From a phage, in assembly GCA_022520065.1 (NCBI GenBank), contig GCA_022520065.1_3942.1: a stretch of 64,000 nucleotides of DNA. One strand, written 5' to 3'. Every line of letters starts with the position of its first letter. The stretch's first letter is position 1. This document shows positions 1 to 64,000 of the stretch, in pieces. The position numbers and the translations under genes were made by a program. The notes beneath the pieces are model-generated. The model was not told the origin of the DNA. It was given only the letters and a program-made list of their open reading frames with translations, and made no database searches.

Positions 1-1
1 T

Positions 2-2171
<2,170 letters not shown>

Positions 2172-2173
2172 TA

Positions 2174-3346
2174 ATGGCAGTAGGTGAAATTCAAATTAGT
2201 GCCTTGCCTCAAGCATCCTTACCAATTGACCTTAGTGATATCTTCCATCTTAAGCAGGGTATTGAGGATAAGAGGTGTACTCTTGAGCAATTACTTGCTC
2301 CACACGCAAGCCTAAGAAATAACCCTCATGGTGTTACTAAAACACAAATTGGTTTAGATAATGTTATTAATGCTCTTCAGTTAGTCGCTGCAAATAACTT
2401 ATCAGATATTGTTAATGTAGCTGAGGCAAGAGCAAATCTACAGATTATGTCTTCAGAAGAGGTTAATAACCTTGTCCAGCAACATATCAAGGACAAGAGT
2501 AACCCACACAATACAACTAAGGCACAGGTTGGTTTAAGTAATGTTCAGAACTGGACAACATCTAATCTGTATAACGAAGATGCAGATAAGTATGCTACAG
2601 CAAGAGCAGTAAATAACTTGTACAAGGCTGTTCAGGCTTCTTATCCAGTAGGTGCTATCCATCTTTCTATGAACTCTGCAAACCCTTCCACATACTTAAT
2701 TTGTGGAGGTACTTGGGAGTTAGTTTCAAAAGGCAGGGCATTGGTTGGCTATGACTCTGATACAAGACCAGCAGGTTCTGTATTTGGCGCTTCAACTGTC
2801 ACTTTGTCAGTTAATAACATGCCTCAGCACTCCCACTCTGTGTCTCTTAGCGGTGGTGGTCACACTCATAATGCAACTGTGTCAATTTCAGCTTTTGATT
2901 ATGGGACTAAGACTACAAACTCTTTTGACTATGGGACAAAAGCTACTAACACAACTGGTAACCATACACACAGTGTGTCAGGTAACACTAGCACCAATGG
3001 TACTCACAACCATGATGTGTATCCTAGAGAAAATGATGGCACTGGTAATGCTGTGGCTGACTCTGATGGTGGTGGTGCAAGAAGGACATCAAGGACTTCT
3101 AGTGATGGTGCGCACTCACACAGCTTTAACGTCACATCTGGTGCATCAGGTGACCACAGCCACACGGTTGGTATTGGTGCTCACAGTCATACAGTTGGTA
3201 TTGGTTCACATACGCATAGTGGCACTGTAACAGTTTCTTCTTCTGAACATACACATAGTGGCAATACAAATAGTGTTGGTGGAGGTCAGGCAGTTAATAT
3301 TGAACAGCCATCCTTCGTACTGTATGTATGGCAGAGAACAGCTTAA
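2174..3346 (+). CDS. tail fibre protein with C-terminal HxH-repeat tip
   Basis: Repeated HSHxVGIG / HTHS motifs and FDYGTK repeats; C-terminal region paralogous to 3393..5747; both end in W-x-RTA. Confidence 0.7.
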   Translation: MAVGEIQISALPQASLPIDLSDIFHLKQGIEDKRCTLEQLLAPHASLRNNPHGVTKTQIGLDNVINALQLVAANNLSDIVNVAEARANLQIMSSEEVNNLVQQHIKDKSNPHNTTKAQVGLSNVQNWTTSNLYNEDADKYATARAVNNLYKAVQASYPVGAIHLSMNSANPSTYLICGGTWELVSKGRALVGYDSDTRPAGSVFGASTVTLSVNNMPQHSHSVSLSGGGHTHNATVSISAFDYGTKTTNSFDYGTKATNTTGNHTHSVSGNTSTNGTHNHDVYPRENDGTGNAVADSDGGGARRTSRTSSDGAHSHSFNVTSGASGDHSHTVGIGAHSHTVGIGSHTHSGTVTVSSSEHTHSGNTNSVGGGQAVNIEQPSFVLYVWQRTA

Positions 3347-3355
3347 TTTCTTTAC

Positions 3356-3376
3356 AGGGGCTTTATAGCCCCTTTT
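3356..3376 (+). terminator. intrinsic terminator-like hairpin between fibre genes
   Basis: AGGGGC-tttata-GCCCCT followed by TTTT. Confidence 0.45.
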
Positions 3377-3392
3377 AAGAGGAAAATTTATA

Positions 3393-5747
3393 ATGGCAGA
3401 TTACAAATTGAGTGAGCTAAACTCAATCGACACAATCCGTTCAGATGACCTTCTTCATGTCAGAGTTAAAAAGAGACCTGAAATGCTGGGTGATGAAGAC
3501 CGTCGAATGACCTATCAAGATTTCTTAGCATCTTTTAAGCTTGAAAGATTTGTTCAGATTGCTGGTAGCACTATGACGGGTGACTTAGGAATTGTTAAGC
3601 TACTTTACGGTGGCAAGGCTGTATTCGACCCCACAGGCTCTTCTGAGATTACTGTTGGTGATGTTTTAAAGACTTTTAAAATCAACGCAAACGGCCTTAA
3701 ACTAACTATTGCAGACGCTTCAAGGTCGGCAACTGTTTATCATACTTTGAATAAGCCAAGCCCTAATGAACTTGGGATGAGAACTAATGAAGAGAATGAC
3801 GCAAGGTATGCAAGACTAGCCGTGAATAATACCTTTAGAGGTACTCAAGCTATCCTCTCTGACAATGAAGCGCTCATTATTAAAAATATCACTCAAGGTG
3901 CTCCACTCTATCTTCGTGGTCAAGATGCAGATGGTACTAACAGATGGTATCTAGGTAATGATAATAGGGGTACAAATAATCTTGTATTGAAGAATGTAAA
4001 GTCTGACGTTTCAATTGCTATTTTAGAGAATTTGGTGACAGTCAACAGAACTCTTCAAATTGCTGGCCAAGTTCAGCCTTCAAGTTTTGCTAACTTAGAT
4101 GCTAGGTATTTTACCCAGACAGCAGCTAATCAGAGATTTGCGCAGTTAGCTGGCAATAATACATTTAGTGGTTCTAATATTTTCACTAATTTTGTTATTA
4201 AGAAGAATGCTAATGCTATTACTATTCAAAATGTAGATACAACTGCGGCTTTGTATATCCAAGCAAGGAAATCAGATGGAGCTAATAAGTGGTACATTGG
4301 TAATGATGGTGATGAAAACATTGTAAACATCTATAACTATTTAGCAAAAACACAAATCTCATTAGGTAACACCATTACCATGAGCAGAACAGTCCAAATT
4401 GGTGGTCAAGTACAACCTTCTGATTGGACTAACATTGATTCTAGATATATTCCGGCAGCCACTTTGAGTAATCTCCCTAAACTTAATGTGTCTAATACTT
4501 TTACAAATGTGCAAACTATTGTATCTAACAACGAGGGTTTGGTATTAAGGAACTTGACACAGGGGCAGCCACTATATATCCGTGGTGTTGATACTGAGAA
4601 TGTTTCTAGATGGTGGTTAGGTGTAGGTGGTCCAAACTCTAATGTGGTAACACTTAACAACAACTATTCTGACACTAAAATCTCACTTGGTGGCTCATCA
4701 GTAATGACTAATAAGAGCTTAGCTATTACTGGTCAAGTACAACCTTCTGACTTCTCTAACTTAGATGCTAGATACTATACCCAAGCTGCCGCAAACGCAA
4801 GATATATGCTTGCAAGCATCACTGGTTCGGCTTCTGAAGCAGATGGTGGTGATGGTGTTGCATGGGATGCAAAAACAGGTCTTTATAAGGTTACTAACAC
4901 CACTGGACAGTCTTCTTCACTTGTATATCACATGTTTTTAGGGACTAGTTCTACACCATCTGCACAATTAAAGTTTTCGTTTAAAAATGGTGGGATGTGG
5001 TATAGAACATCAAGAGATGCCTATGGCTTCGAAGTTAATTGGTCTAAAGTTTACACGGAAGCACAAAAACCAACCCCTTCAGAGATTGGTGCATACACTA
5101 AAGCTGAAACTGACCAGAAAATTGCAACAGCAATTAGTGACTCTACAGACCTTAACAAAATCTATCCAGTTGGTATTGTAACGTGGTTTAACAGTAATGT
5201 TAACCCTAATACAGCACTCCCTGGTCTAACTTGGACGTACCTGAATAATGGTGTTGGTAGAACTATCAGAATCGCAGCAGCAAACGGTTCAGATGTTGCT
5301 ACAACTGGTGGTTCAGATTCTGTGACATTAGCTGTTGGTAACTTACCATCACACACTCACAGTTTCTCTGCTACCACTTCATCTTTTGATTATGGTACGA
5401 AGAACACTAACAGTACTGGTGCACATACCCATTCAGTTAGTGGTACTGCTGCATCTGCTGGGCAACACGCACACAGAATTTCACAGGGTGACAACGCTAA
5501 CGTTTCATCAGGTAGAGTCGCATCTTCAAACTCTGCTCAGACCCATGTTGGTTGGACTGAAAATGATGGTGTTCACACCCACTCAGTTAGTGGTACTGCT
5601 GCATCTGCTGGTGGACATGCTCACTCTGTAGGTATTGGTGCTCATAGCCACACAGTTAGTGGTAACACTGGTGGTACAGGTTCTGGTTCAGCATTTAGTG
5701 TTACTAACCAGTTCTACAAGTTAATGGCTTGGGTAAGAACTGCTTAA
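3393..5747 (+). CDS. large tail fibre protein (three internal repeats plus HxH tip)
   Basis: 784 aa; three repeats of ~110 aa each ending in Q(I/A)xGQVQPSxFxNLDARY; C-terminal FDYGTKNTN and HSHTV repeats shared with 2174..3346. Confidence 0.75.
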   Translation: MADYKLSELNSIDTIRSDDLLHVRVKKRPEMLGDEDRRMTYQDFLASFKLERFVQIAGSTMTGDLGIVKLLYGGKAVFDPTGSSEITVGDVLKTFKINANGLKLTIADASRSATVYHTLNKPSPNELGMRTNEENDARYARLAVNNTFRGTQAILSDNEALIIKNITQGAPLYLRGQDADGTNRWYLGNDNRGTNNLVLKNVKSDVSIAILENLVTVNRTLQIAGQVQPSSFANLDARYFTQTAANQRFAQLAGNNTFSGSNIFTNFVIKKNANAITIQNVDTTAALYIQARKSDGANKWYIGNDGDENIVNIYNYLAKTQISLGNTITMSRTVQIGGQVQPSDWTNIDSRYIPAATLSNLPKLNVSNTFTNVQTIVSNNEGLVLRNLTQGQPLYIRGVDTENVSRWWLGVGGPNSNVVTLNNNYSDTKISLGGSSVMTNKSLAITGQVQPSDFSNLDARYYTQAAANARYMLASITGSASEADGGDGVAWDAKTGLYKVTNTTGQSSSLVYHMFLGTSSTPSAQLKFSFKNGGMWYRTSRDAYGFEVNWSKVYTEAQKPTPSEIGAYTKAETDQKIATAISDSTDLNKIYPVGIVTWFNSNVNPNTALPGLTWTYLNNGVGRTIRIAAANGSDVATTGGSDSVTLAVGNLPSHTHSFSATTSSFDYGTKNTNSTGAHTHSVSGTAASAGQHAHRISQGDNANVSSGRVASSNSAQTHVGWTENDGVHTHSVSGTAASAGGHAHSVGIGAHSHTVSGNTGGTGSGSAFSVTNQFYKLMAWVRTA

Positions 5748-5754
5748 TCCCTTG

Positions 5755-5783
5755 TTGACTGATTGTTAAGATGGTGTTAATAT
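5755..5783 (+). promoter_or_regulatory. sigma70-like promoter TTGACT-N17-TAATAT
   Basis: Hexamers at 5755-5760 and 5778-5783 with 17-nt spacer; inverted repeat AGATGGTG/CACCATCT (5770-5807) spans the -10. Confidence 0.45.
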
Positions 5784-5826
5784 TCTTTATGGGTATTCTC
5801 ACCATCTTGGCTGATGAGGTGATTAA

Positions 5827-6024
5827 ATGCCTACAATCCTAGCAATTCTTCTAAAAAATCTAGGTAGCTTCTTCTGGAAACTCATTTTATCCCTTCTAAG
5901 TGAATACATGATTGAGAAAGTGTTCTTTAAGCTTGCAAGATACCTTGCGAGTAAAACAGACACACCTATTGATGATGAGTTCGTAGATAACTTAGAAAAA
6001 GCTTTTAAGGGGGAGAATAAATGA
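5827..6024 (+). CDS. small hydrophobic protein
   Basis: 65 aa, hydrophobic N-terminus; ATG preceded by GAGG. Confidence 0.4.
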   Translation: MPTILAILLKNLGSFFWKLILSLLSEYMIEKVFFKLARYLASKTDTPIDDEFVDNLEKAFKGENK

Positions 6025-6392
6025 AGTGGCTAGAGGAAGCTTTTAAAAATAATATTGGTGCAATTGTAGTTGGTATTTTTAGTGTTATTGGGATGTATAC
6101 CACCATGCAAGTTTCGGATGGTAAGCAAGAAGTGTCTGTCACAACAAAGTTACAGCAGCTAGATAATTACAGCAAAGCTAATTACTCAGCTATTCGTGAT
6201 TTACAGTCTGACATGAGACTGATTCAGCTAGGGATGGAGAACCAGAAAGTTCAGTTAGAGAATGTTAAGGGCGAGAACGCAAAACTTACTAAAACCCTTG
6301 ATAAATTCTCTGACAGCGTGAACAATCTGGCTCAATCAGTATCAGCCTTGCAAGCTATTACTGAAAAGAACACAAAGAATACTGAAAAATAA
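6021..6392 (+). CDS. membrane-anchored coiled-coil protein
   Basis: N-terminal TM-like segment (IGAIVVGIFSVIGMY) followed by heptad-rich region; ATGA overlap with upstream gene. Confidence 0.45.
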   Translation: MKWLEEAFKNNIGAIVVGIFSVIGMYTTMQVSDGKQEVSVTTKLQQLDNYSKANYSAIRDLQSDMRLIQLGMENQKVQLENVKGENAKLTKTLDKFSDSVNNLAQSVSALQAITEKNTKNTEK

Positions 6393-6399
6393 AATTTAA

Positions 6400-6426
6400 G
6401 GCTCCTTTTTTACGGGAGCCTTTTTT
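6400..6426. terminator. bidirectional intrinsic terminator between convergent genes
   Basis: GGCTCC-loop-GGGAGCC with T-run on + strand and A-run upstream (T-run on - strand). Confidence 0.6.
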
Positions 6427-6430
6427 GTTT

Positions 6431-7330
6431 TTACTTGCCTACTGACAGAGGTGCTTCAATCTTTCCTGCATGTTGGTAGTTGTTAATGCCACCAATAAAA
6501 TCACTTGCAGTAAGATGTTTCAGGTCACTTAAAGTATTAAGTGGTAGACCAATCTCAAAAGTTGGTGCATGGAACTCTTCATTGTTCAGTAGTTCATAAA
6601 CCTGTTTCATGTGGTTCTGATAAATCTGAGTATCTCCAAAGACACCTATCAAGTACCGTGGAGTGTGTCCAGTCATCTTACAAAGAACTTCCAGAATAAA
6701 ACCATAAGATGCAATATTAAACGGGAGTCCTAAAAAGGTGTCTACTGAACGCTGATACCATTGTAAGTCAACTTCACCCTCGTTAGTGATATAAATCTGA
6801 AACAGAACATGACAAGGTGCTAAAGCCATTGAGTTTGCTGCAATATCTGCTGCATTCCAAGCATTAACAAGCATGTAACGGTCTGTGATATCACCCTTCA
6901 TCTTCGTTACTAAGGTCTCTAGTTGGTCTACAACACAACCATTATGACCTTCAAAGTTTCTCCACTGAACCCCATAAATCCTTCCACCTGCATCATCTAA
7001 CCAATCTTGTTCAGAAGAATAATTAGAGCTTAACCAGCGTTTAAAATCATCTGACCAGATAGTCCAGCGTTCTCCGTCATTTTCACCCCAAGTACGGTAA
7101 CGAAGTTCGCCCAACTTATTCTCGCCATTCAGGAACCATAAAGCTTCCCCAATAACTTGCCGTGTAAACACCTGTTTAGATGTTAAGAGCGGGAAACCAG
7201 TTCGCATATCAAAACGAAACTGAGGTGGAGCAAATGCAGATATAACATCTCCAGTTCGTGTAGTACGCAGTTCACCAACGGATAAAACATGGTTCAGGAT
7301 ATTTTTGTAACTTGTATCTGCTTGTGACAT
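6431..7330 (-). CDS. thyA: thymidylate synthase
   Basis: Motifs GFPLLTSKQ, EALWFLNG and catalytic PCH (ALAPCHVLFQIY). Confidence 0.9.
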   Translation of the reverse strand: MSQADTSYKNILNHVLSVGELRTTRTGDVISAFAPPQFRFDMRTGFPLLTSKQVFTRQVIGEALWFLNGENKLGELRYRTWGENDGERWTIWSDDFKRWLSSNYSSEQDWLDDAGGRIYGVQWRNFEGHNGCVVDQLETLVTKMKGDITDRYMLVNAWNAADIAANSMALAPCHVLFQIYITNEGEVDLQWYQRSVDTFLGLPFNIASYGFILEVLCKMTGHTPRYLIGVFGDTQIYQNHMKQVYELLNNEEFHAPTFEIGLPLNTLSDLKHLTASDFIGGINNYQHAGKIEAPLSVGK

Positions 7331-7331
7331 A

Positions 7332-7877
7332 TCAAAAGTGTCCTTTCACTTGTGGAACATAAATTTCAAAAGTTGCTTTACCATCCTCTGATGGTTTTGA
7401 CTGTACCTTTGTAAATACACGGTTATCATACAGCTTCTCAAAGAAGTTTTCAAAAGGTAAATGCACAGTGGCCTCTTCAGTAACTTTATGGAAAACTGTA
7501 TGGAAAACTACACCAGCATATGGTAAAGCATTGACAAGGACACCTGCACCACCAATTACAAAGACATCTTCATCAATAGAGCTATCAAGATAGTTCAAAA
7601 ATGCTCCAAAGGATTCTTTACTGGCCTTAGCATACATTACCTCATCTTTGCCAAAATCTATACCTAAGTATGGTACAGAATTTGTTAAGATGAGGTTTGC
7701 ACGTTCTGGTAAAGGTTTACTACCCAGAGTCTTGAAAGTCTCATTCCCCATCACTACTAAGTTGTTTTTAGTAAGTCTCTTAAACTCTTGCATATCCTGT
7801 TTATGTCGAGGCCACGGCATACCAGTTGGAGTACCAAACTCACCATTTTCACCACTTGCAAAGATTAATTTAATCAT
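7332..7877 (-). CDS. frd: dihydrofolate reductase
   Basis: 181 aa; N-terminal IFASGENGEFG...MPW pattern; immediately upstream of thyA as in T4 frd-td. Confidence 0.8.
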   Translation of the reverse strand: MIKLIFASGENGEFGTPTGMPWPRHKQDMQEFKRLTKNNLVVMGNETFKTLGSKPLPERANLILTNSVPYLGIDFGKDEVMYAKASKESFGAFLNYLDSSIDEDVFVIGGAGVLVNALPYAGVVFHTVFHKVTEEATVHLPFENFFEKLYDNRVFTKVQSKPSEDGKATFEIYVPQVKGHF

Positions 7878-8134
7878 TTTGTAAACCCTTTCTTAATGAA
7901 CCAGTTGATAACATTTTTCACAGCTTTATTGCTATGGTAGATTAAGTGTGGTGCTGGTTGGTATGAACCATAAGCCCAGAAAGCAATAATTTCACTACAC
8001 CCTGTACACCTTGTACTCTCTTCAGCAATATGACCGTTGACTATTTCACTTACCTCACCTTGTAAGTCTGTACACCCACAATGTGGACAACGGATAGGTG
8101 CTCCATCAGACTCATAGCAGTGTTCAATTTTCAT
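7874..8134 (-). CDS. small zinc-ribbon protein
   Basis: CPHCGC ... CTGC cysteine pairs. Confidence 0.45.
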   Translation of the reverse strand: MKIEHCYESDGAPIRCPHCGCTDLQGEVSEIVNGHIAEESTRCTGCSEIIAFWAYGSYQPAPHLIYHSNKAVKNVINWFIKKGFTK

Positions 8135-8650
8135 CTATTTAACCTCAAAAACTGGCTCAAGAACCAATATAAAGTCTACACAGTCATCTTCTTCATCAAG
8201 AATACCATCAAAGTTCTTAGGAACGAAGTCGAAGAGACTCATAGAGTAGCGGTTAGAAGTAATCCTGATAGTTCCTCCGATATTCTCTACAGTTAATATT
8301 GTACGGCTTTCTGTTACCTCACTAAGAAGATTACTCACAAAGTCATCTAAGAAGTGCTTCATCAGTGACTTAAAACCTTTAGGGTAATCTGTACCAGAGT
8401 ATGTTTCAATCTGAGGTACAAGCTTAACATTTATACTAGTCTTTGTTAAGAATGTGTTAGAGAACATACTATCAGGTAACTTGCAAACAGTCTTTCCAGT
8501 ACCTTCATGCTCAATCTCAACAAAACCAGCTTCGTCGCCACATGTGACTATTTTAAAAGATGCTTCATTCTCATACTGTGAAGCCATAAACTTTTTAAGC
8601 ATCTCTTTAAGGAAATCTGCATGAGCATCTTGTAAGTAGATATCAATCAT
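8135..8650 (-). CDS. hypothetical protein
   Basis: 171-aa ORF, tightly packed in leftward operon. Confidence 0.5.
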   Translation of the reverse strand: MIDIYLQDAHADFLKEMLKKFMASQYENEASFKIVTCGDEAGFVEIEHEGTGKTVCKLPDSMFSNTFLTKTSINVKLVPQIETYSGTDYPKGFKSLMKHFLDDFVSNLLSEVTESRTILTVENIGGTIRITSNRYSMSLFDFVPKNFDGILDEEDDCVDFILVLEPVFEVK

Positions 8651-8663
8651 AGTTAATCACCTA

Positions 8664-9023
8664 TTATGGGAACAAACACTTAATGTCGTCGTTTTTGAAA
8701 ACGAAGCTTGTGTAGTTGTGACCGTCAACATCCAGCCAAACAGCCTGAACATCTACACCATCAAGATTGTGGTAAAGTTCTTTGATGAAGTGGTCTTTCA
8801 CAATCTGGCTGCTAGTTGTCTCCAGCTTAATGTTTGAGATTGCTGAACCTACAGCCATATAACCCATGACACGTTTCTTCTCAGTGTGCTTAATCTTACC
8901 ATCTTTGTAAGCCATAATGAGATTGGAAAGAATCTTCACACCATAATACTTTTCAAGGTGAGTAGGTACACCATAAAAGCCTAATGCAAAGTTTTCAGAG
9001 TGGATAATGTTTTCACGTTTCAT
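8664..9023 (-). CDS. hypothetical protein
   Basis: 119-aa ORF in operon. Confidence 0.5.
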   Translation of the reverse strand: MKRENIIHSENFALGFYGVPTHLEKYYGVKILSNLIMAYKDGKIKHTEKKRVMGYMAVGSAISNIKLETTSSQIVKDHFIKELYHNLDGVDVQAVWLDVDGHNYTSFVFKNDDIKCLFP

Positions 9024-9024
9024 A

Positions 9025-9354
9025 TTAATCTGCCAACCTTAAATTAAAATTTACACCAAATTTTTCGCATACTTCCAACATATACTCAAGCGAGACATTA
9101 CCAGTAAGGTGGATTATGTTGGACACACGAGCCTGAGAGATACCACAAATTTTAGCAACTTGCTCTTGAGAAAGACCTCTGGATTTAATCTCTCTCTTAA
9201 AACGATGTGCAACGAAGTCTCTCATTTCGTCTACATCCATTGGACAAATATAACTCTCCATTTCAGCCTCTCTGTCAGCCTCCCAATCATCTTGTGGAGC
9301 ATAAGGGTCAAAAACCTCATTCATCTTTCTTCTTCCGTTTGCGTGAAGTGTCAA
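9025..9354 (-). CDS. HTH (XRE-like) DNA-binding protein
   Basis: C-terminal helix-turn-helix-like LSQEQVAKICGISQARVSNIIH. Confidence 0.55.
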   Translation of the reverse strand: MTLHANGRRKMNEVFDPYAPQDDWEADREAEMESYICPMDVDEMRDFVAHRFKREIKSRGLSQEQVAKICGISQARVSNIIHLTGNVSLEYMLEVCEKFGVNFNLRLAD

Positions 9355-9529
9355 TCAATGAATCTATGTTTGTAGCCCTAACCTTTTCACGTTCATCGTT
9401 AAGATAATCATCAAGAGCCTTTTCAATCTGTGAATCATCTTGACAGATAACTGTAAAGACTGTAAAGCCGTCTGTATCGTCAATTATCTTACCATAACCG
9501 CCTCTGGGATGTAACTTTTTAAGAGCCAT
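9317..9529 (-). CDS. hypothetical protein
   Basis: 70-aa ORF overlapping downstream gene start. Confidence 0.35.
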   Translation of the reverse strand: MALKKLHPRGGYGKIIDDTDGFTVFTVICQDDSQIEKALDDYLNDEREKVRATNIDSLIDTSRKRKKKDE

Positions 9530-9530
9530 A

Positions 9531-9914
9531 TCAAATACCTGTGCAGCTTCTGTTTTCTAAGAAATATTCAACACCGTACATAGCTTTTTGCATCAAATCT
9601 TCTTTAAACTGGATACGGTGGTTGAGCATCGCCTGTACATCAATATCGTCATGGTGTTTCTCTTTAATGTTTGCAGATTGCAGGAAATACTCTGCAAGAA
9701 CACGATACTGGTAGTCAGTCACCTTATCAGTCATCTCTGTCAAAGACTCTTCAGAGATGGGTTTAAGTAACTCACCATTAGCTAGAGCAACACCTTTTAC
9801 AATCTGGCAAGTGTCTACTGGAACACCTGATAAATCCACATTTGGAAGTTCTGTTGCATTAACTGGTAAATTCATTGCCATAACCATTGCAGCAGCTAAT
9901 AAAACCTTTTTCAT
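9531..9914 (-). CDS. secreted protein (signal peptide)
   Basis: N-terminal MKKVLLAAAMVMAMNLPVNA signal-like sequence. Confidence 0.5.
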   Translation of the reverse strand: MKKVLLAAAMVMAMNLPVNATELPNVDLSGVPVDTCQIVKGVALANGELLKPISEESLTEMTDKVTDYQYRVLAEYFLQSANIKEKHHDDIDVQAMLNHRIQFKEDLMQKAMYGVEYFLENRSCTGI

Positions 9915-10030
9915 AATGACCTCAAAGTTATATTAAATTTTGTATTACATTGAGTATAAAAATAAGCTATAACACCTGACTTGTCAACAGATTTTATAGC
10001 TTATTTGGCAGATTTTTTATAAGGCTACTG

Positions 10031-10104
10031 CCATCCTTCCATACCCTACCTTACCACACCCAACCATACCTAACCAAACTACACCATACAATACCTTATT
10101 AAAA
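10031..10104. repeat. G-free, C/A-rich tract of degenerate (N)ACC repeats
   Basis: 74 nt without a single G on + strand; second similar block 10161-10200. Confidence 0.6.
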
Positions 10105-10483
10105 GACCCTCTTAAAGACCTTTTAAAAAGGTAAGTCTCATTTTAATGTAGCTGAGACTAACTACCCATACATTACCGCACCATATTATACCCTACCCCA
10201 CCATACTTCACTGCACCGAGCCACGCATTACATCACTTAAAAACCCTTTTCAAAGACTCTTAAGTGATGCTGGTGAGTACCCGTTGGTTTATGATGCTCA
10301 GTATACTCACCAAATTTTCTATGTCAACAACTTTTATAAAAAAGTTCTGATAGCTATATGCGTCACGAAACAAAAGATTGTAAACAAGACACCCATTGCA
10401 AAAGATGTGTCCAAAAGCTTACTTGCAACGTATGACAATACAAAGACAACCAGTATAAATAGAATGACTGTACTGAACATAGT

Positions 10484-11587
10484 TTACTCATAATCCCTAA
10501 TAACTAGCCCTACAGGAAACTGTAAAGAACCTTTACGAGTCATCTTCTGGAACTGAACAGTTAAAGGTTTCCCGATAAACTCTTCAGGATGTTCAGCAAG
10601 ATACTGTTTCTTCTCGTGTGTAGTTTTCCATGAAACATCTACAAAGACGTTAGGAAGAGTCTCTACAACGAACTTACCATGACCACGCTTATCGGTCTTT
10701 ACACCAGTCACTTTAAACTCTTCAGTGTGCATCTTCTTGTGCTTAATCAAGAAGTATGAACGGTGACAACACTCATAGAAGGAGTCTTCAGAGATTGAAC
10801 GGTACATTGCACCTTCAAACTTAGCTTCAACCCACTTATCATGAGCTTCATCAAACTCTTCCCAAGAATTTACACGACGAGATTTAACAGGAACAACTTT
10901 ACAGCCGTCTCTAAAGTCATTCAATGGTGAAGTCTCAATAATATCTCTACGCTCAGGCCACGTTTTAGTACTGTCACAGATATCATACCAGTAGAACTTA
11001 AGTGAGTGTCTGTCAGGATTGTCTTCATTTTTAATCATAGAGACAATATCTTCTAAGTCCCACCCATGAGCATAAATCTCACCATCAAATTCATCAACAT
11101 CTTTATGGAGCCTCAACATTGCCATAATGTCAGGTATTAGCTCAGTAGGAATTTTATAAATAGTGTTCTCACGAGAATATGCTGTAAATACACTGCCAAT
11201 ACTCAAGTGTCTTGAAATTCTACAACGGACACCATCAAGTTTTGGTTGAGCATCAGCAGGGAACTTCAGATACTTTGCATGGCTAACCTTTGCAGCATCA
11301 TGAGCAAGCTGTACACCTACCTTCTCAGTGTTCTGTGCAGACTCTTTTGTGTAAGCATAACCTTTGCGGTCTACTTGCTTTTTATACTTAGCAGCAACTT
11401 CAAAGAGAGCTTGCTGTTCAGCATTACGCTCATTCTTTTTACCGATGTTCTTAGGCTCTGCTGTGTACTCTTCAAACATCATCTTGCCATTTTCTTTACC
11501 GTAGGTTGTAATAACTTTGTCACCTACAGCAACGCATGACCAGACGTTGAAGGAACCGTCTTTATTTTGTTTGTACAGAATTGTCAT
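10484..11587 (-). CDS. ATP-dependent DNA ligase
   Basis: KLDGVRC (motif I), EFDGEIY, FEGAMYR, LIKHKK; start moved to ATG 11585-11587 with GAGG RBS (track start 11623 overlaps upstream gene). Confidence 0.75.
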   Translation of the reverse strand: MTILYKQNKDGSFNVWSCVAVGDKVITTYGKENGKMMFEEYTAEPKNIGKKNERNAEQQALFEVAAKYKKQVDRKGYAYTKESAQNTEKVGVQLAHDAAKVSHAKYLKFPADAQPKLDGVRCRISRHLSIGSVFTAYSRENTIYKIPTELIPDIMAMLRLHKDVDEFDGEIYAHGWDLEDIVSMIKNEDNPDRHSLKFYWYDICDSTKTWPERRDIIETSPLNDFRDGCKVVPVKSRRVNSWEEFDEAHDKWVEAKFEGAMYRSISEDSFYECCHRSYFLIKHKKMHTEEFKVTGVKTDKRGHGKFVVETLPNVFVDVSWKTTHEKKQYLAEHPEEFIGKPLTVQFQKMTRKGSLQFPVGLVIRDYE

Positions 11588-11792
11588 TTTTAACCTCTGA
11601 GTGATACCAAGTGTCACAAGCATTACATGCGTAAAGCTCTAAGTCGTTTTTATCTGGTTTATGGAAACAGTTTGACCCACAACGACACCGGAATAACTTA
11701 CCATCAACACGAAGAATGAATGTTTCAAGCTCACCCTCTTCTGTAAGGACGGCGTTATTATATTTGTTATCTTTATCCATTTGTACTCTCAC
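11562..11792 (-). CDS. small zinc-ribbon protein
   Basis: CRCG ... CNAC cysteine pairs. Confidence 0.4.
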   Translation of the reverse strand: MRVQMDKDNKYNNAVLTEEGELETFILRVDGKLFRCRCGSNCFHKPDKNDLELYACNACDTWYHSEVKNDNSVQTK

Positions 11793-11936
11793 CTGTGTCA
11801 GATTTCATATAAGACCTGTCGCTAAACCTTTTAATGAAATGTACAACGCATTTCGGTGTATCTTTTGCATCTTTGATGTGCGACCTTTCGAAACTGCGCA
11901 CTGTGAAGGTTGCATCTGTCATTGTTTGCTTAGATT

Positions 11937-12143
11937 TCATTTTCTCTTACCACCAATTTCTACGTCAATAACTTGAACATCACCAGCAACATCAAACTTA
12001 TGAATGATGCTTTCCACAGTGTAAGTCCAACCATCAATGCGAACCAACTCACCTTCTCGTGGGACGATTGGGTTACGTTGAGCTACCGTTGTAGTAGAGT
12101 GAACAACATCATAACAATAGATATAGTTTACTAGGACTTCCAT
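11937..12143 (-). CDS. hypothetical protein
   Basis: Start moved to ATG 12141-12143 with GAGGG RBS, which removes the overlap with the lipoprotein gene. Confidence 0.35.
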   Translation of the reverse strand: MEVLVNYIYCYDVVHSTTTVAQRNPIVPREGELVRIDGWTYTVESIIHKFDVAGDVQVIDVEIGGKRK

Positions 12144-12153
12144 CGTGAAACCC

Positions 12154-12423
12154 TCACTCAATAACCGTAGTGTGTGATTGACCATTTTTGCCATAGCTAT
12201 AAGATGTTGTTGTTTGGGAGTTTGGACATCTGACAACAACAATATCTCTGCTTATAGCATCACCATGTAACTTGTATACTCTGCAATCTTGCATCTCTGG
12301 TGGGAGACTGTAAGAAGCATTTTTATCTTCATAAGAAGGGTTGCAGCCAGATAGAAAAACAACACCAAGCGCAATTACTGCTTTCCACATAATACTTCCC
12401 CAGAGACTGTACATTTTCTTCAT
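12154..12423 (-). CDS. putative lipoprotein
   Basis: Signal peptide with lipobox-like LSGC. Confidence 0.5.
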   Translation of the reverse strand: MKKMYSLWGSIMWKAVIALGVVFLSGCNPSYEDKNASYSLPPEMQDCRVYKLHGDAISRDIVVVRCPNSQTTTSYSYGKNGQSHTTVIE

Positions 12424-12653
12424 AGCAACTCCAGAATATCAATACGTTCACCTTTGAGTACTCCAGTACGGTCTTTTGCAATCTTACCGTCAACGATAAG
12501 GATGTGTGTAGACCTTAAAGCGTCGTTGTTAAAGGTTTTTACGAACTTGCTAGGCATGACTACAATGCACATCTCCTGAATCAGCTCTGGAGTGTAGCAG
12601 TTATCATGAAGTTGCTGAATAACGTCTGCAAGTGTCATTTTTGATGTCTCCAA
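12420..12653 (-). CDS. hypothetical protein
   Basis: 77-aa ORF, ATGA-type overlap. Confidence 0.45.
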   Translation of the reverse strand: METSKMTLADVIQQLHDNCYTPELIQEMCIVVMPSKFVKTFNNDALRSTHILIVDGKIAKDRTGVLKGERIDILELL

Positions 12654-12850
12654 TATTCAATGTCTATAAGTTCTTGTGCAATGCTTTTAAGGTTACTTTT
12701 AAGGAAAACTTTCTCACCACCAGACAGGGAGGTATTATCAATGAGTCTGTTCATTCTCTCAAACAACTTCTGTTTACGATTCTTGATGGTTTCCTTTGAA
12801 GCACCTTTCATCATTGCTGCATGGGTTCTTCCACGGTGGCTCATAATCAC
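12635..12850 (-). CDS. hypothetical protein
   Basis: 71-aa ORF. Confidence 0.4.
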   Translation of the reverse strand: MIMSHRGRTHAAMMKGASKETIKNRKQKLFERMNRLIDNTSLSGGEKVFLKSNLKSIAQELIDIEYWRHQK

Positions 12851-12905
12851 TCCTATATAAGATACAGTATAAGGTACTCTTCCATGAGCACCTTGTCAAT
12901 ACTAA

Positions 12906-15605
12906 TTAGTGAACCTCAAGCCAGCTTTTACCAACCTTACCAGTACCTGTAACAAGTGTTTCTTTCTTAAGACCTAAGTTCTTAGAAGCTTGCCCGTAAT
13001 ACCAATCAGTAACTGCTTTTACTTCTGCCGTCATACTCTCTGGACATTCCCAGCTTGTCTCATCGTGATATGCGCACAATAAGCGAGCACCTATAGCTGG
13101 TTTACGCCCATTTAGTTTCATCAACCCTTCGTCAATCATGCGACGACAAGCAAGGTTAATTGCCTCATTTTGAATCTGGGCCTCTGAACCCATCAAAAGG
13201 TAGTTCAACAGTTTGTGTGGAGATTTACACCACAACCAAGCTCCAGCAACCTTTACAAAACCCCCTTTAGAAATTGCAGCAGTCTTACCAAACACCTCTT
13301 CAAGTACCTTTTTAGTTGCTTTGTAGTCAGCTTCCAAGTCATCTAACAGCTTCTTAATTTTAGGCAAACGTATAAAGTAAGTTTGTTTAGTCAGTGCACC
13401 TTCCTGAGTAGTTGCAGCTTTAATCGTCTTAGCAAACTTCTCATCCCCTGCACCGAACAGCAGTGCATAGATACCATTCTTAGCTTTCTTACGACCCTTA
13501 CTAATCTCATGGAGAAGATTCTCATCCTGAGTAGCTCGACAAGTCAAGATATCCTGCTCATCATTCAAGCTAAAGTAGATACTGTTCAGTGTATGTGCAT
13601 CAGTCCCTGAATAGACAACGTACAGGTCATTCTCAGAGTCATAACGAAGGTACTTATCAATCTCTGGGTTTAGGTACTCATCAAAATGTTTGCAGTAATA
13701 GCGTCCATCTTCTTGACGAATAAACTCAATCTCTTCTTTACCTTGCGTTACCGCTTTGGTGAACTCTTTATCACCCATAAAGTTACAAAGAAGAACTAGC
13801 TGGGCTGAGTTCATATCTACAGAGACAACGTTAGTACCTTCCTCACAAATCCACACTGCCCTCATTGGTTCCCCATAGACAGCAGCACCAGACGGTACGT
13901 TTACAATACCATATTGTGTCATACGTCCAGTTGAAGTACCAAACACCATTGCGCCAGCACTAAGGCGACCATCAGGACGAATCTGGTTCAACCAACCTTT
14001 TTCATCATCCTTTGAGTTCTCAATAGTTCTGCGTCTGTGCATCAAAGTATAGTACTTAGCAATCTTCTGTCCAAGCTCACCTTCAATCGTATCATAAGAT
14101 GATTCCGTAAGTTTTGGTGAAGTACGGATTAAGCAAGGTTCAAGCAAATCTGTGTACTTCTTCACAGACCAGTTATGCTCGATGTACTGGACGCCTTCAT
14201 GCTCGACATAACTCAAACCACACCGTTCAACCATCTCCTGCCACTTAGGATGCTTTGTAATCATCTTTTTGTTGTCTTTGAAACGACAAACTTTGACAGG
14301 GCGACCATCTGAGTCTTTCTTGTAGTTCCAGTCATCTGGAATCCAACCAACTGATTTCAAGTAGTCTTTAACAACTGCTACCTGAGTCATACGAGAAACT
14401 TCAAACTCAATTGGTGTATATGGTGCATCAATCAATCCTGTGTAGCGACTTGAATCCAGTTCAAAGTGGTTAACAACATGGCTGTTATAGTACTTCACAG
14501 TCTTAACTGTCTTCACTGGCTTCCAGTCTTTGCATTTCTTACCAATCTTTGCATTCAACTCGTTGCAAATTGCACGAGCATCCTTCATTGCTACAAAACC
14601 TTCCTTGTACTCTTCACCAGTTACAGAGTTGGTTGGTGTATAGCAATTTCTCTTTTCAATGTTAAAAATCTTTGTAGTTGGCTTACCAAATGGCTTGATT
14701 TCATATGTCTGCATCTCACCGTTACGTACCTGCTGACGGTACTTCGTCTTAGGGTACTTGGTAATTCTCTTCAGTCCATCTGCATGACCGAACGCTTCAA
14801 CATACTCATTCCAAGCTTTTGCAAACTCTTCTCCAGTAACTTTACCTTTAGTCTTAATAGTTGGAGGAAGATGTGGTTCAACTTCTGAAGCAAGCTCATT
14901 AGTCAACTTGTCAAGTTCCTTCACATGGAACTCCATAAGCTCTTTATCAGCTTTCCAACCATTGATAGCTTGTTGACTCATCCAGAAAGATGTTTCTTTA
15001 GCTCGCATATAGGTTTCATAAGTGTCTATACCACACTTCTTTAACTTCAGGTATTCATTATCCAGTGCACATTTAGTTTTGGCGTTAATACGGATATCTT
15101 CTACAACACGAGTGAAGATTTCTGCATTCCATACACCCCAATGTTCAATCTCTGGTTTACGTACACCAACACGAGCACCCCATGCTGCCAAGCCATGAGC
15201 ACCTTTATAGCCTTTTGGAGTTGGTCTATCCATCCACTGAACACGAGATTGGATAAGAGAATCCTGAAAGAAATTACTCCACGGCTTACACTTTGGATTA
15301 TCAAAGTTCCATAAATCAGGTGCAATGTGATTGAAAACCCACCAGTCATAACCCAGACCATTATGGATGCAAAGTCGTTTCGCCTTTAATGCAAACTCAA
15401 TACCTTCACGCAAACCACCCTTAATGTACTTGGTGTACTTGTGACCGAGGATAGGCTCATCTGTAAAAACCCATACAGGTGGCTCTTCATCATCAGATTT
15501 ATAGTCTGCGAAAGCCATTACGTGCACTTTAGTGAACTCAAGGAGTAAACCATCAGTTTCTGTATCACCAACTAAATGTAAGTTTTTAAAATCTACGTTT
15601 TCCAT
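12906..15605 (-). CDS. DNA polymerase, family A, with 3'-5' exonuclease domain
   Basis: N-terminal GDTETDGL exo motif, C-terminal YHDE polymerase motif; start moved to ATG 15603-15605 with GAGGGAG RBS. Confidence 0.85.
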   Translation of the reverse strand: MENVDFKNLHLVGDTETDGLLLEFTKVHVMAFADYKSDDEEPPVWVFTDEPILGHKYTKYIKGGLREGIEFALKAKRLCIHNGLGYDWWVFNHIAPDLWNFDNPKCKPWSNFFQDSLIQSRVQWMDRPTPKGYKGAHGLAAWGARVGVRKPEIEHWGVWNAEIFTRVVEDIRINAKTKCALDNEYLKLKKCGIDTYETYMRAKETSFWMSQQAINGWKADKELMEFHVKELDKLTNELASEVEPHLPPTIKTKGKVTGEEFAKAWNEYVEAFGHADGLKRITKYPKTKYRQQVRNGEMQTYEIKPFGKPTTKIFNIEKRNCYTPTNSVTGEEYKEGFVAMKDARAICNELNAKIGKKCKDWKPVKTVKTVKYYNSHVVNHFELDSSRYTGLIDAPYTPIEFEVSRMTQVAVVKDYLKSVGWIPDDWNYKKDSDGRPVKVCRFKDNKKMITKHPKWQEMVERCGLSYVEHEGVQYIEHNWSVKKYTDLLEPCLIRTSPKLTESSYDTIEGELGQKIAKYYTLMHRRRTIENSKDDEKGWLNQIRPDGRLSAGAMVFGTSTGRMTQYGIVNVPSGAAVYGEPMRAVWICEEGTNVVSVDMNSAQLVLLCNFMGDKEFTKAVTQGKEEIEFIRQEDGRYYCKHFDEYLNPEIDKYLRYDSENDLYVVYSGTDAHTLNSIYFSLNDEQDILTCRATQDENLLHEISKGRKKAKNGIYALLFGAGDEKFAKTIKAATTQEGALTKQTYFIRLPKIKKLLDDLEADYKATKKVLEEVFGKTAAISKGGFVKVAGAWLWCKSPHKLLNYLLMGSEAQIQNEAINLACRRMIDEGLMKLNGRKPAIGARLLCAYHDETSWECPESMTAEVKAVTDWYYGQASKNLGLKKETLVTGTGKVGKSWLEVH

Positions 15606-15665
15606 TTTTACTCCCTCTAAAATCATTAACCTCATACATTACTGCAAAAAATTATAAAAAGCAAG

Positions 15666-15683
15666 TTGACAATGTACTTGACA
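15666..15683 (+). promoter_or_regulatory. conserved tandem TTGACAA element in divergent control region
   Basis: GTTGACAAtGTACTTGACAAGGTG, nearly identical to element at 61883. Confidence 0.35.
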
Positions 15684-15862
15684 AGGTGTTAATCTTTGCG
15701 AAGTGGGTTTTTACTTAAAAGGTTACTTAACAGTTTAACTATACAGATACTTTAAAACTCTTAAAAGATTATTTAATAGCTTTTAAAAAGCTTTAAAGTA
15801 TAACGTATAGAATACGTTAAGATAAAAGATTAAAACTTAATAGTTACTTAAAAGAGGCTTAC

Positions 15863-16285
15863 ATGCAGAAAATGTTTGTTCACCCAGACATAGCTGACTT
15901 TGTTAGAGCTTTGCAGAAGTTGGAAGAACTTGACATTGCTGCTCAACGGGAATATGCTCACCATCACAGGAGAATGGTTGATATACAACATGAAATAGAG
16001 TTGTCTGAAAACTATGAAGATGACTTAAAATGCTCTGTATTTGAGCATATGAAAGATGTTGCTACAGCTAGACGTAAAGCTAAAGACACAGTTGCTTTAC
16101 TAGATTCTCTTAAAAAGAGGTTGCAAAGTGGTACAGACCTGTGTAATCTAGCGTCACTGATTAATGATGTTGAAACTTCTTGGGATAGACATTACTATCC
16201 ACGTTCTGAAAAGACACTTGACTTTTCTTCATCCGAAAACTTAAAATGTTCTAGAAAGAAACTTAACCAACTGAGAGAGAAATAA
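15863..16285 (+). CDS. hypothetical early protein
   Basis: 140-aa ORF, first gene of rightward operon. Confidence 0.5.
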   Translation: MQKMFVHPDIADFVRALQKLEELDIAAQREYAHHHRRMVDIQHEIELSENYEDDLKCSVFEHMKDVATARRKAKDTVALLDSLKKRLQSGTDLCNLASLINDVETSWDRHYYPRSEKTLDFSSSENLKCSRKKLNQLREK

Positions 16286-16286
16286 T

Positions 16287-17099
16287 ATGAATATCAATGT
16301 AGAACAAATGCTTGAAGAAAAAGGTATTGACGAAGCATTCTTAATCAATGCCGTAGAAAGCATGGCTATGATTCTTCGTGGAAACAACTATACAGAACAG
16401 TTTATGCCTGCAAGCTATAACCTGCCTAAAGACAAGTCTGATAACGGTGCTTTTGCAGAACAGGTTAATATGATGCTGTGTGACAAAACACTTGCTTTAG
16501 CATCTATTGTTGTAGGTGTTGATGCTCTTGCAGAGTTCATTTTTTATGAGATGCAGAAAAATGACTATATTGCCATGACCTCTGAAGAAAAAGACTCGCT
16601 ACTGCTCTTAGGTTATGATGAGCTAGTTAACCTATTAATTTCGTCAACGAGTGCTGTTATGGCTGCTCTTGAGAAGCGCATGGAAGAGAAGCTGTCACGA
16701 TATGAAAAACTTGATTGGGGTGTAGAGGAATTAAACCCACGAATCAAAGAGATTATCCAGCAAACCAAAGATTCTTTGGAAGAAGCTGTAAAAAATGATT
16801 CTGTAGCTGACATAGAGCCACTTCAGGTGAAAGTTGCATTGATGATTCCAGCCATCTCCACGATGATGAATATCGTTGCACTAATCCAGCTTTCACAGAT
16901 GATGGGCACAAGCATTGAGTTCATTGAGAGTATGACTGGTGGTGTGAGTATGCAAGCAATCAATGATGTTCTGGTGAGCATTGGTGCTTCAATCATTGAA
17001 GAGAAGCTGCGCATTAACTTTGGTGATGATTTTGTGAAGCAAATCTCAGCTATGGCTGAAAAAGAGTATTCACAGACTAATACTGACCAACTGCACTAA
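16287..17099 (+). CDS. hypothetical protein
   Basis: 270-aa ORF. Confidence 0.5.
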   Translation: MNINVEQMLEEKGIDEAFLINAVESMAMILRGNNYTEQFMPASYNLPKDKSDNGAFAEQVNMMLCDKTLALASIVVGVDALAEFIFYEMQKNDYIAMTSEEKDSLLLLGYDELVNLLISSTSAVMAALEKRMEEKLSRYEKLDWGVEELNPRIKEIIQQTKDSLEEAVKNDSVADIEPLQVKVALMIPAISTMMNIVALIQLSQMMGTSIEFIESMTGGVSMQAINDVLVSIGASIIEEKLRINFGDDFVKQISAMAEKEYSQTNTDQLH

Positions 17100-17117
17100 G
17101 TCTTTATAAACCTTACA

Positions 17118-17141
17118 AGCCTCCTTAGTTGGGGGCTTTTT
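17118..17141 (+). terminator. intrinsic terminator-like hairpin
   Basis: AGCCTCC-ttagtt-GGGGGCT followed by TTTTT. Confidence 0.5.
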
Positions 17142-17160
17142 AGTAATTAAGGGAGATAGA

Positions 17161-17904
17161 ATGAGTAATATTATCGCATTTACTGGAAAGGCACGTTCTG
17201 GAAAAGACACCTCATGTTCTATTGTTAAGAATATCCTAGAAGATGAGTATGGCTACAATGTTGCAGTAATGGCCTATGCAGACAACCTTAAACTCTCTGC
17301 ATCAAGGATATTTGACTTGACTTGGAATGACCTGTACGGTGAAACTAAAGAGACTCCACAGGTTTTTGATTTATCATACTCTGAACTGATGTTCAAGGTC
17401 ACAGAAGCTATGGAGTTTACCTTCAGAGGCGAACGTTATCATACGGACTTCAAACTCATGTCAGAGTTAACCGGACGATTAATTATGGAACTAAAGAAGG
17501 TTGCTAAACCGACTCTATTAACACGTCTGGGATTTAGTAAAAAGTATAAATTTTCATCAAGACAGATTCAACAGATTTGGGGTACTGAAGTTATCCGTAA
17601 AGTTATGGGTGACAAATTCTGGGCTAAAGACCTCGAAAAACGAATGGTAAATTTCTTTGACGTTTGCTCACTTAAGAATCAGGACGGTGTTGTTTTAATC
17701 AGTGACTTAAGGTTTGACTCTGAAGCTGAGTGGCTGAGCAGATTTGCACACCAAACTATTGAAGTAAAAAGAGACAATGTGGATAAGGTTTCGTCACATG
17801 TTTCAGAAAATGGGATTTCTACCAAATATGCGCGTGACATTATTCATAATAATGGTACTCTTGCAGACCTTGAAAGCAAGTTAAGAGCTATCCTGAAAAT
17901 TTAA
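17161..17904 (+). CDS. deoxynucleoside monophosphate kinase (T4 gp1-like)
   Basis: FTGKARSGKDT P-loop and C-terminal NNGTLADLESKLRAILK resembling T4 dNMP kinase. Confidence 0.75.
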   Translation: MSNIIAFTGKARSGKDTSCSIVKNILEDEYGYNVAVMAYADNLKLSASRIFDLTWNDLYGETKETPQVFDLSYSELMFKVTEAMEFTFRGERYHTDFKLMSELTGRLIMELKKVAKPTLLTRLGFSKKYKFSSRQIQQIWGTEVIRKVMGDKFWAKDLEKRMVNFFDVCSLKNQDGVVLISDLRFDSEAEWLSRFAHQTIEVKRDNVDKVSSHVSENGISTKYARDIIHNNGTLADLESKLRAILKI

Positions 17905-17912
17905 AAGAGAGA

Positions 17913-18113
17913 ATGAAGATGAGAGTAAAAGATAATTTTAAAGTTATTGACCATCGTTTAGTGGAACTCTCATCTCTTTCCAATGAGGTAATGATTGAAC
18001 GTCTTAAGAGAGTTGAATCACGAAGGAAAGAGATTGCAGATGAGATTCATGAACTGGACAAGATTGAAAATGGATTGAAGGCAGAACTACAACGAAGAGG
18101 TGCTAATGTCTAA
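17913..18113 (+). CDS. hypothetical coiled-coil protein
   Basis: 66-aa ORF. Confidence 0.4.
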   Translation: MKMRVKDNFKVIDHRLVELSSLSNEVMIERLKRVESRRKEIADEIHELDKIENGLKAELQRRGANV

Positions 18114-20091
18114 AGGTCGTAAATTGAAAGAGGCTGGTCAGTTTGTTGGTCATTGTGCATGTCCACGTTGTGGTTCATCAGATGCTGGTTCAATCTACCA
18201 TCACGACGATGATTCTTATTCAATGACTTGCTTTAGTTGTAATAAAGGTTTCCCAGAGTGGGATTTTGATAAAGGACAAATTGTGAGCACTTATTCTACT
18301 GGTTCAGATAATAAAAACCGTACTTTCCGTGGAATGGATTTAGACGATGTAAAAGAAAACCTTGAAGCAATGGACTTGAAAGACAGGAAGATTCCTGCAA
18401 AAGTTCTTGAACGCTTAGGTATCAAGGTTGACATTGACAGTGATGGTGAAATTGATGCACATTTCTATCCGACTTACAAACGTAATGAAGATGGCAAACT
18501 AGAACATGTTGGCTACCGTGTTCGTCACCGTTACCCAGAGGACCATCCAAAAGAACACCTACGTGGTAAGCTAAAAGACTTTTCAGGTGGTGTTGGAGAC
18601 ATTAAAGGTGAACTGGCAATGTTCGGTTCATGGATTGCTCCAGAAGGTGGCAACCGTCTATTCATCTGGGAAGGTGAGATGGAATGTGCTACGGCAATCT
18701 ACATGACTTCTCTGGCAATTAAAGATAAGTCTCGTCGTAAGAACTACTGTCACGTATCTGTTCCATCTGGTGCAAACATTAAGTCTATCAAAGACAACTA
18801 TCAGTACATCACATCATTTGATGAGATTTACTTGTGCTTTGATAACGATGAAGCAGGTGCTAAAGCTACCAAAGAGGCTGCTGGTATCCTTCCGATTGAG
18901 AAGGTTCGTTTATTCCAGTATCCAGAAGGTGTAAAAGACCTTAATGAATGGTGGACAAAGTTCTATAAAGAGAAAGACACAGTTCTGGAAGGATTTAAGC
19001 AGCGTATCTACAATGCACCTCGTTACTGTCCTGCTGGTATCAAGAACTTTGCAGACGGTTTTGAGGCAATGAAGAATCGTGGTCAGATTCCATTGATTCC
19101 TTTCCCAGAATCTTTCGGGGATTTGAACAGATTGACTTATGGTGGTTACGGTTTAGGTGAGATTACGACTATTGCAGCCCCATCTTCGGTAGGTAAGTCA
19201 GCTTACACTCGTGAGATGATTTATTCAGCTTGGAAAGAAACTGATTATAATATCGGTGTAATTCCTGTAGAAGATACCTATGAAGAGTTGATGGAGATGC
19301 TCTGTGCAATCCACCTAAGCAAGCAGATTTCTGAGATTCCTTATGATGAACGAGATTGGGATGAATTAAAGGGAGCACACGCCGAGCTTTCAAAAGGTCG
19401 TCGCATTCATATCGTTGACCATCAAGGGGCAATTGACCAAGATAACCTGCTGGAGTTTGTTGACTATCTTGTTAATAGTTTAGACTGTAAGATTATCATT
19501 CTTGACCCTATTACGTTGGCTCTGTCACGTTCAGATACGGATGAAGAGGAAGTTTTGTCTGAGCTATTACGTCGTTGCAAACGCTACCAGTATGCACAGG
19601 TAAACGTCTGCCACGTTCGTAAGAGTGCAGGTGGTCAGAAAGCCAACTCTGAAGGTGGAGATATCTCTGAAGAGGATATTAAGGGTTCTGGTGCGTATTT
19701 CCAGATTTCCATGAACAACATTCTGTTAATGCGTAACAAGGTTGACCCAGACCCTGTTAAGAAAAACTTGACAAAAATCAAGTTAACTAAGTGTCGTCGT
19801 CATGGTAAGTCAACAGGTATTGCTGGTCATACTTGGTACAATCCAGACACAGGACGTCTTATCAAAGCTTCTGGATGTGGTGTTGACATTGATGGTGCAG
19901 CAGAAAATATTCGTCAACAGTTTGGTATTGGTGAAGCTGAAGACCATTATGACGACTCTTTACCTCATTATGAAGATGAAGTGTTTGACCGTGAGACTGG
20001 TGAAGTCTATACTGAAGAACAGCGTCAAAGCTCAACGATTCCACCTGTATTAAGTGAGGATGCAGATGACTGCCCGTTTGAAACTGAGTGA
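18106..20091 (+). CDS. bifunctional DNA primase-helicase (T7 gp4-like)
   Basis: N-terminal zinc-binding CxxC...CxxC, TOPRIM-like WEGEME, Walker A APSSVGKS; track start 18100 is GTG, ATG at 18106 has AGAGG RBS. Confidence 0.8.
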   Translation: MSKGRKLKEAGQFVGHCACPRCGSSDAGSIYHHDDDSYSMTCFSCNKGFPEWDFDKGQIVSTYSTGSDNKNRTFRGMDLDDVKENLEAMDLKDRKIPAKVLERLGIKVDIDSDGEIDAHFYPTYKRNEDGKLEHVGYRVRHRYPEDHPKEHLRGKLKDFSGGVGDIKGELAMFGSWIAPEGGNRLFIWEGEMECATAIYMTSLAIKDKSRRKNYCHVSVPSGANIKSIKDNYQYITSFDEIYLCFDNDEAGAKATKEAAGILPIEKVRLFQYPEGVKDLNEWWTKFYKEKDTVLEGFKQRIYNAPRYCPAGIKNFADGFEAMKNRGQIPLIPFPESFGDLNRLTYGGYGLGEITTIAAPSSVGKSAYTREMIYSAWKETDYNIGVIPVEDTYEELMEMLCAIHLSKQISEIPYDERDWDELKGAHAELSKGRRIHIVDHQGAIDQDNLLEFVDYLVNSLDCKIIILDPITLALSRSDTDEEEVLSELLRRCKRYQYAQVNVCHVRKSAGGQKANSEGGDISEEDIKGSGAYFQISMNNILLMRNKVDPDPVKKNLTKIKLTKCRRHGKSTGIAGHTWYNPDTGRLIKASGCGVDIDGAAENIRQQFGIGEAEDHYDDSLPHYEDEVFDRETGEVYTEEQRQSSTIPPVLSEDADDCPFETE

Positions 20092-20347
20092 TAGTTATAA
20101 AAGAGAGGGGTTCATACCCTTCTTTGAAGAAAAAAGTTTAAATGAATTTCAGGAAGAGTGTTTGACAAAGGTTGATAGGTTCTATAGAATGCTCTACATG
20201 AAATGTGATGGAGGCGTTGAGGTAGAAGAAAAGTTCCATCACAGTATGATAACAGTCACTATTACTATACCTCGACATAATATTGGTTGGCTGTTTATAA
20301 TTAAAGAAAATGTGTTTGAATATCAAGTATATCGGAGAATATCATGA
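20054..20347 (+). CDS. hypothetical protein
   Basis: 97-aa ORF overlapping helicase end. Confidence 0.3.
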   Translation: MRMQMTARLKLSDSYKREGFIPFFEEKSLNEFQEECLTKVDRFYRMLYMKCDGGVEVEEKFHHSMITVTITIPRHNIGWLFIIKENVFEYQVYRRIS

Positions 20348-20493
20348 AACACTCTAAAGCATTTGAACAAGTTTTTGGGGATTCCTTAAAAGCCACTGCT
20401 GGTAAACCAGCAAAATACTATGAAGAGAAGCGTGTAAGAACTGGAAAAACTGCACGTAAAACAGCTTCTAAAGATAAGCACAACTTCCAGTAA
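20344..20493 (+). CDS. small basic protein (below track cutoff)
   Basis: 49-codon ORF found manually. Confidence 0.3.
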   Translation: MKHSKAFEQVFGDSLKATAGKPAKYYEEKRVRTGKTARKTASKDKHNFQ

Positions 20494-20500
20494 TTAATGT

Positions 20501-20529
20501 TTGACAATAGAGTATCAACAAATTAGAAT
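20501..20529 (+). promoter_or_regulatory. sigma70-like promoter TTGACA-N17-TAGAAT
   Basis: Hexamers at 20501-20506 and 20524-20529. Confidence 0.5.
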
Positions 20530-20565
20530 TGGTACTCTTCATAAATTGAGATAGAGGTTTAAATA

Positions 20566-21423
20566 ATGTCTAAAGTTGTTAAAATGAAAGCTCCGGTAGA
20601 GAAGTACAATGGTACTGAACGTCAAACTCTGCGTTACCTTCTGAAAGATGTTTGGTTTTATTACCTGAACACTTCACCACGTCCGGGAAAAGGTAAATCT
20701 ATTGATAAGAAATTCCCAGGCAAAGATTGTAACTACAGTGTTTCAATTCTGGCAGAAGATGGTAACAAGCTGTTTAAAGAGTTTACTAAGTCTAAGAAAA
20801 ACCCAGAAGGTTGGGATAAAGTTACTACTGAAGCAGTTGATGCAGATGACTTCGAAGAGAAGTTTGGTTGCAAACCACCATTTGAAGCAGACACTTACTA
20901 CATCTTGAAAGTAAGTCGTGCAGCAGCTTATAAAGATGGTGCTGTGTGGACAGCTAAACAGTCATTCCCTGTAATGCTGATTGAAGAAGTAAATGGTAAG
21001 CGTGTAGCTGTTAAACAGCCGATGAAGAAAATCAAAGCTCAAGCATCCGATAAACATGAAGATGACAAGAACTATGATGTAATTCATCCAGATATTGCAG
21101 TTGGTAACGGTTCTTTTGGTAGTGTGATTCTTTCTACTCACTTCTACACTTTTGAGAACAATGTTCTGACAAAACCTATTCAGGAACAGTTTATCATTGA
21201 CACCCTTGTACCTTACACTGGTGGTAACGGTGCTAACGGTGAACCTGAACTGGATGAAGACGAACTGGCTATGCTTGGTCTTGACGGTGTTGAAGATAAC
21301 GGTGAAATCACTGAAGAAGACGCAAAAGACCACAAACCTTCGAACAATTCTGATGATGGTGACGATGAAGACTTGCCAGACCCAGATGACGAAGAAGATG
21401 AAGACTTCGATACAGAAGACTAA
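20566..21423 (+). CDS. putative ssDNA-binding protein with acidic C-terminal tail
   Basis: C-terminus DDEDLPDPDDEEDEDFDTED; replication-module context. Confidence 0.4.
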   Translation: MSKVVKMKAPVEKYNGTERQTLRYLLKDVWFYYLNTSPRPGKGKSIDKKFPGKDCNYSVSILAEDGNKLFKEFTKSKKNPEGWDKVTTEAVDADDFEEKFGCKPPFEADTYYILKVSRAAAYKDGAVWTAKQSFPVMLIEEVNGKRVAVKQPMKKIKAQASDKHEDDKNYDVIHPDIAVGNGSFGSVILSTHFYTFENNVLTKPIQEQFIIDTLVPYTGGNGANGEPELDEDELAMLGLDGVEDNGEITEEDAKDHKPSNNSDDGDDEDLPDPDDEEDEDFDTED

Positions 21424-21442
21424 TCTCTAAAAGTTACTTTAA

Positions 21443-21469
21443 AGCCCTGTACTTAGTATGGGGCTTTTT
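21443..21469 (+). terminator. intrinsic terminator-like hairpin
   Basis: AGCCC-loop-GGGCT followed by TTTT. Confidence 0.4.
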
Positions 21470-21485
21470 CATATGGAGAGTCACA

Positions 21486-22532
21486 ATGGAGAAGTACACA
21501 TTAAAAAAACTTCCCGATTCAGTTACACATGTCTTTATTGACTCTGACAGTATTGCCTATAAAGGTGCTTGTGTAGTTGAGAAAGCAAAATATAAATATG
21601 TCAATAAACTCACAGCAGAAGAATCTGAATCATTTGATAATGCAAAAGATGCTGCAAGATGGTTAGCAGACCAGAGAATCCTTGTAGAAGAGCTTGGCCT
21701 AGCATTTGATGAAGATGAATGGGAAAGACAGACTTGGAAAGAAGCTAAGAGTGAAAAAGAAGCTATCATGGCTACTCAGCAGGTTCTTCAGGAATGGCTT
21801 AAGGTTGTTGGTAAAGAAAGAACTTGGGTAGGTTATTTAACAGAGAAGGGTGTACATAAACATAAAGACATTAAAGGTCTTGAGCACCAATATCAAGGTA
21901 ACCGTAAAGAGGCTGTCACACCAACACACTTAGTTGCTTGTCGTGAATATCTTTTATCCAGACCAGAGTTCAAGCTTTTAAAGGGTGGCTTCGAAGCTGA
22001 TTCAATTGTAATTGCTAAAGCTGAAAAGATGGGTAAGAAAGCTGCTCTTATGAGTATTGACAAAGACCTTCGACAAGCTGAAGGAACTTATTGTATTGAT
22101 ATGACTTATGAAAAATCACCACTAATTTTTATTGCTGATAATAATGTTGGTGATATCTGGGATTGTCCTATCAAATCAAAACCAAAAGCTGCAAAAACAG
22201 TTGGTGTAGGTTTTAAATTCTTGTGTTATCAGGCTGTTGCTGGAGATAATGCAGACAACTACTTCGGCCTAAAAGGTGCTGGTAAAGTAGCTGTGATGAA
22301 TGCTTTAGAGGGTAAAGAGACCTATAAAGAGTGTCTTGATGCTATCTATGAACTCTATGCTAAAAAAGAGTCTTACACCTATGTGTCATGGGATGGACAG
22401 ACTGTTACAAAGACACCGTTAGAGTTAATGGAACAGCATTTCTTCCTAGCTTATCAAGAGCGAAATAAATCAGATATTTTTTCATTTGAAAAGTATGGTT
22501 GGACTCCAAATGTTGACTCAGCAGATACTTAA
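21486..22532 (+). CDS. 5'-3' exonuclease / flap endonuclease (RNase H-like)
   Basis: GFEADSIVIA and AGDNADNYFGLKGAGKVA motifs typical of FEN-family nucleases. Confidence 0.6.
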   Translation: MEKYTLKKLPDSVTHVFIDSDSIAYKGACVVEKAKYKYVNKLTAEESESFDNAKDAARWLADQRILVEELGLAFDEDEWERQTWKEAKSEKEAIMATQQVLQEWLKVVGKERTWVGYLTEKGVHKHKDIKGLEHQYQGNRKEAVTPTHLVACREYLLSRPEFKLLKGGFEADSIVIAKAEKMGKKAALMSIDKDLRQAEGTYCIDMTYEKSPLIFIADNNVGDIWDCPIKSKPKAAKTVGVGFKFLCYQAVAGDNADNYFGLKGAGKVAVMNALEGKETYKECLDAIYELYAKKESYTYVSWDGQTVTKTPLELMEQHFFLAYQERNKSDIFSFEKYGWTPNVDSADT

Positions 22533-23010
22533 AGAATATCTACACTATGACCCCGAAACAGGGGTCTTTACGTGGATAAAGAAATCAGCTAACAGAACAG
22601 TTATAGGTTCCATTGCAGGTACACCACATAAGCGAGGTTATATTAGGATAAAAATTAAAAGAAAACCCTATATGGCTCATGATTTAGCAATCCTGTACAC
22701 AGATGGTTTCCTACCTAACAGAGTAGACCATCGCAACGGCATTACTAATGATAATCGGAGATTAAATCTAAGGGTTTGCACACAAGCTGAAAACTCTTGG
22801 AATAGAAGAACACACTCCAACAACACATCTGGAGTTAAGGGTGTATCTTTCTATAAGGCTAACCAAAAATGGAAGGCCAGAGTTATGACACACGGAGTAT
22901 CTCACTTTCTGGGGTATTTTGACAGTATTGAAGATGCCAAAGATGCAGTCACAAAGAAAAGAGAAGAACTACATAAAGAGTTTTCAAATCACGGAGAAGC
23001 TTATGAATGA
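22495..23010 (+). CDS. HNH homing endonuclease with AP2-like DNA-binding region
   Basis: NUMOD4-like YDPETGVFTW, HNH-like RVDHRNG...N...R, AP2-like GVSHFLGYFDSIEDA; track start 22486 is TTG, ATG at 22495 or 22510. Confidence 0.55.
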   Translation: MVGLQMLTQQILKEYLHYDPETGVFTWIKKSANRTVIGSIAGTPHKRGYIRIKIKRKPYMAHDLAILYTDGFLPNRVDHRNGITNDNRRLNLRVCTQAENSWNRRTHSNNTSGVKGVSFYKANQKWKARVMTHGVSHFLGYFDSIEDAKDAVTKKREELHKEFSNHGEAYE

Positions 23011-23504
23011 AGATTAAAGGATTTGGCAATTGCCCCACCTATGGTCATTGGGTATCTTTATGTGGGGAAGTTGACCCCACTAAACATTTTGGCTTTGTCT
23101 ATTTAGTACACTGTAAGAAGACTGGACAATATTATATAGGAAAGAAACAGCTTAACAGTGTGACCAAAAGAAAAGTTGCTGGGAAGACTCGGAAGAAGGT
23201 AGTCACTAAGGAAAGTGATTGGATGACTTACGAAACCTCTTCTGAGTATATTAAAAAAGATATTGAGAGCTTTGGAAAAGAATTTTTTGACTTTTACATT
23301 ATCCAAACCTACTACACAAAAGGTGGCCTAGTCTATGGTGAAGCAAACCTTCAACATAAATTCGATGTAATGACAAAAAGGATTGACTCGAAGCTCAGAC
23401 TCTTCTACAATGCCAATATTGCAGCAATTAAGTTTATTACTAAAGAAACTTATGAAGATGCTGAAAAAAGAATCCATAAGGTAATGAAAGCAAATTGTGC
23501 TTGA
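23007..23504 (+). CDS. GIY-YIG domain endonuclease-like protein
   Basis: FVYLV ... YYIGKK motif. Confidence 0.5.
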   Translation: MKIKGFGNCPTYGHWVSLCGEVDPTKHFGFVYLVHCKKTGQYYIGKKQLNSVTKRKVAGKTRKKVVTKESDWMTYETSSEYIKKDIESFGKEFFDFYIIQTYYTKGGLVYGEANLQHKFDVMTKRIDSKLRLFYNANIAAIKFITKETYEDAEKRIHKVMKANCA

Positions 23505-23525
23505 TAACTATTGAGAGAGAATAAA

Positions 23526-23756
23526 ATGTTTAACAAAAGCAAAGCTGTGAGTCATGTAGCAAAAGTTGACAGTAAGATTGAAGAACTTGAGCGCATTCTT
23601 GCAAATGCTAGAGAGTCAATAATTAAAGAAGTTGAAGCTGTTGAATCACAAATGCAGCATCTAATACTTAAACGCCAAGAGCTACGTGAGCATCTGGAAT
23701 ATATTGAAACACGAGAGCTAAAGGTTAACAGATTTTTAAGGAGTCCAAATGTTTAA
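23526..23756 (+). CDS. hypothetical coiled-coil protein
   Basis: Track start 23511 is TTG; ATG 23526 has GAGAG RBS. Confidence 0.4.
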   Translation: MFNKSKAVSHVAKVDSKIEELERILANARESIIKEVEAVESQMQHLILKRQELREHLEYIETRELKVNRFLRSPNV

Positions 23757-24504
23757 CTCAAGAGAAGCAGTAAAAAACTGGAATCTTCGTTGTGGAAACA
23801 CTCAAAAGCAACCTTACAGTGATGAGTATTGGGAATCTTTAAAATCCCAGTCTCTGTGTATGCTGGAAGAAGCAAAAGAGCTTGTAAAAGCAATTGAAGA
23901 GAAAGACCCCATTGAGACACTGGATGCTCAGGCAGATTTGCAATATGTTCTTGACGGTTTGATTTACCTGTCACAACATGACCATAACGGTGCTATGAAA
24001 GCTGTTTGCCGTAATAATGACCTGAAGTACACAGATGACTATGAAGAAGCTTTAAAACGTCTTGCAGATATTGAGAAGCGTACTGGTCAAGAGTGTATTA
24101 TCAGAATGTCAGTAGTTGATGGTAAAGAGTGGTATGCCATTGTTCGTGCAGCAGATGGGAAGATTATGAAGCAATCGAATCTCCCTAAAGTACAGCTTGG
24201 TGAATACATTGTAGAACTTGAAAGCCAAGAACTTTTTGTGGTAGTATCTGAGACATGCGTTATCTGCAAAGGTATTGTAGATAGTTTAAAGGATTTGGGT
24301 GTAGATGGTTTTGTAGAAGTTAATCCAATTACCTCTAAAGCAGATAAAGACTTCTGTAAAGAGAATGGACTATGGATTGCAGACATTATCTACTATGATG
24401 GTGAGCAGTTCCATGTAACCTCATACCCGAAACTGAATTATGATGCTAATAACCTGAAGTGCTGGTTAAAAGGGGTTGGTTATAATGGATTCACAGAACA
24501 TTAA
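23749..24504 (+). CDS. protein with MazG-like nucleotide pyrophosphohydrolase-type N-terminal region
   Basis: EExxELVKAIEEKD ... DLQYVLDGLIYLSQ resembles MazG EExxE/D pattern; weak. Confidence 0.35.
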   Translation: MFNSREAVKNWNLRCGNTQKQPYSDEYWESLKSQSLCMLEEAKELVKAIEEKDPIETLDAQADLQYVLDGLIYLSQHDHNGAMKAVCRNNDLKYTDDYEEALKRLADIEKRTGQECIIRMSVVDGKEWYAIVRAADGKIMKQSNLPKVQLGEYIVELESQELFVVVSETCVICKGIVDSLKDLGVDGFVEVNPITSKADKDFCKENGLWIADIIYYDGEQFHVTSYPKLNYDANNLKCWLKGVGYNGFTEH

Positions 24505-24808
24505 TAAAGAGGGTGTGGCTCAGAAGAGCCACTTCTCAAACTACAATATTTCTATGACGGTGTTTATGAATGACCCGTTACTAGAAAAATATGGTGAGAC
24601 TCCAGATACACTTCTGGACAATGAACAAGTTTTAAAAGCAGTCCTGTACAAATACGGGATTGATATTGAGAAAGAATATTCCTTTGAAATCTGCCAACAC
24701 AGGAATACTTTCGGTAAAGTTGTGATGGCTCCACTCTTTATGGGTGTAGAAAGGACTGACTATGGTTGGTTGTATCTAAAAAGAAACTTGGAGAAATACC
24801 GTGTCTAA
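24485..24808 (+). CDS. hypothetical protein
   Basis: Track start 24476 is TTG; ATG at 24485. Confidence 0.4.
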   Translation: MDSQNINKEGVAQKSHFSNYNISMTVFMNDPLLEKYGETPDTLLDNEQVLKAVLYKYGIDIEKEYSFEICQHRNTFGKVVMAPLFMGVERTDYGWLYLKRNLEKYRV

Positions 24809-25139
24809 AGCAAAAAAGCTATCTTATGATGATATTGTCTCAGGTGCTAAGTTAGGCGTTGACAGCCTCGGACAAGATGTTAAGCACGGGGACACAGTTA
24901 TGTACTGTGATGACCGAAGAGGTAGAAGTGCAATCTTGTTTGGAAGAATTGTTTGCAAGATGCGAGGCAATTACGTTGTTGCAGACATGGATGTGAACGT
25001 TACACAAAAACTTGAAACACTTATGGATGATAATACATCATCATGGTTCTCCCTGAATTGTATGCACACTTCTTCAGTCACAAAAGTAAGTGATAAGTTT
25101 TACGATATGTGGCAGAATGAGCAAATTTTCAAGATTTAA
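24801..25139 (+). CDS. hypothetical protein
   Basis: GTG start with GGAGA RBS, no nearby ATG. Confidence 0.4.
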   Translation: MSKAKKLSYDDIVSGAKLGVDSLGQDVKHGDTVMYCDDRRGRSAILFGRIVCKMRGNYVVADMDVNVTQKLETLMDDNTSSWFSLNCMHTSSVTKVSDKFYDMWQNEQIFKI

Positions 25140-25145
25140 ACTAGG

Positions 25146-25167
25146 GAGCCTCTTCGGAGGCTCTTTT
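25146..25167 (+). terminator. intrinsic terminator
   Basis: GAGCCTC-ttcg-GAGGCTC followed by TTTT. Confidence 0.6.
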
Positions 25168-25185
25168 CATCTGTAGGATTCAAAA

Positions 25186-27420
25186 ATGATTAAGACAATT
25201 AAAAAATCAAACGGTACAGTAGTAAGCTTTGACCCAGAAAGACTGAATAAGTGGGCATCATGGGCAGATAAACGTGGAATTATCTGGTCAGAAGTCACTA
25301 TGGAAGCTATGAAACGTGTCTATGAGGGTTGCACTACAAAAGAGATGCACCAAGCCATGATTGATGTTTGTGTTGATAAACAAACTCAAGAGTACTCAGA
25401 TATGGCTGGACGACTGCTTTTGGGTATTATCTACAAAGAAGCCTTTGGAGGCTTTACTAAGGTTCCTACGCTGGTTACCTTCGTTAAAAATATGGAGAGA
25501 GCAGGACTTTGGGAGAAGATGGACTACTCACAGGAAGAGCTTGAATACCTGCAAGGTTACATTGTGCACTCAAAAGATATCTCTTACGGTTATGCAGTCT
25601 TGAAACAGTTCAGAGACAAGTATGGTATCCGTGATATTAAAACGGGAAGACTTTTTGAGTCACCACAATTTATGTTTATGGGTATGGCTATGAAAGCCTT
25701 TGAGAAGCAACCAAAGCACCGTAGATTACAAGATGTTATCAAGCTGTACACTTACCTATCTGACCTGAAGATTAACGCTCCTACACCTTATTTAAACGGT
25801 TTAAGAGCCACCAAGTCAGGTTATGCGTCATGTTGTTTGATTAAGGCGAACGATACTGCTGAGTCTCTAGGTATTGCTGCAAAGGTTGCTTATGACATGA
25901 CTACAAAGCAAGCTGGCATTGGTATGCTGATGGAGACTCGCACTATTGGTGATGGTATCCGTCAAAACACGATTGAGCACATGGGTAAGCTGCCTTATTA
26001 TAAGCTTGTACGTTCATCTGTAGAGGCAAACAAACAGAAGAGTCGTGGTGGTTCAGCTAATAACTTCTACACTGCTCTAGACCCGCAGATTGAAGATTTA
26101 CTGCGTTTGAAGCACCCTACAACGGTTCCTTCTAAACGTATTAACGAGATGGACTACTCATTCGGTACAAATGATTATTTCTGGCAGTGTGTTCAGTATG
26201 ATACAGATTGGTTGCTATTCTCTTACAAAGATGCACCAAAACTCTATGACATGTTCTACACAGCATCTGCTGACGAGTTTGCTATGGCAGTTGGCCATGC
26301 AGTACATTCAGGTGTTAAGCACAGACGGGTAAAGGCTCGTGAAATTGCTAAGCTGTTTATTCAACAGCGTTATGCTACAGGTCGTGTGTATCCATTCTTC
26401 ACTAACAATGCAAACACACATACACCATTTAAAGAACCATTGAAGATGTCAAATCTTTGTATGGAAATTGTATTGCCAGTGTATGGTTTTGAGAAAGAGA
26501 CAGACCTTTACAGAGACGATGCTGTGAAAGAGGATGGTGAGGTGGCTCTTTGCTTCCTAGCTAGTTTGGTTGCAGGGAGAATTTCAGAAGATGAATACGC
26601 TGACGTTGCTTATTATGCTCTTGCAATGGTTGACTCCGTTATTGACCTTATGGATTATCCGTATCCGTCGATGCGTAACCATGTTCAGAAGCGTCGTTCT
26701 GTTGGGATTGGCCTTACAAATGTGGCTCATTACCTTGCGAAGAACTACGTGAACTACTCTTCACGAGCAGGTAAAACGAAGCTTCATGAGCTTGCTGAAA
26801 TGCACTCTTACTATCTGCATGAAGCCTCTCTGAGACTTGCTAAAGAGCGTGGTGTTCCAGAATACATGAAGTTCACTAAGTATCCTGAAGGCTGGGTTCC
26901 TCCAAAGACAGCTAACAAGAAGATTGATGAAAAGCATGATGCAAAACTACGATATGATTGGGATGACTTAGCACAACGTATCAAAGAAAATGGTGGAATC
27001 CGAAACTCTGTATTAGAAGCTTACATGCCTAATGAGAGTTCTTCACTAGCAACTAATACGACAAATGGCTTGTACCCAATTCGTGACTTTATTTTAACTA
27101 AAAAGTCTGCAACTGGTAACGTACTGTTTATTGTTCCAGATTATGAAGAGTTGAAGTATGTATATGAAATTGCTTGGGGTATTGACACCTTTGACCTGAT
27201 TGATTGTTATGCAATTGTTCAAAAGTTCACTGGTCAGGCTATCTCTTCAGACTTCTATGTTGACTATGCAAAGTCTAAGAAGGTATCATTGGCTCAAGCT
27301 CTGAAGTACATGATTTATGCCAACTCGGTAGGTATGAAAACCATGTACTACCTTAACAGTCGCATTGGTGTAGGTAAATCTGCACTGCAAGATGCTTATT
27401 GCGAGGGTTGTGGTGTTTAG
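25186..27420 (+). CDS. nrdA: ribonucleotide reductase class Ia large subunit
   Basis: 744 aa, N-terminal ATP-cone-like region, C-terminal CEGCGV tail. Confidence 0.9.
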   Translation: MIKTIKKSNGTVVSFDPERLNKWASWADKRGIIWSEVTMEAMKRVYEGCTTKEMHQAMIDVCVDKQTQEYSDMAGRLLLGIIYKEAFGGFTKVPTLVTFVKNMERAGLWEKMDYSQEELEYLQGYIVHSKDISYGYAVLKQFRDKYGIRDIKTGRLFESPQFMFMGMAMKAFEKQPKHRRLQDVIKLYTYLSDLKINAPTPYLNGLRATKSGYASCCLIKANDTAESLGIAAKVAYDMTTKQAGIGMLMETRTIGDGIRQNTIEHMGKLPYYKLVRSSVEANKQKSRGGSANNFYTALDPQIEDLLRLKHPTTVPSKRINEMDYSFGTNDYFWQCVQYDTDWLLFSYKDAPKLYDMFYTASADEFAMAVGHAVHSGVKHRRVKAREIAKLFIQQRYATGRVYPFFTNNANTHTPFKEPLKMSNLCMEIVLPVYGFEKETDLYRDDAVKEDGEVALCFLASLVAGRISEDEYADVAYYALAMVDSVIDLMDYPYPSMRNHVQKRRSVGIGLTNVAHYLAKNYVNYSSRAGKTKLHELAEMHSYYLHEASLRLAKERGVPEYMKFTKYPEGWVPPKTANKKIDEKHDAKLRYDWDDLAQRIKENGGIRNSVLEAYMPNESSSLATNTTNGLYPIRDFILTKKSATGNVLFIVPDYEELKYVYEIAWGIDTFDLIDCYAIVQKFTGQAISSDFYVDYAKSKKVSLAQALKYMIYANSVGMKTMYYLNSRIGVGKSALQDAYCEGCGV

Positions 27421-27475
27421 TTTTAACAACTATGAGGGTCGTAAAAGACCCTCTAAAATTAACTTTGGAGAGACT

Positions 27476-27733
27476 ATGAAAGACTTAATAGCAAATCACG
27501 AGTGGCCTATATACTTGCTCCACAAACCTCGAAAAACGCTGTACTATGTGAGTAGCACAGATATGATGATAAAACAAAAGGATGACTCATGGGTTGCTGG
27601 TATCTCTTACATCTCTACAGCAGATGGTAAAATCTACGCAAGACCTTATGAGATGTTCAACAAAGAAAATTGGGAAGTTTTAGACAGAAAACAAGCCTTA
27701 GAAATGATAAAGAAAGGAGAAATCACGCTATGA
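27476..27733 (+). CDS. hypothetical protein
   Basis: Start moved to ATG 27476 with GGAG RBS after the hairpin that follows nrdA. Confidence 0.35.
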   Translation: MKDLIANHEWPIYLLHKPRKTLYYVSSTDMMIKQKDDSWVAGISYISTADGKIYARPYEMFNKENWEVLDRKQALEMIKKGEITL

Positions 27734-28803
27734 TTAACCAGCACCCAATCTTTTTAGGTGGTGAGAGAAAAACTTTTGACTCACTTAATAAACACTACCC
27801 AAAAATCTTTGAACTTTATAAACAACAAAAAGCACAAGACTGGTCAGAAGATGAGTTTCCTTTTGAACAATCACGTCTTGATTTTGAGAGTGTTCCAGCA
27901 TCAATGTCAGGTGTAATGCTTGAGATTCTTAAGTGGCAATGGGAAGCAGACACTCAAGTTGCTAAGAGCTTGGCATTTGCCTTTGCACCTTTTATCTCTG
28001 ATGACATTTATGCAACTGCAATTATGAAGCAGTCTGAGATTGAAAACCTACATGCCCTTACTTACTCAGAGATTGTAAGGCAATGTATTAAAAACCCTGA
28101 AACAATCTTAGATGAGATTAACCAGAATGTTGCTGTGCAAGACCGATTAAAAACTGTGAATCGTGTTCTTGAAGAATTACTGGATGAAGGTATAAACTAT
28201 CGTCTGAGTTATGTGCGTGATTCACTTCTGGACAAAGACCCTTTACACTTCCATAAAGTGATTCTGAAAGGGCTGTTTGCAGTGACTGCACTTGAAGGTA
28301 TATCTTTTATGGCATCCTTTGCATGTACTTTTGCACTTGATGCTCAAGATAAATTTCAGGGTATTGCTCAAGCTGTGCAGAAGATTATGCTTGATGAAAT
28401 CCTTCACACTAAAATTGATATTGAAGTTTTAAAAGAAACTTTAAGAGATGATGAGTGGCAGAAAGCTTTTCAACAAATTCTTCCAGAGATTAAAGTAATC
28501 TTAGATGAAGTAGTTGAAAGTGAAGAGAAATGGTCGTATTATATCTTCTCCGAAGGACGTGCTGTAGTTGGCCTAAATACAAAGCTTCTTCATGAGTGGG
28601 TTTACTATAATGCTGCCCCACTGTATGATATGTTTGGCATTCCCAGAGATTTTGTAGCTCCTAAAGAACCACCTTTGAAGTATATGATTAAGAAGATGGA
28701 AATTGATAAAGAGCAGAATGCTAATCAGGAGCAACAGAACGGTGCGTACTTATTGAATACTGTTGTAGATGATTTGAATAGTGGATTTTTAGAGGTTCCT
28801 TAA
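27730..28803 (+). CDS. nrdB: ribonucleotide reductase class Ia small subunit
   Basis: Directly follows nrdA; start taken at ATG 27730 (MINQHPIF) with AAAGGAG RBS. Confidence 0.85.
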   Translation: MINQHPIFLGGERKTFDSLNKHYPKIFELYKQQKAQDWSEDEFPFEQSRLDFESVPASMSGVMLEILKWQWEADTQVAKSLAFAFAPFISDDIYATAIMKQSEIENLHALTYSEIVRQCIKNPETILDEINQNVAVQDRLKTVNRVLEELLDEGINYRLSYVRDSLLDKDPLHFHKVILKGLFAVTALEGISFMASFACTFALDAQDKFQGIAQAVQKIMLDEILHTKIDIEVLKETLRDDEWQKAFQQILPEIKVILDEVVESEEKWSYYIFSEGRAVVGLNTKLLHEWVYYNAAPLYDMFGIPRDFVAPKEPPLKYMIKKMEIDKEQNANQEQQNGAYLLNTVVDDLNSGFLEVP

Positions 28804-29045
28804 TGACTTATGTAATTTACTCCAAAACTGGATGCCCTCAGTGTGAGACTGCAAAGAATTTTGCAAAAGCTCGTGGTATTGACCATGTTGTGAGAATGTT
28901 AGGGCAGGATTATGAACTGTCAGACCTGATGGATATTGCACAGATGCCAGTTCGTCAGATGCCATTCATCATGAAGACTGATGGTCAAAATCTAAAACCT
29001 GTTGGGACGCTACAGAATTTTATGGCAGAGGTGAATAATGCTTAA
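28803..29045 (+). CDS. glutaredoxin/NrdH-like redoxin
   Basis: CPQC active-site motif near N-terminus; nrd context. Confidence 0.6.
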   Translation: MTYVIYSKTGCPQCETAKNFAKARGIDHVVRMLGQDYELSDLMDIAQMPVRQMPFIMKTDGQNLKPVGTLQNFMAEVNNA

Positions 29046-29244
29046 ACGCCTTTGGGAAGGTTTGGTTGTTGATGCACCAGCCATTGTGATTGGTATGCTT
29101 GTTGTTAACCTATTTACTGATTTTGAACAAGGTTCATTGTTTGGAGCCATGCTATTATGGGTTATCTTTGAAATATTAGAGATACAGCTAGGCATCACTG
29201 AAAAACTAAGAAAACTCGTTTCAAAGTTTTCTAAAAAGATTTAA
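29038..29244 (+). CDS. small membrane protein
   Basis: 68 aa, hydrophobic. Confidence 0.4.
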   Translation: MLKRLWEGLVVDAPAIVIGMLVVNLFTDFEQGSLFGAMLLWVIFEILEIQLGITEKLRKLVSKFSKKI

Positions 29245-29251
29245 AATGAAA

Positions 29252-29273
29252 GGGTCTCTTCGGAGACCTTTTT
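29252..29273 (+). terminator. intrinsic terminator
   Basis: GGGTCTC-ttcg-GAGACCT followed by TTTT. Confidence 0.6.
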
Positions 29274-29292
29274 AGCATGTAAAGGGGCAATA

Positions 29293-31437
29293 ATGAACAA
29301 AGTACAGATTATTAAAAAGAATGGCTCACTTGAAGAACCTGATATCAAAAAAGTTTTAGCAGCAGTAACTAAGTCAGCTAACAGAGTTGGTTATAAAGAG
29401 CTTCCACCAGATGTTACTCAAGCTCTTGAGTCAGCATTTATGAGGATTCTGGTAAAGTCCACTAAACAGAATAATTTGCTAATTTCTGTAAATGATATTC
29501 ACAGTATTGTTGAGGGTGCTTTGGCAGAAGTCAATCACGAGATTTATGAGTCTTACTCAACATATAGAAATTACCGTAAAGAAGTTGCTCAAAATTGGGA
29601 TGAGCTTTACCAGAAGACCAAAGATACACTCTTCTTAGGTGACCGAGAAAACGCTAATTTTGACAGCAGTTTAATTTCTACAAAAGGTTCAATTATTCGT
29701 GGTTATCTGACTAAAGAAATCTTTAAACAGTACCACTTAACACCAGAGGAACTTGAAGCCATTGAAAAAGGGTTTATCTATATCCATGATTTAAGAGACC
29801 TAATTTTTGGTGGTATCAACTGTTGCCTGTTTGACATTGGTAAAGTCCTGAAAGGTGGCTTTGAAATGTCTGGCATCGAATATTGTGAACCGAAGTCTGT
29901 ACTGTCAGCCTTACAGGTTATTGGTGATGTAGTTCTTTCAGCAACTGCACAGCAATTTGGTGGCTTTACTTTAGCAGAGATTGATAAGGTACTCATACCG
30001 TATGCTAAGAAGTCTCTACGCTATCATGCTGAGAAAGCAGCATCTTATGGTATTCCTAAAGAACATTACCACAATTATGTCATGGAGCAGCTACAGATTG
30101 AACTGACTCAAGGTTTCCAGTCACTTGAAATGAAACTAAACACTGTACCTTGTAGTCGTGGGGATTTTGCATTTACAACTTTAACATTTGGGTTGCTCGA
30201 CTCAGATATGTCTAATGAAGACAACCGACTACAATACATGATTGCAAGTACTCTCCTAGATGTTCGTATGAATGGACAAGGTAAGAGCAAGAAGCCTGTT
30301 GTATTCCCTAAACTGGTTTATATTTATGACCAGAAGAGACACGATGAGAATATCTGTCAAGGACACCTGTACAGTAAAGCTATAGAGTGTTGCTCTAAAG
30401 CGATGTATCCAGATTTCTTAAGTGTATCTGGTCATGGTGCTGTAGCAGAAGCTTTTGAGCGTTCTGGCAAGGTTATTTCGCCGATGGGTTGCCGAGCGTT
30501 CTTATCTCCGTATCTTAACGAGAATGGGGAAGAGTTCTACGTTGGTCGTGCTAACATTGGTGCTGTATCTTTGAACTTACCAATGATTTACCAGTATTCT
30601 AAAGAGAACGGTTTAGATTTCTGGAAAGAGCTTGATAAGTACCTAGAAATGATTCGCAGCTTCCACAAGAAACGTTACGAAATGATTGCTAATATGCCAG
30701 CAAGTTCTAACCCTCTTGCATTTACACAAGGTGGTCTGTATAAAGGAACTAAGAAGCCTACTGACAGGGTTGGCTGGGATATTGTGAAGTCCTTCACAGC
30801 TTCTTTTGGGGTTACTGCGCTTGATGAGTTATCTGTTCTTGCTGAAGGTAAACGACTTCATGAAGTTGGAAGCTATAGTTTTGCATACGATGTTCTGGCG
30901 TACATCAACATGAAAACTGAAGAGTTTAAAAATGAAGATGGTTTCTTATATGCAGTCTATGGCACTCCAGCAGAATCACTATGTGGGACTCAGCTAAAAC
31001 AGTTCAGAGATATGTTTGGGGTTATCAAAGGTGTTTCCGATAAGGAATACTTTACAAACAGTTTCCATATGAATGTTGTAGCAGACATCTCACCATTTGA
31101 GAAGCAGGACTTAGAAGAGCCATTCTTCCATATCTGTAGAGGCGGTAGAATCCAGTATGTAAGAGTAGCTAACCCAGAAAACTTATCAGCACTTAAAAGT
31201 TGTATTACTAGAGGGATGTTGAAGGGTTTTTATCAGGGACTTAACTTTGACTTAGCAATCTGTGAGCATTGTGGTAACAGACCAAAGGCTGATGTTGAAG
31301 AATGTGAGGTTTGCCATTCACATGACATCTCTGTGATTAACAGGGTGTGTGGTTATCTTGGATGGACTAAGATTAAAGGTGAATCACGAATGAATGATGC
31401 AAAAATCGCTGAGATTCGTGACAGAGTTTCTATGTAA
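29293..31437 (+). CDS. nrdD: anaerobic ribonucleotide reductase (class III)
   Basis: C-terminal Cys cluster CEHCG...CEVCH and glycine-radical motif RVCGYLG. Confidence 0.9.
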   Translation: MNKVQIIKKNGSLEEPDIKKVLAAVTKSANRVGYKELPPDVTQALESAFMRILVKSTKQNNLLISVNDIHSIVEGALAEVNHEIYESYSTYRNYRKEVAQNWDELYQKTKDTLFLGDRENANFDSSLISTKGSIIRGYLTKEIFKQYHLTPEELEAIEKGFIYIHDLRDLIFGGINCCLFDIGKVLKGGFEMSGIEYCEPKSVLSALQVIGDVVLSATAQQFGGFTLAEIDKVLIPYAKKSLRYHAEKAASYGIPKEHYHNYVMEQLQIELTQGFQSLEMKLNTVPCSRGDFAFTTLTFGLLDSDMSNEDNRLQYMIASTLLDVRMNGQGKSKKPVVFPKLVYIYDQKRHDENICQGHLYSKAIECCSKAMYPDFLSVSGHGAVAEAFERSGKVISPMGCRAFLSPYLNENGEEFYVGRANIGAVSLNLPMIYQYSKENGLDFWKELDKYLEMIRSFHKKRYEMIANMPASSNPLAFTQGGLYKGTKKPTDRVGWDIVKSFTASFGVTALDELSVLAEGKRLHEVGSYSFAYDVLAYINMKTEEFKNEDGFLYAVYGTPAESLCGTQLKQFRDMFGVIKGVSDKEYFTNSFHMNVVADISPFEKQDLEEPFFHICRGGRIQYVRVANPENLSALKSCITRGMLKGFYQGLNFDLAICEHCGNRPKADVEECEVCHSHDISVINRVCGYLGWTKIKGESRMNDAKIAEIRDRVSM

Positions 31438-31590
31438 AACTTGACATGGTGGTGTGAGTCTTGATAGGCTTACATCACCTTTTTATTGGATGTTAGATAT
31501 GGCAGAGAATATTATTGGGTTGTTCATAGGTTCTGTCTTACTAGGGTTCTTTTTAGGACTCTCTTATTGTGAATTAAGGGGCAAGTTAAA

Positions 31591-31791
31591 ATGTTTAAAA
31601 TATCAAAAGCGTTGATATACATACTCCATATTCTAGTCTTCTTCTTTGGGGTTAGTGTTATGGTATGGGGTTTTTCAGACCCACAATGGGGTTTCTCATA
31701 TCATGGTCAGATGGATTTATGGTCATGCTTCAAACCATTTTTAGGGTTAGTCATAGCATTCAGTGCATTACCAACTAAGGTGAAATTATGA
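31591..31791 (+). CDS. small membrane protein
   Basis: 66 aa, hydrophobic. Confidence 0.35.
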   Translation: MFKISKALIYILHILVFFFGVSVMVWGFSDPQWGFSYHGQMDLWSCFKPFLGLVIAFSALPTKVKL

Positions 31792-32183
31792 TTAAGTTGA
31801 GCCAAAAACAGTTAGAGTGGATTAAAGATTATGCCTTAGAGTGTGGCTCTTGTGAAAAGAATCACGTAAGATACTCAACATTCCACACGGTCTTCACATT
31901 GTATATCGGCGACAATGTTCTAAGTGATTCTGTAGAAGATGGTGTAGCATTGCCTAATGAATTGCTTGACAAATTAGCTGTAGTCACTGGAACTTGGTCT
32001 GAAGAAGATGGTCACGAACTATCTGATGATGTTGTCTTCTACAGTCTTGAAAACATCATGAATCCAGAGTACATTATGCTAATGACTTGCGCACAAGATT
32101 GTGTACCATTACAAAACTTCATTAAAGAGCACTGTGAAGAATTTATTACTAAACAGGTTCCTTGTCAGGTGGTGTTTGAATGA
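31788..32183 (+). CDS. hypothetical protein
   Basis: 131-aa ORF, ATGA overlap. Confidence 0.45.
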   Translation: MIKLSQKQLEWIKDYALECGSCEKNHVRYSTFHTVFTLYIGDNVLSDSVEDGVALPNELLDKLAVVTGTWSEEDGHELSDDVVFYSLENIMNPEYIMLMTCAQDCVPLQNFIKEHCEEFITKQVPCQVVFE

Positions 32184-32479
32184 GTAAAACAATTCGAAGA
32201 AAAGGTTTAAAGAACGTTCATGGACTTTATGAGTGGAGAAATGAGGTACGTAACAGAGAAAATGCTTCAGATGTCTACTTCCATTCTGATATGATGTCCA
32301 GAAAAGGTGGCTCTTATGACTTTACAAGTCAGCCTTGTAGAGAGATTAAGAAGGCTACTAAACGTCTTACAAGAACACAAATAAGGCAGCTTTCTAAGAC
32401 ATCCTTCTTAGATGAAGACTTTGACATTGACAGTAAGTCTCCGAAGAAAGCTGCTAAGAACACTTATATGTATTGGTGA
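32180..32479 (+). CDS. hypothetical protein
   Basis: 99-aa ORF. Confidence 0.45.
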   Translation: MSKTIRRKGLKNVHGLYEWRNEVRNRENASDVYFHSDMMSRKGGSYDFTSQPCREIKKATKRLTRTQIRQLSKTSFLDEDFDIDSKSPKKAAKNTYMYW

Positions 32480-32488
32480 GGTAACTAG

Positions 32489-32974
32489 ATGAATTACATG
32501 GAGATTCGACCATTTGACACAGCTAATGGTGAAGGGGTTCGTGTAAGCCTCTTCGTAGCTGGTTGTAAGCATCACTGTGAAGGCTGCTTTAATAAGGAAT
32601 CTTGGAAGTTTAATGCTGGTAAAGAGTTCACTTATGCAAACCTTTATGGCATCATTAAGTTAATGGATGATAATGCCATCAGTGGGCTGTCAATACTTGG
32701 TGGAGAACCTCTAGATGATAGAAATATTCAAGAGGTTACCAACATATGCAAACGTATTAAAACCGTTTACCCAGAAAAATCTATCTGGCTCTGGACAGGT
32801 TTTCAGTTACATGAAAAAATTCACCTTGATGTGATGAAATATGTTGACGTGGTGATTGATGGTAAGTATGATTCATCTAAACCAACAGTTAAACCGTATC
32901 GTGGTTCAGATAACCAAAACCTCTGGAGAAAAGAGTACGGATGGCAAGGTGATTGTCAGTGGAGAGCAGAGTGA
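32489..32974 (+). CDS. nrdG: anaerobic RNR activating enzyme (radical SAM)
   Basis: CKHHCEGC (CxxxCxxC) and GGEP motifs. Confidence 0.8.
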   Translation: MNYMEIRPFDTANGEGVRVSLFVAGCKHHCEGCFNKESWKFNAGKEFTYANLYGIIKLMDDNAISGLSILGGEPLDDRNIQEVTNICKRIKTVYPEKSIWLWTGFQLHEKIHLDVMKYVDVVIDGKYDSSKPTVKPYRGSDNQNLWRKEYGWQGDCQWRAE

Positions 32975-33070
32975 TTATTCTGGCAAATGGACTAAGGTAT
33001 AACTCCAATTGGTATCACTGAAGAAGAACTTCATAAGTCCTGTATTAAACTTTAATGAGAGAGACTAAAA

Positions 33071-33337
33071 ATGGGAATTTTAGGTAATATGAAAGTTGGA
33101 TTCTTGAAGGCACTGGAAAAAGCAGCAGCAATTGTTTCTATGACTGGAAAGCAGGTCGGTGTAGATGCTTCAGCGGTTGCACAGGTTCTTGCAAGCCAAA
33201 TTGAACAGCAGCCTTACATCTACGTAGGACGTGGTAAAGGTGGTAAGAAACAAGCCCACCGCCAATCTGGTGCAGCAGCTATTAAACGAGCAGCTAAGAA
33301 AGCTCGTAACCGTAAACGTAACAAGAAGGTTAAATAA
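33071..33337 (+). CDS. small basic protein
   Basis: Lys/Arg-rich C-terminus. Confidence 0.4.
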   Translation: MGILGNMKVGFLKALEKAAAIVSMTGKQVGVDASAVAQVLASQIEQQPYIYVGRGKGGKKQAHRQSGAAAIKRAAKKARNRKRNKKVK

Positions 33338-33339
33338 CC

Positions 33340-33660
33340 ATGAGCAAAGTTTATAACACTCGTAAATTACAGATTTTCGTACTGTGCCAGTTTATGGCTA
33401 AAGAATACAACTTCTACTATTGTGGTACAGGTTTTATTAGCGATGATGATGGCTCATACCTCCCATTCAAAGAGGCTGTAAAACTCTTCAATGAAGAGAA
33501 AAGTTCTAAGAAAGATATTGAAAAGGTTAAGCTAACCTACAGCAAGAAAGATAAGAAGATTATCTGCCTAGATAACTTTGTGAAAGTTACTGGAGAAGCA
33601 AAAGAGTTTATGGATGAGAGTGAGATTTCATTCACAAGCATCTTGAAAGTAGCTCAGTAA
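33340..33660 (+). CDS. hypothetical protein
   Basis: 106-aa ORF. Confidence 0.4.
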   Translation: MSKVYNTRKLQIFVLCQFMAKEYNFYYCGTGFISDDDGSYLPFKEAVKLFNEEKSSKKDIEKVKLTYSKKDKKIICLDNFVKVTGEAKEFMDESEISFTSILKVAQ

Positions 33661-33711
33661 ACAGATACTATAAGGGGACTGTAAAGGTTCCCTTTTTATT
33701 TTGGAGGTAAA

Positions 33712-34227
33712 ATGTATCTGTCAAACCTGAAACGTTCGGTTGCAATGTCAGTTCTAAGACTCAGCTTTGATGAGCGTCAAGAGTTTATAGACTCCCACAA
33801 ATATGACCCTTCAAATTCTAATCACATGGTTCTTTGGAATCGTGATAACTTCCGTGAAAGAGCACTTGTCCGTTATTACCCACACTACACAATAGATAAC
33901 CTGTATGAATGGTGTGTTGTGAAGAACACCATTGCAACACTGAACAATCTTTGCAGGTATACGGGTAAGCAAACATTTACATTAGGTCATCACAAACCTG
34001 TTACAAAAGGTGGTGAACATCACTGTGCAAACTGGTTTATCCAAACTAAAGCTGATAACCAGAAGCAAGGAGATAGCCTCCTAAGTATCCCTAAGATGAC
34101 CTATGAAGAGCAAGAGAAATATATCAAAAATAATATGCCAGATGTGCTTGACAACAACTATACAGATTTGGCAATATCTCTCCTGTTGAAGTTCGAGACA
34201 GTTTATAGGGCAACTTATAATGGCTAA
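33712..34227 (+). CDS. putative HNH endonuclease
   Basis: HHKPVTKGGEHHCANW ... N..KQGD resembles HNH motif; weak. Confidence 0.4.
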   Translation: MYLSNLKRSVAMSVLRLSFDERQEFIDSHKYDPSNSNHMVLWNRDNFRERALVRYYPHYTIDNLYEWCVVKNTIATLNNLCRYTGKQTFTLGHHKPVTKGGEHHCANWFIQTKADNQKQGDSLLSIPKMTYEEQEKYIKNNMPDVLDNNYTDLAISLLLKFETVYRATYNG

Positions 34228-34498
34228 AGAAAAGTGGGAGATTTTACCATTAGTCAGTGAAGGAGGTAATGGTTGTGAAATGTACATGATACGTGGTCAT
34301 GTTCCAGAGCCAATTGCACTTGAGATGGTAAACAACTTTACAGATGGTTCTTACAAAGACTTAGGCGAACCAACTGTCAAGCAACAATGGGTTAAACCTG
34401 TACCAGACAGCACAGGTAACTGTAGTGTACTTTATCACGTTGTAGACCCTGCAAAATGCAAATCTGCAATGGCAGTAACAAACGTAACTTTTGATTGA
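34220..34498 (+). CDS. hypothetical protein
   Basis: 92-aa ORF. Confidence 0.4.
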   Translation: MAKEKWEILPLVSEGGNGCEMYMIRGHVPEPIALEMVNNFTDGSYKDLGEPTVKQQWVKPVPDSTGNCSVLYHVVDPAKCKSAMAVTNVTFD

Positions 34499-35391
34499 GA
34501 GAGAAAACTATGAAAACATCTATCCGTGTTACAGTTCATTCACCAACTAAAGGAACTCATGAAGAAGAGTTTAACATCATCCAATTTCCTTCTGGTGAGA
34601 TTGGTGGACACTTTTCGCCAGAGTTTGTTGATTTCACTGCTTATGCAGCATCATCCATCAACAATGTGATTATGATTGTAAAAGGTTATGATAAGGACAC
34701 TTTGTTTGCTGTGGCACTTGCTAAAGAAGCAATTGATGATTTAATTCCTCATGATTATGCTTTAAAGACTGTCATCTTTTACTACTTACCAAATGCACGT
34801 TATGACCGTCACATGTTTAAAGGCGACGCAGCAGCTTTAAAGGTTTTTGCTAAACAGATTAATGCAATGGGATTTGGCGCAGTCTGTGCAGTTGACCCTC
34901 ACAGCTATGTACCAGATAACCTGTTTAACTGCTTCCAGAGTATTCCTCAAAAGGAAATTGCAGTCCACTATGCAAATGACCCACTGATTGATTACTTAGT
35001 AGCCCCAGATGCAGGTGCTGCTAAGAAGATTGCAGAGACTGCTAAAGAGGTGGATAAACCATACATCACAATGTCTAAAGTGCGTAACCTTAAGACTGGT
35101 GAAATTACTGGTATGCGAATCCTTGATGATGTTGATTTGACAGATAAAACCGTCATGATTCTGGATGACATCTGTGATGGTGGTCGAACCTTCATAGAAG
35201 CAGCTAAGCATCTTCGTGAAGCAGGTGCAAAACGTGTGGAACTCTATGTAACACATGGTATCTTCTCTAAAGATGTTGAAAACCTTCTTGACAATGGCAT
35301 TGACCACATCTACACTACAAACTCTTTAGGGGAAGCTAAAGACCGTGGCTTAACACATTATAGCCAAGTTACTGTAGCAAACCTTGATTAA
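34495..35391 (+). CDS. PRPP synthetase-like pyrophosphokinase (Prs/Adps-like)
   Basis: PRPP-binding-type motif VMILDDICDGGRTF; paired with NAMPT-like gene. Confidence 0.7.
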   Translation: MREKTMKTSIRVTVHSPTKGTHEEEFNIIQFPSGEIGGHFSPEFVDFTAYAASSINNVIMIVKGYDKDTLFAVALAKEAIDDLIPHDYALKTVIFYYLPNARYDRHMFKGDAAALKVFAKQINAMGFGAVCAVDPHSYVPDNLFNCFQSIPQKEIAVHYANDPLIDYLVAPDAGAAKKIAETAKEVDKPYITMSKVRNLKTGEITGMRILDDVDLTDKTVMILDDICDGGRTFIEAAKHLREAGAKRVELYVTHGIFSKDVENLLDNGIDHIYTTNSLGEAKDRGLTHYSQVTVANLD

Positions 35392-35400
35392 AACTTTATA

Positions 35401-35421
35401 GGGGCTTAAAAGCCCCATTTT
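35401..35421 (+). terminator. hairpin with weak T-run
   Basis: GGGGCT-taaa-AGCCCC followed by ATTTT. Confidence 0.35.
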
Positions 35422-35436
35422 GAGAGAGATTAAAAG

Positions 35437-37218
35437 ATGACTAAATCACTTTATGCAGTACCAGCAGGTTTAAATGCAGATGCTTACAAATCTGGTCATG
35501 TTTACCAGTATCCTAGTGCAACAGAATATTTGATGTTCAACCTGACACCACGTAGCGACAAATGGTTTAACAGTCCATTAGCAATTGATGGTGTAGTCGC
35601 TTTTGGTATTCAACGTTTTGTTAAAGATTACTTGATAGACCACTGGAATGCTACGTTCTTTGAACGTGACAAAAAAGAAGCAATTGACGAAATCTTAGAA
35701 GTCATGAATGGTGTTCTGGGCAAAGATGCTATCGGTCGAGAGCATTGGGAAGCACTTCACGACTTAGGTTATCTACCAGTTGAAGTATACGCTGTAGAAG
35801 AAGGCACAGTTGTCCCTATGCGTGTTCCGATGATTGTTTTCCAGAACACTGTTTCAGGTTTCCATTGGGTAGCAGGTTATCTGGAAGATGCTTTCTCTGC
35901 TGAGATTTGGAAGGCTTGTACCATTGCAACTATTGCATTGCACTACAAACGTATCTGTAAGAAGTGGGCTGACCTTACTTGTGACAACGACTTGCATTTG
36001 CCTTATCAGTGCCATGACTTTGCTATGCGTGGTATGTCCGGCTTTACTGATGACGCATTTAACGCTGTAGGCCACTTAACCAGCTTTAAAGGAACTGATA
36101 GCTTCCCTGCTGTGTATACGGCTAAACGAATCTATGGACAGTCCTACCCAATCTCTGATATTGGTAGCTCTGTACCAGCCACTGAGCACTCTGTAATGTG
36201 TGCAAACATTGCTTGGGAAGGTGGTAATGAGTTGATTGAAGAAGAAAGACGCTTTAAAGGTGAGTTACAAACCTTCCGTCGTTTCTTAACAGAAACTTAC
36301 CCAACTGGTATTGCAAGTATTGTTTCAGATACTTATAACTTCTGGAGAACTGTGTCAGAAATCTTACCAGCACTCCGTAAAGAAATTATGGAACGTGACG
36401 GTAAACTGGTAATTCGTCCTGACTCTGGAGACCCTGTACATATTGTCACAGGGTACAAAGCAATCCATTTAGAGTGTGCTAAAAAGTCTTATTACGAACA
36501 CTTAAGCAAGCTTGAAGCCAGCGACACAATGTTGAATGCTGTTCTGAACATGAAGCTTGAAAACATCAATTATGGTATTGCTGGATGGCTACTGTCAGAA
36601 GGCTACGAAATGGTTGTTGACAGAGAAGACTTTGAAGTTGCTGATACAGTGCTGTTGAAAAACGCATATATGGTTGGTTCTGCAAACGTTGTAACACGTC
36701 CTGTAGCAGAGATTGATGGAGCTATTAAGACCTTGTATAACATCTTTGGAGGAACTATCAACTCTAAAGGTTTTAAGGTACTGGATGAACATATCGGCCT
36801 TATCTATGGTGACTCTATCACGTTGGAACGTGCAAACGAAATCCTGAAGCGTCTGTATGAAATGGGGTTTGCAAGCTCTAACGTGGTGTTTGGTGTAGGC
36901 TCTTACACTTACCAGTACATGACTCGTGACACCTTTGCATTTGCTGTCAAAGCAACTCTTGCAAGCATTGGTGGCAAAGAGATTATGCTTGCAAAAGACC
37001 CTAAAACAGATAGTGGTGTTAAGAAATCTGCCTTTGGTGGTGTAGCGCCTATGTGGGATGGTGATAAGTTGAAAGCTGTAGATGGCTACGGATTCCAGAG
37101 TTTTGCAGATGTACTTGACCACCCAGCTTGTGCTTTACGTTTAGTCTTTAGTGACTCTGAGCAGTTTGGTTACACAACTCTTGGTGATATTCGAAATAAT
37201 ATTGACAAGCAGCTTTAA
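35437..37218 (+). CDS. nicotinamide phosphoribosyltransferase-like enzyme (NAMPT/Namat-like)
   Basis: 593 aa; NAMPT-like GTDS motif (HLTSFKGTDSFPAV), family-level match by memory. Confidence 0.7.
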   Translation: MTKSLYAVPAGLNADAYKSGHVYQYPSATEYLMFNLTPRSDKWFNSPLAIDGVVAFGIQRFVKDYLIDHWNATFFERDKKEAIDEILEVMNGVLGKDAIGREHWEALHDLGYLPVEVYAVEEGTVVPMRVPMIVFQNTVSGFHWVAGYLEDAFSAEIWKACTIATIALHYKRICKKWADLTCDNDLHLPYQCHDFAMRGMSGFTDDAFNAVGHLTSFKGTDSFPAVYTAKRIYGQSYPISDIGSSVPATEHSVMCANIAWEGGNELIEEERRFKGELQTFRRFLTETYPTGIASIVSDTYNFWRTVSEILPALRKEIMERDGKLVIRPDSGDPVHIVTGYKAIHLECAKKSYYEHLSKLEASDTMLNAVLNMKLENINYGIAGWLLSEGYEMVVDREDFEVADTVLLKNAYMVGSANVVTRPVAEIDGAIKTLYNIFGGTINSKGFKVLDEHIGLIYGDSITLERANEILKRLYEMGFASSNVVFGVGSYTYQYMTRDTFAFAVKATLASIGGKEIMLAKDPKTDSGVKKSAFGGVAPMWDGDKLKAVDGYGFQSFADVLDHPACALRLVFSDSEQFGYTTLGDIRNNIDKQL

Positions 37219-37232
37219 AAGTATATGATAAG

Positions 37233-37254
37233 AGGCTCCTACGGGAGCCTTTTT
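37233..37254 (+). terminator. intrinsic terminator
   Basis: AGGCTCC-tacg-GGAGCCT followed by TTTT. Confidence 0.6.
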
Positions 37255-37271
37255 AATTTCTGGAGAAAACT

Positions 37272-37607
37272 ATGAAAATCAAAGAGATGAACATCAACAT
37301 TGTCTTAGAAGAACGTTGGGAGAACATCAATAAGCCTGAAGATGGCCATAAGTTTCTTAACAAAATTTTAGTAGCAGCTAAAGAAGAACTGACTGGCAAG
37401 GTCGCAGCAGCAATTACAATAAAGGTCTGCGTAAAAGGTCTTCCAGACAATCACCAATTTGCGCTTGACGAGTTTAAAAAAAGCTTCTACAATCCAAACA
37501 AACAGATACTTGAAAGTAACTTTGCAGTATCTACAAGTATCGTCCATGACAGAAGCTTTATCCTTTACAAGAATATGAGAGGTGAGTCATGCAAGCATAT
37601 TGGATAG
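37272..37607 (+). CDS. hypothetical protein
   Basis: 111-aa ORF. Confidence 0.45.
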   Translation: MKIKEMNINIVLEERWENINKPEDGHKFLNKILVAAKEELTGKVAAAITIKVCVKGLPDNHQFALDEFKKSFYNPNKQILESNFAVSTSIVHDRSFILYKNMRGESCKHIG

Positions 37608-37765
37608 AAATTTTACTGTCACTTGGTAGTGTAGCAGTATTTGTTTACCTCCTTTGTAAGTACTTTGCAGAGCACAAAAAATGTGACTACTGTAATGGAG
37701 AGGGGTACATAAGGGCAGGATGTTGCCCTATGTGTGGTGGTTCTGGTAAAATGTTTAACAAGTAA
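37589..37765 (+). CDS. small membrane protein with DnaJ-type CxxCxGxG zinc finger (not in track)
   Basis: 58 codons; hydrophobic N-terminus then CDYCNGEG...CPMCGGSG; GAGAGG RBS. Confidence 0.35.
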   Translation: MQAYWIEILLSLGSVAVFVYLLCKYFAEHKKCDYCNGEGYIRAGCCPMCGGSGKMFNK

Positions 37766-37793
37766 TTTAACAGTAAACTAAGAGGAAAGTATT

Positions 37794-40160
37794 ATGCGCA
37801 TGGTAAACGACCACGCAGAAGTGATTAAGAGTTCAACTTCTTTAGAGACGTCTCAAGCACAGATTACAATGACACCTGAAATGTTCAGCCTTTTGAGTTC
37901 TGGTGTATATACCTTTAAAGAAAGGGCAGTGATTCGTGAACTGTCATGTAACGCAGTAGATGCTCAGAAAGAGGCTGGAAAAGAGAACATCCCGTTCCAT
38001 GTGCATTTACCTACTCGTTTTGAGCCTTACTTTGAAGTTCGTGATTTTGGAACTGGATTGACTCATGATAAAGTTATGAGTTTGTACCTAAACTATGGGG
38101 CTTCTACGAAGAATGACTCTAATGACTACATTGGTGCAATGGGTATCGGCTCAAAATCACCATTTGCAATTGCTCAGTCATTCACAGTGTCTAGCTATGT
38201 TGACGGTGTTGTTAATAAGTACTCTGTTTATCTTGAGAATGGTATCCCTCAAGTAACTAAGCTGACCACTAACCCAACAAAAGAACCTAATGGTTTAGCT
38301 GTACGTGTGGCAGTTGCTGACCACCGTATTTCAAAGTTCTTTGAAGAGGCTGGTAATGTATACTCATACTTTGCTGTAAAACCAGAGAGTAATGTGGAGT
38401 ATAATGATATATTAGCAGATATGGATGTGATTGCTCGTGAAGAAGGTGTCTATGATGCCATGACTCATAAGCATAGCTGGCGTTCAAGCAGCAATAGAAC
38501 AGAGTTTAACGTGGTTATGGGTAATATTGCCTACCCAGTTAATATGGAGGCATTACTTGGTGATGATTTCTTCAAAGTATTACCAGAATTTTTCCGCAGG
38601 AGCATAGACCTTGTAAACATCTACATGCCTATTGGTTCAGTTGCTATTGCAGCTTCTCGTGAAGCATTGCAGATGAATGACACGACAAAAAATGTTATCA
38701 TCGAGGCTACTAAAAAGATAACTGAAGCAATTACAAAGGATGTTATCAAGAAAGTTAATAGTCAACCTACACTCATGGATGCTGCACAGGCTTATGCTGA
38801 GTTACGCTTGAACTCACGAGAGATGTTTAATGTTGTGTGTCCAAAGCTAGAGTGGGGAGGTGTTAAGCTTGATTCTCTGGAAGAAGAATTACTAAACATT
38901 CGTCGTGGAATTATCTACGCAGAAGACGGCTCAGTCATTTACGAACGTGACGGTAAAGGTAATATTAAGGTTGATAGGAACGGGAACAATATCCCTAAAG
39001 TAGATTATCTTTATGACCCAGTTGCTTATGTCAAGTTCAACTCTTTAGAGAGTAAGATTCGTGCAACATCGCTTTCCTACACTCAAGAGGCAAGTATGTT
39101 CAATATCTTTGGCGCAATGCGTAAAAGCCAAATTGAACAGTTTTTGTTTGTTATAAATGACCGTCGCAATAAAAACGGTACTGAGAAGACTGTAGGACGC
39201 AATCAAATCTTGCGTGGTGCATGTCGAGACTATGCCAGTGAGTCGAACCTGTTTCACAGATACAATGGTATTGTCTTTGTATTCTCGACTGAAAAAGAGC
39301 TAGATGACTTAATCAATCTACACAAACTTGATAAAAGCTTGTTAAAGATTGTGAAGATGTCTGATAAGGAACACCATTATCAGCGTAAAGAAGCTGTAAG
39401 AGGTGTTGTAAAACTCTGGAAAGCTGTTCCAGCAGAAGGTGTAGCTTCCTATAAAGAGGTTTCAGAGGACTTTGATACAATTGAAGAGCCTCAACTTTAT
39501 ATCAAGGCAGTAGGCGACACTGTTGATGGCGAATGTTTTTGCTCATCTCCAGAAGATGTAGCTAAGTCAGTTGCCAATGTCATTGGGAAGACAGTCTATG
39601 TTTTCCGAAAAGCAAATTGGAAAAAGATACCAGAAGACTGGATTGAAGTAGATGAGAAACTCTTGAACGACAGTTTAACTGATGTTCATTGGATTAATCA
39701 TAACAGGTATATGACACGTATCTATATGAATGGTGTCCTTGACCTTACAAGCAGTTGGATTATTGCCAGAAACTTTACGTTCAATAACAGGAAGATTTCT
39801 CGTGGCTATTGTTATTCACGGGATACAAACAAAACTATCTTCTTAGAAGGTAATGAAGATGCTGTAGAGGCAATGTTTGGTAAAATCCAATACGTTGCTG
39901 CACCGTTTGCATATACTTACACTATTAGTAGGTTGCAAACTTTGAAAGACTGCCTTGACAATGATACAAAGCTGTACAAGAAAATTAAGAAAGCTGGTGA
40001 CCGCATGGTCATTAAGGTGACAAACTACCTTTCAAAAAGAAAACAAGAAAACTTCTTGCTTTCTCATTTAGATTGGAATAAAGTGTCACCCATCGAAGTG
40101 AGTAAGTTCTTAGGCTTTGATGTGAAGTGTGTTCCAGAAGGGACTACAATTTACGATTAA
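37794..40160 (+). CDS. rIIA: rIIA protein
   Basis: N-terminal segment FSLLSSGVYTFKERAVIRELSCNAVDA and NDYIGAMGIGSKSPF closely resemble T4 rIIA. Confidence 0.9.
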   Translation: MRMVNDHAEVIKSSTSLETSQAQITMTPEMFSLLSSGVYTFKERAVIRELSCNAVDAQKEAGKENIPFHVHLPTRFEPYFEVRDFGTGLTHDKVMSLYLNYGASTKNDSNDYIGAMGIGSKSPFAIAQSFTVSSYVDGVVNKYSVYLENGIPQVTKLTTNPTKEPNGLAVRVAVADHRISKFFEEAGNVYSYFAVKPESNVEYNDILADMDVIAREEGVYDAMTHKHSWRSSSNRTEFNVVMGNIAYPVNMEALLGDDFFKVLPEFFRRSIDLVNIYMPIGSVAIAASREALQMNDTTKNVIIEATKKITEAITKDVIKKVNSQPTLMDAAQAYAELRLNSREMFNVVCPKLEWGGVKLDSLEEELLNIRRGIIYAEDGSVIYERDGKGNIKVDRNGNNIPKVDYLYDPVAYVKFNSLESKIRATSLSYTQEASMFNIFGAMRKSQIEQFLFVINDRRNKNGTEKTVGRNQILRGACRDYASESNLFHRYNGIVFVFSTEKELDDLINLHKLDKSLLKIVKMSDKEHHYQRKEAVRGVVKLWKAVPAEGVASYKEVSEDFDTIEEPQLYIKAVGDTVDGECFCSSPEDVAKSVANVIGKTVYVFRKANWKKIPEDWIEVDEKLLNDSLTDVHWINHNRYMTRIYMNGVLDLTSSWIIARNFTFNNRKISRGYCYSRDTNKTIFLEGNEDAVEAMFGKIQYVAAPFAYTYTISRLQTLKDCLDNDTKLYKKIKKAGDRMVIKVTNYLSKRKQENFLLSHLDWNKVSPIEVSKFLGFDVKCVPEGTTIYD

Positions 40161-40166
40161 AGTGTT

Positions 40167-40196
40167 TGACAAGGGGCTTTGAAGCCCCTTAGAATA
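40167..40196 (+). promoter_or_regulatory. promoter-like TTGACA-N18-TAGAAT with palindrome in spacer
   Basis: Spacer is near-palindrome AGGGGCTT-tg-AAGCCCCT. Confidence 0.4.
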
Positions 40197-40239
40197 GCCT
40201 TACAAAATGATTTATTAACTAACAAGAGAGAGTAATAAG

Positions 40240-41349
40240 ATGACTACTAAAACTAAAGCACAGATTGACGCAGAAATTTACGAACTGGTTAAAGAAGGTA
40301 AGCTGACTAAAACAGCTATTGCACAGAAGTTCAATACCTCAACCCGTTCAGTTGGTCGTGCTGTAGAGCGTCATGAAGCAACCTTAAAAGGGAATAAGAA
40401 GGCAACTGCTGCACCAGCTACGAAGACTTTGAAACAAGTTGCTAAGACTTTTAAAAAGAAAGCTGGCAAACCAGTTGAAAAGGTTGTTAAAGATGCTGTA
40501 CAGAAAGCTCCAGTAAATAAACTGCATGAAGCTATGCAGAAAGATGACAAGATTGAGTACATGATTACTGGCGACTCTGTAATTATGACTTACGGTTCAG
40601 AGTCTGAAATTGTTGAATCTACTCATCCGAACTATCAAGAGATTGTAGTTCATGTTGTGAAAGGTGAGTTTAAGAAAGCCTTTGAACTGATGAACATTCG
40701 TAAGTCTATCGAAAACTTCACTCAGGGTGCTATCACAATCAAAGGTGACAAACTATTCTACGGTGCTGTTGAGATGCGTTCTACTCTGGTTGACCGTATT
40801 CTTCACATGATGAAGACTGGAGATAAAGGTTTTGAACGCCTTGTAATGTTCTTTGAAAAACTGATGGAAAACCCATCTAAAGATTCTGTAGAACAACTTT
40901 GGGGCTTCGTATCTCACCTTGATGTTGAAATTGATGAAGAAGGTTACATCATCGGTTGGAAGAAAGTCTCTACTCGTGAAGGCAAGCTGGTTGACTCTCA
41001 CACCTACAAAGTACCTAATGATTTGGGTAACATTGTAGAAATGCCACGTTGGATGGTTGATAATAACCGTAACGTAACTTGCTCTCAAGGTCTTCATGTT
41101 GGTGCTTGGGATTACGTTCGTTGCTTCTCAGGTGATACAATCCTGAAGGTTCGTGTCCATCCACGAGATGTTGTATCTGTTCCAACTGATTACAACGATA
41201 TGAAGATGCGCTCATCCCGTTATGAAGTTGCAGCAATCGTTGATAATCATCGTAAAGTGCTGAAAGCGTGGGATGGTAAGACTGAAGCTTTGCATGTCAT
41301 CGTTGGTACTGCTGGTGAACTTATCTCTCAACGTAAACGTGAAATCTAA
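40240..41349 (+). CDS. rIIB: rIIB protein
   Basis: C-terminal VRVHPRDVVSVPTDYNDMKMRSSRYEV and CSQGLHV resemble T4 rIIB. Confidence 0.85.
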   Translation: MTTKTKAQIDAEIYELVKEGKLTKTAIAQKFNTSTRSVGRAVERHEATLKGNKKATAAPATKTLKQVAKTFKKKAGKPVEKVVKDAVQKAPVNKLHEAMQKDDKIEYMITGDSVIMTYGSESEIVESTHPNYQEIVVHVVKGEFKKAFELMNIRKSIENFTQGAITIKGDKLFYGAVEMRSTLVDRILHMMKTGDKGFERLVMFFEKLMENPSKDSVEQLWGFVSHLDVEIDEEGYIIGWKKVSTREGKLVDSHTYKVPNDLGNIVEMPRWMVDNNRNVTCSQGLHVGAWDYVRCFSGDTILKVRVHPRDVVSVPTDYNDMKMRSSRYEVAAIVDNHRKVLKAWDGKTEALHVIVGTAGELISQRKREI

Positions 41350-41366
41350 TAAGTAATTTCTTAAAA

Positions 41367-41388
41367 GGCTGCTCCGGCGGCCTTTTTT
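41367..41388 (+). terminator. intrinsic terminator
   Basis: GGCTGC-tccg-GCGGCC followed by TTTTTT. Confidence 0.6.
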
Positions 41389-41449
41389 ATTTGTATTTTG
41401 TGCAGAGTGCTGTATAATTGTTGTCACGATAAACTAAACAGGAGAACCA

Positions 41450-41998
41450 ATGAAGAAATTGATTCTAGGTTTGTGCTTAATGTTTACAGCACAATTATCT
41501 TATGCAGTTGACTGCCCAGAGCTATCAATTAGCCAAAAAGTAAACATGTTAAAAGCTTACCAGTATGGTGAGAACAACATGGGTAAAGGTTGGGGTATTA
41601 CTCTAGCTGCTATAGCCTTACAAGAGTCAGAGTTAGGTCTGAAGGTAGAGAATAAAAAGACCCATGACTATGGTATTTTCCAGAATCACTTGAAGACTGT
41701 TGTAAAGCGTAACAAAATCAGTCCTAATGTGGCTAAAAAGAAACTCTTAAAAGATTTTGATTATGCCGCTAAAGAAACACATAAAGAGCTTGAGTTTTGG
41801 ACAAAGGTGCATGGTCAGCCAAAGTCAAAGAAGACTTTACAAAAAGTTTTAGCATCATATAATGCTGGGTATTCGTACAAAATCCCTAAAGCTAAGAAAT
41901 ACTCTCAAGATGTCTATAACAATATGAAAGTCATCGCTCAATGTGAATTTGCAACAAACATTTCTAAGGTAAACCATGAAAAAATTAAGAAAGTCTGA
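41450..41998 (+). CDS. secreted lytic transglycosylase-like protein (SLT domain)
   Basis: Signal peptide; QESELG, GIFQ and AYNAG-like SYNAGYS motifs. Confidence 0.55.
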   Translation: MKKLILGLCLMFTAQLSYAVDCPELSISQKVNMLKAYQYGENNMGKGWGITLAAIALQESELGLKVENKKTHDYGIFQNHLKTVVKRNKISPNVAKKKLLKDFDYAAKETHKELEFWTKVHGQPKSKKTLQKVLASYNAGYSYKIPKAKKYSQDVYNNMKVIAQCEFATNISKVNHEKIKKV

Positions 41999-42671
41999 TG
42001 AAGTATTGTGTCATGCTTATGACTTGCATCCTCATGAGTTAGGTCTTGATTCCTGTGTATGGACTCCAGAACAGTGCAGGGATTTTGAAGACACTGCAAG
42101 AGAAGTTGTATGTTCACTTGAAGAGTTCCACACTTCAGAACCAGTTGTGAACGTTGTGGACAAAGAAACTGGACAATCTATAGGTGTAAGCCGTGACAGT
42201 TTAGTCATAGTCAATAAAGACCTTGTAGAAAAAGGTAACCTCATCTTAGCAGATATTGATGGTGTTCTTACAAATTTTAATCACGAAGATTGCTCAACGG
42301 AACTGATTGATGGGTCATTTTCACAGTACACTAATTTGCTTGACTCTGTAAGTGCAAAACCAACGTATGTTTTTAGTATTATTGATGCAATCGCTAATCA
42401 TGCTGCCATTGGACTCTTGACAGCAAGAGGTGAATCTCAGAGAATACCTACTGAGATGTTCTTAAGGCATAACATAGAGCATGACTACATGCTTTTTATG
42501 CGTGGTTTTGGAACTAACTCTATAAGTGCAGAAAGTTTGAAAGTGAGGATGATTCAGTCTTGCATTCTGCCTTACTTTAATATAGTATGTTTTATAGAAG
42601 ATACAGAGAAGAATGTTCAGAAGGTAAACAGAATCCTTCCACACATTAAAACCATGTTAGTTAAACATTGA
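41976..42671 (+). CDS. hypothetical protein
   Basis: 231-aa ORF. Confidence 0.45.
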   Translation: MKKLRKSDEVLCHAYDLHPHELGLDSCVWTPEQCRDFEDTAREVVCSLEEFHTSEPVVNVVDKETGQSIGVSRDSLVIVNKDLVEKGNLILADIDGVLTNFNHEDCSTELIDGSFSQYTNLLDSVSAKPTYVFSIIDAIANHAAIGLLTARGESQRIPTEMFLRHNIEHDYMLFMRGFGTNSISAESLKVRMIQSCILPYFNIVCFIEDTEKNVQKVNRILPHIKTMLVKH

Positions 42672-43147
42672 GAGAAAAACTTATGAACAATATCATTACG
42701 GTAGCACTGGACGATACGGCAAACAAATCTGAAGTAGTTCGTAAAATGATTCAAGGTAACTTTGAAGGTAAAATTTTCCGTGCTGTTAATGTAAAAGCTG
42801 ATGGCAGCATTCGTGAATACCGTGCATTGTTGAATGTTAAAAAGCACGTAAAAGGTGCTGGTTCAACGACTGCACACAAAGAAAACCTGATGACTATCTA
42901 TGATATGGGTAAGGCTTCAGAGTTAGGTGCTGAAGGTATCGTTAAAGAAGGTGCTCCGTATCGCTCTTTCAATCTGGAAACTACTCTTATGCTTTCCTTT
43001 ACAAGTGGTTCTAAAACAATCACTTACCTCTTTACTGATGCTGCAACGGTATCTGCTATTAAGGATAGCACTATCAAAGCTGGCGTAGTTGCTGCTGCAA
43101 AAGCCTCTTCGATGGCTGCAAATATCCTTGCTAAAGTTCTCGGTTAA
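42668..43147 (+). CDS. hypothetical protein
   Basis: 159-aa ORF. Confidence 0.45.
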   Translation: MREKLMNNIITVALDDTANKSEVVRKMIQGNFEGKIFRAVNVKADGSIREYRALLNVKKHVKGAGSTTAHKENLMTIYDMGKASELGAEGIVKEGAPYRSFNLETTLMLSFTSGSKTITYLFTDAATVSAIKDSTIKAGVVAAAKASSMAANILAKVLG

Positions 43148-43159
43148 GGTTAAGATATA

Positions 43160-43180
43160 GGCTCCTTCGGGAGCCTTTTT
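43160..43180 (+). terminator. intrinsic terminator
   Basis: GGCTCC-ttcg-GGAGCC followed by TTTTT. Confidence 0.6.
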
Positions 43181-43199
43181 CATTTCAGGAGATTGTTAA

Positions 43200-43547
43200 A
43201 TGACATTTAAAGAGTTCTGTCAAGCTACTTTCATAATTGTTTTCTTAGTTGGGGCAGGTGTCTGGGGAGGATACTCTTACAGAGACTACCAAGTTGCTGA
43301 AACTGAGCTAAATAATGAGAAACTAATAAGTGTTGCTAAAGATGCTTATCAGGAAGGTTTAGCAACACTCAGCACCAATTACAAAAATGATTTGAAAGAC
43401 GTGCTTGCTAAGAATAAGCACACAAAAGAGGTACTAACATATGAAAAAACTAAGCCAGAGTTTTATAATGTTTGTGTTACTGATAATTATGTCAGGGTGT
43501 TCAACGAACAAAGTGAACAGTACATTCAAAAACTCCCAAGTAAGTGA
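43200..43547 (+). CDS. i-spanin-like protein (N-terminal TM plus coiled coil)
   Basis: TM segment ATFIIVFLVGAGVWGG then helical region; 3' end overlapped out of frame by lipoprotein gene. Confidence 0.45.
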   Translation: MTFKEFCQATFIIVFLVGAGVWGGYSYRDYQVAETELNNEKLISVAKDAYQEGLATLSTNYKNDLKDVLAKNKHTKEVLTYEKTKPEFYNVCVTDNYVRVFNEQSEQYIQKLPSK

Positions 43548-43710
43548 GAGTGACAAGTACACTCAAGAAGAGTCAAGATTCACTGTCAAAGGTAATACCG
43601 GTAGTGATGTGGCAGCAGCCCTTGAGTTTTATCGTGATGGTTTTTATCAGTGCACAATAAAAGCTAATAACCTTATTGACATGATTTTATTAGGAAACAA
43701 ACAGCAATGA
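43441..43710 (+). CDS. o-spanin-like lipoprotein
   Basis: Signal peptide with lipobox IMSGC; start embedded in 3' end of preceding gene. Confidence 0.45.
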   Translation: MKKLSQSFIMFVLLIIMSGCSTNKVNSTFKNSQVSESDKYTQEESRFTVKGNTGSDVAAALEFYRDGFYQCTIKANNLIDMILLGNKQQ

Positions 43711-43976
43711 CAGAGAACGAAGACACTTTCTATGTAGAAGGGTACTTACTGCTACCACGACCAAAAGAAACTTATATGCGAATTGACTTCTTACCAACCA
43801 TTATGGATAATGTGATGTGTCATATCTTTATGCAAGGTGTCACAGCACAGCTTAAGCATGTTGGTAAAGATTGCAAAATAAAGGTTGACACTCATCCAGA
43901 AATCAAAGAGAATCACTACACATGGTTCTTACCAGACTCTAAAGAAATCTTAGCAGTTCTTAAAACGAGGAAGTAA
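43707..43976 (+). CDS. hypothetical protein
   Basis: 89-aa ORF. Confidence 0.4.
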   Translation: MTENEDTFYVEGYLLLPRPKETYMRIDFLPTIMDNVMCHIFMQGVTAQLKHVGKDCKIKVDTHPEIKENHYTWFLPDSKEILAVLKTRK

Positions 43977-43978
43977 CT

Positions 43979-44302
43979 ATGCAGATTAATGGAAGAGACT
44001 TTGTAGCCGTTTACTACGAGAAAGGTAAAGAAGTTGGCGTAGCACAAGTATCTTATGGCAATGGTAAGTGGCTATATGGAACAATCGCAGTAGTAGGCAC
44101 AAGAAGTGATACAAAAACTTTTAAAGATTGTGTTGAACTTCTTGAAGAATCCATTCAGAATCATTGGTGTCTGATATGGATGACTGACAACGAAGTGATA
44201 GAACGTTTCAAAAAGATTGATATCAACATTGACAGTATTGAGCATGTTGATTTATATGAACTAACCGAAAAGGTAAGCTATGAAAGCTCTAGAGGTAATT
44301 AA
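43979..44302 (+). CDS. hypothetical protein
   Basis: 107-aa ORF. Confidence 0.4.
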   Translation: MQINGRDFVAVYYEKGKEVGVAQVSYGNGKWLYGTIAVVGTRSDTKTFKDCVELLEESIQNHWCLIWMTDNEVIERFKKIDINIDSIEHVDLYELTEKVSYESSRGN

Positions 44303-44507
44303 CAAAGACACTGGAGAAGTTACATCAGCATGTGTTTTCGTGAGTCACGACACAGTGATACCATTTTACAATCTCGATAGTTTTAGTTTTACAGGGATAA
44401 CTCCAGAAGAATACTTTGAAGACCTTACCTTTGCCAGAATTTCTATAGATACATTCTATAAATGCTTCTATGATGAAGGCAAAGAGTTACGAGAAACTGA
44501 ACTATAA
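44280..44507 (+). CDS. hypothetical protein
   Basis: 75-aa ORF. Confidence 0.35.
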   Translation: MKALEVINKDTGEVTSACVFVSHDTVIPFYNLDSFSFTGITPEEYFEDLTFARISIDTFYKCFYDEGKELRETEL

Positions 44508-44519
44508 GGTGTATATTAT

Positions 44520-44720
44520 ATGGCTGACTTCTGCAAAGACTGTTCTATCGAAATGTTCGGACGTGATACAGGTGACTTAAAAGGTCTTATCACTGAAGAT
44601 GACTTTAAAGCTGGTTATGCAATGCCAGTAATCTGTGAAGGTTGCGGGTGTATCTGGGTAGACCACGAAGGACAACGTGTAAAACCTTCAGAAGATAAAG
44701 AATCTTGGGAGAGATGTTAA
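44520..44720 (+). CDS. small cysteine-rich protein
   Basis: CKDC ... CEGCGC. Confidence 0.4.
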   Translation: MADFCKDCSIEMFGRDTGDLKGLITEDDFKAGYAMPVICEGCGCIWVDHEGQRVKPSEDKESWERC

Positions 44721-45500
44721 ATGGGTATTGTAAAAGTTGTAAAAGGTAACTTACTGGCTGCCTTCAAAAACACAGATATTGAGTTAATTGCTCATGGTTG
44801 CAACTGTCGTAACCTCATGGGTGCTGGAATCGCTCAAAAAATTGCTAAGATTTTCCCAAAAGCTGAAGAAGCTGACCGGAAATTCCATAAAAAGTTTGGC
44901 TACAGTGCTCATGATATCGGATACCAGATGGTTGGTGAGGTGTCACATGCTCGAACGGAGTATGGTTACATTTTTAACCTATATACACAGTTGGATGTTG
45001 GGAAGTGTGCATCATACCGATACTTAGTGGAGTCACTAGAAAAACTCCGTAAATTTTGCTGGCTGCACAACATTCGTAAGATTGGTTTACCCATGATTGG
45101 GGCAGGTATAGGCGGTTTAGATGCACAAGCTGTGAAAAGCCTCATTAATAGTGTTATGTATAACGTTGATGTGTACCTCTACGTCTATGATGAAGCAATG
45201 GCAAGTGTAGTTACCCCTAAGTATGCTACCTCAGCACCACAATTCTATGATGGTGTCGTGCTAAGTGACGGGAAGACTAATCAAGTTACCCTCTATCAGC
45301 TTGTTGATGGCAAGGTTGAGGTTAGTTACCCTCTGGTTAGTGAGATGGGTATGTGTAACAGTGAAATGTTCCCAGTTGACCCGTTTGGAAGATATGAAGG
45401 GGTGTTCTTTGATAACTACCCAGCAGCATACATCTACACAACAAATCAGGATGAAGTTCACTACTTGCTGTATTCTAAAAAGTTCAAATTCATAAGCTGA
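44721..45500 (+). CDS. macro-domain (ADP-ribose-binding/processing) protein with C-terminal extension
   Basis: N-terminal DIELIAHGCNCRNLMGAGIAQKI and later IGLPMIGAGIGGLD match macro-domain glycine-rich motifs. Confidence 0.55.
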   Translation: MGIVKVVKGNLLAAFKNTDIELIAHGCNCRNLMGAGIAQKIAKIFPKAEEADRKFHKKFGYSAHDIGYQMVGEVSHARTEYGYIFNLYTQLDVGKCASYRYLVESLEKLRKFCWLHNIRKIGLPMIGAGIGGLDAQAVKSLINSVMYNVDVYLYVYDEAMASVVTPKYATSAPQFYDGVVLSDGKTNQVTLYQLVDGKVEVSYPLVSEMGMCNSEMFPVDPFGRYEGVFFDNYPAAYIYTTNQDEVHYLLYSKKFKFIS

Positions 45501-45575
45501 TTAGCACTTCATAGTATCTACAAATCATCTAAGAAGGCTGCCTAACCCATTGAAAAATTTAAGGTAAGGCGGCCT

Positions 45576-45832
45576 TTTTCATTTTCAATTTGTGCAGGTA
45601 TCTGTAGGGGTCTGTACAGATATCCCAAAAAATCTCATCGCCGGATAGAAAAATCATTTTCAAAACGTGCAGACCCCGCTCAGGTCGGGCAAGAAAAATC
45701 ATTTTAGAATTGTGCAGGTAGGTTTTTATAGAGAGCCAGACCAACCCCTCTCCCCCTCTTACTCCCCCTCTCCCTAAAAGTCAAGAGAAAAATTTGTAGC
45801 GGATTGAAAAATAATTCTTGATTTGTGTTCTG
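45576..45832. repeat. four copies of A/T-rich box followed by TGTGCAGG, plus 30-nt polypyrimidine tract
   Basis: Copies near 45576, 45648, 45693, 45805; C/T tract 45745-45774 (G4-type motif on - strand). Confidence 0.5.
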
Positions 45833-45896
45833 TTTTGTGGTAGTCGTGTGCGCCCGTTTCATTACAGTTTTGCCAAAAATATTTTTAAAATTTTTC

Positions 45897-45925
45897 TTGA
45901 CTCTTTGAGTGTGGTTATCTAATAT
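45897..45925 (+). promoter_or_regulatory. type-A cassette promoter TTGACT-N17-TAATAT
   Basis: Followed by GC hairpin 45936-45956 and conserved leader ending GGAGATTCAAAAATG. Confidence 0.5.
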
Positions 45926-45988
45926 TTGCATCAACGGGGAGGGAATGACCTTCCCCACTAAATAAAGTCCTAAACTGGAGATTCAAAA

Positions 45989-46369
45989 ATGGCATATCGT
46001 GCACCTAAATTCATCAACAAAGACAACTTTCGCAACGCACTGGAGAAGTCACTTGATGAAAATTTTAAAGGTAACATTATCGTTGTTCACGCATTCAATT
46101 TTAAGTATGATATCAACGGGAATAAAATCAACCATTACACGGCAACCATGATAGATGGTACACTTTCAAGTGAAAAAGCCGTACTAAATGCACTTGCAGG
46201 ACGTGGAAAAAACCTGATAAGATGTGATAAGAGACGTTATCAGGGCGGCGCATATGGTTATGATGATGCTATTTATCATCTTGAAAATATGGGCTATCAA
46301 GTAGAAAAAGCTGGAGCATCACAAATCATCGGTAGTGATGGTTATGTAACTATCTTCAAAATTAACTAA
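45989..46369 (+). CDS. hypothetical small protein (array gene 1)
   Basis: ORF behind type-A cassette. Confidence 0.5.
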   Translation: MAYRAPKFINKDNFRNALEKSLDENFKGNIIVVHAFNFKYDINGNKINHYTATMIDGTLSSEKAVLNALAGRGKNLIRCDKRRYQGGAYGYDDAIYHLENMGYQVEKAGASQIIGSDGYVTIFKIN

Positions 46370-46458
46370 TAAAGTACTTTACAAGGGGCTTATAGTTCGA
46401 TAAAGTAAGCCCCAGATAAAGAGCTTTACTACTCAATCCTAAATTGGAGAACTAAAAA

Positions 46459-46716
46459 ATGGCTATTATCAAAAACGTTGTAATTGCTGCAAAAACTCGT
46501 GATGACGCTCGCGTTATGGCTAAAAAGTTATGCGGGAAAGTGGTTGACAACGGAAAAACATCTGCTGTAAGATGGGGCGTAAAGGCTGATAAACATTTAA
46601 TCTTAAAACATAGTTCAAATAACCTTTTTAAAGGTGTAAAATCACTCGGTAAAGTGAATGTTTTCACTAAACAAGGTTACAAAATGCACTTATCATTAAC
46701 TGGCAATTTAATCTGA
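46459..46716 (+). CDS. hypothetical small protein (array gene 2)
   Basis: ORF behind type-B cassette (hairpin 46385-46413). Confidence 0.5.
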   Translation: MAIIKNVVIAAKTRDDARVMAKKLCGKVVDNGKTSAVRWGVKADKHLILKHSSNNLFKGVKSLGKVNVFTKQGYKMHLSLTGNLI

Positions 46717-46804
46717 TAAAGTACTTTACAGGGGGCTTAAAAGCTGATACCTTAAGCCCCAGATAAAGAGCTTTACCAATCAATCCTAAACTGGAGATTC
46801 AAAA

Positions 46805-47317
46805 ATGAAAACTGTAGACGCTACCTTTGAAGTTGTAAAAGAAAAATTCACTATTATTTATGAAGCTGTCAATTGCTTTGAAGCAAGCCATAATCTTGAT
46901 AATTGGGAATTTACAGATGACCATCAAGGTGGTGTGACGATTAAAAATCCTAGCTGTCAGCGTAATGAATTTAAATATGCAATCCCTTTACATTACAGCC
47001 TTAAACAGCTTTCAAGTGACTATGCAAAACAAGGCCGGGCAAATCCATCAAAAGAGGCTTACATCAGCTTACAGAAAGAACTAGAAAGAGATTTAGAGGC
47101 TTCAGAATATAACATTGCCGCGAAAGTTGTAGATGCAAATGGCAGCACTGTTTTAGAAAGTTTTTATATTGGTTATGCTTTCGATTGGTGCTACAGTGAC
47201 GGCGATGATTTAGATGACAGGCTAAAAGAGGAAGTGAACAACGCAGACGCAGAATCTGAAGTATTAGAGCGCTTGGAAGCATTAAAAGATTCAGTGATGA
47301 ATATCTTTAAGAACTAA
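46805..47317 (+). CDS. hypothetical protein (array gene 3)
   Basis: ORF behind type-B cassette (hairpin 46731-46760). Confidence 0.5.
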   Translation: MKTVDATFEVVKEKFTIIYEAVNCFEASHNLDNWEFTDDHQGGVTIKNPSCQRNEFKYAIPLHYSLKQLSSDYAKQGRANPSKEAYISLQKELERDLEASEYNIAAKVVDANGSTVLESFYIGYAFDWCYSDGDDLDDRLKEEVNNADAESEVLERLEALKDSVMNIFKN

Positions 47318-47408
47318 ATAGATTTCTTTACACGGGGCTAACAAGCGGATATGATAGCCCCAGATAAAGAGATTTATCAAATTAACCCTTAAACTAGGAG
47401 ATTCAAAA

Positions 47409-47705
47409 ATGAAATTATCAAATAAAGTTAGGGAAAACCTTAGTAAATTACTCAATAAAATTGATTTTATTGAGACATCAAGAAATAGTCATGATGTTAT
47501 GGAATGGTTACATGGCAAAATAAAAGGCCGTCGTGTAGTAATTTGCTTATGGAATAGTTGCAGGGAGTATAAAAAACCTGTATTGCAAGTTAATATATAC
47601 GATGATACTTTTAAAAGTCCTGTAAAGTCTAAAAGCGATTTATTAGAATCTTATGAGATATCTGTAAGTGGCAAGGTATCACGTAAAGAGGAAACACCAT
47701 GTTAA
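47409..47705 (+). CDS. hypothetical small protein (array gene 4)
   Basis: ORF behind type-B cassette (hairpin 47334-47361). Confidence 0.5.
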   Translation: MKLSNKVRENLSKLLNKIDFIETSRNSHDVMEWLHGKIKGRRVVICLWNSCREYKKPVLQVNIYDDTFKSPVKSKSDLLESYEISVSGKVSRKEETPC

Positions 47706-48031
47706 TAACTGGCATTACTGCAATCATAGCCATTATAGCACTTTATAAGGCATATAAAGCCTATAATCTGGCAAGTAAGGCAATCACGCAGCAGGCTAGC
47801 AATAACCTTGTAGGGAGCTTTCTGGAGCGTTTAAGCGATGAGCAAATAAAGCGGCTAGAGATGAGCTTCAGATATAAAGCGAAAACCTATCAGATAAGTG
47901 ACATCTTCAAAGATGATTTTCAGTTAGTCGATGATTATAATTCTCTGATAAATGCTTTAAATGTCAGTGACTTAAAAAACTACTACGCTGTAATTGTTCA
48001 AGAATTGAGCAAACGAAAACAAAACTGTTGA
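47699..48031 (+). CDS. hypothetical small membrane-anchored protein (array gene 5)
   Basis: Hydrophobic N-terminus; AGAGGA RBS; overlaps gene 4 stop. Confidence 0.45.
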   Translation: MLITGITAIIAIIALYKAYKAYNLASKAITQQASNNLVGSFLERLSDEQIKRLEMSFRYKAKTYQISDIFKDDFQLVDDYNSLINALNVSDLKNYYAVIVQELSKRKQNC

Positions 48032-48056
48032 TACTGGTTTTTAGATAGATTAAATT
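48028..48056 (+). promoter_or_regulatory. type-A cassette promoter TTGATA-N17-TAAATT
   Basis: Followed by hairpin 48067-48086. Confidence 0.45.
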
Positions 48057-48119
48057 ACACATCAACGGGGAGGAAATGACCTCCCCCACTAAATAAAGTC
48101 CTAAACTGGAGATTCTAGA

Positions 48120-48392
48120 ATGTATACTACTAACAACGGTCGCACTTTAAATGTCACACTACGTCACTATGTAGATGGTGTCATGCACTTTGAAGATTTA
48201 CAAGCTGAACAACATATCTTAGATTGGCAAGTAGCAGGACTCCAAAAAACTGCTACGGGATACGGTAAAAAGATTCCAACCAGTTGGAAAGTTCACTATG
48301 AAGGACGTTTGCGCAGAATTTATCAAGATGTGCAAAGCAATAGCGCATCGAGTTACATTATAGTAAAAGGCAAAAAACTGCATTTAACGTAA
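48120..48392 (+). CDS. hypothetical small protein (array gene 6)
   Basis: ORF behind type-A cassette. Confidence 0.5.
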   Translation: MYTTNNGRTLNVTLRHYVDGVMHFEDLQAEQHILDWQVAGLQKTATGYGKKIPTSWKVHYEGRLRRIYQDVQSNSASSYIIVKGKKLHLT

Positions 48393-48478
48393 AGTACTTT
48401 ACAAGGGGCTTATAGTTCGATAAAGTAAGCCCCAGATAAAGAGCTTTACCACTCAATCCTAAATTGGAGAACTTAAAA

Positions 48479-48883
48479 ATGGCTATTAATAACCGTGAAT
48501 TATCAATCTTAAAAGCACGTTTGACCGTTAATCGAATCAACATTATGACATCATCAGCGCCTGATGAGACATTGCACAACATTATCGGAAAGATTCAAAG
48601 CGTTATTTTAGACGTTGAAAACGTAAAAAGCTCATTGGCTGACGTTGCAGCAGGTATCACACTAGATGGCGCACAATATGAAATGTCCGACATGTTAGGC
48701 AAATCAAAGGTAATGAATAAAGAGCTTGATTTAAAGATGTTCCGATTTGCTGTTAAAGTATGGCTATCCGTCGAGTATGACGCTAATTTTGCAATCGCTG
48801 ATTTCTTTGCCACTTGGTTACAACGTAATTTGACAAATCACGATTTTCGTGATGTCTGCGATGCAATTTATGCAGAACTCTAA
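48479..48883 (+). CDS. hypothetical protein (array gene 7)
   Basis: Track start 48464 is TTG; cassette-conserved ATG at 48479; type-B hairpin 48405-48433. Confidence 0.5.
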   Translation: MAINNRELSILKARLTVNRINIMTSSAPDETLHNIIGKIQSVILDVENVKSSLADVAAGITLDGAQYEMSDMLGKSKVMNKELDLKMFRFAVKVWLSVEYDANFAIADFFATWLQRNLTNHDFRDVCDAIYAEL

Positions 48884-48892
48884 AAAATTTTG

Positions 48893-48921
48893 TTGACACT
48901 GGTTTTTAGATAGATTAAATT
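48893..48921 (+). promoter_or_regulatory. type-A cassette promoter TTGACA-N17-TAAATT
   Basis: Followed by hairpin 48932-48951. Confidence 0.5.
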
Positions 48922-48984
48922 ACACATCAACGGGGAGGAAATGACCTCCCCCACTAAATAAAGTCCTAAACTGGAGATTCAAAA

Positions 48985-49188
48985 ATGGCTATTATTAATG
49001 GTTTAACCATTGAAACTACACACATCAAAGATATCAAAGTTGGCGATATAGTCCTTTCCCACGGCGTAGAAAAAACTGTCACTGCAAAGGATATCAAAGA
49101 GGATTTTTTCATGGGTAGGACTCTCTTCGGTGATTCTTATTGCTTAGGCTATCTTGCAGTTTTAAAAGTTGTCAAAAATAACAAATAA
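48985..49188 (+). CDS. hypothetical small protein (array gene 8)
   Basis: ORF behind type-A cassette. Confidence 0.5.
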   Translation: MAIINGLTIETTHIKDIKVGDIVLSHGVEKTVTAKDIKEDFFMGRTLFGDSYCLGYLAVLKVVKNNK

Positions 49189-49273
49189 AGTACTTTACAA
49201 GGGGCTTAAAAGTTGATAACTTAAGCCTCAGATAAAGAGCTTTACCACTAAATCCTAAACTGGAGATTCAAAA

Positions 49274-49816
49274 ATGAAATGTTATCACGGAACTACTCAA
49301 GAAAATTTCCTCAACCTGATTAATAACGGTGATAAACCATCAGGCGCATGGAATTGTTCGGATATGGACGGCAATTTTTACGTGTATCCAGAAAATAAAA
49401 TCTATGGCGACGATGATGAAGAGATAACATCGGAGGGCATTCAGCAAGCTCTAGGGAACGCCACTATTACGGCGGCCTTCCAGATGAAAACCCAAAATAT
49501 TGTTATCTTAGAACTCGATATTCCAGATGATGAGCTAAATGATGATTATTCTTGTGATAATATGTCGAGTGTAGCAAGTTTTACAGAGTACTTTGATGTA
49601 AACTGGATTAAAAAGGTCTATACAACAGAGTTTAACGCTATGTATTCGCCTTTTTGTCTTCCTTCACTGGATAACCCAAATATGAACTATCTTGATGAGA
49701 CATTAGAACTACTTGCTAAAAGTGTTCAACAGTCGGACAGTATTCAGGTTTTTTGTGACATCATGGATACACTGACAGGAAACATCGCAGAAGAGGATTT
49801 AAAGAGCTTTTTCTAA
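49274..49816 (+). CDS. hypothetical acidic protein (array gene 9)
   Basis: ORF behind type-B cassette (hairpin 49201-49229). Confidence 0.5.
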   Translation: MKCYHGTTQENFLNLINNGDKPSGAWNCSDMDGNFYVYPENKIYGDDDEEITSEGIQQALGNATITAAFQMKTQNIVILELDIPDDELNDDYSCDNMSSVASFTEYFDVNWIKKVYTTEFNAMYSPFCLPSLDNPNMNYLDETLELLAKSVQQSDSIQVFCDIMDTLTGNIAEEDLKSFF

Positions 49817-49848
49817 AAACCTATGCAATCACCTTATAAACACTATTT

Positions 49849-49868
49849 AGCCCCTTACAGGGGCTTTT
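49849..49868 (+). terminator. intrinsic terminator-like hairpin
   Basis: AGCCCC-ttaca-GGGGCT followed by TTTT. Confidence 0.45.
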
Positions 49869-49882
49869 GGGAGGCTTAAATC

Positions 49883-50116
49883 ATGCTTACAACCGTTTAC
49901 CTCATCCTTTCTATTTGTAACGGTCATTCATGCGATTTTAAAGGGCTTGAAGAGTTTACAGGAAGTAAAGAAAATGCTATTCAAGTTTGCCAGATAGCAA
50001 GACAAGACTATCCCGCTAGTGATGATATACAATGTTACTTTAAGACAGAAGATGAAGACGGTATCTATTTTGACAGCGTAGATGGTCAGTATGAAATTAT
50101 CATTGAAAAAGACTAG
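49883..50116 (+). CDS. hypothetical small protein (array gene 10)
   Basis: GGGAGG RBS 8 nt upstream of ATG. Confidence 0.45.
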   Translation: MLTTVYLILSICNGHSCDFKGLEEFTGSKENAIQVCQIARQDYPASDDIQCYFKTEDEDGIYFDSVDGQYEIIIEKD

Positions 50117-50142
50117 ACAAGCCTGATAAAAATCTGTAAATT
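50114..50142 (+). promoter_or_regulatory. type-A cassette promoter TAGACA-N17-TAAATT
   Basis: Followed by hairpin 50153-50173. Confidence 0.4.
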
Positions 50143-50207
50143 GTCAATCAACGGGGAGGGAATGACCTTCCCCACTAAGTACAATCCTTAAACTAGGAGA
50201 TTCAAAA

Positions 50208-50549
50208 ATGGCTTATGTAACCGTAATTACCGATAAAGAAAATTCATCTTGGTCAACTCAAGTAAGTGATAAGATGTCACCTATGCAGTGCCTAAAATAC
50301 TTTGAACAGTGGAACAAAGGCGAGGACACAAGCCCCTTTCAAGTGATGCAGATTATCCATGTAGATAACGAAGGGAATAAAACGGTTTTAAATAGTGAGT
50401 ACTACGCAAGCCATTTTGAAACGAGAAGTAAAACAATGAAGCTTTTACGTGAATCCGGTTATGCCCATATCGCCGCGTTAATCTGGGATGACCTGCTAAA
50501 AAACCAACGTATCAGCTATGTAAAACCTGAAAAAATATTCATCAGTTAA
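50208..50549 (+). CDS. hypothetical protein (array gene 11)
   Basis: ORF behind type-A cassette. Confidence 0.5.
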   Translation: MAYVTVITDKENSSWSTQVSDKMSPMQCLKYFEQWNKGEDTSPFQVMQIIHVDNEGNKTVLNSEYYASHFETRSKTMKLLRESGYAHIAALIWDDLLKNQRISYVKPEKIFIS

Positions 50550-50581
50550 TCAATAACTTACAAAAAACTTTTAAAAAAATG

Positions 50582-50600
50582 TTGACAATACCCCTTGACA
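50582..50600 (+). promoter_or_regulatory. tandem TTGACA element (weaker copy of 15666/61883 motif)
   Basis: GTTGACAAtaccccTTGACA. Confidence 0.3.
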
Positions 50601-50678
50601 TTGGTAACTTTGTTCGAGGGGGTTTATCTAAAAGGGATTCACTTAAAAGATTCTTTATAGATAAGCTCAAAAAATTAC

Positions 50679-50708
50679 TTGCAATCAACTATCAAAACAA
50701 GTAAATTA
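50679..50708 (+). promoter_or_regulatory. type-A cassette promoter TTGCAA-N17-TAAATT
   Basis: Followed by degenerate hairpin 50718-50737. Confidence 0.4.
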
Positions 50709-50769
50709 CTAATCAACGGGAAGGCAATAACCTCCCCACTAAATAAAGTCCTAAACTGGAGATTCTAAA

Positions 50770-51300
50770 ATGAACAAATTTCAAGCTATCAACTTCATTC
50801 GTTCAAATGCTGTAATGTCTAAGCCTGTAAAAGATACATACGAATTCCGTTGTAATGGGGTACATTTCGCAACAATCACCAAATCAGAAAACGGGGCTTA
50901 TTACGTTCATCGTCGTAATGTTTCAACCGTTGTAGTCTCTCACTTTATGCAAGCTGTAGCGGAATTATTACCGTTATTCTTAGAGATTTACTTAGATGAG
51001 TGTAAAAACGTTCACAACCACGTTAAAAGCCTTTTAAACGGTTATAAAATGGCTTATGAACGCTCTATCAAGTCCTTAAACAAGTTTTACAATGCACCTG
51101 CAAATACTGTTTCAATGGCTTATGATGTAAACGGTGAGTTAGTTAGTCTCTTTGAAGTGGAAGAAATTAAGCTGTATAATTTACGTCCTAGTGGTTACTC
51201 TAAGACTCTTGGTGAAGGTTTATCCTTTAATATCAAGAACTTAGAAAAAACTTTAAAAGACATTGAAAAAGATATTGACGAGACAATCAAAAGTCTGTAA
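50770..51300 (+). CDS. hypothetical protein (array gene 12)
   Basis: ORF behind type-A cassette. Confidence 0.5.
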   Translation: MNKFQAINFIRSNAVMSKPVKDTYEFRCNGVHFATITKSENGAYYVHRRNVSTVVVSHFMQAVAELLPLFLEIYLDECKNVHNHVKSLLNGYKMAYERSIKSLNKFYNAPANTVSMAYDVNGELVSLFEVEEIKLYNLRPSGYSKTLGEGLSFNIKNLEKTLKDIEKDIDETIKSL

Positions 51301-51303
51301 ATT
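51275..51303 (+). promoter_or_regulatory. type-A cassette promoter TTGACG-N17-TAAATT
   Basis: Lies within 3' end of gene 12; followed by hairpin 51314-51334. Confidence 0.45.
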
Positions 51304-51366
51304 GTCAATCAACGGGGAGGGAATGACCTTCCCCACTAAATAAAGTCCTAAACTGGAGTTATCAAG

Positions 51367-51630
51367 ATGGAAAACGTAGAATTAACCACACTTTTACAAA
51401 TTGCAACCGACAAAGAGAACGTAGCTTTATTTCACCGCATCGAAAGTGATTTGTTCAATGGTGAAATCATCAAAGAGTCTTACGAGGTTGTTGGATTCAA
51501 AGATGGTAAAACATTTGGATTCTTTGACCTCGAAAAAGGCAACGCTGTTACAAAATATGATGTTTTATCTTGTGAGATTCTTACAAGATACAACGAAAAA
51601 AGGCTTGCAACATACGCCAATATGCAGTAA
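51367..51630 (+). CDS. hypothetical small protein (array gene 13)
   Basis: ORF behind type-A cassette. Confidence 0.5.
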   Translation: MENVELTTLLQIATDKENVALFHRIESDLFNGEIIKESYEVVGFKDGKTFGFFDLEKGNAVTKYDVLSCEILTRYNEKRLATYANMQ

Positions 51631-51633
51631 ATT
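51605..51633 (+). promoter_or_regulatory. type-A cassette promoter TTGCAA-N17-TAAATT
   Basis: Followed by hairpin 51644-51661. Confidence 0.4.
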
Positions 51634-51696
51634 ACTAATCAACGGGAGGCGATAACCTCCCCACTAAATAAAACCCTTAAACTAGGAGATTCAAAA

Positions 51697-51945
51697 ATGG
51701 CAACTATCCGCGCTACTGTTAACGAGTTCGGTTTTTCCTCTCTGGATGTTAAATTTGACATTGCAGGCACTGATAACGCCTTTGAAATGGTGAAAGGTCT
51801 TATCAGTCAGACCATCAAAGATTATAATCCTTCGGATGAGTTCTGGGAGGAAACAAAACAAGAAGTTCTCAAGGATGGTTATACTTATCACTATTGGGGA
51901 GAAAAAATCGTCTCCCTGTACTACAACAAACAAGATTATAACTAA
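51697..51945 (+). CDS. hypothetical small protein (array gene 14)
   Basis: ORF behind type-A cassette. Confidence 0.5.
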   Translation: MATIRATVNEFGFSSLDVKFDIAGTDNAFEMVKGLISQTIKDYNPSDEFWEETKQEVLKDGYTYHYWGEKIVSLYYNKQDYN

Positions 51946-51983
51946 TCGACGCAGCGGGGCTAAATAGCCCCAGATACCCTAAC

Positions 51984-52008
51984 AGCCCCTTTAAATAGGG
52001 GCTTTTTT
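51984..52008 (+). terminator. strong intrinsic terminator closing the array
   Basis: AGCCCCT-ttaaat-AGGGGCT followed by TTTTTT; preceded by type-B-like hairpin 51956-51971. Confidence 0.65.
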
Positions 52009-52010
52009 AC

Positions 52011-53590
52011 GTCTATCCAATCCTTATACAATCCCTTTCCCTCACCTTTCCAGAATCTATCCACTGATTCGATAGAACCTATCTCATACCTTAAAAAGCA
52101 ATAACTCTATAGTCTACTCTGTAACCTCTTATCAAATCAACTTAAATAAAAGCCAATAACCCCAGAAAGGGGATGGCCCATTTAAACGCTCTATAAAGCT
52201 CTATAACAGCCTTATCAAACTGACTTAAGGGATTGCATTAACTCACCCTAAAAAGCCCTTTATAAAGCTTCCTAGAGCCTTAAAAGAATCTTATAAGGGT
52301 GTAAGCTTTATCATCTCGTTAGTATTCTTGTGAACTATTAAAAAGGGCTTGGTAGTGTCTTAAAAGTATGTTATAGGGGCTATAAAGTTACTTCAAAGTT
52401 ACGTAAAAGAGGCTATAAAGTTACGTAAATGCTAGCCCCCTTAACATTTTCTTAACAATTTCTTAACAATCCCTACATAGTTATGCTTTTAAGGCACTTG
52501 TTAGCAACTTGTTAGCCCCTTGTTAAATCTCTGTTAAGACCACGTAAAAGCCTTGTAAGAGTCTTTGACATAGCCTTAAAAGCTTCTGTAAAGCTCTATA
52601 AAGAGGTGTCTGTACAGTTGGGGGATAGATACTAGGAAGAGACTTAAAAGAGCTTATAAAGAGCTATAGAGAGCTTTTAAAAGGTATGTTTAAGGAATCA
52701 CTAAGAGGGGAAAGGGAACGATAAGAAAGAGATAGTGACCATGTTAATAGCTTGTTAAAAAGATTAAACACTTGTTAGAAACTTGTTAATTATCTTAACA
52801 AAATAACTCTTAAAAATCAACTTGTTAGCTCTTGTTAGTCATCTGTTAAGGCTCTGTAAAGCCTATGTATCAACTGTTAAGAAACTGTTACACCATTGTT
52901 AGTTCTGTTAAGAAACTGTTAAGACCTTTGAAGAGTTGTTAAGAGCTTGAGAGAGTTGTTAAGAAATTGTTAAGGATATTTTAAAATTTTGCAAAGTACT
53001 TGTAAGGGAGCTGTTAAGGGCTACCAAGCAGATATACATCTTCTACAGATATTTTTGAGTTCCTTCAAAGACCCTAAAAAATGACTTGACAGTCCTATTT
53101 TATAAAAATTTTAAGATTCTGAATAATTACCTATACAGTCTTTTAAAAATACAGGTAGAAACAGGCTTATAAGATACCTTGTTAGTACCGTGTTAGACCT
53201 TGTGAGATAAGGTCTGTAAAGATATTCCTGTTAAGTTTGTTAAAACAGTCTATATAGAGGCTTAGTAGTACCTAGTGAACACCTATAGAGAGTGTCATAG
53301 CTAACCTAGAGATTAAGAGGTGTATAGGAGCTTCTAAGAGGGTATAGAGAGATGGTTAAGATGATTGTATAGGTTGTTTAGAAGGCTTGTTAGAAGAGTG
53401 TTTAGATGGCTATTTAGAAGGGCTATACAGAGGGCTATTAAGACCACTAGATAGTTACTAAGATACTATATAGTACTATATAACTATATATAGAGAGTAA
53501 GATTAAGAAGGTTGTTAAGAAGGGTAGATATTTTGTTCACATATAATGGTGACCCAGAGGTTGGGACAACCGATAAAATTTTATAAAAAT
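52011..53590. repeat. ORF-free island saturated with short degenerate direct repeats (YTGTTARR and related words)
   Basis: No ORF of 60 aa or more on either strand; dense block 52740-52990; tandem 11-mer 52449-52470; TATATA block 53461-53500. Confidence 0.7.
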
Positions 53591-53591
53591 T

Positions 53592-53615
53592 AAAAAGCCC
53601 CCAATTAAGGAGGCT
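53592..53615 (-). terminator. intrinsic terminator for leftward operon
   Basis: On - strand AGCCTCC-ttaatt-GGGGGCT followed by TTTTT; same hairpin design as 17118. Confidence 0.55.
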
Positions 53616-53627
53616 CTTAAGATATTT

Positions 53628-54176
53628 TTAAATCAGTGTTTCCAGAACTGTTTTTAGTGATGACTTGGTTGTCTGATAAAAATGAGTAAAGCCGTTGTTG
53701 TTATCAAATACCTGCATCATGATATCATCTCCCTTGATTGGGTACACTCGGATATCATAGTGAAAACCATTAAAGACACAAGAGCCATTACAGAATGCAC
53801 TAAAGTCATCCACTGAGATATACTCTTCATGTCCTGTGATTTTTATACAGATACCTTTACTCGGTCTCTTAGGATTAATATCTTCCATCACAGACATATT
53901 CTGTCCACCAAGAGATACCATAGTGACCACTTTACGGTTCTTCTGTCTAAAGTACATCTTAACTTTCTGTAAAGTGTCTTCATAGAACGGATAAGACTTC
54001 TCTACAAAGATTCCTTCAAGTGGCTCTTTACCATTTTCAACTTCTCTGTTATGCCGTACTGCAAAGATAATTTGTTCGAACCAGTCAAGATTTTCTTCGG
54101 AGAGTGCTTCCCGAACATCACTCCAATCAAGGACTAGGTAGTTACCTTCAACTTCTTTTAAGTTATCTTTTTCCAT
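53628..54176 (-). CDS. hypothetical protein
   Basis: Track start 54221 is TTG; first ATG at 54176. Confidence 0.45.
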   Translation of the reverse strand: MEKDNLKEVEGNYLVLDWSDVREALSEENLDWFEQIIFAVRHNREVENGKEPLEGIFVEKSYPFYEDTLQKVKMYFRQKNRKVVTMVSLGGQNMSVMEDINPKRPSKGICIKITGHEEYISVDDFSAFCNGSCVFNGFHYDIRVYPIKGDDIMMQVFDNNNGFTHFYQTTKSSLKTVLETLI

Positions 54177-54189
54177 ATCTATCACACCG

Positions 54190-54654
54190 TTATCGTAAAA
54201 CTTGGTAAGCTGGTACTGCAAACTTGTTGCTATTGTTCCTAATAAGGTCTTCTTCTGTTACTAAGAATGTAATCCCACATAAGTGCGTATAGTGGCTGTC
54301 ATACTCGAATATTTTAAGTAAGTATTTACCATCATGATAAACAGATTCTACTACACCTTTTGCAACAATCTTTCCAGTCTTGAAGTCTTTAAGATGGTAT
54401 GTATTACCAACTTTAGGGACTGTTTTCACTTCAGGTTCTTTTAGCTTCTCACTAGCTTCTACATCACCTAGTAAGTTAGAACTTTCAAAAGCTACATGTT
54501 TCATATATGCTTCTGAACATTCCCAGATAAAACAATGTACAAGAACCTTAGCAGCATGTCTTGAGCAATTCAACTCATCACAGATTTCTTTGTACATTTC
54601 ATCTTTAGTTGAATTGGTAAGCATTGCTTTTCGAACTGTTTCTTTAATTTTCAT
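54190..54654 (-). CDS. hypothetical protein
   Basis: 154-aa ORF, ATG start. Confidence 0.5.
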   Translation of the reverse strand: MKIKETVRKAMLTNSTKDEMYKEICDELNCSRHAAKVLVHCFIWECSEAYMKHVAFESSNLLGDVEASEKLKEPEVKTVPKVGNTYHLKDFKTGKIVAKGVVESVYHDGKYLLKIFEYDSHYTHLCGITFLVTEEDLIRNNSNKFAVPAYQVLR

Positions 54655-55072
54655 AAGCTCTCCGAATAACCCTATTAAGCATCTCTAAAGTCAGCTTTCC
54701 AGACTCTAAATGTGGCATAACAAGCTTTAAAGCTTTTTCAACATCATGCACAACATCTATTATACCCTCTTCATAGGCTTCTACAAGGATATCTTTTACG
54801 TTTTGTTGGTTATCTTTTTGTGGTATTGCTAGACGCATATCAAACTCATTTGCTTGAGGGTGGTCACTACCACGCCAGTAACCATCTTTGTTAAAGCTGA
54901 TGTAGTCACCGTGGTAAAAGTGTACACCATTAGCTTTAAACTTCTCCAGCACAAGGCATTGAATTGGGTATTCAGTATTCCACTCCCTGACTCCTATAAC
55001 CTTCACTGTTGCGATGTACTCCTGTGTTTTTACATCTATGATGTCAAGTTCTTGACCAGCTATGATTTGCAT
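54644..55072 (-). CDS. hypothetical protein
   Basis: 142-aa ORF, ATG start. Confidence 0.5.
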   Translation of the reverse strand: MQIIAGQELDIIDVKTQEYIATVKVIGVREWNTEYPIQCLVLEKFKANGVHFYHGDYISFNKDGYWRGSDHPQANEFDMRLAIPQKDNQQNVKDILVEAYEEGIIDVVHDVEKALKLVMPHLESGKLTLEMLNRVIRRAYEN

Positions 55073-55126
55073 ATTCGCTACCTTCTAAGTTTCTACAAAG
55101 GGGCTATCAAGTAACCCCTCAAGTTA

Positions 55127-55351
55127 CTACTCAGGCTTTTCAGTCTTCTTATCGGATTTCTTACTAGTCTTCTTCTCAGCTTTCTGTTCAGGTTCCTTCT
55201 CAGAAGTTGTCTTAATAGCAATATCAAGAAGTTCTGCTAAGTCACTCTTCAGTAGTGTTACAGGCTGCTCATTGTAGAAGTTTTTGTCAAGGTAAACTTT
55301 GAACTCTTCTAAAGAAGGAAATCCAAAAATTGGTACAGGTGTCTTAATCAT
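55127..55351 (-). CDS. hypothetical protein with Lys/Glu-rich tail
   Basis: 74-aa ORF. Confidence 0.4.
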   Translation of the reverse strand: MIKTPVPIFGFPSLEEFKVYLDKNFYNEQPVTLLKSDLAELLDIAIKTTSEKEPEQKAEKKTSKKSDKKTEKPE

Positions 55352-55427
55352 TGCTTAGTCTCTCCATAGGCATCTTTTAAGATTGCCTTGTTAATCATTT
55401 CAGCGATTGCAAAACGAACACATACAG

Positions 55428-55931
55428 CTATAATTGTAGGTTGCATTCTTTACTTACCTCTTCAAGTTTAACCTCAGAATCCTTAAGTCGTTTCTTATGA
55501 ACTCTGAACCTTATTAGTGAGATGATGATACCAGCTAAAGGAACAGCATACAAGTACCAAACATCATATACCTTTGCAGTAATCTGTGTAATTGTCAAAT
55601 CTTGAGCTATGCAGCTAATTGCTGATACTGCCAGTAACATTGCTAAGAAGAACGCCAGCACCATGACAACACTTAGGCAGCCTCTGGCATGGTATTCATG
55701 CTTAATGCACTTATTCTTTTCGTCAACAACCCTGTTGTAGTCGTTTGTAAAGTCTCTGTAGAAAGCTTTCAAGTATTCTTGAGTGTAGCCCTCAAAGCAA
55801 CCTGTACCATACCAATAATCACCACCAAAATGTGCTATGATACCGGTATCTCCATTTGGTTTGGTTACTCTTAGAGAGACGTGATGACCAGTCTTCTGGT
55901 AATCTATCTTATATCTTTCTTCGTAAATCAT
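55428..55931 (-). CDS. membrane protein (two C-terminal TM segments)
   Basis: Start moved to ATG 55929-55931 (ATGA overlap with upstream stop). Confidence 0.45.
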   Translation of the reverse strand: MIYEERYKIDYQKTGHHVSLRVTKPNGDTGIIAHFGGDYWYGTGCFEGYTQEYLKAFYRDFTNDYNRVVDEKNKCIKHEYHARGCLSVVMVLAFFLAMLLAVSAISCIAQDLTITQITAKVYDVWYLYAVPLAGIIISLIRFRVHKKRLKDSEVKLEEVSKECNLQL

Positions 55932-56146
55932 TTTCCAACCCCTCTCAATCTCTTGTTCCATTCAAGGTCAACAAATCTTTGCAGAACTTTTCCTCTAGGA
56001 GTTACACCTTTTAAATCTGCATCGTAACAATGGTAAAAGTCACCTTCAGCGTGTTTACCATAGCATTTTCTGATATTCTGGCTTCTGCGATACTGTTCTA
56101 ACAAGGACAGTTTGTAGTAATCTTCAACTGTAGTTAGTTTTTTCAT
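55928..56146 (-). CDS. hypothetical protein
   Basis: 72-aa ORF. Confidence 0.4.
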   Translation of the reverse strand: MKKLTTVEDYYKLSLLEQYRRSQNIRKCYGKHAEGDFYHCYDADLKGVTPRGKVLQRFVDLEWNKRLRGVGK

Positions 56147-56688
56147 TCTTTCACCATAGCATTTCTGAACTGGCGTTGTGTTTCTCTTGTAATTTCGTTT
56201 GGGGTAAACCCTGCTTTTAGCATATCTCTGAAAAGAACTTCTAAGTGGTCCCTCTCAATGATGTAAATGGCATTCTGAATAGCTGTTTTACGCTCCTTCA
56301 GGTCGCTGCTAATCTCTTCGCACTTGCTTGTAAGTTCTGTGTTAACTTTCTTATAGACTGGCATAACATGTGCATAACAACCTTTATTGGTCTCCATGAA
56401 GAATTTAAAAGATTCCTCAGAGTCCTTTAAAGCAATCCCTATAAAGTTTTTGTAAGCACCTGTGAAAGATAAGGACTCAATCTCAGCAGTCGAGTATACA
56501 GTTCCAGCAAACAGTCTTGCAGAAGTACTAAATGTGTGGTTTGGTGTTGTGTCAAAGTCTAAGTTCTTCAGTGGTCGAAAATAAACTGTTCCATTGTGTG
56601 AGATGTGTGTTACAACAGCCTCAACACTCTTTGAAGGATTCTGTTTAACATACAAAATAATTTTATCGTGTTCTTTCACTTTAGCCAT
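56143..56688 (-). CDS. hypothetical protein
   Basis: 181-aa ORF. Confidence 0.5.
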   Translation of the reverse strand: MAKVKEHDKIILYVKQNPSKSVEAVVTHISHNGTVYFRPLKNLDFDTTPNHTFSTSARLFAGTVYSTAEIESLSFTGAYKNFIGIALKDSEESFKFFMETNKGCYAHVMPVYKKVNTELTSKCEEISSDLKERKTAIQNAIYIIERDHLEVLFRDMLKAGFTPNEITRETQRQFRNAMVKE

Positions 56689-56760
56689 ATCTATTCTCCA
56701 GAAACTAAAAAGGGAACTACCTCTCGATAGCTCCCATCATAATCAATATTGTATACTCGG

Positions 56761-57342
56761 TCAAGAGTATTTTTTAGGCAGCAATGCACTGCGCTTGTTA
56801 CTCTCTTCACTCAATAGTGCAATGAAATCATCACTTTTACCTTTCCACGGGCTGAATGAAGGGATATGTTCGCGGATAGCCTCAATCACTGTTTTAAGTG
56901 CTGTGTTCTTCATCCACCAATCAGAATCTGCTGATGCTACCACGTAGTATCCACCGTCATCAGTTAAAATTGGCTCTGAAATACATGGTGAAATCAAAGT
57001 GGTGATGATTGAACCGTTGTTCATGTAGTATGTGCGCTTCATAACCTTTTCAAGAAGCTTGTGAAGGTCACCAAACAGTGTTACAAGTTCTTTGTGGTCA
57101 ATGTCTTTTTCGAGGTTTGCTCGATACTTCAATAGTGCAGCATCAACCTCTCTATCATTGAACTTGAAGTATTGAACTTCTTCAACAAGGCAAACACTGA
57201 TGTTGTTAACATTCATAGTCAACTTACAAACTTTTACAGGAGAGTTGATGTTTGGTTGAAAAAGTGCAATACACCCTTCAATATTTCCAAAATGTTGTAC
57301 CAATGTTACTTGTGGAGTGATATTCTGTTGCTCTTCGGACAT
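56761..57342 (-). CDS. hypothetical protein
   Basis: 193-aa ORF. Confidence 0.5.
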   Translation of the reverse strand: MSEEQQNITPQVTLVQHFGNIEGCIALFQPNINSPVKVCKLTMNVNNISVCLVEEVQYFKFNDREVDAALLKYRANLEKDIDHKELVTLFGDLHKLLEKVMKRTYYMNNGSIITTLISPCISEPILTDDGGYYVVASADSDWWMKNTALKTVIEAIREHIPSFSPWKGKSDDFIALLSEESNKRSALLPKKYS

Positions 57343-57686
57343 TACAGTTTCCTCATTAAATACTTTTTAAGTTGTGTGTTAGGTTTCTCAAAAACTTCTA
57401 TAGAAGATATCTTGACAGATTCACCTCGCATACCAGTATGTTTGAATATGTAATACTCTAACATCCCTATGTACTTTGCTGGTAAGTCATGCTTGACATA
57501 TACCGTTACAGAATCTTCAAATTCGACAACCTTCGTACCATCTTTGTAGTTAAACTCTTTAGGATGGTTGTAGTTATCTATGTCGTACATTAAAAAGAGT
57601 CTTTTACGTTGTAAGTCAAGCTTATTTGTTAAAGACTCTTTGATATCTGAGAAGTTTTTGTACACTGTGACATGGAGCTTACTCAT
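57342..57686 (-). CDS. hypothetical protein
   Basis: 114-aa ORF. Confidence 0.5.
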   Translation of the reverse strand: MSKLHVTVYKNFSDIKESLTNKLDLQRKRLFLMYDIDNYNHPKEFNYKDGTKVVEFEDSVTVYVKHDLPAKYIGMLEYYIFKHTGMRGESVKISSIEVFEKPNTQLKKYLMRKL

Positions 57687-57972
57687 CGTTAAACTCTCTG
57701 ACGAAGAAATAGTTGACTTTGTTATTACCTACCATAAGGTCAAAGCAGGTATTTTCAAAAGGCTTGTTGTAGGCATCATATGAAACATATGGGTCAGCTA
57801 CTTGCTTAGTGCTTAACTTCTTACTTGATGGGTTTAAGAGGCCACCATACAGCTTCTTGATAGCCTCTTCTACAACAGACCAGATAATTTCGTCAGTAAT
57901 TTCTTCGTACAGGTCAAGTTCACGCTCTAGTGAGAAGTCACAAATAGGGAAAACAACCTGTACTTTACTCAT
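57679..57972 (-). CDS. hypothetical protein
   Basis: 97-aa ORF. Confidence 0.45.
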   Translation of the reverse strand: MSKVQVVFPICDFSLERELDLYEEITDEIIWSVVEEAIKKLYGGLLNPSSKKLSTKQVADPYVSYDAYNKPFENTCFDLMVGNNKVNYFFVREFNDE

Positions 57973-58367
57973 TAACGAATAACCTGTGAGACTTGAATTG
58001 CTTCAGTTACTGACAAATCACCCACTTTTTCTTCTTTGATAAAAGTGAATGTGAGTTCAACAGGCTCTTGCTCTTCTTGCTCAACTGGAATGCCATTAAG
58101 CTCATCAAAGATTGACTGAGTTGTCCAGTCTTCTCCACCATCTGGGTAGTGGATTGCGTAGAGAGGGAACTCTAAATTATACCAAGCAAAAACAGGACAA
58201 CCATCGGCATCATCTCGGCATCTGTGGAGATATGTGTTTGTACCTTCAAAATGCAAATGAAGATTGCCATTCTTCTCAAAGAGAAGAGCATCTTGCAGGT
58301 CTAGTTCCTCATTTTCGCTGTAACGACTGACATCAACTTTAACGTGGATATGACTGTTATTATTCAT
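57972..58367 (-). CDS. hypothetical acidic protein
   Basis: 131-aa ORF. Confidence 0.5.
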   Translation of the reverse strand: MNNNSHIHVKVDVSRYSENEELDLQDALLFEKNGNLHLHFEGTNTYLHRCRDDADGCPVFAWYNLEFPLYAIHYPDGGEDWTTQSIFDELNGIPVEQEEQEPVELTFTFIKEEKVGDLSVTEAIQVSQVIR

Positions 58368-58758
58368 AAAAACCTCTCTCTGCTTGTTCGATTTTTGCTC
58401 TTAAAGCTTCGCAATGTTGTAAATGATAGTTAGCCTCTTGTTCATGTGTTGCTAACTGCCTTTCCAGAACAGTTTTATAATAACTTGCGAGTTGCTCTTT
58501 TGTCAATGGGTGCTCTGAAATAATATCAAGTCCACTTTCGCCAAGAGGGTTGAATTGTCCATGTTCGTTGACATTGTAAGTCTCAAACTTGAACAGACCA
58601 TTGTTCACAGACTCAATAGGTGACAGTTCAACAAGCTCTACAGTAAACCGTGTATATACCTTGTCACCTCTTGAAACCACATTGTTCCCGACAATGCGTA
58701 CAAGCGAGCCATTACGAGTGTACTTAAAAGTTCCAAAGTCACTAGCCCAAAGTTTCAT
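58360..58758 (-). CDS. hypothetical protein
   Basis: 132-aa ORF. Confidence 0.5.
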   Translation of the reverse strand: MKLWASDFGTFKYTRNGSLVRIVGNNVVSRGDKVYTRFTVELVELSPIESVNNGLFKFETYNVNEHGQFNPLGESGLDIISEHPLTKEQLASYYKTVLERQLATHEQEANYHLQHCEALRAKIEQAERGFYE

Positions 58759-58775
58759 AGTTTTCTCCTTAGAAA

Positions 58776-58799
58776 ATAAAAAAGGCTCCCGAAGGAGCC
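58776..58799 (-). terminator. intrinsic terminator after endolysin gene
   Basis: On - strand GGCTCC-ttcg-GGAGCC followed by TTTTTT. Confidence 0.6.
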
Positions 58800-58809
58800 T
58801 ATGAAGATA

Positions 58810-59274
58810 TTACTTTGGGTATACACTGTCAAGATAAATGTCAGCTTCCATTCTACGTCTGTTTTTCAGTCCGTTTGAAGTGACCTTCTTACCTTTGACT
58901 GTAACCTTGTTCCACCACTGCATAGCTTCTGCACAACCTACCTTATTACCAGCATTGTGGCGCTTGATAAATGTGGAATCCTGCATAGCCGTGATACCAA
59001 TGTTGTATGTTTCACTTACAAGTGCGTCAAACTCATTCTGAGAAGTTGGAACCTTGATGGCTTTGTTCACTGCTGCAACGAACCTTTCAACATCTGCGAG
59101 AAGATACTGTTCAGCTTGTTCAGCGGTAATCTTCATACCCATCTTAACAGGTTTACCAGCAATACTGATAGTCCCATACCCAATTGTGGGGATTCCAGCA
59201 GAATCTTCGTAAGCCTCCAGCTTCAGACCTTCAAAGAACTTAATAGCCTCTAAACCTTTTCTTGAGAGTTGCAT
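58810..59274 (-). CDS. endolysin, GH24 phage lysozyme
   Basis: N-terminal FEGLKLEAYEDSAGIPTIGYG lysozyme signature. Confidence 0.8.
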   Translation of the reverse strand: MQLSRKGLEAIKFFEGLKLEAYEDSAGIPTIGYGTISIAGKPVKMGMKITAEQAEQYLLADVERFVAAVNKAIKVPTSQNEFDALVSETYNIGITAMQDSTFIKRHNAGNKVGCAEAMQWWNKVTVKGKKVTSNGLKNRRRMEADIYLDSVYPK

Positions 59275-60407
59275 TATGCCTCCCCTGCTGGGTTAACTGT
59301 AACTGTTGCCGCATTAGATGTTACAGAGCCACCTGCGCCAGTAACTACACAGGTGTAGCTTCCTGAATCAGCAGTGGTTGCACCTTCTTTGGTGTAAGTT
59401 GCAGTAGTTGCGTCTGGGATGTTTTCCTCACCCTTCTTCCACTGATATCCTGTTGCACCTGTTGCCACAACATTCAGCGTTAAGGTCTCACCTTCAGTGA
59501 TTTCTTGATTGGTTGGCTGTTGAGTGATTACAGGAAGTGCATTCACAGTTACTACAGCAGCATTAGATTCCACTGCACCACCAGCACCTGTTACAACGCA
59601 AGTGTATGAACCTGCATCTGCTGGCAGAGCACCAGACTTGCTATAGGTGGCATCTGTAGCCGAAGGAATGTCAGAGCCATCTTTCTTCCACTGATAACCT
59701 GTTGCACCTGTTGCAGTCACTTCCAAGTTGATATTTCCACCCTCATTGATGGTCTGGCTAGAAGGTTGTTGTGTAATCACAGGCAGTGCGTTAACAGTAA
59801 CTGTTGCCGCATCTGAGGTAACGCTTGTTCCAGCCTCTCCAGATACAACACAAGTGTATGAACCAGCATCAGAAGGTACTACAGACTGTTTTGTGTAGGT
59901 TGCAGATGTGGCGCTAGTGATATCCTCACCATCTTTTTTCCATTGATATCCAGTGGCATTAGTTGCAATAACGCTTAGGTTAAGTGTACCACCTTCATTT
60001 ACTGTTTGATTGGTTGGTTGCTGAGTGATTGATGGTGGCTTGATAGCGTCCTTCAACTTAGCATTCAACATTGAGAATGGTTTAACTCTTGCCAGCCATT
60101 CACAATAAACTGTATCAACGTCTTTACCATTGATAATTGCATATTGTAAGTCCATGAAGAAGTCAGAAGTTCTCATTTGAGCACCAACGCTGTAAAGCAA
60201 CTCATCACTAAATGGAACTTTGTAGTCTGGTTTGTAGTCAAACTTCTCAACTTCTGCAATATCAGCTTCAGGCCAATACGAACTATAGGTGAGTGGTAAA
60301 ATAGCCTCTTGATATGTTCTAAAGTCATATCTCTTACCAGCCTTTACATTTGCAATGAAGCCCTTCACAAACTCTTTGAAGTCTGGGTAAGTCTTTGCTT
60401 TAATCAT
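59274..60407 (-). CDS. protein with three tandem Ig-like domains
   Basis: Three ~90-aa repeats (QQPxxQxxNEGxxxxLxVxATGATGYQWKK...GSYTCVV); N-terminal domain paralogous to 60404..60775. Confidence 0.5.
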   Translation of the reverse strand: MIKAKTYPDFKEFVKGFIANVKAGKRYDFRTYQEAILPLTYSSYWPEADIAEVEKFDYKPDYKVPFSDELLYSVGAQMRTSDFFMDLQYAIINGKDVDTVYCEWLARVKPFSMLNAKLKDAIKPPSITQQPTNQTVNEGGTLNLSVIATNATGYQWKKDGEDITSATSATYTKQSVVPSDAGSYTCVVSGEAGTSVTSDAATVTVNALPVITQQPSSQTINEGGNINLEVTATGATGYQWKKDGSDIPSATDATYSKSGALPADAGSYTCVVTGAGGAVESNAAVVTVNALPVITQQPTNQEITEGETLTLNVVATGATGYQWKKGEENIPDATTATYTKEGATTADSGSYTCVVTGAGGSVTSNAATVTVNPAGEA

Positions 60408-60775
60408 TTCTTTTTATCCTCTAAATGTGCGTTTAGTCTAAAATAACCTTTGTGATGCGGAGATACATCACCAACAACGATACCTTTAACCTTATAACCT
60501 TTACCAATTACATACTGGATATCCATAAGGAATCTTCCAAGACCAACAATATGGAACATTGGATATAATAGATTCTCAGAGTCTGGAATATTGATTTCGG
60601 GTTTGTAGGTGCGTTGTTCGATTGTTGGTGTAATATCTTCTTCAGGCCATTTACTAAGTCTCCATGTCAAAGGTGTTGGGATAACATCATTAAGGTTGTA
60701 CCTTTCACCATTTTGCACGGAATTGATATAGGATTGTAGGAAGCAATAAAAGTCTTTTGCACTCTTAGCTTTCAT
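60404..60775 (-). CDS. hypothetical protein (paralog of N-terminal domain of Ig-like protein)
   Basis: Shared N-terminal pattern and FLMDIQYVI block. Confidence 0.45.
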   Translation of the reverse strand: MKAKSAKDFYCFLQSYINSVQNGERYNLNDVIPTPLTWRLSKWPEEDITPTIEQRTYKPEINIPDSENLLYPMFHIVGLGRFLMDIQYVIGKGYKVKGIVVGDVSPHHKGYFRLNAHLEDKKK

Positions 60776-60822
60776 TAAATATCCTTATAAATAGTTAAAG
60801 GGGCATCAGCCCCTATTCACAC

Positions 60823-61413
60823 TTAAGCTTTGGTCTTAAGTAGGTTCTTAAGTTTTTTAAGATTCATACTCTCATCAAACTTAAAACCAAATCCATTGAC
60901 ATAATCAATGAACTCGGATTTCTTACTGAGTGACAATGCGTAACTCATATCAAAGTTCTTACTTGTTTCTGCGTCTGGACTAGAGTTCACATCAAATGAA
61001 ATTTCTGTAGGCTCTTGCTTACTTTTTCTCATATTATCAACCAACAAACATGTATAGTTTGCTGGATAGAAATTTACACTACCATCAACGTAGCTGTACT
61101 TATTATTATGGATAAGGTTGGAAAATACCTTAAGAAATGTTTCTGAGTCGTGGCAAACAAGTTTGAATTGGCTGCTCTCTCCAAGCGCAACTAATGAGTA
61201 CGGACTTTCACTATCAAAGTCATAATTTGGATTCGATGGTGTCACTGTTACACGCATCAAGTTATTAGCAATGGTCTTCTGTTTAAAAGAATTTTGAACA
61301 TAGTGAAGACCTCTATCACACTGGTTGACTAGCTCTTTAAGTAGGTCATTTGCATATGGCGAATTAATTGATACAGAGCCATCACTATTGTAATTAAAAC
61401 TTACTGTTAACAT
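60823..61413 (-). CDS. hypothetical protein
   Basis: 196-aa ORF. Confidence 0.5.
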   Translation of the reverse strand: MLTVSFNYNSDGSVSINSPYANDLLKELVNQCDRGLHYVQNSFKQKTIANNLMRVTVTPSNPNYDFDSESPYSLVALGESSQFKLVCHDSETFLKVFSNLIHNNKYSYVDGSVNFYPANYTCLLVDNMRKSKQEPTEISFDVNSSPDAETSKNFDMSYALSLSKKSEFIDYVNGFGFKFDESMNLKKLKNLLKTKA

Positions 61414-61640
61414 TTTTCAGTTCTCCTGCGATTTATAATTTTGCTGCAATAGAGAAACGAAGTAAACTCACTGGAAGAAACCATTAAGTGTTGTTCACTA
61501 GATTGAGCCATTGCCCTGAAATACATTCCAGTCAAAGCATCATAGTGACTATTCTTTCCAATTGAGGTTATATAGCCATGACTCTTTGCAGTTTGATATA
61601 AATCTATAATATCTGCGATTTCTAATTGGGAACTACACAT
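61407..61640 (-). CDS. hypothetical protein
   Basis: 77-aa ORF. Confidence 0.4.
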   Translation of the reverse strand: MCSSQLEIADIIDLYQTAKSHGYITSIGKNSHYDALTGMYFRAMAQSSEQHLMVSSSEFTSFLYCSKIINRRRTEKC

Positions 61641-61783
61641 AGATAATCCTCTTGTCTTCTGTAATTTTGAAAGAACAGGTACAGACCAATTTCAGAGGAT
61701 GAATAGTAGATTAACTCTACCCTTTTTGATTCCTTACAGTGATTGGTATTCTTACCTTTCTTCGGTTTATTTGATTTTCTCAT
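61622..61783 (-). CDS. small basic protein
   Basis: Track start 61804 is TTG; ATG 61781-61783 has strong AAGGAGA RBS. Confidence 0.35.
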   Translation of the reverse strand: MRKSNKPKKGKNTNHCKESKRVELIYYSSSEIGLYLFFQNYRRQEDYLCVVPN

Positions 61784-61882
61784 TAAGTCTCCTTTGTAGA
61801 ACAAGGCAGACCTACAGCTTTAAGTAAGATGGTACAGTAATCCATACAACAAGTCAAGAACTATTGCAAGTTAAAAAAGTTG

Positions 61883-61900
61883 TTGACAAAGTACTTGACA
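61883..61900 (+). promoter_or_regulatory. conserved tandem TTGACAA element in divergent control region
   Basis: GTTGACAAaGTACTTGACAAGGTG, nearly identical to 15666 element. Confidence 0.35.
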
Positions 61901-62032
61901 AGGTGTAGGCTTATAAATACTTAGAAGATAACTTAAAAGGTTCCTCTAAAAAGGCTATTTAAACAGATATCTTTCTGGATATCTATCTTTTATCTTAAAA
62001 GCCTTTTAAGAGGTCTTATAAGAGGCATACCA

Positions 62033-62404
62033 ATGAAAAACAGAACAAACAAAGGCCAGTTTAAAAAAGGCCAGTCTGGAAACCCATCTGGAAGACCAAA
62101 AGGCTCTCGTAACAAAAGTTCACTCGTAAAAGCTCAACTGACCATTGATAATTCTGCTGAGTTCGCTGCAAAGCTGTTTGAGGCGATTGTTACAAGGGAC
62201 GCGGCTAAGCTTGCAGAGTTCGGGTTAAACACAGATGACGTAACCATCAAGAGTATGATTGAGGTCGGTAAAACTATCTTTACTCACTCAGCAGGTGAGA
62301 TGAAAGCACTTGCAGCAGACACTAAGAAGACTCCTGAGAATGGTGGTCAACAACAGACAGATAACAAACCAACGTTCTCTGCTGTAGCGACTCTTAAAAA
62401 ATAA
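62033..62404 (+). CDS. hypothetical protein with GNPSGRPKG motif
   Basis: 123-aa ORF; basic Gly/Pro N-terminus. Confidence 0.45.
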   Translation: MKNRTNKGQFKKGQSGNPSGRPKGSRNKSSLVKAQLTIDNSAEFAAKLFEAIVTRDAAKLAEFGLNTDDVTIKSMIEVGKTIFTHSAGEMKALAADTKKTPENGGQQQTDNKPTFSAVATLKK

Positions 62405-62485
62405 TTTTAAAAGGTGTTGACAGACTCTACAAAGTTGCTCTAAAGTCTGTCACATCAAACAACAAATGAGAGAAGAGAGTAAAAT

Positions 62486-63901
62486 ATGAGCGAATTATTT
62501 AAACATGCGCACCTTCATGCAGGTCGAACTGAAAATGGTGCTGTAAACCATACTTCATCAATGTCTGCTCTTGTGGACTTTTACAAAGCTGCTGGTTCTA
62601 GCCGTAGCAATGTAGAAATCTTACCAGACTTGTTCTACAAAGCTTTGCATGAGGATGTTGATGTTGCAGTTCGTATTTTACTGCATATGCGAGATGTACG
62701 AGAAGGTATGGGTGAGCGTAAAGCTTTCCGAACTGTTTTACTTCAAGCGATTGAAGATAAAGTTCTAGAGTCTACACAGGTTCTTCGCATTATGGATAAG
62801 ATTGCAGAGCTTGGTCGCTTTGATGATTTCAAAATCTTCGTGGGTACTTGTTTCGAGACAGATGCCTTCAAGCATTTAGAAGCAGCATTACTAGACCCTG
62901 CAACAGCAGGTTTGGCAGCTAAGTGGTTACCACGAGTCAAACCACGTCATAAGCAGTTTGTAAAACGTTTCTGCAAGTTTGCCAACTTGAGTGAGAAAGA
63001 GTACCGCACACTGTTGTCTGCACTATCTGATACAGTTGAGCAAAAAATCTCTGCTAATGAGTTTGGTAAGATTGACTACAGTAAGATTCCTTCACTTGCT
63101 GCTGCACGTTACCAAAAACTGTTTAACCGTAAAGATGGAGAGCGTTACAAAGCTTACATCGAGTCCTTATCAAAAGGTGAGACTAAGATTAACGCTGGTG
63201 CTGTTTACCCATACGATGTGATTAAATCTGTCAAGTATGGTAATGCAGATGTTGCTAATGAGCAGTGGAAAGCACTACCAAACTGGATGGCAGAAGGTGA
63301 AAACATCTTGTGTATGTCTGATGTATCAAGTTCAATGTCTTGGGTGAATTTTGGCTCCATTACTGCTCTGGATATTGGTGTATCACTTGCCTTGTATGTA
63401 GCAGAACGCAATACAGGTTGCTTTAAGAATGAGTTAATGGTTTATTCAACAAACCCTCACTTCATCGAACTGAGTGGTGATTTACGAAACCGTCATCGTC
63501 AGGTGATGCGACACGTTGAATATGGCTCAACTAACTTACAAGCAGCTTTTGACCGTATTCTTGAGACAGGTAAAAGAAACAACTTGACTCAGAAAGATAT
63601 GCCAAGTAAGCTTATCATCTTCTCCGATATGGAGTTCAATCAGGTTGATGGAGCTAACGGTCGTACAAACTTTGAAGCAATTCAGAGTAAGTACAAAAAA
63701 GCTGGATATGAGATGCCACAACTGGTATTCTGGTACTTAGCAAACCGTAATGGCACTTGCGAAGTATCTGTTAAGGATAACGGTGTAGCAATGGTATCTG
63801 GTTTCTCTCCAGCCACTTTAAAAGCTTTGCTTGGTGGTGAGAAGTTTGACCCAATCAGCGTAATGCTCAAAGCAGTAATGATTGACCGTTATATCTGGTA
63901 A
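62486..63901 (+). CDS. vWA-domain protein, possibly TROVE/Ro60-like
   Basis: MIDAS-like DVSSSMS in C-terminal half; helical N-terminal half; family assignment tentative. Confidence 0.4.
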   Translation: MSELFKHAHLHAGRTENGAVNHTSSMSALVDFYKAAGSSRSNVEILPDLFYKALHEDVDVAVRILLHMRDVREGMGERKAFRTVLLQAIEDKVLESTQVLRIMDKIAELGRFDDFKIFVGTCFETDAFKHLEAALLDPATAGLAAKWLPRVKPRHKQFVKRFCKFANLSEKEYRTLLSALSDTVEQKISANEFGKIDYSKIPSLAAARYQKLFNRKDGERYKAYIESLSKGETKINAGAVYPYDVIKSVKYGNADVANEQWKALPNWMAEGENILCMSDVSSSMSWVNFGSITALDIGVSLALYVAERNTGCFKNELMVYSTNPHFIELSGDLRNRHRQVMRHVEYGSTNLQAAFDRILETGKRNNLTQKDMPSKLIIFSDMEFNQVDGANGRTNFEAIQSKYKKAGYEMPQLVFWYLANRNGTCEVSVKDNGVAMVSGFSPATLKALLGGEKFDPISVMLKAVMIDRYIW

Positions 63902-63919
63902 AAAGTTTTAAAAAGGGTA

Positions 63920-63948
63920 TTGACAATGTGTTTGATACCCTTTAATAT
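63920..63948 (+). promoter_or_regulatory. sigma70-like promoter TTGACA-N17-TAATAT inside a hairpin
   Basis: Hexamers 63920-63925 and 63943-63948; inverted repeat AAAGGGTAT/ATACCCTTT spans the -35 and spacer. Confidence 0.45.
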
Positions 63949-64000
63949 GTTCTACATAGAAACGAAATGAGAGCTTTTCTAAGATACTGAAAAATATTTT

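Follow-up and report, generated by a model that had tools for sequence, protein, structure and literature searches.

Organization of the three-gene unit

The window, by which we mean the whole 64,000-nucleotide stretch of phage DNA that was analysed, comes from a Felixounavirus, a Felix O1-type myophage, as indicated by 96-97.6% nucleotide identity to many Felixounavirus genomes. It contains a unit of three genes, whose coordinates are collected in Table 1 with those of the associated domains and signals. In the order of transcription these are a short gene, a long gene that is joined to it by a 4-nt ATGA overlap, and an endolysin gene, whose ATG shares 1 nt with the stop codon of the long gene. 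An earlier note on this DNA had placed the first two genes downstream of the endolysin; because all three are on the minus strand, the pair is upstream of the endolysin in transcription.

Table 1. Features of the three-gene unit and its flanks, in window coordinates.
Feature	Position	Strand	Details and basis
Short gene	60404-60775	minus	123 aa; ORF call; stand-alone paralog of the Hex-Dec capsid-binding domain
Long gene, Hex-Dec	59274-60407	minus	377 aa; ORF call; phmmer, phrog_3995, published orthologue structures
GH24 endolysin	58810-59274	minus	154 aa; Pfam Phage_lysozyme E=8.7e-41; phrog_7 E=9e-57
CapBD, capsid-binding domain of Hex-Dec (aa 1-124)	60036-60407	minus	match to 9ncf_S; domain defined in PMC12609058, PMC11821841
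Ig-like domain 1 (aa 125-208)	59784-60035	minus	Pfam, repeat alignment, AF2
Ig-like domain 2 (aa 209-291)	59535-59783	minus	Pfam, repeat alignment, AF2
Ig-like domain 3 (aa 292-373)	59289-59534	minus	Pfam, repeat alignment, AF2; counterpart of Bas63 Ig4
Shine-Dalgarno-like AAGGA	60782-60786	minus	6 nt upstream of short-gene ATG (60775-60773); from sequence
Hairpin terminator GGGGC-TGAT-GCCCC then TTTAACTATTT	60789-60813	minus	between upstream 196-aa ORF and short gene
ATGA overlap, short-gene stop / Hex-Dec start	60404-60407	minus	4 nt; from sequence
Intrinsic terminator AGGCTCC-TTCG-GGAGCCT then T-run	58773-58800	minus	closes three-gene unit; terminator scan

The unit is flanked by two hairpin terminators. 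The one ahead of the short gene was missed by a simple terminator scan; the wV8 annotation records it as a rho-independent terminator, and related phages keep it. The one that closes the unit is likewise annotated at the matching place in wV8. The ATGA stop/start overlap is consistent with translational coupling of the short and long genes. In three divergent lineages the short gene overlaps or directly abuts the long one. ATGA was the overlap at 24 Felixounavirus and Mooglevirus loci that were checked; at two Mooglevirus loci the genes share 8 nt, and at locus L036, of the third lineage, they share 1 nt.

The earlier note had treated the placement beside the endolysin as a functional anomaly. 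The long gene does lie away from the main morphogenesis block, as the note had said, and the major capsid protein gene is presumably outside the window, going by wV8 and Felix O1 coordinates. The order of a 185-206-aa ORF, a protein with the capsid-binding domain (CapBD) and the endolysin is nevertheless kept in every related lineage found; the endolysin-side position is conserved across the Ounavirinae and has already been noted in the literature, and is thus known rather than anomalous. The upstream 196-aa ORF was also considered as a T4 Inh-like protein, which would have echoed the adjacency of hoc and inh in T4. This candidate was rejected, as hmmscan at E up to 10 failed to recover the faint Phage_Inh_N match that had been precomputed for a distant homologue; a PDB search with the same ORF gave no match.

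Identification of the long gene as a capsid decoration gene

Judged by sequence comparison, the long gene is the already characterised Hoc-like decoration gene of Felix O1-type phages, whose product is called Hex-Dec in Bas63 and gp20 in Sf14. The long protein is about 98% identical to its orthologue Bas63 Hex-Dec (PDB 9ncf_S; phmmer E=4.4e-291), with near-identical residues over aa 1-306 and the CapBD over aa 1-122, and it also matches Sf14 gp20 (9c2d_S; E=1.1e-171) and phrog_3995 (E=5.6e-209). Counterparts in other phages are Felix O1 gp36, wV8 gp41, Sf14 gp20 and bas63_0124. Most genome records mislabel the gene, usually as a "tail protein".

The location of the orthologues has been established by cryo-EM on the capsids of Bas63 (PMC12609058) and Sf14 (PMC11821841). 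In both, the CapBD is a monomer inserted at the centre of each of the 60 peripentonal hexamers in a T=9 capsid; these are 60 of 80 hexamers, and none of the others shows density. The Sf14 CapBD is held partly by salt bridges from Arg79 and Arg107 to Asp221 of the major capsid protein (PMC11821841), and in our alignment the window's Hex-Dec carries both of these capsid-contacting arginines (AQMR79TSD and LAR107VKP, Sf14 numbering). Mass spectrometry of virions detected Sf14 gp20 (PMC11821841) and Felix O1 gp36, the latter with 14 peptides and 44% coverage (PMC3185647; we checked the Felix O1 ORF numbering for this protein). The orthologues with a capsid placement are 88-98% identical to the window protein in the CapBD, and by transfer from them the window's Hex-Dec is probably displayed on the virion surface, as the earlier note had supposed for the Ig-bearing protein. 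The domain of about 120 aa that the note had recognised is the capsid anchor.

The adjacency of the long gene to the endolysin, and the transcription unit that they share, are the only points in favor of a role for its protein in lysis or at the envelope instead of on the virion. We give this reading almost no credence. Orthologues so similar in the anchor are visible on capsids by cryo-EM and were detected in virion proteomes, and the sequences have no hydrophobic stretch long enough for a signal peptide or transmembrane segment. In addition, RT-PCR in Felix O1 placed the maximum of ORF36 and ORF37, the counterparts of the long and short genes, at 60 min, whereas ORF35 (the lysin) and ORF38 peak at 25 min.

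The CapBD of Hex-Dec is under strong constraint (dN/dS 0.04). It is pseudo-two-fold in the Bas63 structure, yet half-against-half sequence alignments, made to look for an internal duplication, scored no better than shuffles. A profile search for the CapBD family among 1.84 billion representative proteins returned only 12 clusters, all in phage loci of one kind, so that no distant relative of known function was available as a guide.

The Ig-like repeats

The three tandem Ig-like domains that the earlier note had assigned to the longer protein are borne out by Pfam, in which Ig_3 (E=6.6e-33), I-set (E=1.8e-26) and Ig_2 (E=4.6e-25) each match in three stretches. The repeats are mutually 67-70% identical in protein and 64-68% in DNA, and a repeat search of the Ig region gave a DNA period of 249-252 nt. 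Tandem Repeats Finder reported no repeat in this region because the copies are too diverged at the DNA level. Structure prediction, which the note had suggested as a check on the fold, also supports the assignment: AlphaFold2 (AF2) modelled three all-beta domains at pLDDT 95-97, and the best PDB fold matches of the Ig model in Foldseek were the I-set Ig strings of Robo, titin and LRIG1.

The Ig part of the long protein is acidic (pI 4.2). Among 26 related loci the number of Ig units, each of 83-84 aa, ranges from 1 to 4, and a variable number among relatives has likewise been described (PMC12609058). We suggest that three acidic I-set domains would form a flexible fibre pointing away from the capsid. 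By analogy to T4 Hoc, the probable role of such a fibre is either weak adhesion to surfaces or glycans or the control of virion aggregation.

The short gene is a CapBD-only paralog under selection

The earlier note was also correct that the two proteins are paralogs with a common N-terminal domain of about 120 aa, and its coordinates were exact. BLASTP aligns residues 1-123 of both proteins at 35% identity over 128 columns, and the E value of 2e-18 puts the paralogy far beyond chance. In phmmer the short protein matched the two Hex-Dec chains (9ncf_S, 1.9e-12; 9c2d_S, 6.5e-12), and these were also the top Foldseek matches of its AF2 model (probability 1.0, TM 0.53-0.58), a model of only moderate confidence (pLDDT 62). 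The gene matches phrog_4463, of unknown function, at E=4e-79, and its counterparts are Felix O1 ORF37, wV8 gp42, VpaE1 ORF40c and bas63_0125. The short protein had no Pfam match and no Ig-like domain, and PADLOC and NCBI-style family names gave no match either. It is a CapBD-only paralog that is not discussed in the Bas63 and Sf14 structural papers (PMC12609058, PMC11821841); PMC12892995 and PMC8300805 mention neither the short gene nor Hex-Dec.

The short gene is real and under selection. Its dN/dS is 0.12 (median dS 0.7), compared with 0.04 for the CapBD of Hex-Dec and 0.07-0.08 for the endolysin. The protein is 122-124 aa long in 28 loci and is never fused to another domain, and 233 of 253 phage records contain the gene at full length. 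The third lineage (L036) also has it, in an unchanged gene order, even though this short copy is only 45% identical.

Four phages, Z31, vB_CECAV_041, fBSPA4 and REP7, share one internal deletion of about 223 nt in the short gene together with loss of its start codon. Between them they represent four countries and three host genera. All but Z31, in which Hex-Dec is annotated as two fragments, have an intact Hex-Dec. Because this widespread lineage deleted the short gene and yet kept Hex-Dec, we consider the short gene to be helpful and not essential.

The deletion lineage keeps exactly the 3' approximately 75 nt of the short gene, upstream of the Hex-Dec ATG. Together with the viability and spread of that lineage, and with the fact that no function is known for the short gene, this could be taken to mean that the gene is a duplicated piece that does little or nothing itself and is retained mainly for the translation-initiation region of Hex-Dec that lies in its 3' end. 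We find this improbable, however, since the ORF is under purifying selection along its entire length, its frame and size have been kept in lineages whose proteins are only 45% identical, it is preceded by a ribosome-binding site of its own, and many invariant residues are specific to the short clade.

The junction of the two genes also raised the question of a programmed -1 frameshift at T_AAA_AAG before the short-gene stop, which would yield a fusion of the short protein to Hex-Dec with two tandem CapBDs. The Felixounavirus junction reads AAA AAG AAA TGA, Hex-Dec is in the -1 frame, and the path after a slip contains no stop codon. Mooglevirus, however, is without the motif (it has AAT AAA TGA or AAG AAA TGA), the frame relation is +1 in loci L025 and L026, the junction of the third lineage differs, and virion gp36 of Felix O1 is listed at its unfused predicted mass of 31.6 kDa. 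We hold the fusion to be highly implausible and rejected it, since both the motif and the frame relation vary between loci.

Probable absence of the short protein from virions and its altered capsid-facing regions

The structural proteome of Felix O1 (PMC3185647; 25% coverage cut-off) does not include the short protein, though proteins of 9.7-13.7 kDa were detected. Nor is it among the 22 virion proteins of VpaE1, so far as the main text of that report indicates. A PDB search with the short protein matched no chain except Hex-Dec, though both Bas63 and Sf14 encode the short gene. To go by these proteomes and structures of other phages, the short product is probably not retained in finished virions, and the absence from both kinds of data speaks against the short copy being a second decoration protein.

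The regions through which Hex-Dec holds the capsid differ in the short protein. All short copies have Gly at the Arg79 column, where Hex-Dec and Kolesnikvirus have Arg; the Arg107 column is ambiguous in the short clade (His, Gln or Asp depending on the alignment), while the nearby Lys109 is conserved in all clades. The two regions that match the arginine sites carry other, strongly conserved motifs, PMFHIVGLG and DVSPxHKGYFR. Overall, 29 positions are fixed within each clade and different between the clades; these are somewhat enriched at residues 75-86 and 104-117 and in the N-terminal helix, and are otherwise spread along the domain. The short protein is also basic (pI 8.9), whereas the CapBD is acidic (pI 5.5).

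These observations bear on whether the short protein could be a part of the virion that has escaped notice, such as a plug without Ig domains on the 20 three-fold-axis hexamers. It has the CapBD fold and a conserved form of the capsid-facing motifs that is particular to it; its gene shows late expression alongside Hex-Dec in Felix O1 and overlaps the Hex-Dec start codon. Hex-Dec fills just 60 of the 80 hexamers, leaving the three-fold ones unfilled, and a monomer on a three-fold hexamer would be smeared out by icosahedral averaging. We nevertheless think the chance of this small. The proteomes of Felix O1 and, in its main text, VpaE1 did reveal low-copy and 10-14-kDa proteins without the short one, the other hexamers are without density in both cryo-EM papers (PMC12609058, PMC11821841), no PDB chain represents the short protein, Arg79 is lost, and the gene has been deleted in a successful lineage.

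Somewhat better placed, though still unlikely in our view, is a short protein re-purposed for a target other than the capsid, such as a host factor, or serving as a decoy or antagonist of a defence that senses the CapBD fold, so that only ancestry would be common with Hex-Dec. The short gene evolves faster than the CapBD, both by dN/dS and in the identity between the most distant lineages (45% for the short copies, 59% for the CapBD); its charge is reversed; the protein is absent from the Felix O1 virion proteome and from the VpaE1 proteins described in the main text; and it is dispensable in some lineages, as is typical of accessory host-interaction genes. On the other hand, the searches of PADLOC, Pfam and NCBI-style family names gave no match, we found no positive sign of any host target, and the strict physical and temporal coupling to Hex-Dec fits a shared capsid-related role more easily.

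Proposed role of the short protein

We are confident that the locus as a whole is best explained as a Hex-Dec decoration gene accompanied by a selected, non-virion, anchor-only paralog in a Felix O1-type phage. As to what the paralog does, our committed guess, offered tentatively, is that the short protein is a putative accessory capsid-assembly factor that works inside the infected cell. It would use the same face of the fold as the CapBD with a different specificity. In this way it might transiently occupy hexamer centres that are unused by Hex-Dec, in the procapsid or at the three-fold hexamers, or alternatively it might modulate the loading of Hex-Dec. The lineage that thrives without the short gene implies that any such role in assembly is minor under the living conditions of those phages.

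A more specific version of this proposal is correspondingly speculative, and we would not expect it to hold in full. Here the target of the short protein would be a capsomer state or site left alone by Hex-Dec, either skewed hexamers of the procapsid or the 20 three-fold hexamers; the short protein would help to set the place and time of Hex-Dec loading, and would then leave the particle. It would thus be a built-in regulator of the decoration of 60 of the 80 hexamers in a T=9 capsid, and an unrecognised kind of assembly accessory.

Origin of the pair

The earlier note had proposed that a paralog acquired a surface-binding extension, and we find this the less likely direction. Where a lineage has just one CapBD gene, as in Kolesnikvirus and relatives farther away, the CapBD is mostly fused to an Ig-like domain, and in an outgroup-rooted tree the short copies fall outside Hex-Dec plus Kolesnikvirus with 87% bootstrap, a placement for which long-branch attraction is possible; in a tree of the three clades without the outgroup the branching was unresolved. 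From the Ig fusion in single-CapBD lineages and the rooted tree, the Ig-less short copy looks like a derived or separately evolving partner, with the long-branch caveat attached.

Implications for annotation and further study

Most of what the locus presents is already explained, in that a published Hoc-like capsid decoration protein has been re-identified. Correcting the "tail protein" label is still useful for annotation, and for phage-display and engineering work, given that the Ig string can be one to four units long. The part that goes beyond the published protein is the anchor-only paralog, which is conserved in at least three Ounavirinae lineages, lies directly against or overlaps the Hex-Dec gene, and is seen in neither the virion proteomes nor the virion structures. 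If the short protein acts on capsids, it would provide a handle both on why decoration proteins choose only some of the quasi-equivalent hexamers and on the timing of their loading. For such work REP7, fBSPA4, vB_CECAV_041 and Z31 are natural knock-outs of the short gene that are available for comparison.

Comparison with known systems

Bas63 Hex-Dec (PDB 9ncf, chain S) and Sf14 gp20 (PDB 9c2d and 9c3a, chain S) are the closest known systems, and the window's long ORF is like them in its N-terminal CapBD, its C-terminal string of I-set Ig domains and its gene position upstream of the endolysin. The CapBD is near-identical to that of Bas63 and 88% identical to that of a Mooglevirus orthologue. 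Bas63 Hex-Dec has 4 Ig domains, whereas the window protein has 3 and is without the Bas63 Ig3 unit. The short ORF shares the CapBD fold with the Bas63 and Sf14 proteins at about 36-39% identity, and differs from them in having no Ig domain, in the loss of Arg79, in its basic charge and in not being seen in virions.

The T5 decoration protein pb10 (PDB 5lxk, 8zvi) has a single Ig domain, which aligns with the long ORF at aa 215-290 (E=9e-12). Only this Ig domain matched the long ORF (5lxk_A, 8zvi_a), aa 1-120 being without a match, and the short ORF did not match pb10 even at E up to 10. A pb10-type N-terminal capsid-binding domain thus appears from sequence to be absent from both ORFs. To our knowledge T5 pb10 has no anchor-only paralog.

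T4 Hoc resembles Hex-Dec in being a dispensable monomer at hexamer centres with a projecting Ig string, an acidic surface and a variable number of Ig domains (PMC12609058, PMC11821841). The order of domains is reversed, however, as the capsid-binding domain of Hoc is C-terminal and the anchor of Hex-Dec N-terminal, and the CapBD is larger than the capsid-binding domain of Hoc, topologically distinct and pseudo-two-fold symmetric (PMC12609058). The PHROG profiles named "Hoc-like head decoration" match the Ig region only (aa 121-371; phrog_2973, aa 121-290), and we found no sequence similarity between the T4 Hoc anchor and the CapBD. Hex-Dec works like Hoc and is not a member of the T4 Hoc family. 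We know of no adjacent anchor-only paralog in T4.

Finally, the "tail protein" of Kolesnikvirus (for example vB_EamM-M7 gp008) and the distant proteins P0101-P0103 have a CapBD that is homologous to that of Hex-Dec at 27-38% identity. In these phages the CapBD is single-copy, without the short paralog, and is joined to one Ig-like domain of another sequence type or, in P0103, to a Lys-rich low-complexity tail instead. As in the window, their CapBD genes lie between a 185-206-aa ORF and the endolysin.

The long gene encodes a known capsid decoration protein

The region matches many genomes of Felixounavirus (Felix O1-like myophages) at 96-97.6% identity, among them S.Kent 1-2-1, LF82P2, wV8 and VpaE1. 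Its short gene, long gene and endolysin correspond, in that order, to ORF37, ORF36 and ORF35 of Felix O1, to gp42, gp41 and p13 of wV8, and to bas63_0125, 0124 and 0123 of Bas63. The three genes form one unit between hairpin terminators, with overlaps of 4 nt (ATGA) between the first two and 1 nt between the last two. Read along the coding strand, the pair is upstream of the endolysin, not downstream as the earlier note had placed it. This Felixounavirus locus also occurs, at ~99% protein identity, in a record named for a Staphylococcus phage (SA1 of the VpaE1 supplement), and some proteins attributed to E. coli "genomes" (P0008, P0051) lie on ~88-kb contigs with the look of complete Felixounavirus genomes; mis-assignment or phage contamination is the probable cause.

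Coordinates of the features discussed (window positions unless a related locus, L, is named)
Feature	Position	Strand	Details
Short gene	60404-60775	-	ORF, 123 aa
Long gene (Hex-Dec)	59274-60407	-	ORF, 377 aa
GH24 endolysin	58810-59274	-	Pfam Phage_lysozyme, E=8.7e-41
Hairpin terminator, short-gene side	60813-60789
Hairpin terminator, endolysin side	58800-58773
Short/long junction motif	60404-60420
Ig region of long gene	59289-60035		domains at aa 125-208, 209-291, 292-373
Upstream ORF	60823-61413	-	196 aa, phrog_4034
DUF5681 protein	62033-62404	+
DUF2828/DUF7788 protein	62486-63901	+	471 aa
Short-gene deletion	L030 2290-2510; L031 2297-2510; L041 993-1213; L042 993-1213		equivalent to window 60480-60704
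Ig-size series of Hex-Dec	L002-L028
Split Hex-Dec, ST11	L032 2869-3750
Split Hex-Dec, Z31	L030 2498-3070
P0103 (CapBD, Lys-rich tail)	L038 6001-6462

The observation that the two proteins share an N-terminal domain of ~120 aa, followed in the longer one by three Ig-like domains, was confirmed by their paralogy (35% identity, BLASTP E=2e-18), by Pfam matches in three stretches each (Ig_3, E=6.6e-33; I-set, E=1.8e-26), and by structure prediction. The AlphaFold2 model of the Ig domains has a pLDDT of 95-97, and its top PDB fold matches are the I-set Ig strings of Robo, titin and LRIG1. The repeats have a DNA period of 249-252 nt and are 67-70% identical as protein and 64-68% as DNA.

The long gene is an already known and structurally characterised capsid decoration protein (Hex-Dec, or gp20), matching PDB chains 9ncf_S (Bas63 "immunoglobulin-like domain protein", E=4.4e-291) and 9c2d_S/9c3a_S (Sf14 "tail protein", E=1.1e-171). 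[quoted passage not shown] In Sf14 gp20, Arg79 and Arg107 form salt bridges with Asp221 of the capsid protein (PMC11821841). The Felix O1 orthologue, gp36, was found in purified virions (14 peptides, 44% coverage; PMC3185647), and most genomes mislabel the protein as a "tail protein" (PMC12609058). The location at peripentonal hexamer centres is shown for orthologues; the anchor encoded in the window would insert there after capsid maturation.

Because orthologues occur in virions, the earlier view of the long protein as a virion-surface decoration holds, but its siting with the endolysin poses no positional puzzle. A CapBD gene adjoins the endolysin in Felixounavirus, Mooglevirus, Kolesnikvirus, a metagenomic lineage and one still more distant lineage, and the Felix O1 authors had already commented on the distance between the gp36 "tail protein" gene and the morphogenesis block (PMC3185647); the position is therefore neither new nor anomalous. 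That the Ig-bearing protein acts in lysis or at the envelope, as an endolysin neighbour might, seems to us scarcely credible.

The 196-aa ORF that precedes the short gene has counterparts of 185-206 aa at the equivalent position in every related lineage. Pfam and PDB searches with this ORF gave no match, and a faint precomputed Phage_Inh_N flag on a distant homologue was not reproducible and was set aside. The DUF5681 and DUF2828/DUF7788 genes diverge from the late unit, and the pair still lies beside the CapBD and endolysin genes in L038, the most remote of the related lineages. The latter protein is labelled "RNA-binding protein" in RefSeq, and its counterpart directly precedes the tRNA cluster in wV8 and Felix O1.

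An anchor-only paralog is under constraint

The short protein is a CapBD homologue. A phmmer search of the PDB returned two Hex-Dec chains, 9ncf_S and 9c2d_S (1.9e-12 and 6.5e-12), and no others; its AlphaFold2 model, of moderate confidence (pLDDT 62), gave the same two chains as the only significant Foldseek matches (prob 1.0, TM 0.53-0.58). Databases label the short protein "hypothetical protein", or "tail protein" where the name was transferred, and its PHROG, phrog_4463, is a family of unknown function. Both structure papers (PMC12609058, PMC11821841) leave the short gene unmentioned and lack the word "paralog". This anchor-only paralog is the sole new element here: a protein not previously described, from a known but very small family.

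Sequence comparison supports a real, constrained gene, because dN/dS is 0.12 (median dS 0.7; Nei-Gojobori, 28 distinct alleles), length is fixed at 122-124 aa in 28 loci, and the gene has its own ribosome-binding site (AAGGA) and overlaps the Hex-Dec start. Comparison values of dN/dS were 0.04 for the Hex-Dec CapBD, 0.12-0.13 for Ig1 and 0.07-0.08 for the endolysin. By RT-PCR in Felix O1, ORF36 and ORF37 fall in one class with tail and head genes, with a maximum at 60 min, and the flanking ORF35 and ORF38 peak at 25 min. The stop codon of the short gene shares nucleotides with the start of Hex-Dec, and a nearly functionless duplicate might be retained for Hex-Dec translation initiation; we consider this improbable. 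The junction also reads GAT AAA AAG AAA TGA, slippery-site-like, with Hex-Dec in the -1 frame, as a frameshift fusion of the two proteins would need, but Mooglevirus conserves neither motif nor frame relation; the motif is probably incidental and a fusion extremely unlikely.

Of 253 Felixounavirus and Mooglevirus records, 233 contain a full-length short gene by tblastn. Searching 1.84 billion representative proteins with a two-paralog profile yielded only 12 clusters. These included a third lineage with the same arrangement on an 87-kb contig (122-aa short copy and 298-aa Hex-Dec; P0097, P0098), Kolesnikvirus-type proteins with one Ig-like domain, and the P0103 lineage, with a CapBD and a Lys-rich tail without Ig. 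The short gene is missing from Kolesnikvirus, whose CapBD+Ig gene stands between a 206-aa ORF and the endolysin. An NJ tree rooted with outgroups unites the short copies in a single clade (94% bootstrap) and places it outside the grouping of Hex-Dec with Kolesnikvirus (87%); between the most distant lineages compared the short copies diverge faster (45% identity, versus 59% for Hex-Dec). The duplication is therefore old. The suggestion that a paralog acquired a surface-binding extension is not favoured: on the rooted tree, an Ig-less copy that is derived, or has been kept up separately, is more probable than one from which Hex-Dec arose, with long-branch attraction possible.

The short protein was not found in virions and is dispensable

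Four independent sources speak against the short protein in virions, all by negative evidence. Felix O1 proteomics recovered 17 proteins, including ones of 9.7, 11.7, 13.3 and 13.7 kDa, and not Gp37 (PMC3185647). The available part of the VpaE1 report gives 22 virion proteins, those of Felix O1 without gp23 and with gp54, gp58 and gp68 added; ORF40c, which we confirmed as the short gene, is not among them. Bas63 and Sf14 both encode the gene, and among all solved structures its product matches no chain except those of Hex-Dec; the remaining hexamers have empty centres (PMC12609058, PMC11821841). That it is an overlooked low-occupancy virion component is, against these proteomes and structures, decidedly improbable.

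Four Felixounavirus isolates share one internal deletion of ~223 nt, together with loss of the ATG that starts the short gene: Z31 (China, Shigella), vB_CECAV_041 (Spain, Salmonella), fBSPA4 (India, Salmonella) and REP7 (USA, E. coli). This lineage, spanning four countries and three host genera, belongs to a class of ~19 of the 253 records and offers a ready-made natural knock-out. The short gene is dispensable, and because the deletion phages keep Hex-Dec (intact, 210-294 aa, in three of four; two annotated fragments in Z31), its product is not an obligatory Hex-Dec chaperone.

Across the short and Hex-Dec clades, 32 of ~125 aligned columns are fixed and identical, many in the loop-rich stretch PLT..S.WPE.DI…Y.P….P.S..LLY. 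Another 29 are fixed within each clade and differ between them, with modest enrichment in the N-terminal helix and in residues 75-86 and 104-117, the regions bearing the capsid-contacting arginines of Hex-Dec. At the position of Arg79, which Hex-Dec and Kolesnikvirus conserve, the short clade has Gly without exception; where Hex-Dec has Arg107, the short protein aligns His, Gln or Asp, beside a Lys conserved everywhere. Its pI is a basic 8.9, against a mildly acidic 5.5 for the CapBD and a strongly acidic 4.2 for the Ig string. We infer from these differences that the short protein may keep the CapBD fold and the same face with a different specificity. Re-purposing for a non-capsid target is unlikely. 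Our tentative reading, itself doubtful, is a non-virion accessory in capsid assembly or decoration, which would bind capsomers transiently, in a state or at a site unused by Hex-Dec, or modulate Hex-Dec loading.

The outward-facing module varies

Hex-Dec relatives carry one to four Ig domains (PMC12609058), and among 26 related loci the protein measures 210/211, 294/298, 377 or 461 aa, in steps of 83-84 aa equal to 1-4 Ig units; the window copy lacks the Bas63 Ig3 unit. At the linker VTVNALPVITQQP, conserved at repeat boundaries, unequal recombination could plausibly occur in frame. In Salmonella phage ST11 and in Z31, Hex-Dec is broken into several short ORFs, which could stem from true pseudogenisation or from sequencing errors that shift the frame within the Ig repeats. 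The distant relative P0103, encoded upstream of an endolysin, replaces the Ig domains by a low-complexity, Lys-rich tail (KVKKSETKQKVEDDSKPKGESKKTSKKPSKSDS), so the module that this anchor displays outward is exchangeable.

By analogy with what has been proposed for Hoc, the Ig fibre may adhere weakly or control aggregation. Both structure papers compare the protein in function with T4 Hoc, from which Hex-Dec differs in its reversed domain order and in its anchor fold (PMC12609058, PMC11821841).

Follow-up and report, generated by a model that had tools for sequence, protein, structure and literature searches.

A Ro60-like protein of a Felix O1-type phage and candidate Y-RNA-like partners linked to its gene family

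We analysed a 64,000-nucleotide stretch of phage DNA (the window) and find at its end a gene for a 471-aa protein with a predicted Ro60-type fold and, in related loci, a covarying RNA motif that is linked to the DUF2828 gene family; this motif is what the present analysis adds to published work on phage Bas63. The explanation that we hold to be probable, a judgement that applies jointly to all its parts, is that a Ro60-type RNA-binding protein of a divergent DUF2828/DUF7788 branch heads a same-strand non-coding operon with Y-RNA-like partners. Directly shown by this analysis are the fold, the order of the genes and the existence of the RNA motif, together with its covariation and linkage to the gene family.

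A predicted Ro60-type protein in a Felix O1-type phage

The gene occupies 62486..63901 on the plus strand (ATG start, 471 aa, stop included), the open reading frame proposed in a sequence-only reading of the window; the span given there, 62486-63948, starts correctly and ends too late, since the frame stops at 63901 and the rest takes in a promoter-like site. The protein is the orthologue of gp130 of Bas63 (Escherichia phage JohannRWettstein), with 97% identity over all 471 aa and no substantial difference between the two, and the gene neighbours match those of Bas63, with a DUF5681 gene upstream and tRNA-Pro downstream. The source gene belongs to a Felix O1-type phage, a sister of the phage whose Ro60-like protein has been described. 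The upstream DUF5681 gene (62033-62404) was considered as part of a general module and set aside, because its conservation extends no further than the Felix group and one related locus.

Profile comparisons place the protein in DUF7788 (PF25043; 148.9 bits, cut-off 27.1) and DUF2828 (PF11443; 102.3 bits, cut-off 29), and a PHROG 850 match spans residues 1-471 (E 4e-183). DUF2828 comprises at least 2,560 clusters at 90% identity and 710 cultured-phage records, with members also in plants and giant viruses of protists. Pfam TROVE (PF05731) does not match the 471-aa protein at E ≤ 1 and is not among the 25 families listed of the 28 that 55 relatives match at E ≤ 10; among these relatives, 13 have weak matches to vWA_Ro60 (PF25045; best E 4.7e-4) and 31 match VWA_2. 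Searches of PDB sequences with the single protein and with a 55-sequence profile returned no Ro60 match, so the relationship is visible only by fold comparison.

The AlphaFold model (mean pLDDT 89.6, pTM 0.88) consists of nearly all helices at residues 28-263, in agreement with the helical N-terminal half foreseen by the sequence-only reading, and of an alpha/beta domain at residues 274-448. Foldseek, which that reading had named as a check, returned Ro60/TROVE chains as all of the top 11 matches (E 4e-8 to 8e-7, TM 0.52-0.64), followed after a gap by vWA-only matches (E ~2e-3, TM 0.2); midasin and integrins are among the vWA matches. The TROVE/Ro60-like architecture tentatively put forward before is thus supported by fold comparison and also by mycobacteriophage homologues annotated 'Ro-like RNA binding protein' (31-34% identity, 98-100% of length, E 1e-58 to 1e-75). 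In the model, as in canonical Ro60/Rsr of Salmonella and Deinococcus, a ring of helical repeats is followed by a vWA domain; unlike those proteins, to which it is ~12-15% identical, the 471-aa protein lacks a Pfam TROVE match. In Ro60/TROVE proteins the outer surface binds Y RNA, and the central cavity takes up the ends of misfolded RNA. The MIDAS-like DVSSSMS, correctly noticed in the C-terminal half, is residues 279-285; the codons of DVSSS (residues 279-283), the DxSxS part of the metal site, lie at 63320..63334 (+). Residues D279, S281, S283, T349 and D381 are invariant in an alignment of 55 sequences extending down to 40% identity, and the vWA domain carries with them a complete DxSxS...T...D MIDAS.

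Bas63 gp130 was reported to be structurally similar to Ro60, with its gene directly 5' of tRNA genes (PMC11482910, PhageMaP preprint), and to counter the Ppl defence system with an activity transferable to T7 (PMC11482910). Because a near-identical protein had already been described as a Ro60-like Ppl counter-factor, the sequence-only reading was right but not new, and by orthology with gp130 we assume that the 471-aa protein would share the counter-Ppl activity. Whether supplied from a plasmid or inserted into T7, gp130 on its own restores T7 plaquing on Ppl (PMC11482910), and the plasmid result makes partner RNAs dispensable for the Ppl phenotype. This rescue would suit a protein that is an anti-defence factor working through protein-protein contact, with a MIDAS that may clamp an acidic residue of Ppl or of a host factor, a fold that reflects ancestry and RNAs that are unrelated; the invariance of all five MIDAS residues, and the binding of protein ligands by the MIDAS domains of midasin and integrins, are also in its favour. 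We nevertheless regard such a contact mechanism as rather unlikely. Ro60 aligns with the helical ring across ~400 residues, many basic residues of the N-terminal domain are invariant in the 55-sequence alignment (R40, R69, R72, R78, R111 and K146 among them), canonical Ro60 likewise carries a MIDAS site, and, in phages of Proteobacteria, Firmicutes, Actinobacteria and Campylobacter alike, a structured RNA co-localises with the gene.

A stem-loop RNA motif linked to the DUF2828 family

The co-localising RNA motif is laid out as a 7-bp stem, the sequence N-U-W-CAGCAA, an A-rich loop, the 3' strand of the stem and then a G. Stem positions 1-2 are A (83%) and G (99%), the conserved segment reads U (93%), W, C (100%), A (92%), G (100%), C (100%), A, A, and the 3' end reads C (99%), U (83%), G (100%). 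Scanning 76 loci (1.27 Mb) with a descriptor of the motif returned 69 matches on the gene strand against a single one on the opposite strand, compared with 1.8 in shuffles. The covariance model R1 found 103 matches at E ≤ 1, without exception on the gene strand, and the window itself contains no match; 58 of the 76 loci have a match and 18 do not. In 29 loci the nearest gene-strand match and the gene are at most 100 nt apart, and in 47 at most 500 nt. Motif-positive loci include 26 of the 38 without a tRNA within 10 kb, and 61 of 64 strong matches fall outside ORFs of ≥80 aa. Within the stem, 99% of cells are paired and 7/7 pairs covary, as against 28-46% in slid controls, counts that are partly circular because the seed set was picked for perfect stems.

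Independent evidence for the motif comes from the strand, shuffle and outside-set controls. The outside set was 1.04 Mb of viral contigs selected solely by part of the 5' motif, with the pattern AAAGGN5TTACAGCAAA (the canonical spacing is N4); its 120 pattern matches were mostly chance, 112 of them having neither stem nor gene, and at least three of its 4 strong matches lie 26-40 nt from a DUF2828 gene. The tRNA arrays of T4 and T5 contain no motif match on the tRNA strand. Among cultured phages, Listeria phage LP-083-2, Campylobacter phage NCTC12673 and mycobacteriophage Krypton555 have copies beside the gene, and Felix-group phages have three short copies (~65-80 nt) and one YrlA-like copy (~135 nt), each of them located in the tRNA array past the window end. 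In Bas63 (MZ501086) the four candidate RNAs are 82066-82143, 82233-82301, 82688-82766 and 82781-82906. The authors of the Bas63 study surmised that Y RNAs might be hidden among the annotated tRNAs (PMC11482910), whereas the candidates here are un-annotated spacers of the array.

Many copies lie 27-50 nt past the stop codon of the DUF2828 gene or 35-250 nt ahead of its start, as would befit a UTR element, and the stem-loops could on that account be parts of the transcript acting in cis, to direct its processing or stability or to serve as an operator for autoregulation of the DUF2828 mRNA. Such a role seems quite improbable. The motif is also found among tRNAs at a distance of 5-9 kb from the gene, where the spacing is often 5-12 nt to the preceding tRNA and 6-16 nt to the following one; copies may precede or follow the gene and frequently form tandem arrays of 2-4; an identical module closes YrlA-like RNAs with tRNA-like cores; and RNAs of like architecture, the Class I RNAs, are abundant and free in Dictyostelium (PMC7919456).

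Long forms resemble YrlA

As candidate partner RNAs of the Ro60-like protein, the long forms have MFE folds made up of a closing stem, T arm, hairpin and D arm (L002 8970-9120, L078 258-400, L084 5518-5660), and many show the T-loop motif before the D-loop motif. In these predicted folds the T arm precedes the D arm and a long closing stem encloses both, which is the layout of YrlA. Rfam YrlA (RF02553) scores 36.7, 38.3 and 28.7 bits at other DUF2828 loci against a gathering threshold of 69 and does not match the Felix-group long form even at E ≤ 10; no Rfam family reaches threshold for any form of the motif RNA. The loci resemble those of YrlA/YrlB (Chen et al. 2014, PMC4201824) in having same-strand candidate partner RNAs within a few kb of the gene, and a long form with a permuted tRNA-like domain beside short forms that lack it. 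They differ in that YrlA carries GNCGAAN0-1G near its 5' end and the phage RNAs carry N-U-W-CAGCAA 3' of the 5' strand of the 7-bp stem. A search for GNCGAAN0-1G in the Felix tRNA array gave a sole intergenic match, which is part of a T arm and was discarded.

Krypton555 gp56, one of the mycobacteriophage 'Ro-like RNA binding proteins', belongs to the same protein family, and its gene is followed by three tandem CAGCAA elements of which the middle one encloses a YrlA-like core; its locus differs in host phylum and in lacking a large tRNA array. RNA-repair neighbours of DUF2828-family genes include RtcB in the Listeria phage and a Band-7-like protein in Krypton555, and the presence of RtcB beside the gene in some DUF2828 phages is a further likeness to Ro60/Rsr systems.

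Promoter-like sites and a tRNA array past the window

In relatives the next genes downstream are tRNAs, with no intervening protein gene and with tRNA-Pro 166 nt after the stop; the Felix-group array holds 22-26 tRNAs on the same strand as the Ro60-like gene, tRNA-Pro first. Alignment with four Felix-group genomes marks 63955..64000 (+) as the presumed start of a non-coding operon leader that runs off the window, and puts the projected start of tRNA-Pro at about 64067, that of a first short Y-like RNA at roughly 64234 (ending at about 64311) and the YrlA-like RNA ~975-1110 nt after the stop, positions derived from tRNA tables, covariance-model matches in L001, L003 and L083 and the fold of L002 8970-9120. 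Rfam at gathering thresholds and ARAGORN gave no match over the whole window; the RNAs lie past its end. The suggestion that an ncRNA follows the gene is thus borne out in relatives, where tRNAs and Y-RNA-like elements share a same-strand array, and the promoter-like site would lead into tRNAs rather than into a protein-coding gene. The related statement that no ORF starts before the window ends is right, apart from a trivial 5-codon ATG ORF at 63967.

The promoter-like site TTGACA-N17-TAATAT at 63920..63948 (+; 10/12 in a consensus scan) would be the first of two in tandem before the tRNA/Y-like RNA array, the second (TTGACA...TAAAGT) lying ~80 nt further in relatives, just beyond the window end (L001 8112-8140). 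Its -35 box is enclosed by the inverted repeat AAAGGGTAT(N14)ATACCCTTT at 63912..63943 (+), which is terminator-like in a scan and lacks the U-tract typical of a terminator. Both the site and the hairpin reported earlier are therefore present in the sequence, but the match by itself does not exceed chance, with 5 such sites in the region and 6.2 expected in shuffles. Conservation of the promoter region in the Felix O1 group carries little information because these genomes are 97-99% identical there; at the corresponding site in Bas63 the -10 box is TAGTAT. Upstream of the gene, a putative promoter TTGACA-N18-TAAAGT at 62417..62446 (+; 10/12) overlaps an inverted repeat TGACAGACT...AGTCTGTCA, and in phage ASO1B a promoter is annotated at the equivalent position.

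It is highly improbable that the adjacency of gene and array is incidental, with the promoter driving tRNAs for codon supply or for evasion of tRNA-cleaving defences and the protein unrelated: only 16/72 loci have a tRNA within 1 kb downstream, 38/76 have none within 10 kb and the Bas63 tRNAs are mostly dispensable (PMC11482910), but all 345 of the 345 tRNA/tmRNA genes in the surveyed loci are on the strand of the DUF2828 gene, the loci share the RNA motif rather than tRNAs, and the motif lies inside the array in Felix-group relatives of the source phage.

Discussion

In the explanation that we favour, the ring of helical repeats closed by the vWA/MIDAS domain would be a phage Ro60-type RNA binder, and a non-coding operon would be transcribed from one or two sigma-70-type promoters at or just beyond the window end to give 22-26 tRNAs, three stem-loop RNAs of ~65-80 nt and one ~135-nt RNA with a tRNA-like core. 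The four RNAs, which have in common the closing module of 7-bp stem, N-U-W-CAGCAA and G after the 3' strand, may be the Y-RNA-like partners of the protein, cut from the array by tRNA-processing enzymes. By analogy with Rsr-YrlA-PNPase and with phiRo60 of phage phiLo, the RNP may bind structured or damaged RNA ends, hold a host exoribonuclease, or both, and would thereby keep phage RNAs working during infection. Promoter use, RNA excision, protein-RNA binding and the connection of RNA binding to Ppl are steps that we infer. phiRo60 of the Thermus phage phiLo (PDB 9l5y, 9kop) binds two Y-like RNAs and host PNPase; unlike the protein described here, it is TROVE-annotated, with Yrl1/Yrl2 upstream and carrying a CGAA motif (PMC12135203), and its RNA binding is known from biochemistry, whereas RNA binding by the DUF2828 branch is predicted.

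The short phage RNAs also resemble the Class I RNAs of Dictyostelium (Rfam RF01414; Kjellin et al. 2021, PMC7919456). Comparison of the phage consensus with the description in PMC7919456 and with the Rfam consensus line shows the same pattern, point for point, with a covarying terminal stem, an 11-nt motif by its 5' strand, an AAG start and a CUGU end. Both have a short terminal stem of variable sequence in which the changes are compensatory, a conserved (C)CUUACAGCAA motif that immediately follows the 5' strand, an AAG start and CUG(U) end, an A-rich stretch before the 3' strand and a length of ~55-65 nt. Of the Rfam families, RF01414 alone aligns with the short phage copies over their whole length, at 12.8-24.3 bits against a threshold of 41.5 and always on the gene strand, and a Dicty_Class_I_RNA match, first seen at 24 bits, recurs at every examined short copy. 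The Class I RNAs differ in being products of eukaryotic nuclear genes with a DUSE promoter and in their direct binder, the RRM protein CIBP; they are developmentally regulated and were reported by their authors as unique to dictyostelids (PMC7919456). DUF2828 is not mentioned in the supplements of the Class I preprint. The preprint's list of non-dictyostelid candidates includes one Arabidopsis sequence, ath_can_1 (CM score 40), that shows every feature; we judged this too slender a basis for a conclusion.

We suggest, tentatively and as the less probable outcome, that for the DUF2828 branch as a whole the CAGCAA RNAs take the place of Y RNAs, and that they form one RNA family with the Class I RNAs. 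[quoted passage not shown] Should shared ancestry or a shared protein partner underlie the likeness to Class I RNAs, a question some 20 years old in that field would become directly testable.

For the phages themselves, a large and mostly unannotated family gains concrete, testable RNA candidates for its partners, recurring in phages of very different kinds. The motif gives a handle on how phage Ro60-like proteins work, and it bears on the identity of many 'spacer' sequences in phage tRNA arrays and on how gp130 might meet Ppl.

A predicted Ro60-fold protein in Felix O1-type phages

The window derives from a Felix O1-type phage (Felixounavirus), with positions 61900-64000 sharing 99.5% identity with Felixounavirus LF82P9 and more than 97% identity with scores of E. 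coli and Salmonella phages. ORF 62486-63901 (+) encodes a 471-aa protein in which Pfam recognizes DUF2828 on the N-terminal half and DUF7788 on the C-terminal half, and which belongs to PHROGs family 850, 'RNA-binding protein'. A word-indexed search returned at least 2,560 relatives, and 710 cultured-phage records encode a DUF2828-type protein. Viral models extend the family to giant viruses, where it shades into proteins called TROVE or Ro-like, and mycobacteriophage members with 31–34% identity over the full length already carry the annotation 'Ro-like RNA binding protein'.

The sequence-only reading had proposed a vWA protein with a MIDAS-like DVSSSMS motif and possible TROVE/Ro60-like architecture, and both its observation and its interpretation hold up: the former is confirmed and the latter supported. 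The motif occupies residues 279-285 (from nt 63320, +), and in an alignment of 55 relatives (lowest identity 40%) the 52 invariant positions include the complete MIDAS set D279, S281, S283, T349 and D381 together with many basic residues of the N-terminal domain. Weak matches to VWA_2 occur in 31 of the 55 relatives and to the Ro60-specific vWA model PF25045 in 13; the TROVE model does not appear among the 25 listed of 28 families that the 55 relatives match at E≤10, and the 471-aa protein falls outside the Pfam TROVE family though its architecture matches. The AlphaFold model is confident (pLDDT 89.6, pTM 0.88), and its best 11 Foldseek matches are all Ro60/TROVE chains, followed by an E-value gap of four orders of magnitude. 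Family, predicted fold and the annotations of relatives together identify the protein as a modelled Ro60-fold member of a divergent branch with an intact MIDAS site. Elsewhere in the window, 59274-60407 (-) encodes a 377-aa tail protein with three ~90-aa tandem repeats, immunoglobulin-like in appearance, whose number differs among relatives (equivalent gene 882 nt in TP1, 1134 nt in ASO1B and 1383 nt in Bas63).

A same-strand tRNA array with a YrlA-like element follows the gene

Downstream of the gene, a TTGACA-N17-TAATAT site found by consensus scan at 63920-63948 (+) lies within the inverted repeat AAAGGGTAT...ATACCCTTT at 63912-63943 (+), matching the promoter inside a hairpin described previously, and a scan places a similar site 5′ of the gene at 62417-62446 (+). 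Promoter-like sites around the gene do not exceed chance (5 versus 6.2 expected), so we can only infer promoter use. Each of the three promoter-like sites near the gene has an inverted repeat across the -35 to -10 region, with arms that differ in sequence from site to site: TGACAGACT/AGTCTGTCA at 62417-62453, AAAGGGTAT/ATACCCTTT at 63912-63943, and AACCACT/AGTGGTT at 8112-8146 of fetched locus L001.

An ncRNA had been proposed to start at the downstream promoter, and four Felix-group relatives support non-coding genes beyond the window end. In these genomes the last 100 nt of the window continue into a second TTGACA...TAAAGT site, and tRNA-Pro starts 166 nt after the stop codon as the first of 22–26 same-strand tRNAs, placing a non-coding array directly downstream of the gene. 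The longer spacers of this array hold a repeated element, CAGAAGACCnnnTACAGCAA ... GGTCTGG, with 4 occurrences versus 0.06 expected. Three copies share a fold in which an AGA/G internal loop separates an outer 4-bp stem from a 7-bp inner stem, with compensatory changes between copies in both stems. The fourth copy closes ~100 nt further on; inside it a T arm comes first, then a 7-bp hairpin and then a D arm, which is the permuted arrangement characteristic of YrlA. The 129-nt 'tRNA-Thr-GGT' of the deposited ASO1B annotation (locus L002, 8930-9058) runs from the end of short copy 3 into the YrlA-like RNA, where it takes in the 5′ part and the T arm, and is probably a mis-call. Just 3′ of that RNA, within the tRNA array, L002 9110-9260 contains a perfect 20-bp inverted repeat, TAATTATCTTTGTAGATAAG ... 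CTTATCTACAAAGATAATTA, with arms ~130 nt apart.

A covarying RNA motif is tied to the DUF2828 gene family

We fetched 80 viral-contig loci encoding relatives of the 471-aa protein and analysed the 76 that were non-redundant. In half, tRNA or tmRNA genes lie no more than 10 kb away, and all 345 of these are on the strand of the DUF2828 gene, more of them downstream than upstream. A descriptor comprising a 7-bp stem, 3 nt, CAGCAA, 15–90 nt, the complementary strand and then G found 69 matches on the gene strand, compared with 1 on the opposite strand and 1.8 in shuffled sequences. A covariance model built from 53 copies gave 103 matches at E≤1, 103 of 103 on the gene strand, in 58 of the 76 loci, and no match at E≤1 inside the window; 61 of 64 strong matches fall outside ORFs. 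In 47 loci the nearest match is no more than 500 nt from the gene, and in 29 of these no more than 100 nt; because these counts include 26 of the 38 loci with no tRNA within 10 kb, the motif is linked to the DUF2828 gene rather than to tRNAs.

Of the stem cells, 99% are paired, each of the seven pairs covaries, and pairing falls to 28–46% when the partner strand is slid. These stem counts are partly circular because seed copies were chosen for perfect stems, a choice on which the strand asymmetry, the shuffles and the outside controls do not depend. A control set of 1.04 Mb of viral contigs, selected solely by a fragment of the 5′ motif, yielded four strong matches, at least three of them 26–40 nt from a DUF2828 gene, and the T4 and T5 tRNA arrays gave no match on the tRNA strand. 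These two arrays also hold annotated stable small RNAs, some tRNA-like, that do not match the model: T4 rnaC and rnaD (L208 2909-3172) and T5 RNAI, RNAIII, RNA1, RNA2H, RNAIV and RNA2 (L209 4285-4645, 5809-5980, 6839-7084).

Cultured phages carry the element too. In Listeria phage LP-083-2, three tandem CAGCAA copies lie just 5′ of the gene, with RtcB 1.3 kb downstream of it; in Campylobacter phage NCTC12673 a single copy lies between the tRNAs and the gene, and in mycobacteriophage Krypton555 three copies immediately follow the Ro-like gene. In Krypton555, loci L078/L079 and L076, and others, the same closing module (stem, N-U-W-CAGCAA, A-rich run, 3′ strand, G) surrounds a tRNA-like core. 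The Rfam YrlA model scores these long forms at 28.7–38.3 bits, under its threshold of 69, and they therefore behave as divergent YrlA-like RNAs. Short and long phage forms parallel Salmonella YrlB and YrlA; published YrlA RNAs conserve GNCGAAN0-1G, whereas the phage RNAs carry a different element.

Several further features accompany these loci. RNA-repair-type neighbours include the Band-7-like membrane protein gp50 of Krypton555 (L084 1472-2404) and an HD phosphohydrolase and RtcB ligase in LP-083-2 (L085 6079-8026). LP-083-2 also has a near-threshold, full-model-length ROOL RNA match (L085 2429-2980; 87.4 bits versus 99.1) amid tRNAs ~1 kb upstream of the DUF2828 gene, and locus L049 has a sub-threshold DUF805b RNA motif match (2982-3017; 30.1 bits versus 35.6, E 9e-5) downstream of the DUF2828 gene, ~100 nt 3′ of a CAGCAA element. 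Phage tmRNA genes occur in six loci on the DUF2828 strand, 4.4–7.4 kb away, five downstream (L031 15822-16176, L032 16119-16479, L036 16694-17067, L046 13168-13521, L063 18753-19121) and one upstream (L024 1317-1767), with CAGCAA elements in the same stretch 1.3–1.6 kb further downstream beside tRNA-Met genes. Stop-codon-reading tRNAs (anticodon UUA; CUA, called tRNA-Pyl) near the gene in some loci (L078 3231-3307, L079 4374-4450; L031 20038-20110, L081 14760-14833) hint at phages with recoded stop codons.

Relation to Bas63 gp130 and a proposed mechanism

The 471-aa protein shares 97% identity and the same neighbours with bas63_0130 (gp130) of Escherichia phage Bas63. The PhageMaP preprint (PMC11482910) reports that gp130 resembles Ro60 in structure, that its gene lies directly upstream of tRNA genes, that Bas63 lacking gp130 is crippled on a host expressing Ppl, and that gp130 restores T7 on Ppl from a plasmid or the T7 genome; its authors raise the possibility that Y RNAs are among the annotated tRNAs. 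The sequence-only idea is thus right and already published in outline, its core being known from gp130 and from how the mycobacteriophage members are annotated. What appears to be new is the set of candidate partner RNAs and its distribution: no Rfam 15 model reaches threshold on them, and we found no paper describing them. We file the whole as a variant of the Ro60–Y RNA system.

A different phage Ro60, that of phiLo, binds the Y-like RNAs encoded next to it as well as host PNPase, whose activity it damps (PMC12135203). Here, the array would be transcribed from the promoter or promoters at the window end, RNase P and 3′-processing enzymes would release Y-like RNAs together with tRNAs, and the Ro60-like protein would bind their closing module; the resulting RNP may then handle structured or damaged RNA or sequester a host RNase. 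Because gp130 alone suffices in T7 (PMC11482910), the RNAs are dispensable for the Ppl phenotype; either the Ppl activity is separate, with the MIDAS face perhaps responsible, or host RNAs can take their place.

Likeness to Dictyostelium Class I RNA

RF01414, Class I RNA from Dictyostelium (consensus GaUcuC-CUUACAGCAAUuaAA...AAAAAcC...GagAuC-UG), is the only Rfam family whose alignments to the short copies run their full length. It scores 16–24 bits, under its threshold of 41.5, in each stretch whose copies were scanned in a small search space, and is unreported for three other copies in a 37-kb scan at E≤1. The published description (PMC7919456) agrees with the phage consensus feature by feature. 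Class I RNAs of ~60 nt start with AAG and end with CUGU, a short covarying stem pairs their 5′ and 3′ ends, and an 11-nt motif adjoins the 5′ strand (PMC7919456); the phage stem starts A (83%) G (99%), the conserved element reads U (93%), W, C (100%), A (92%), G (100%), C (100%), A, A, and the RNA ends C (99%) U (83%) G (100%). [quoted passage not shown] Both plants and giant viruses of protists have DUF2828 proteins. Arabidopsis ath_can_1 (CM score 40), among the non-dictyostelid candidates discarded by the Class I RNA study (supplementary file 7, 10.1101/2020.04.05.026054), carries the full signature of GUUUUC stem, AUUACAGCAA, GAAAAC and UG, and plants, its source, encode DUF2828 proteins. 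A tie between the phage short RNAs and Dictyostelium Class I RNAs is possible, as a lead rather than a result, and it is the reading most worth testing.
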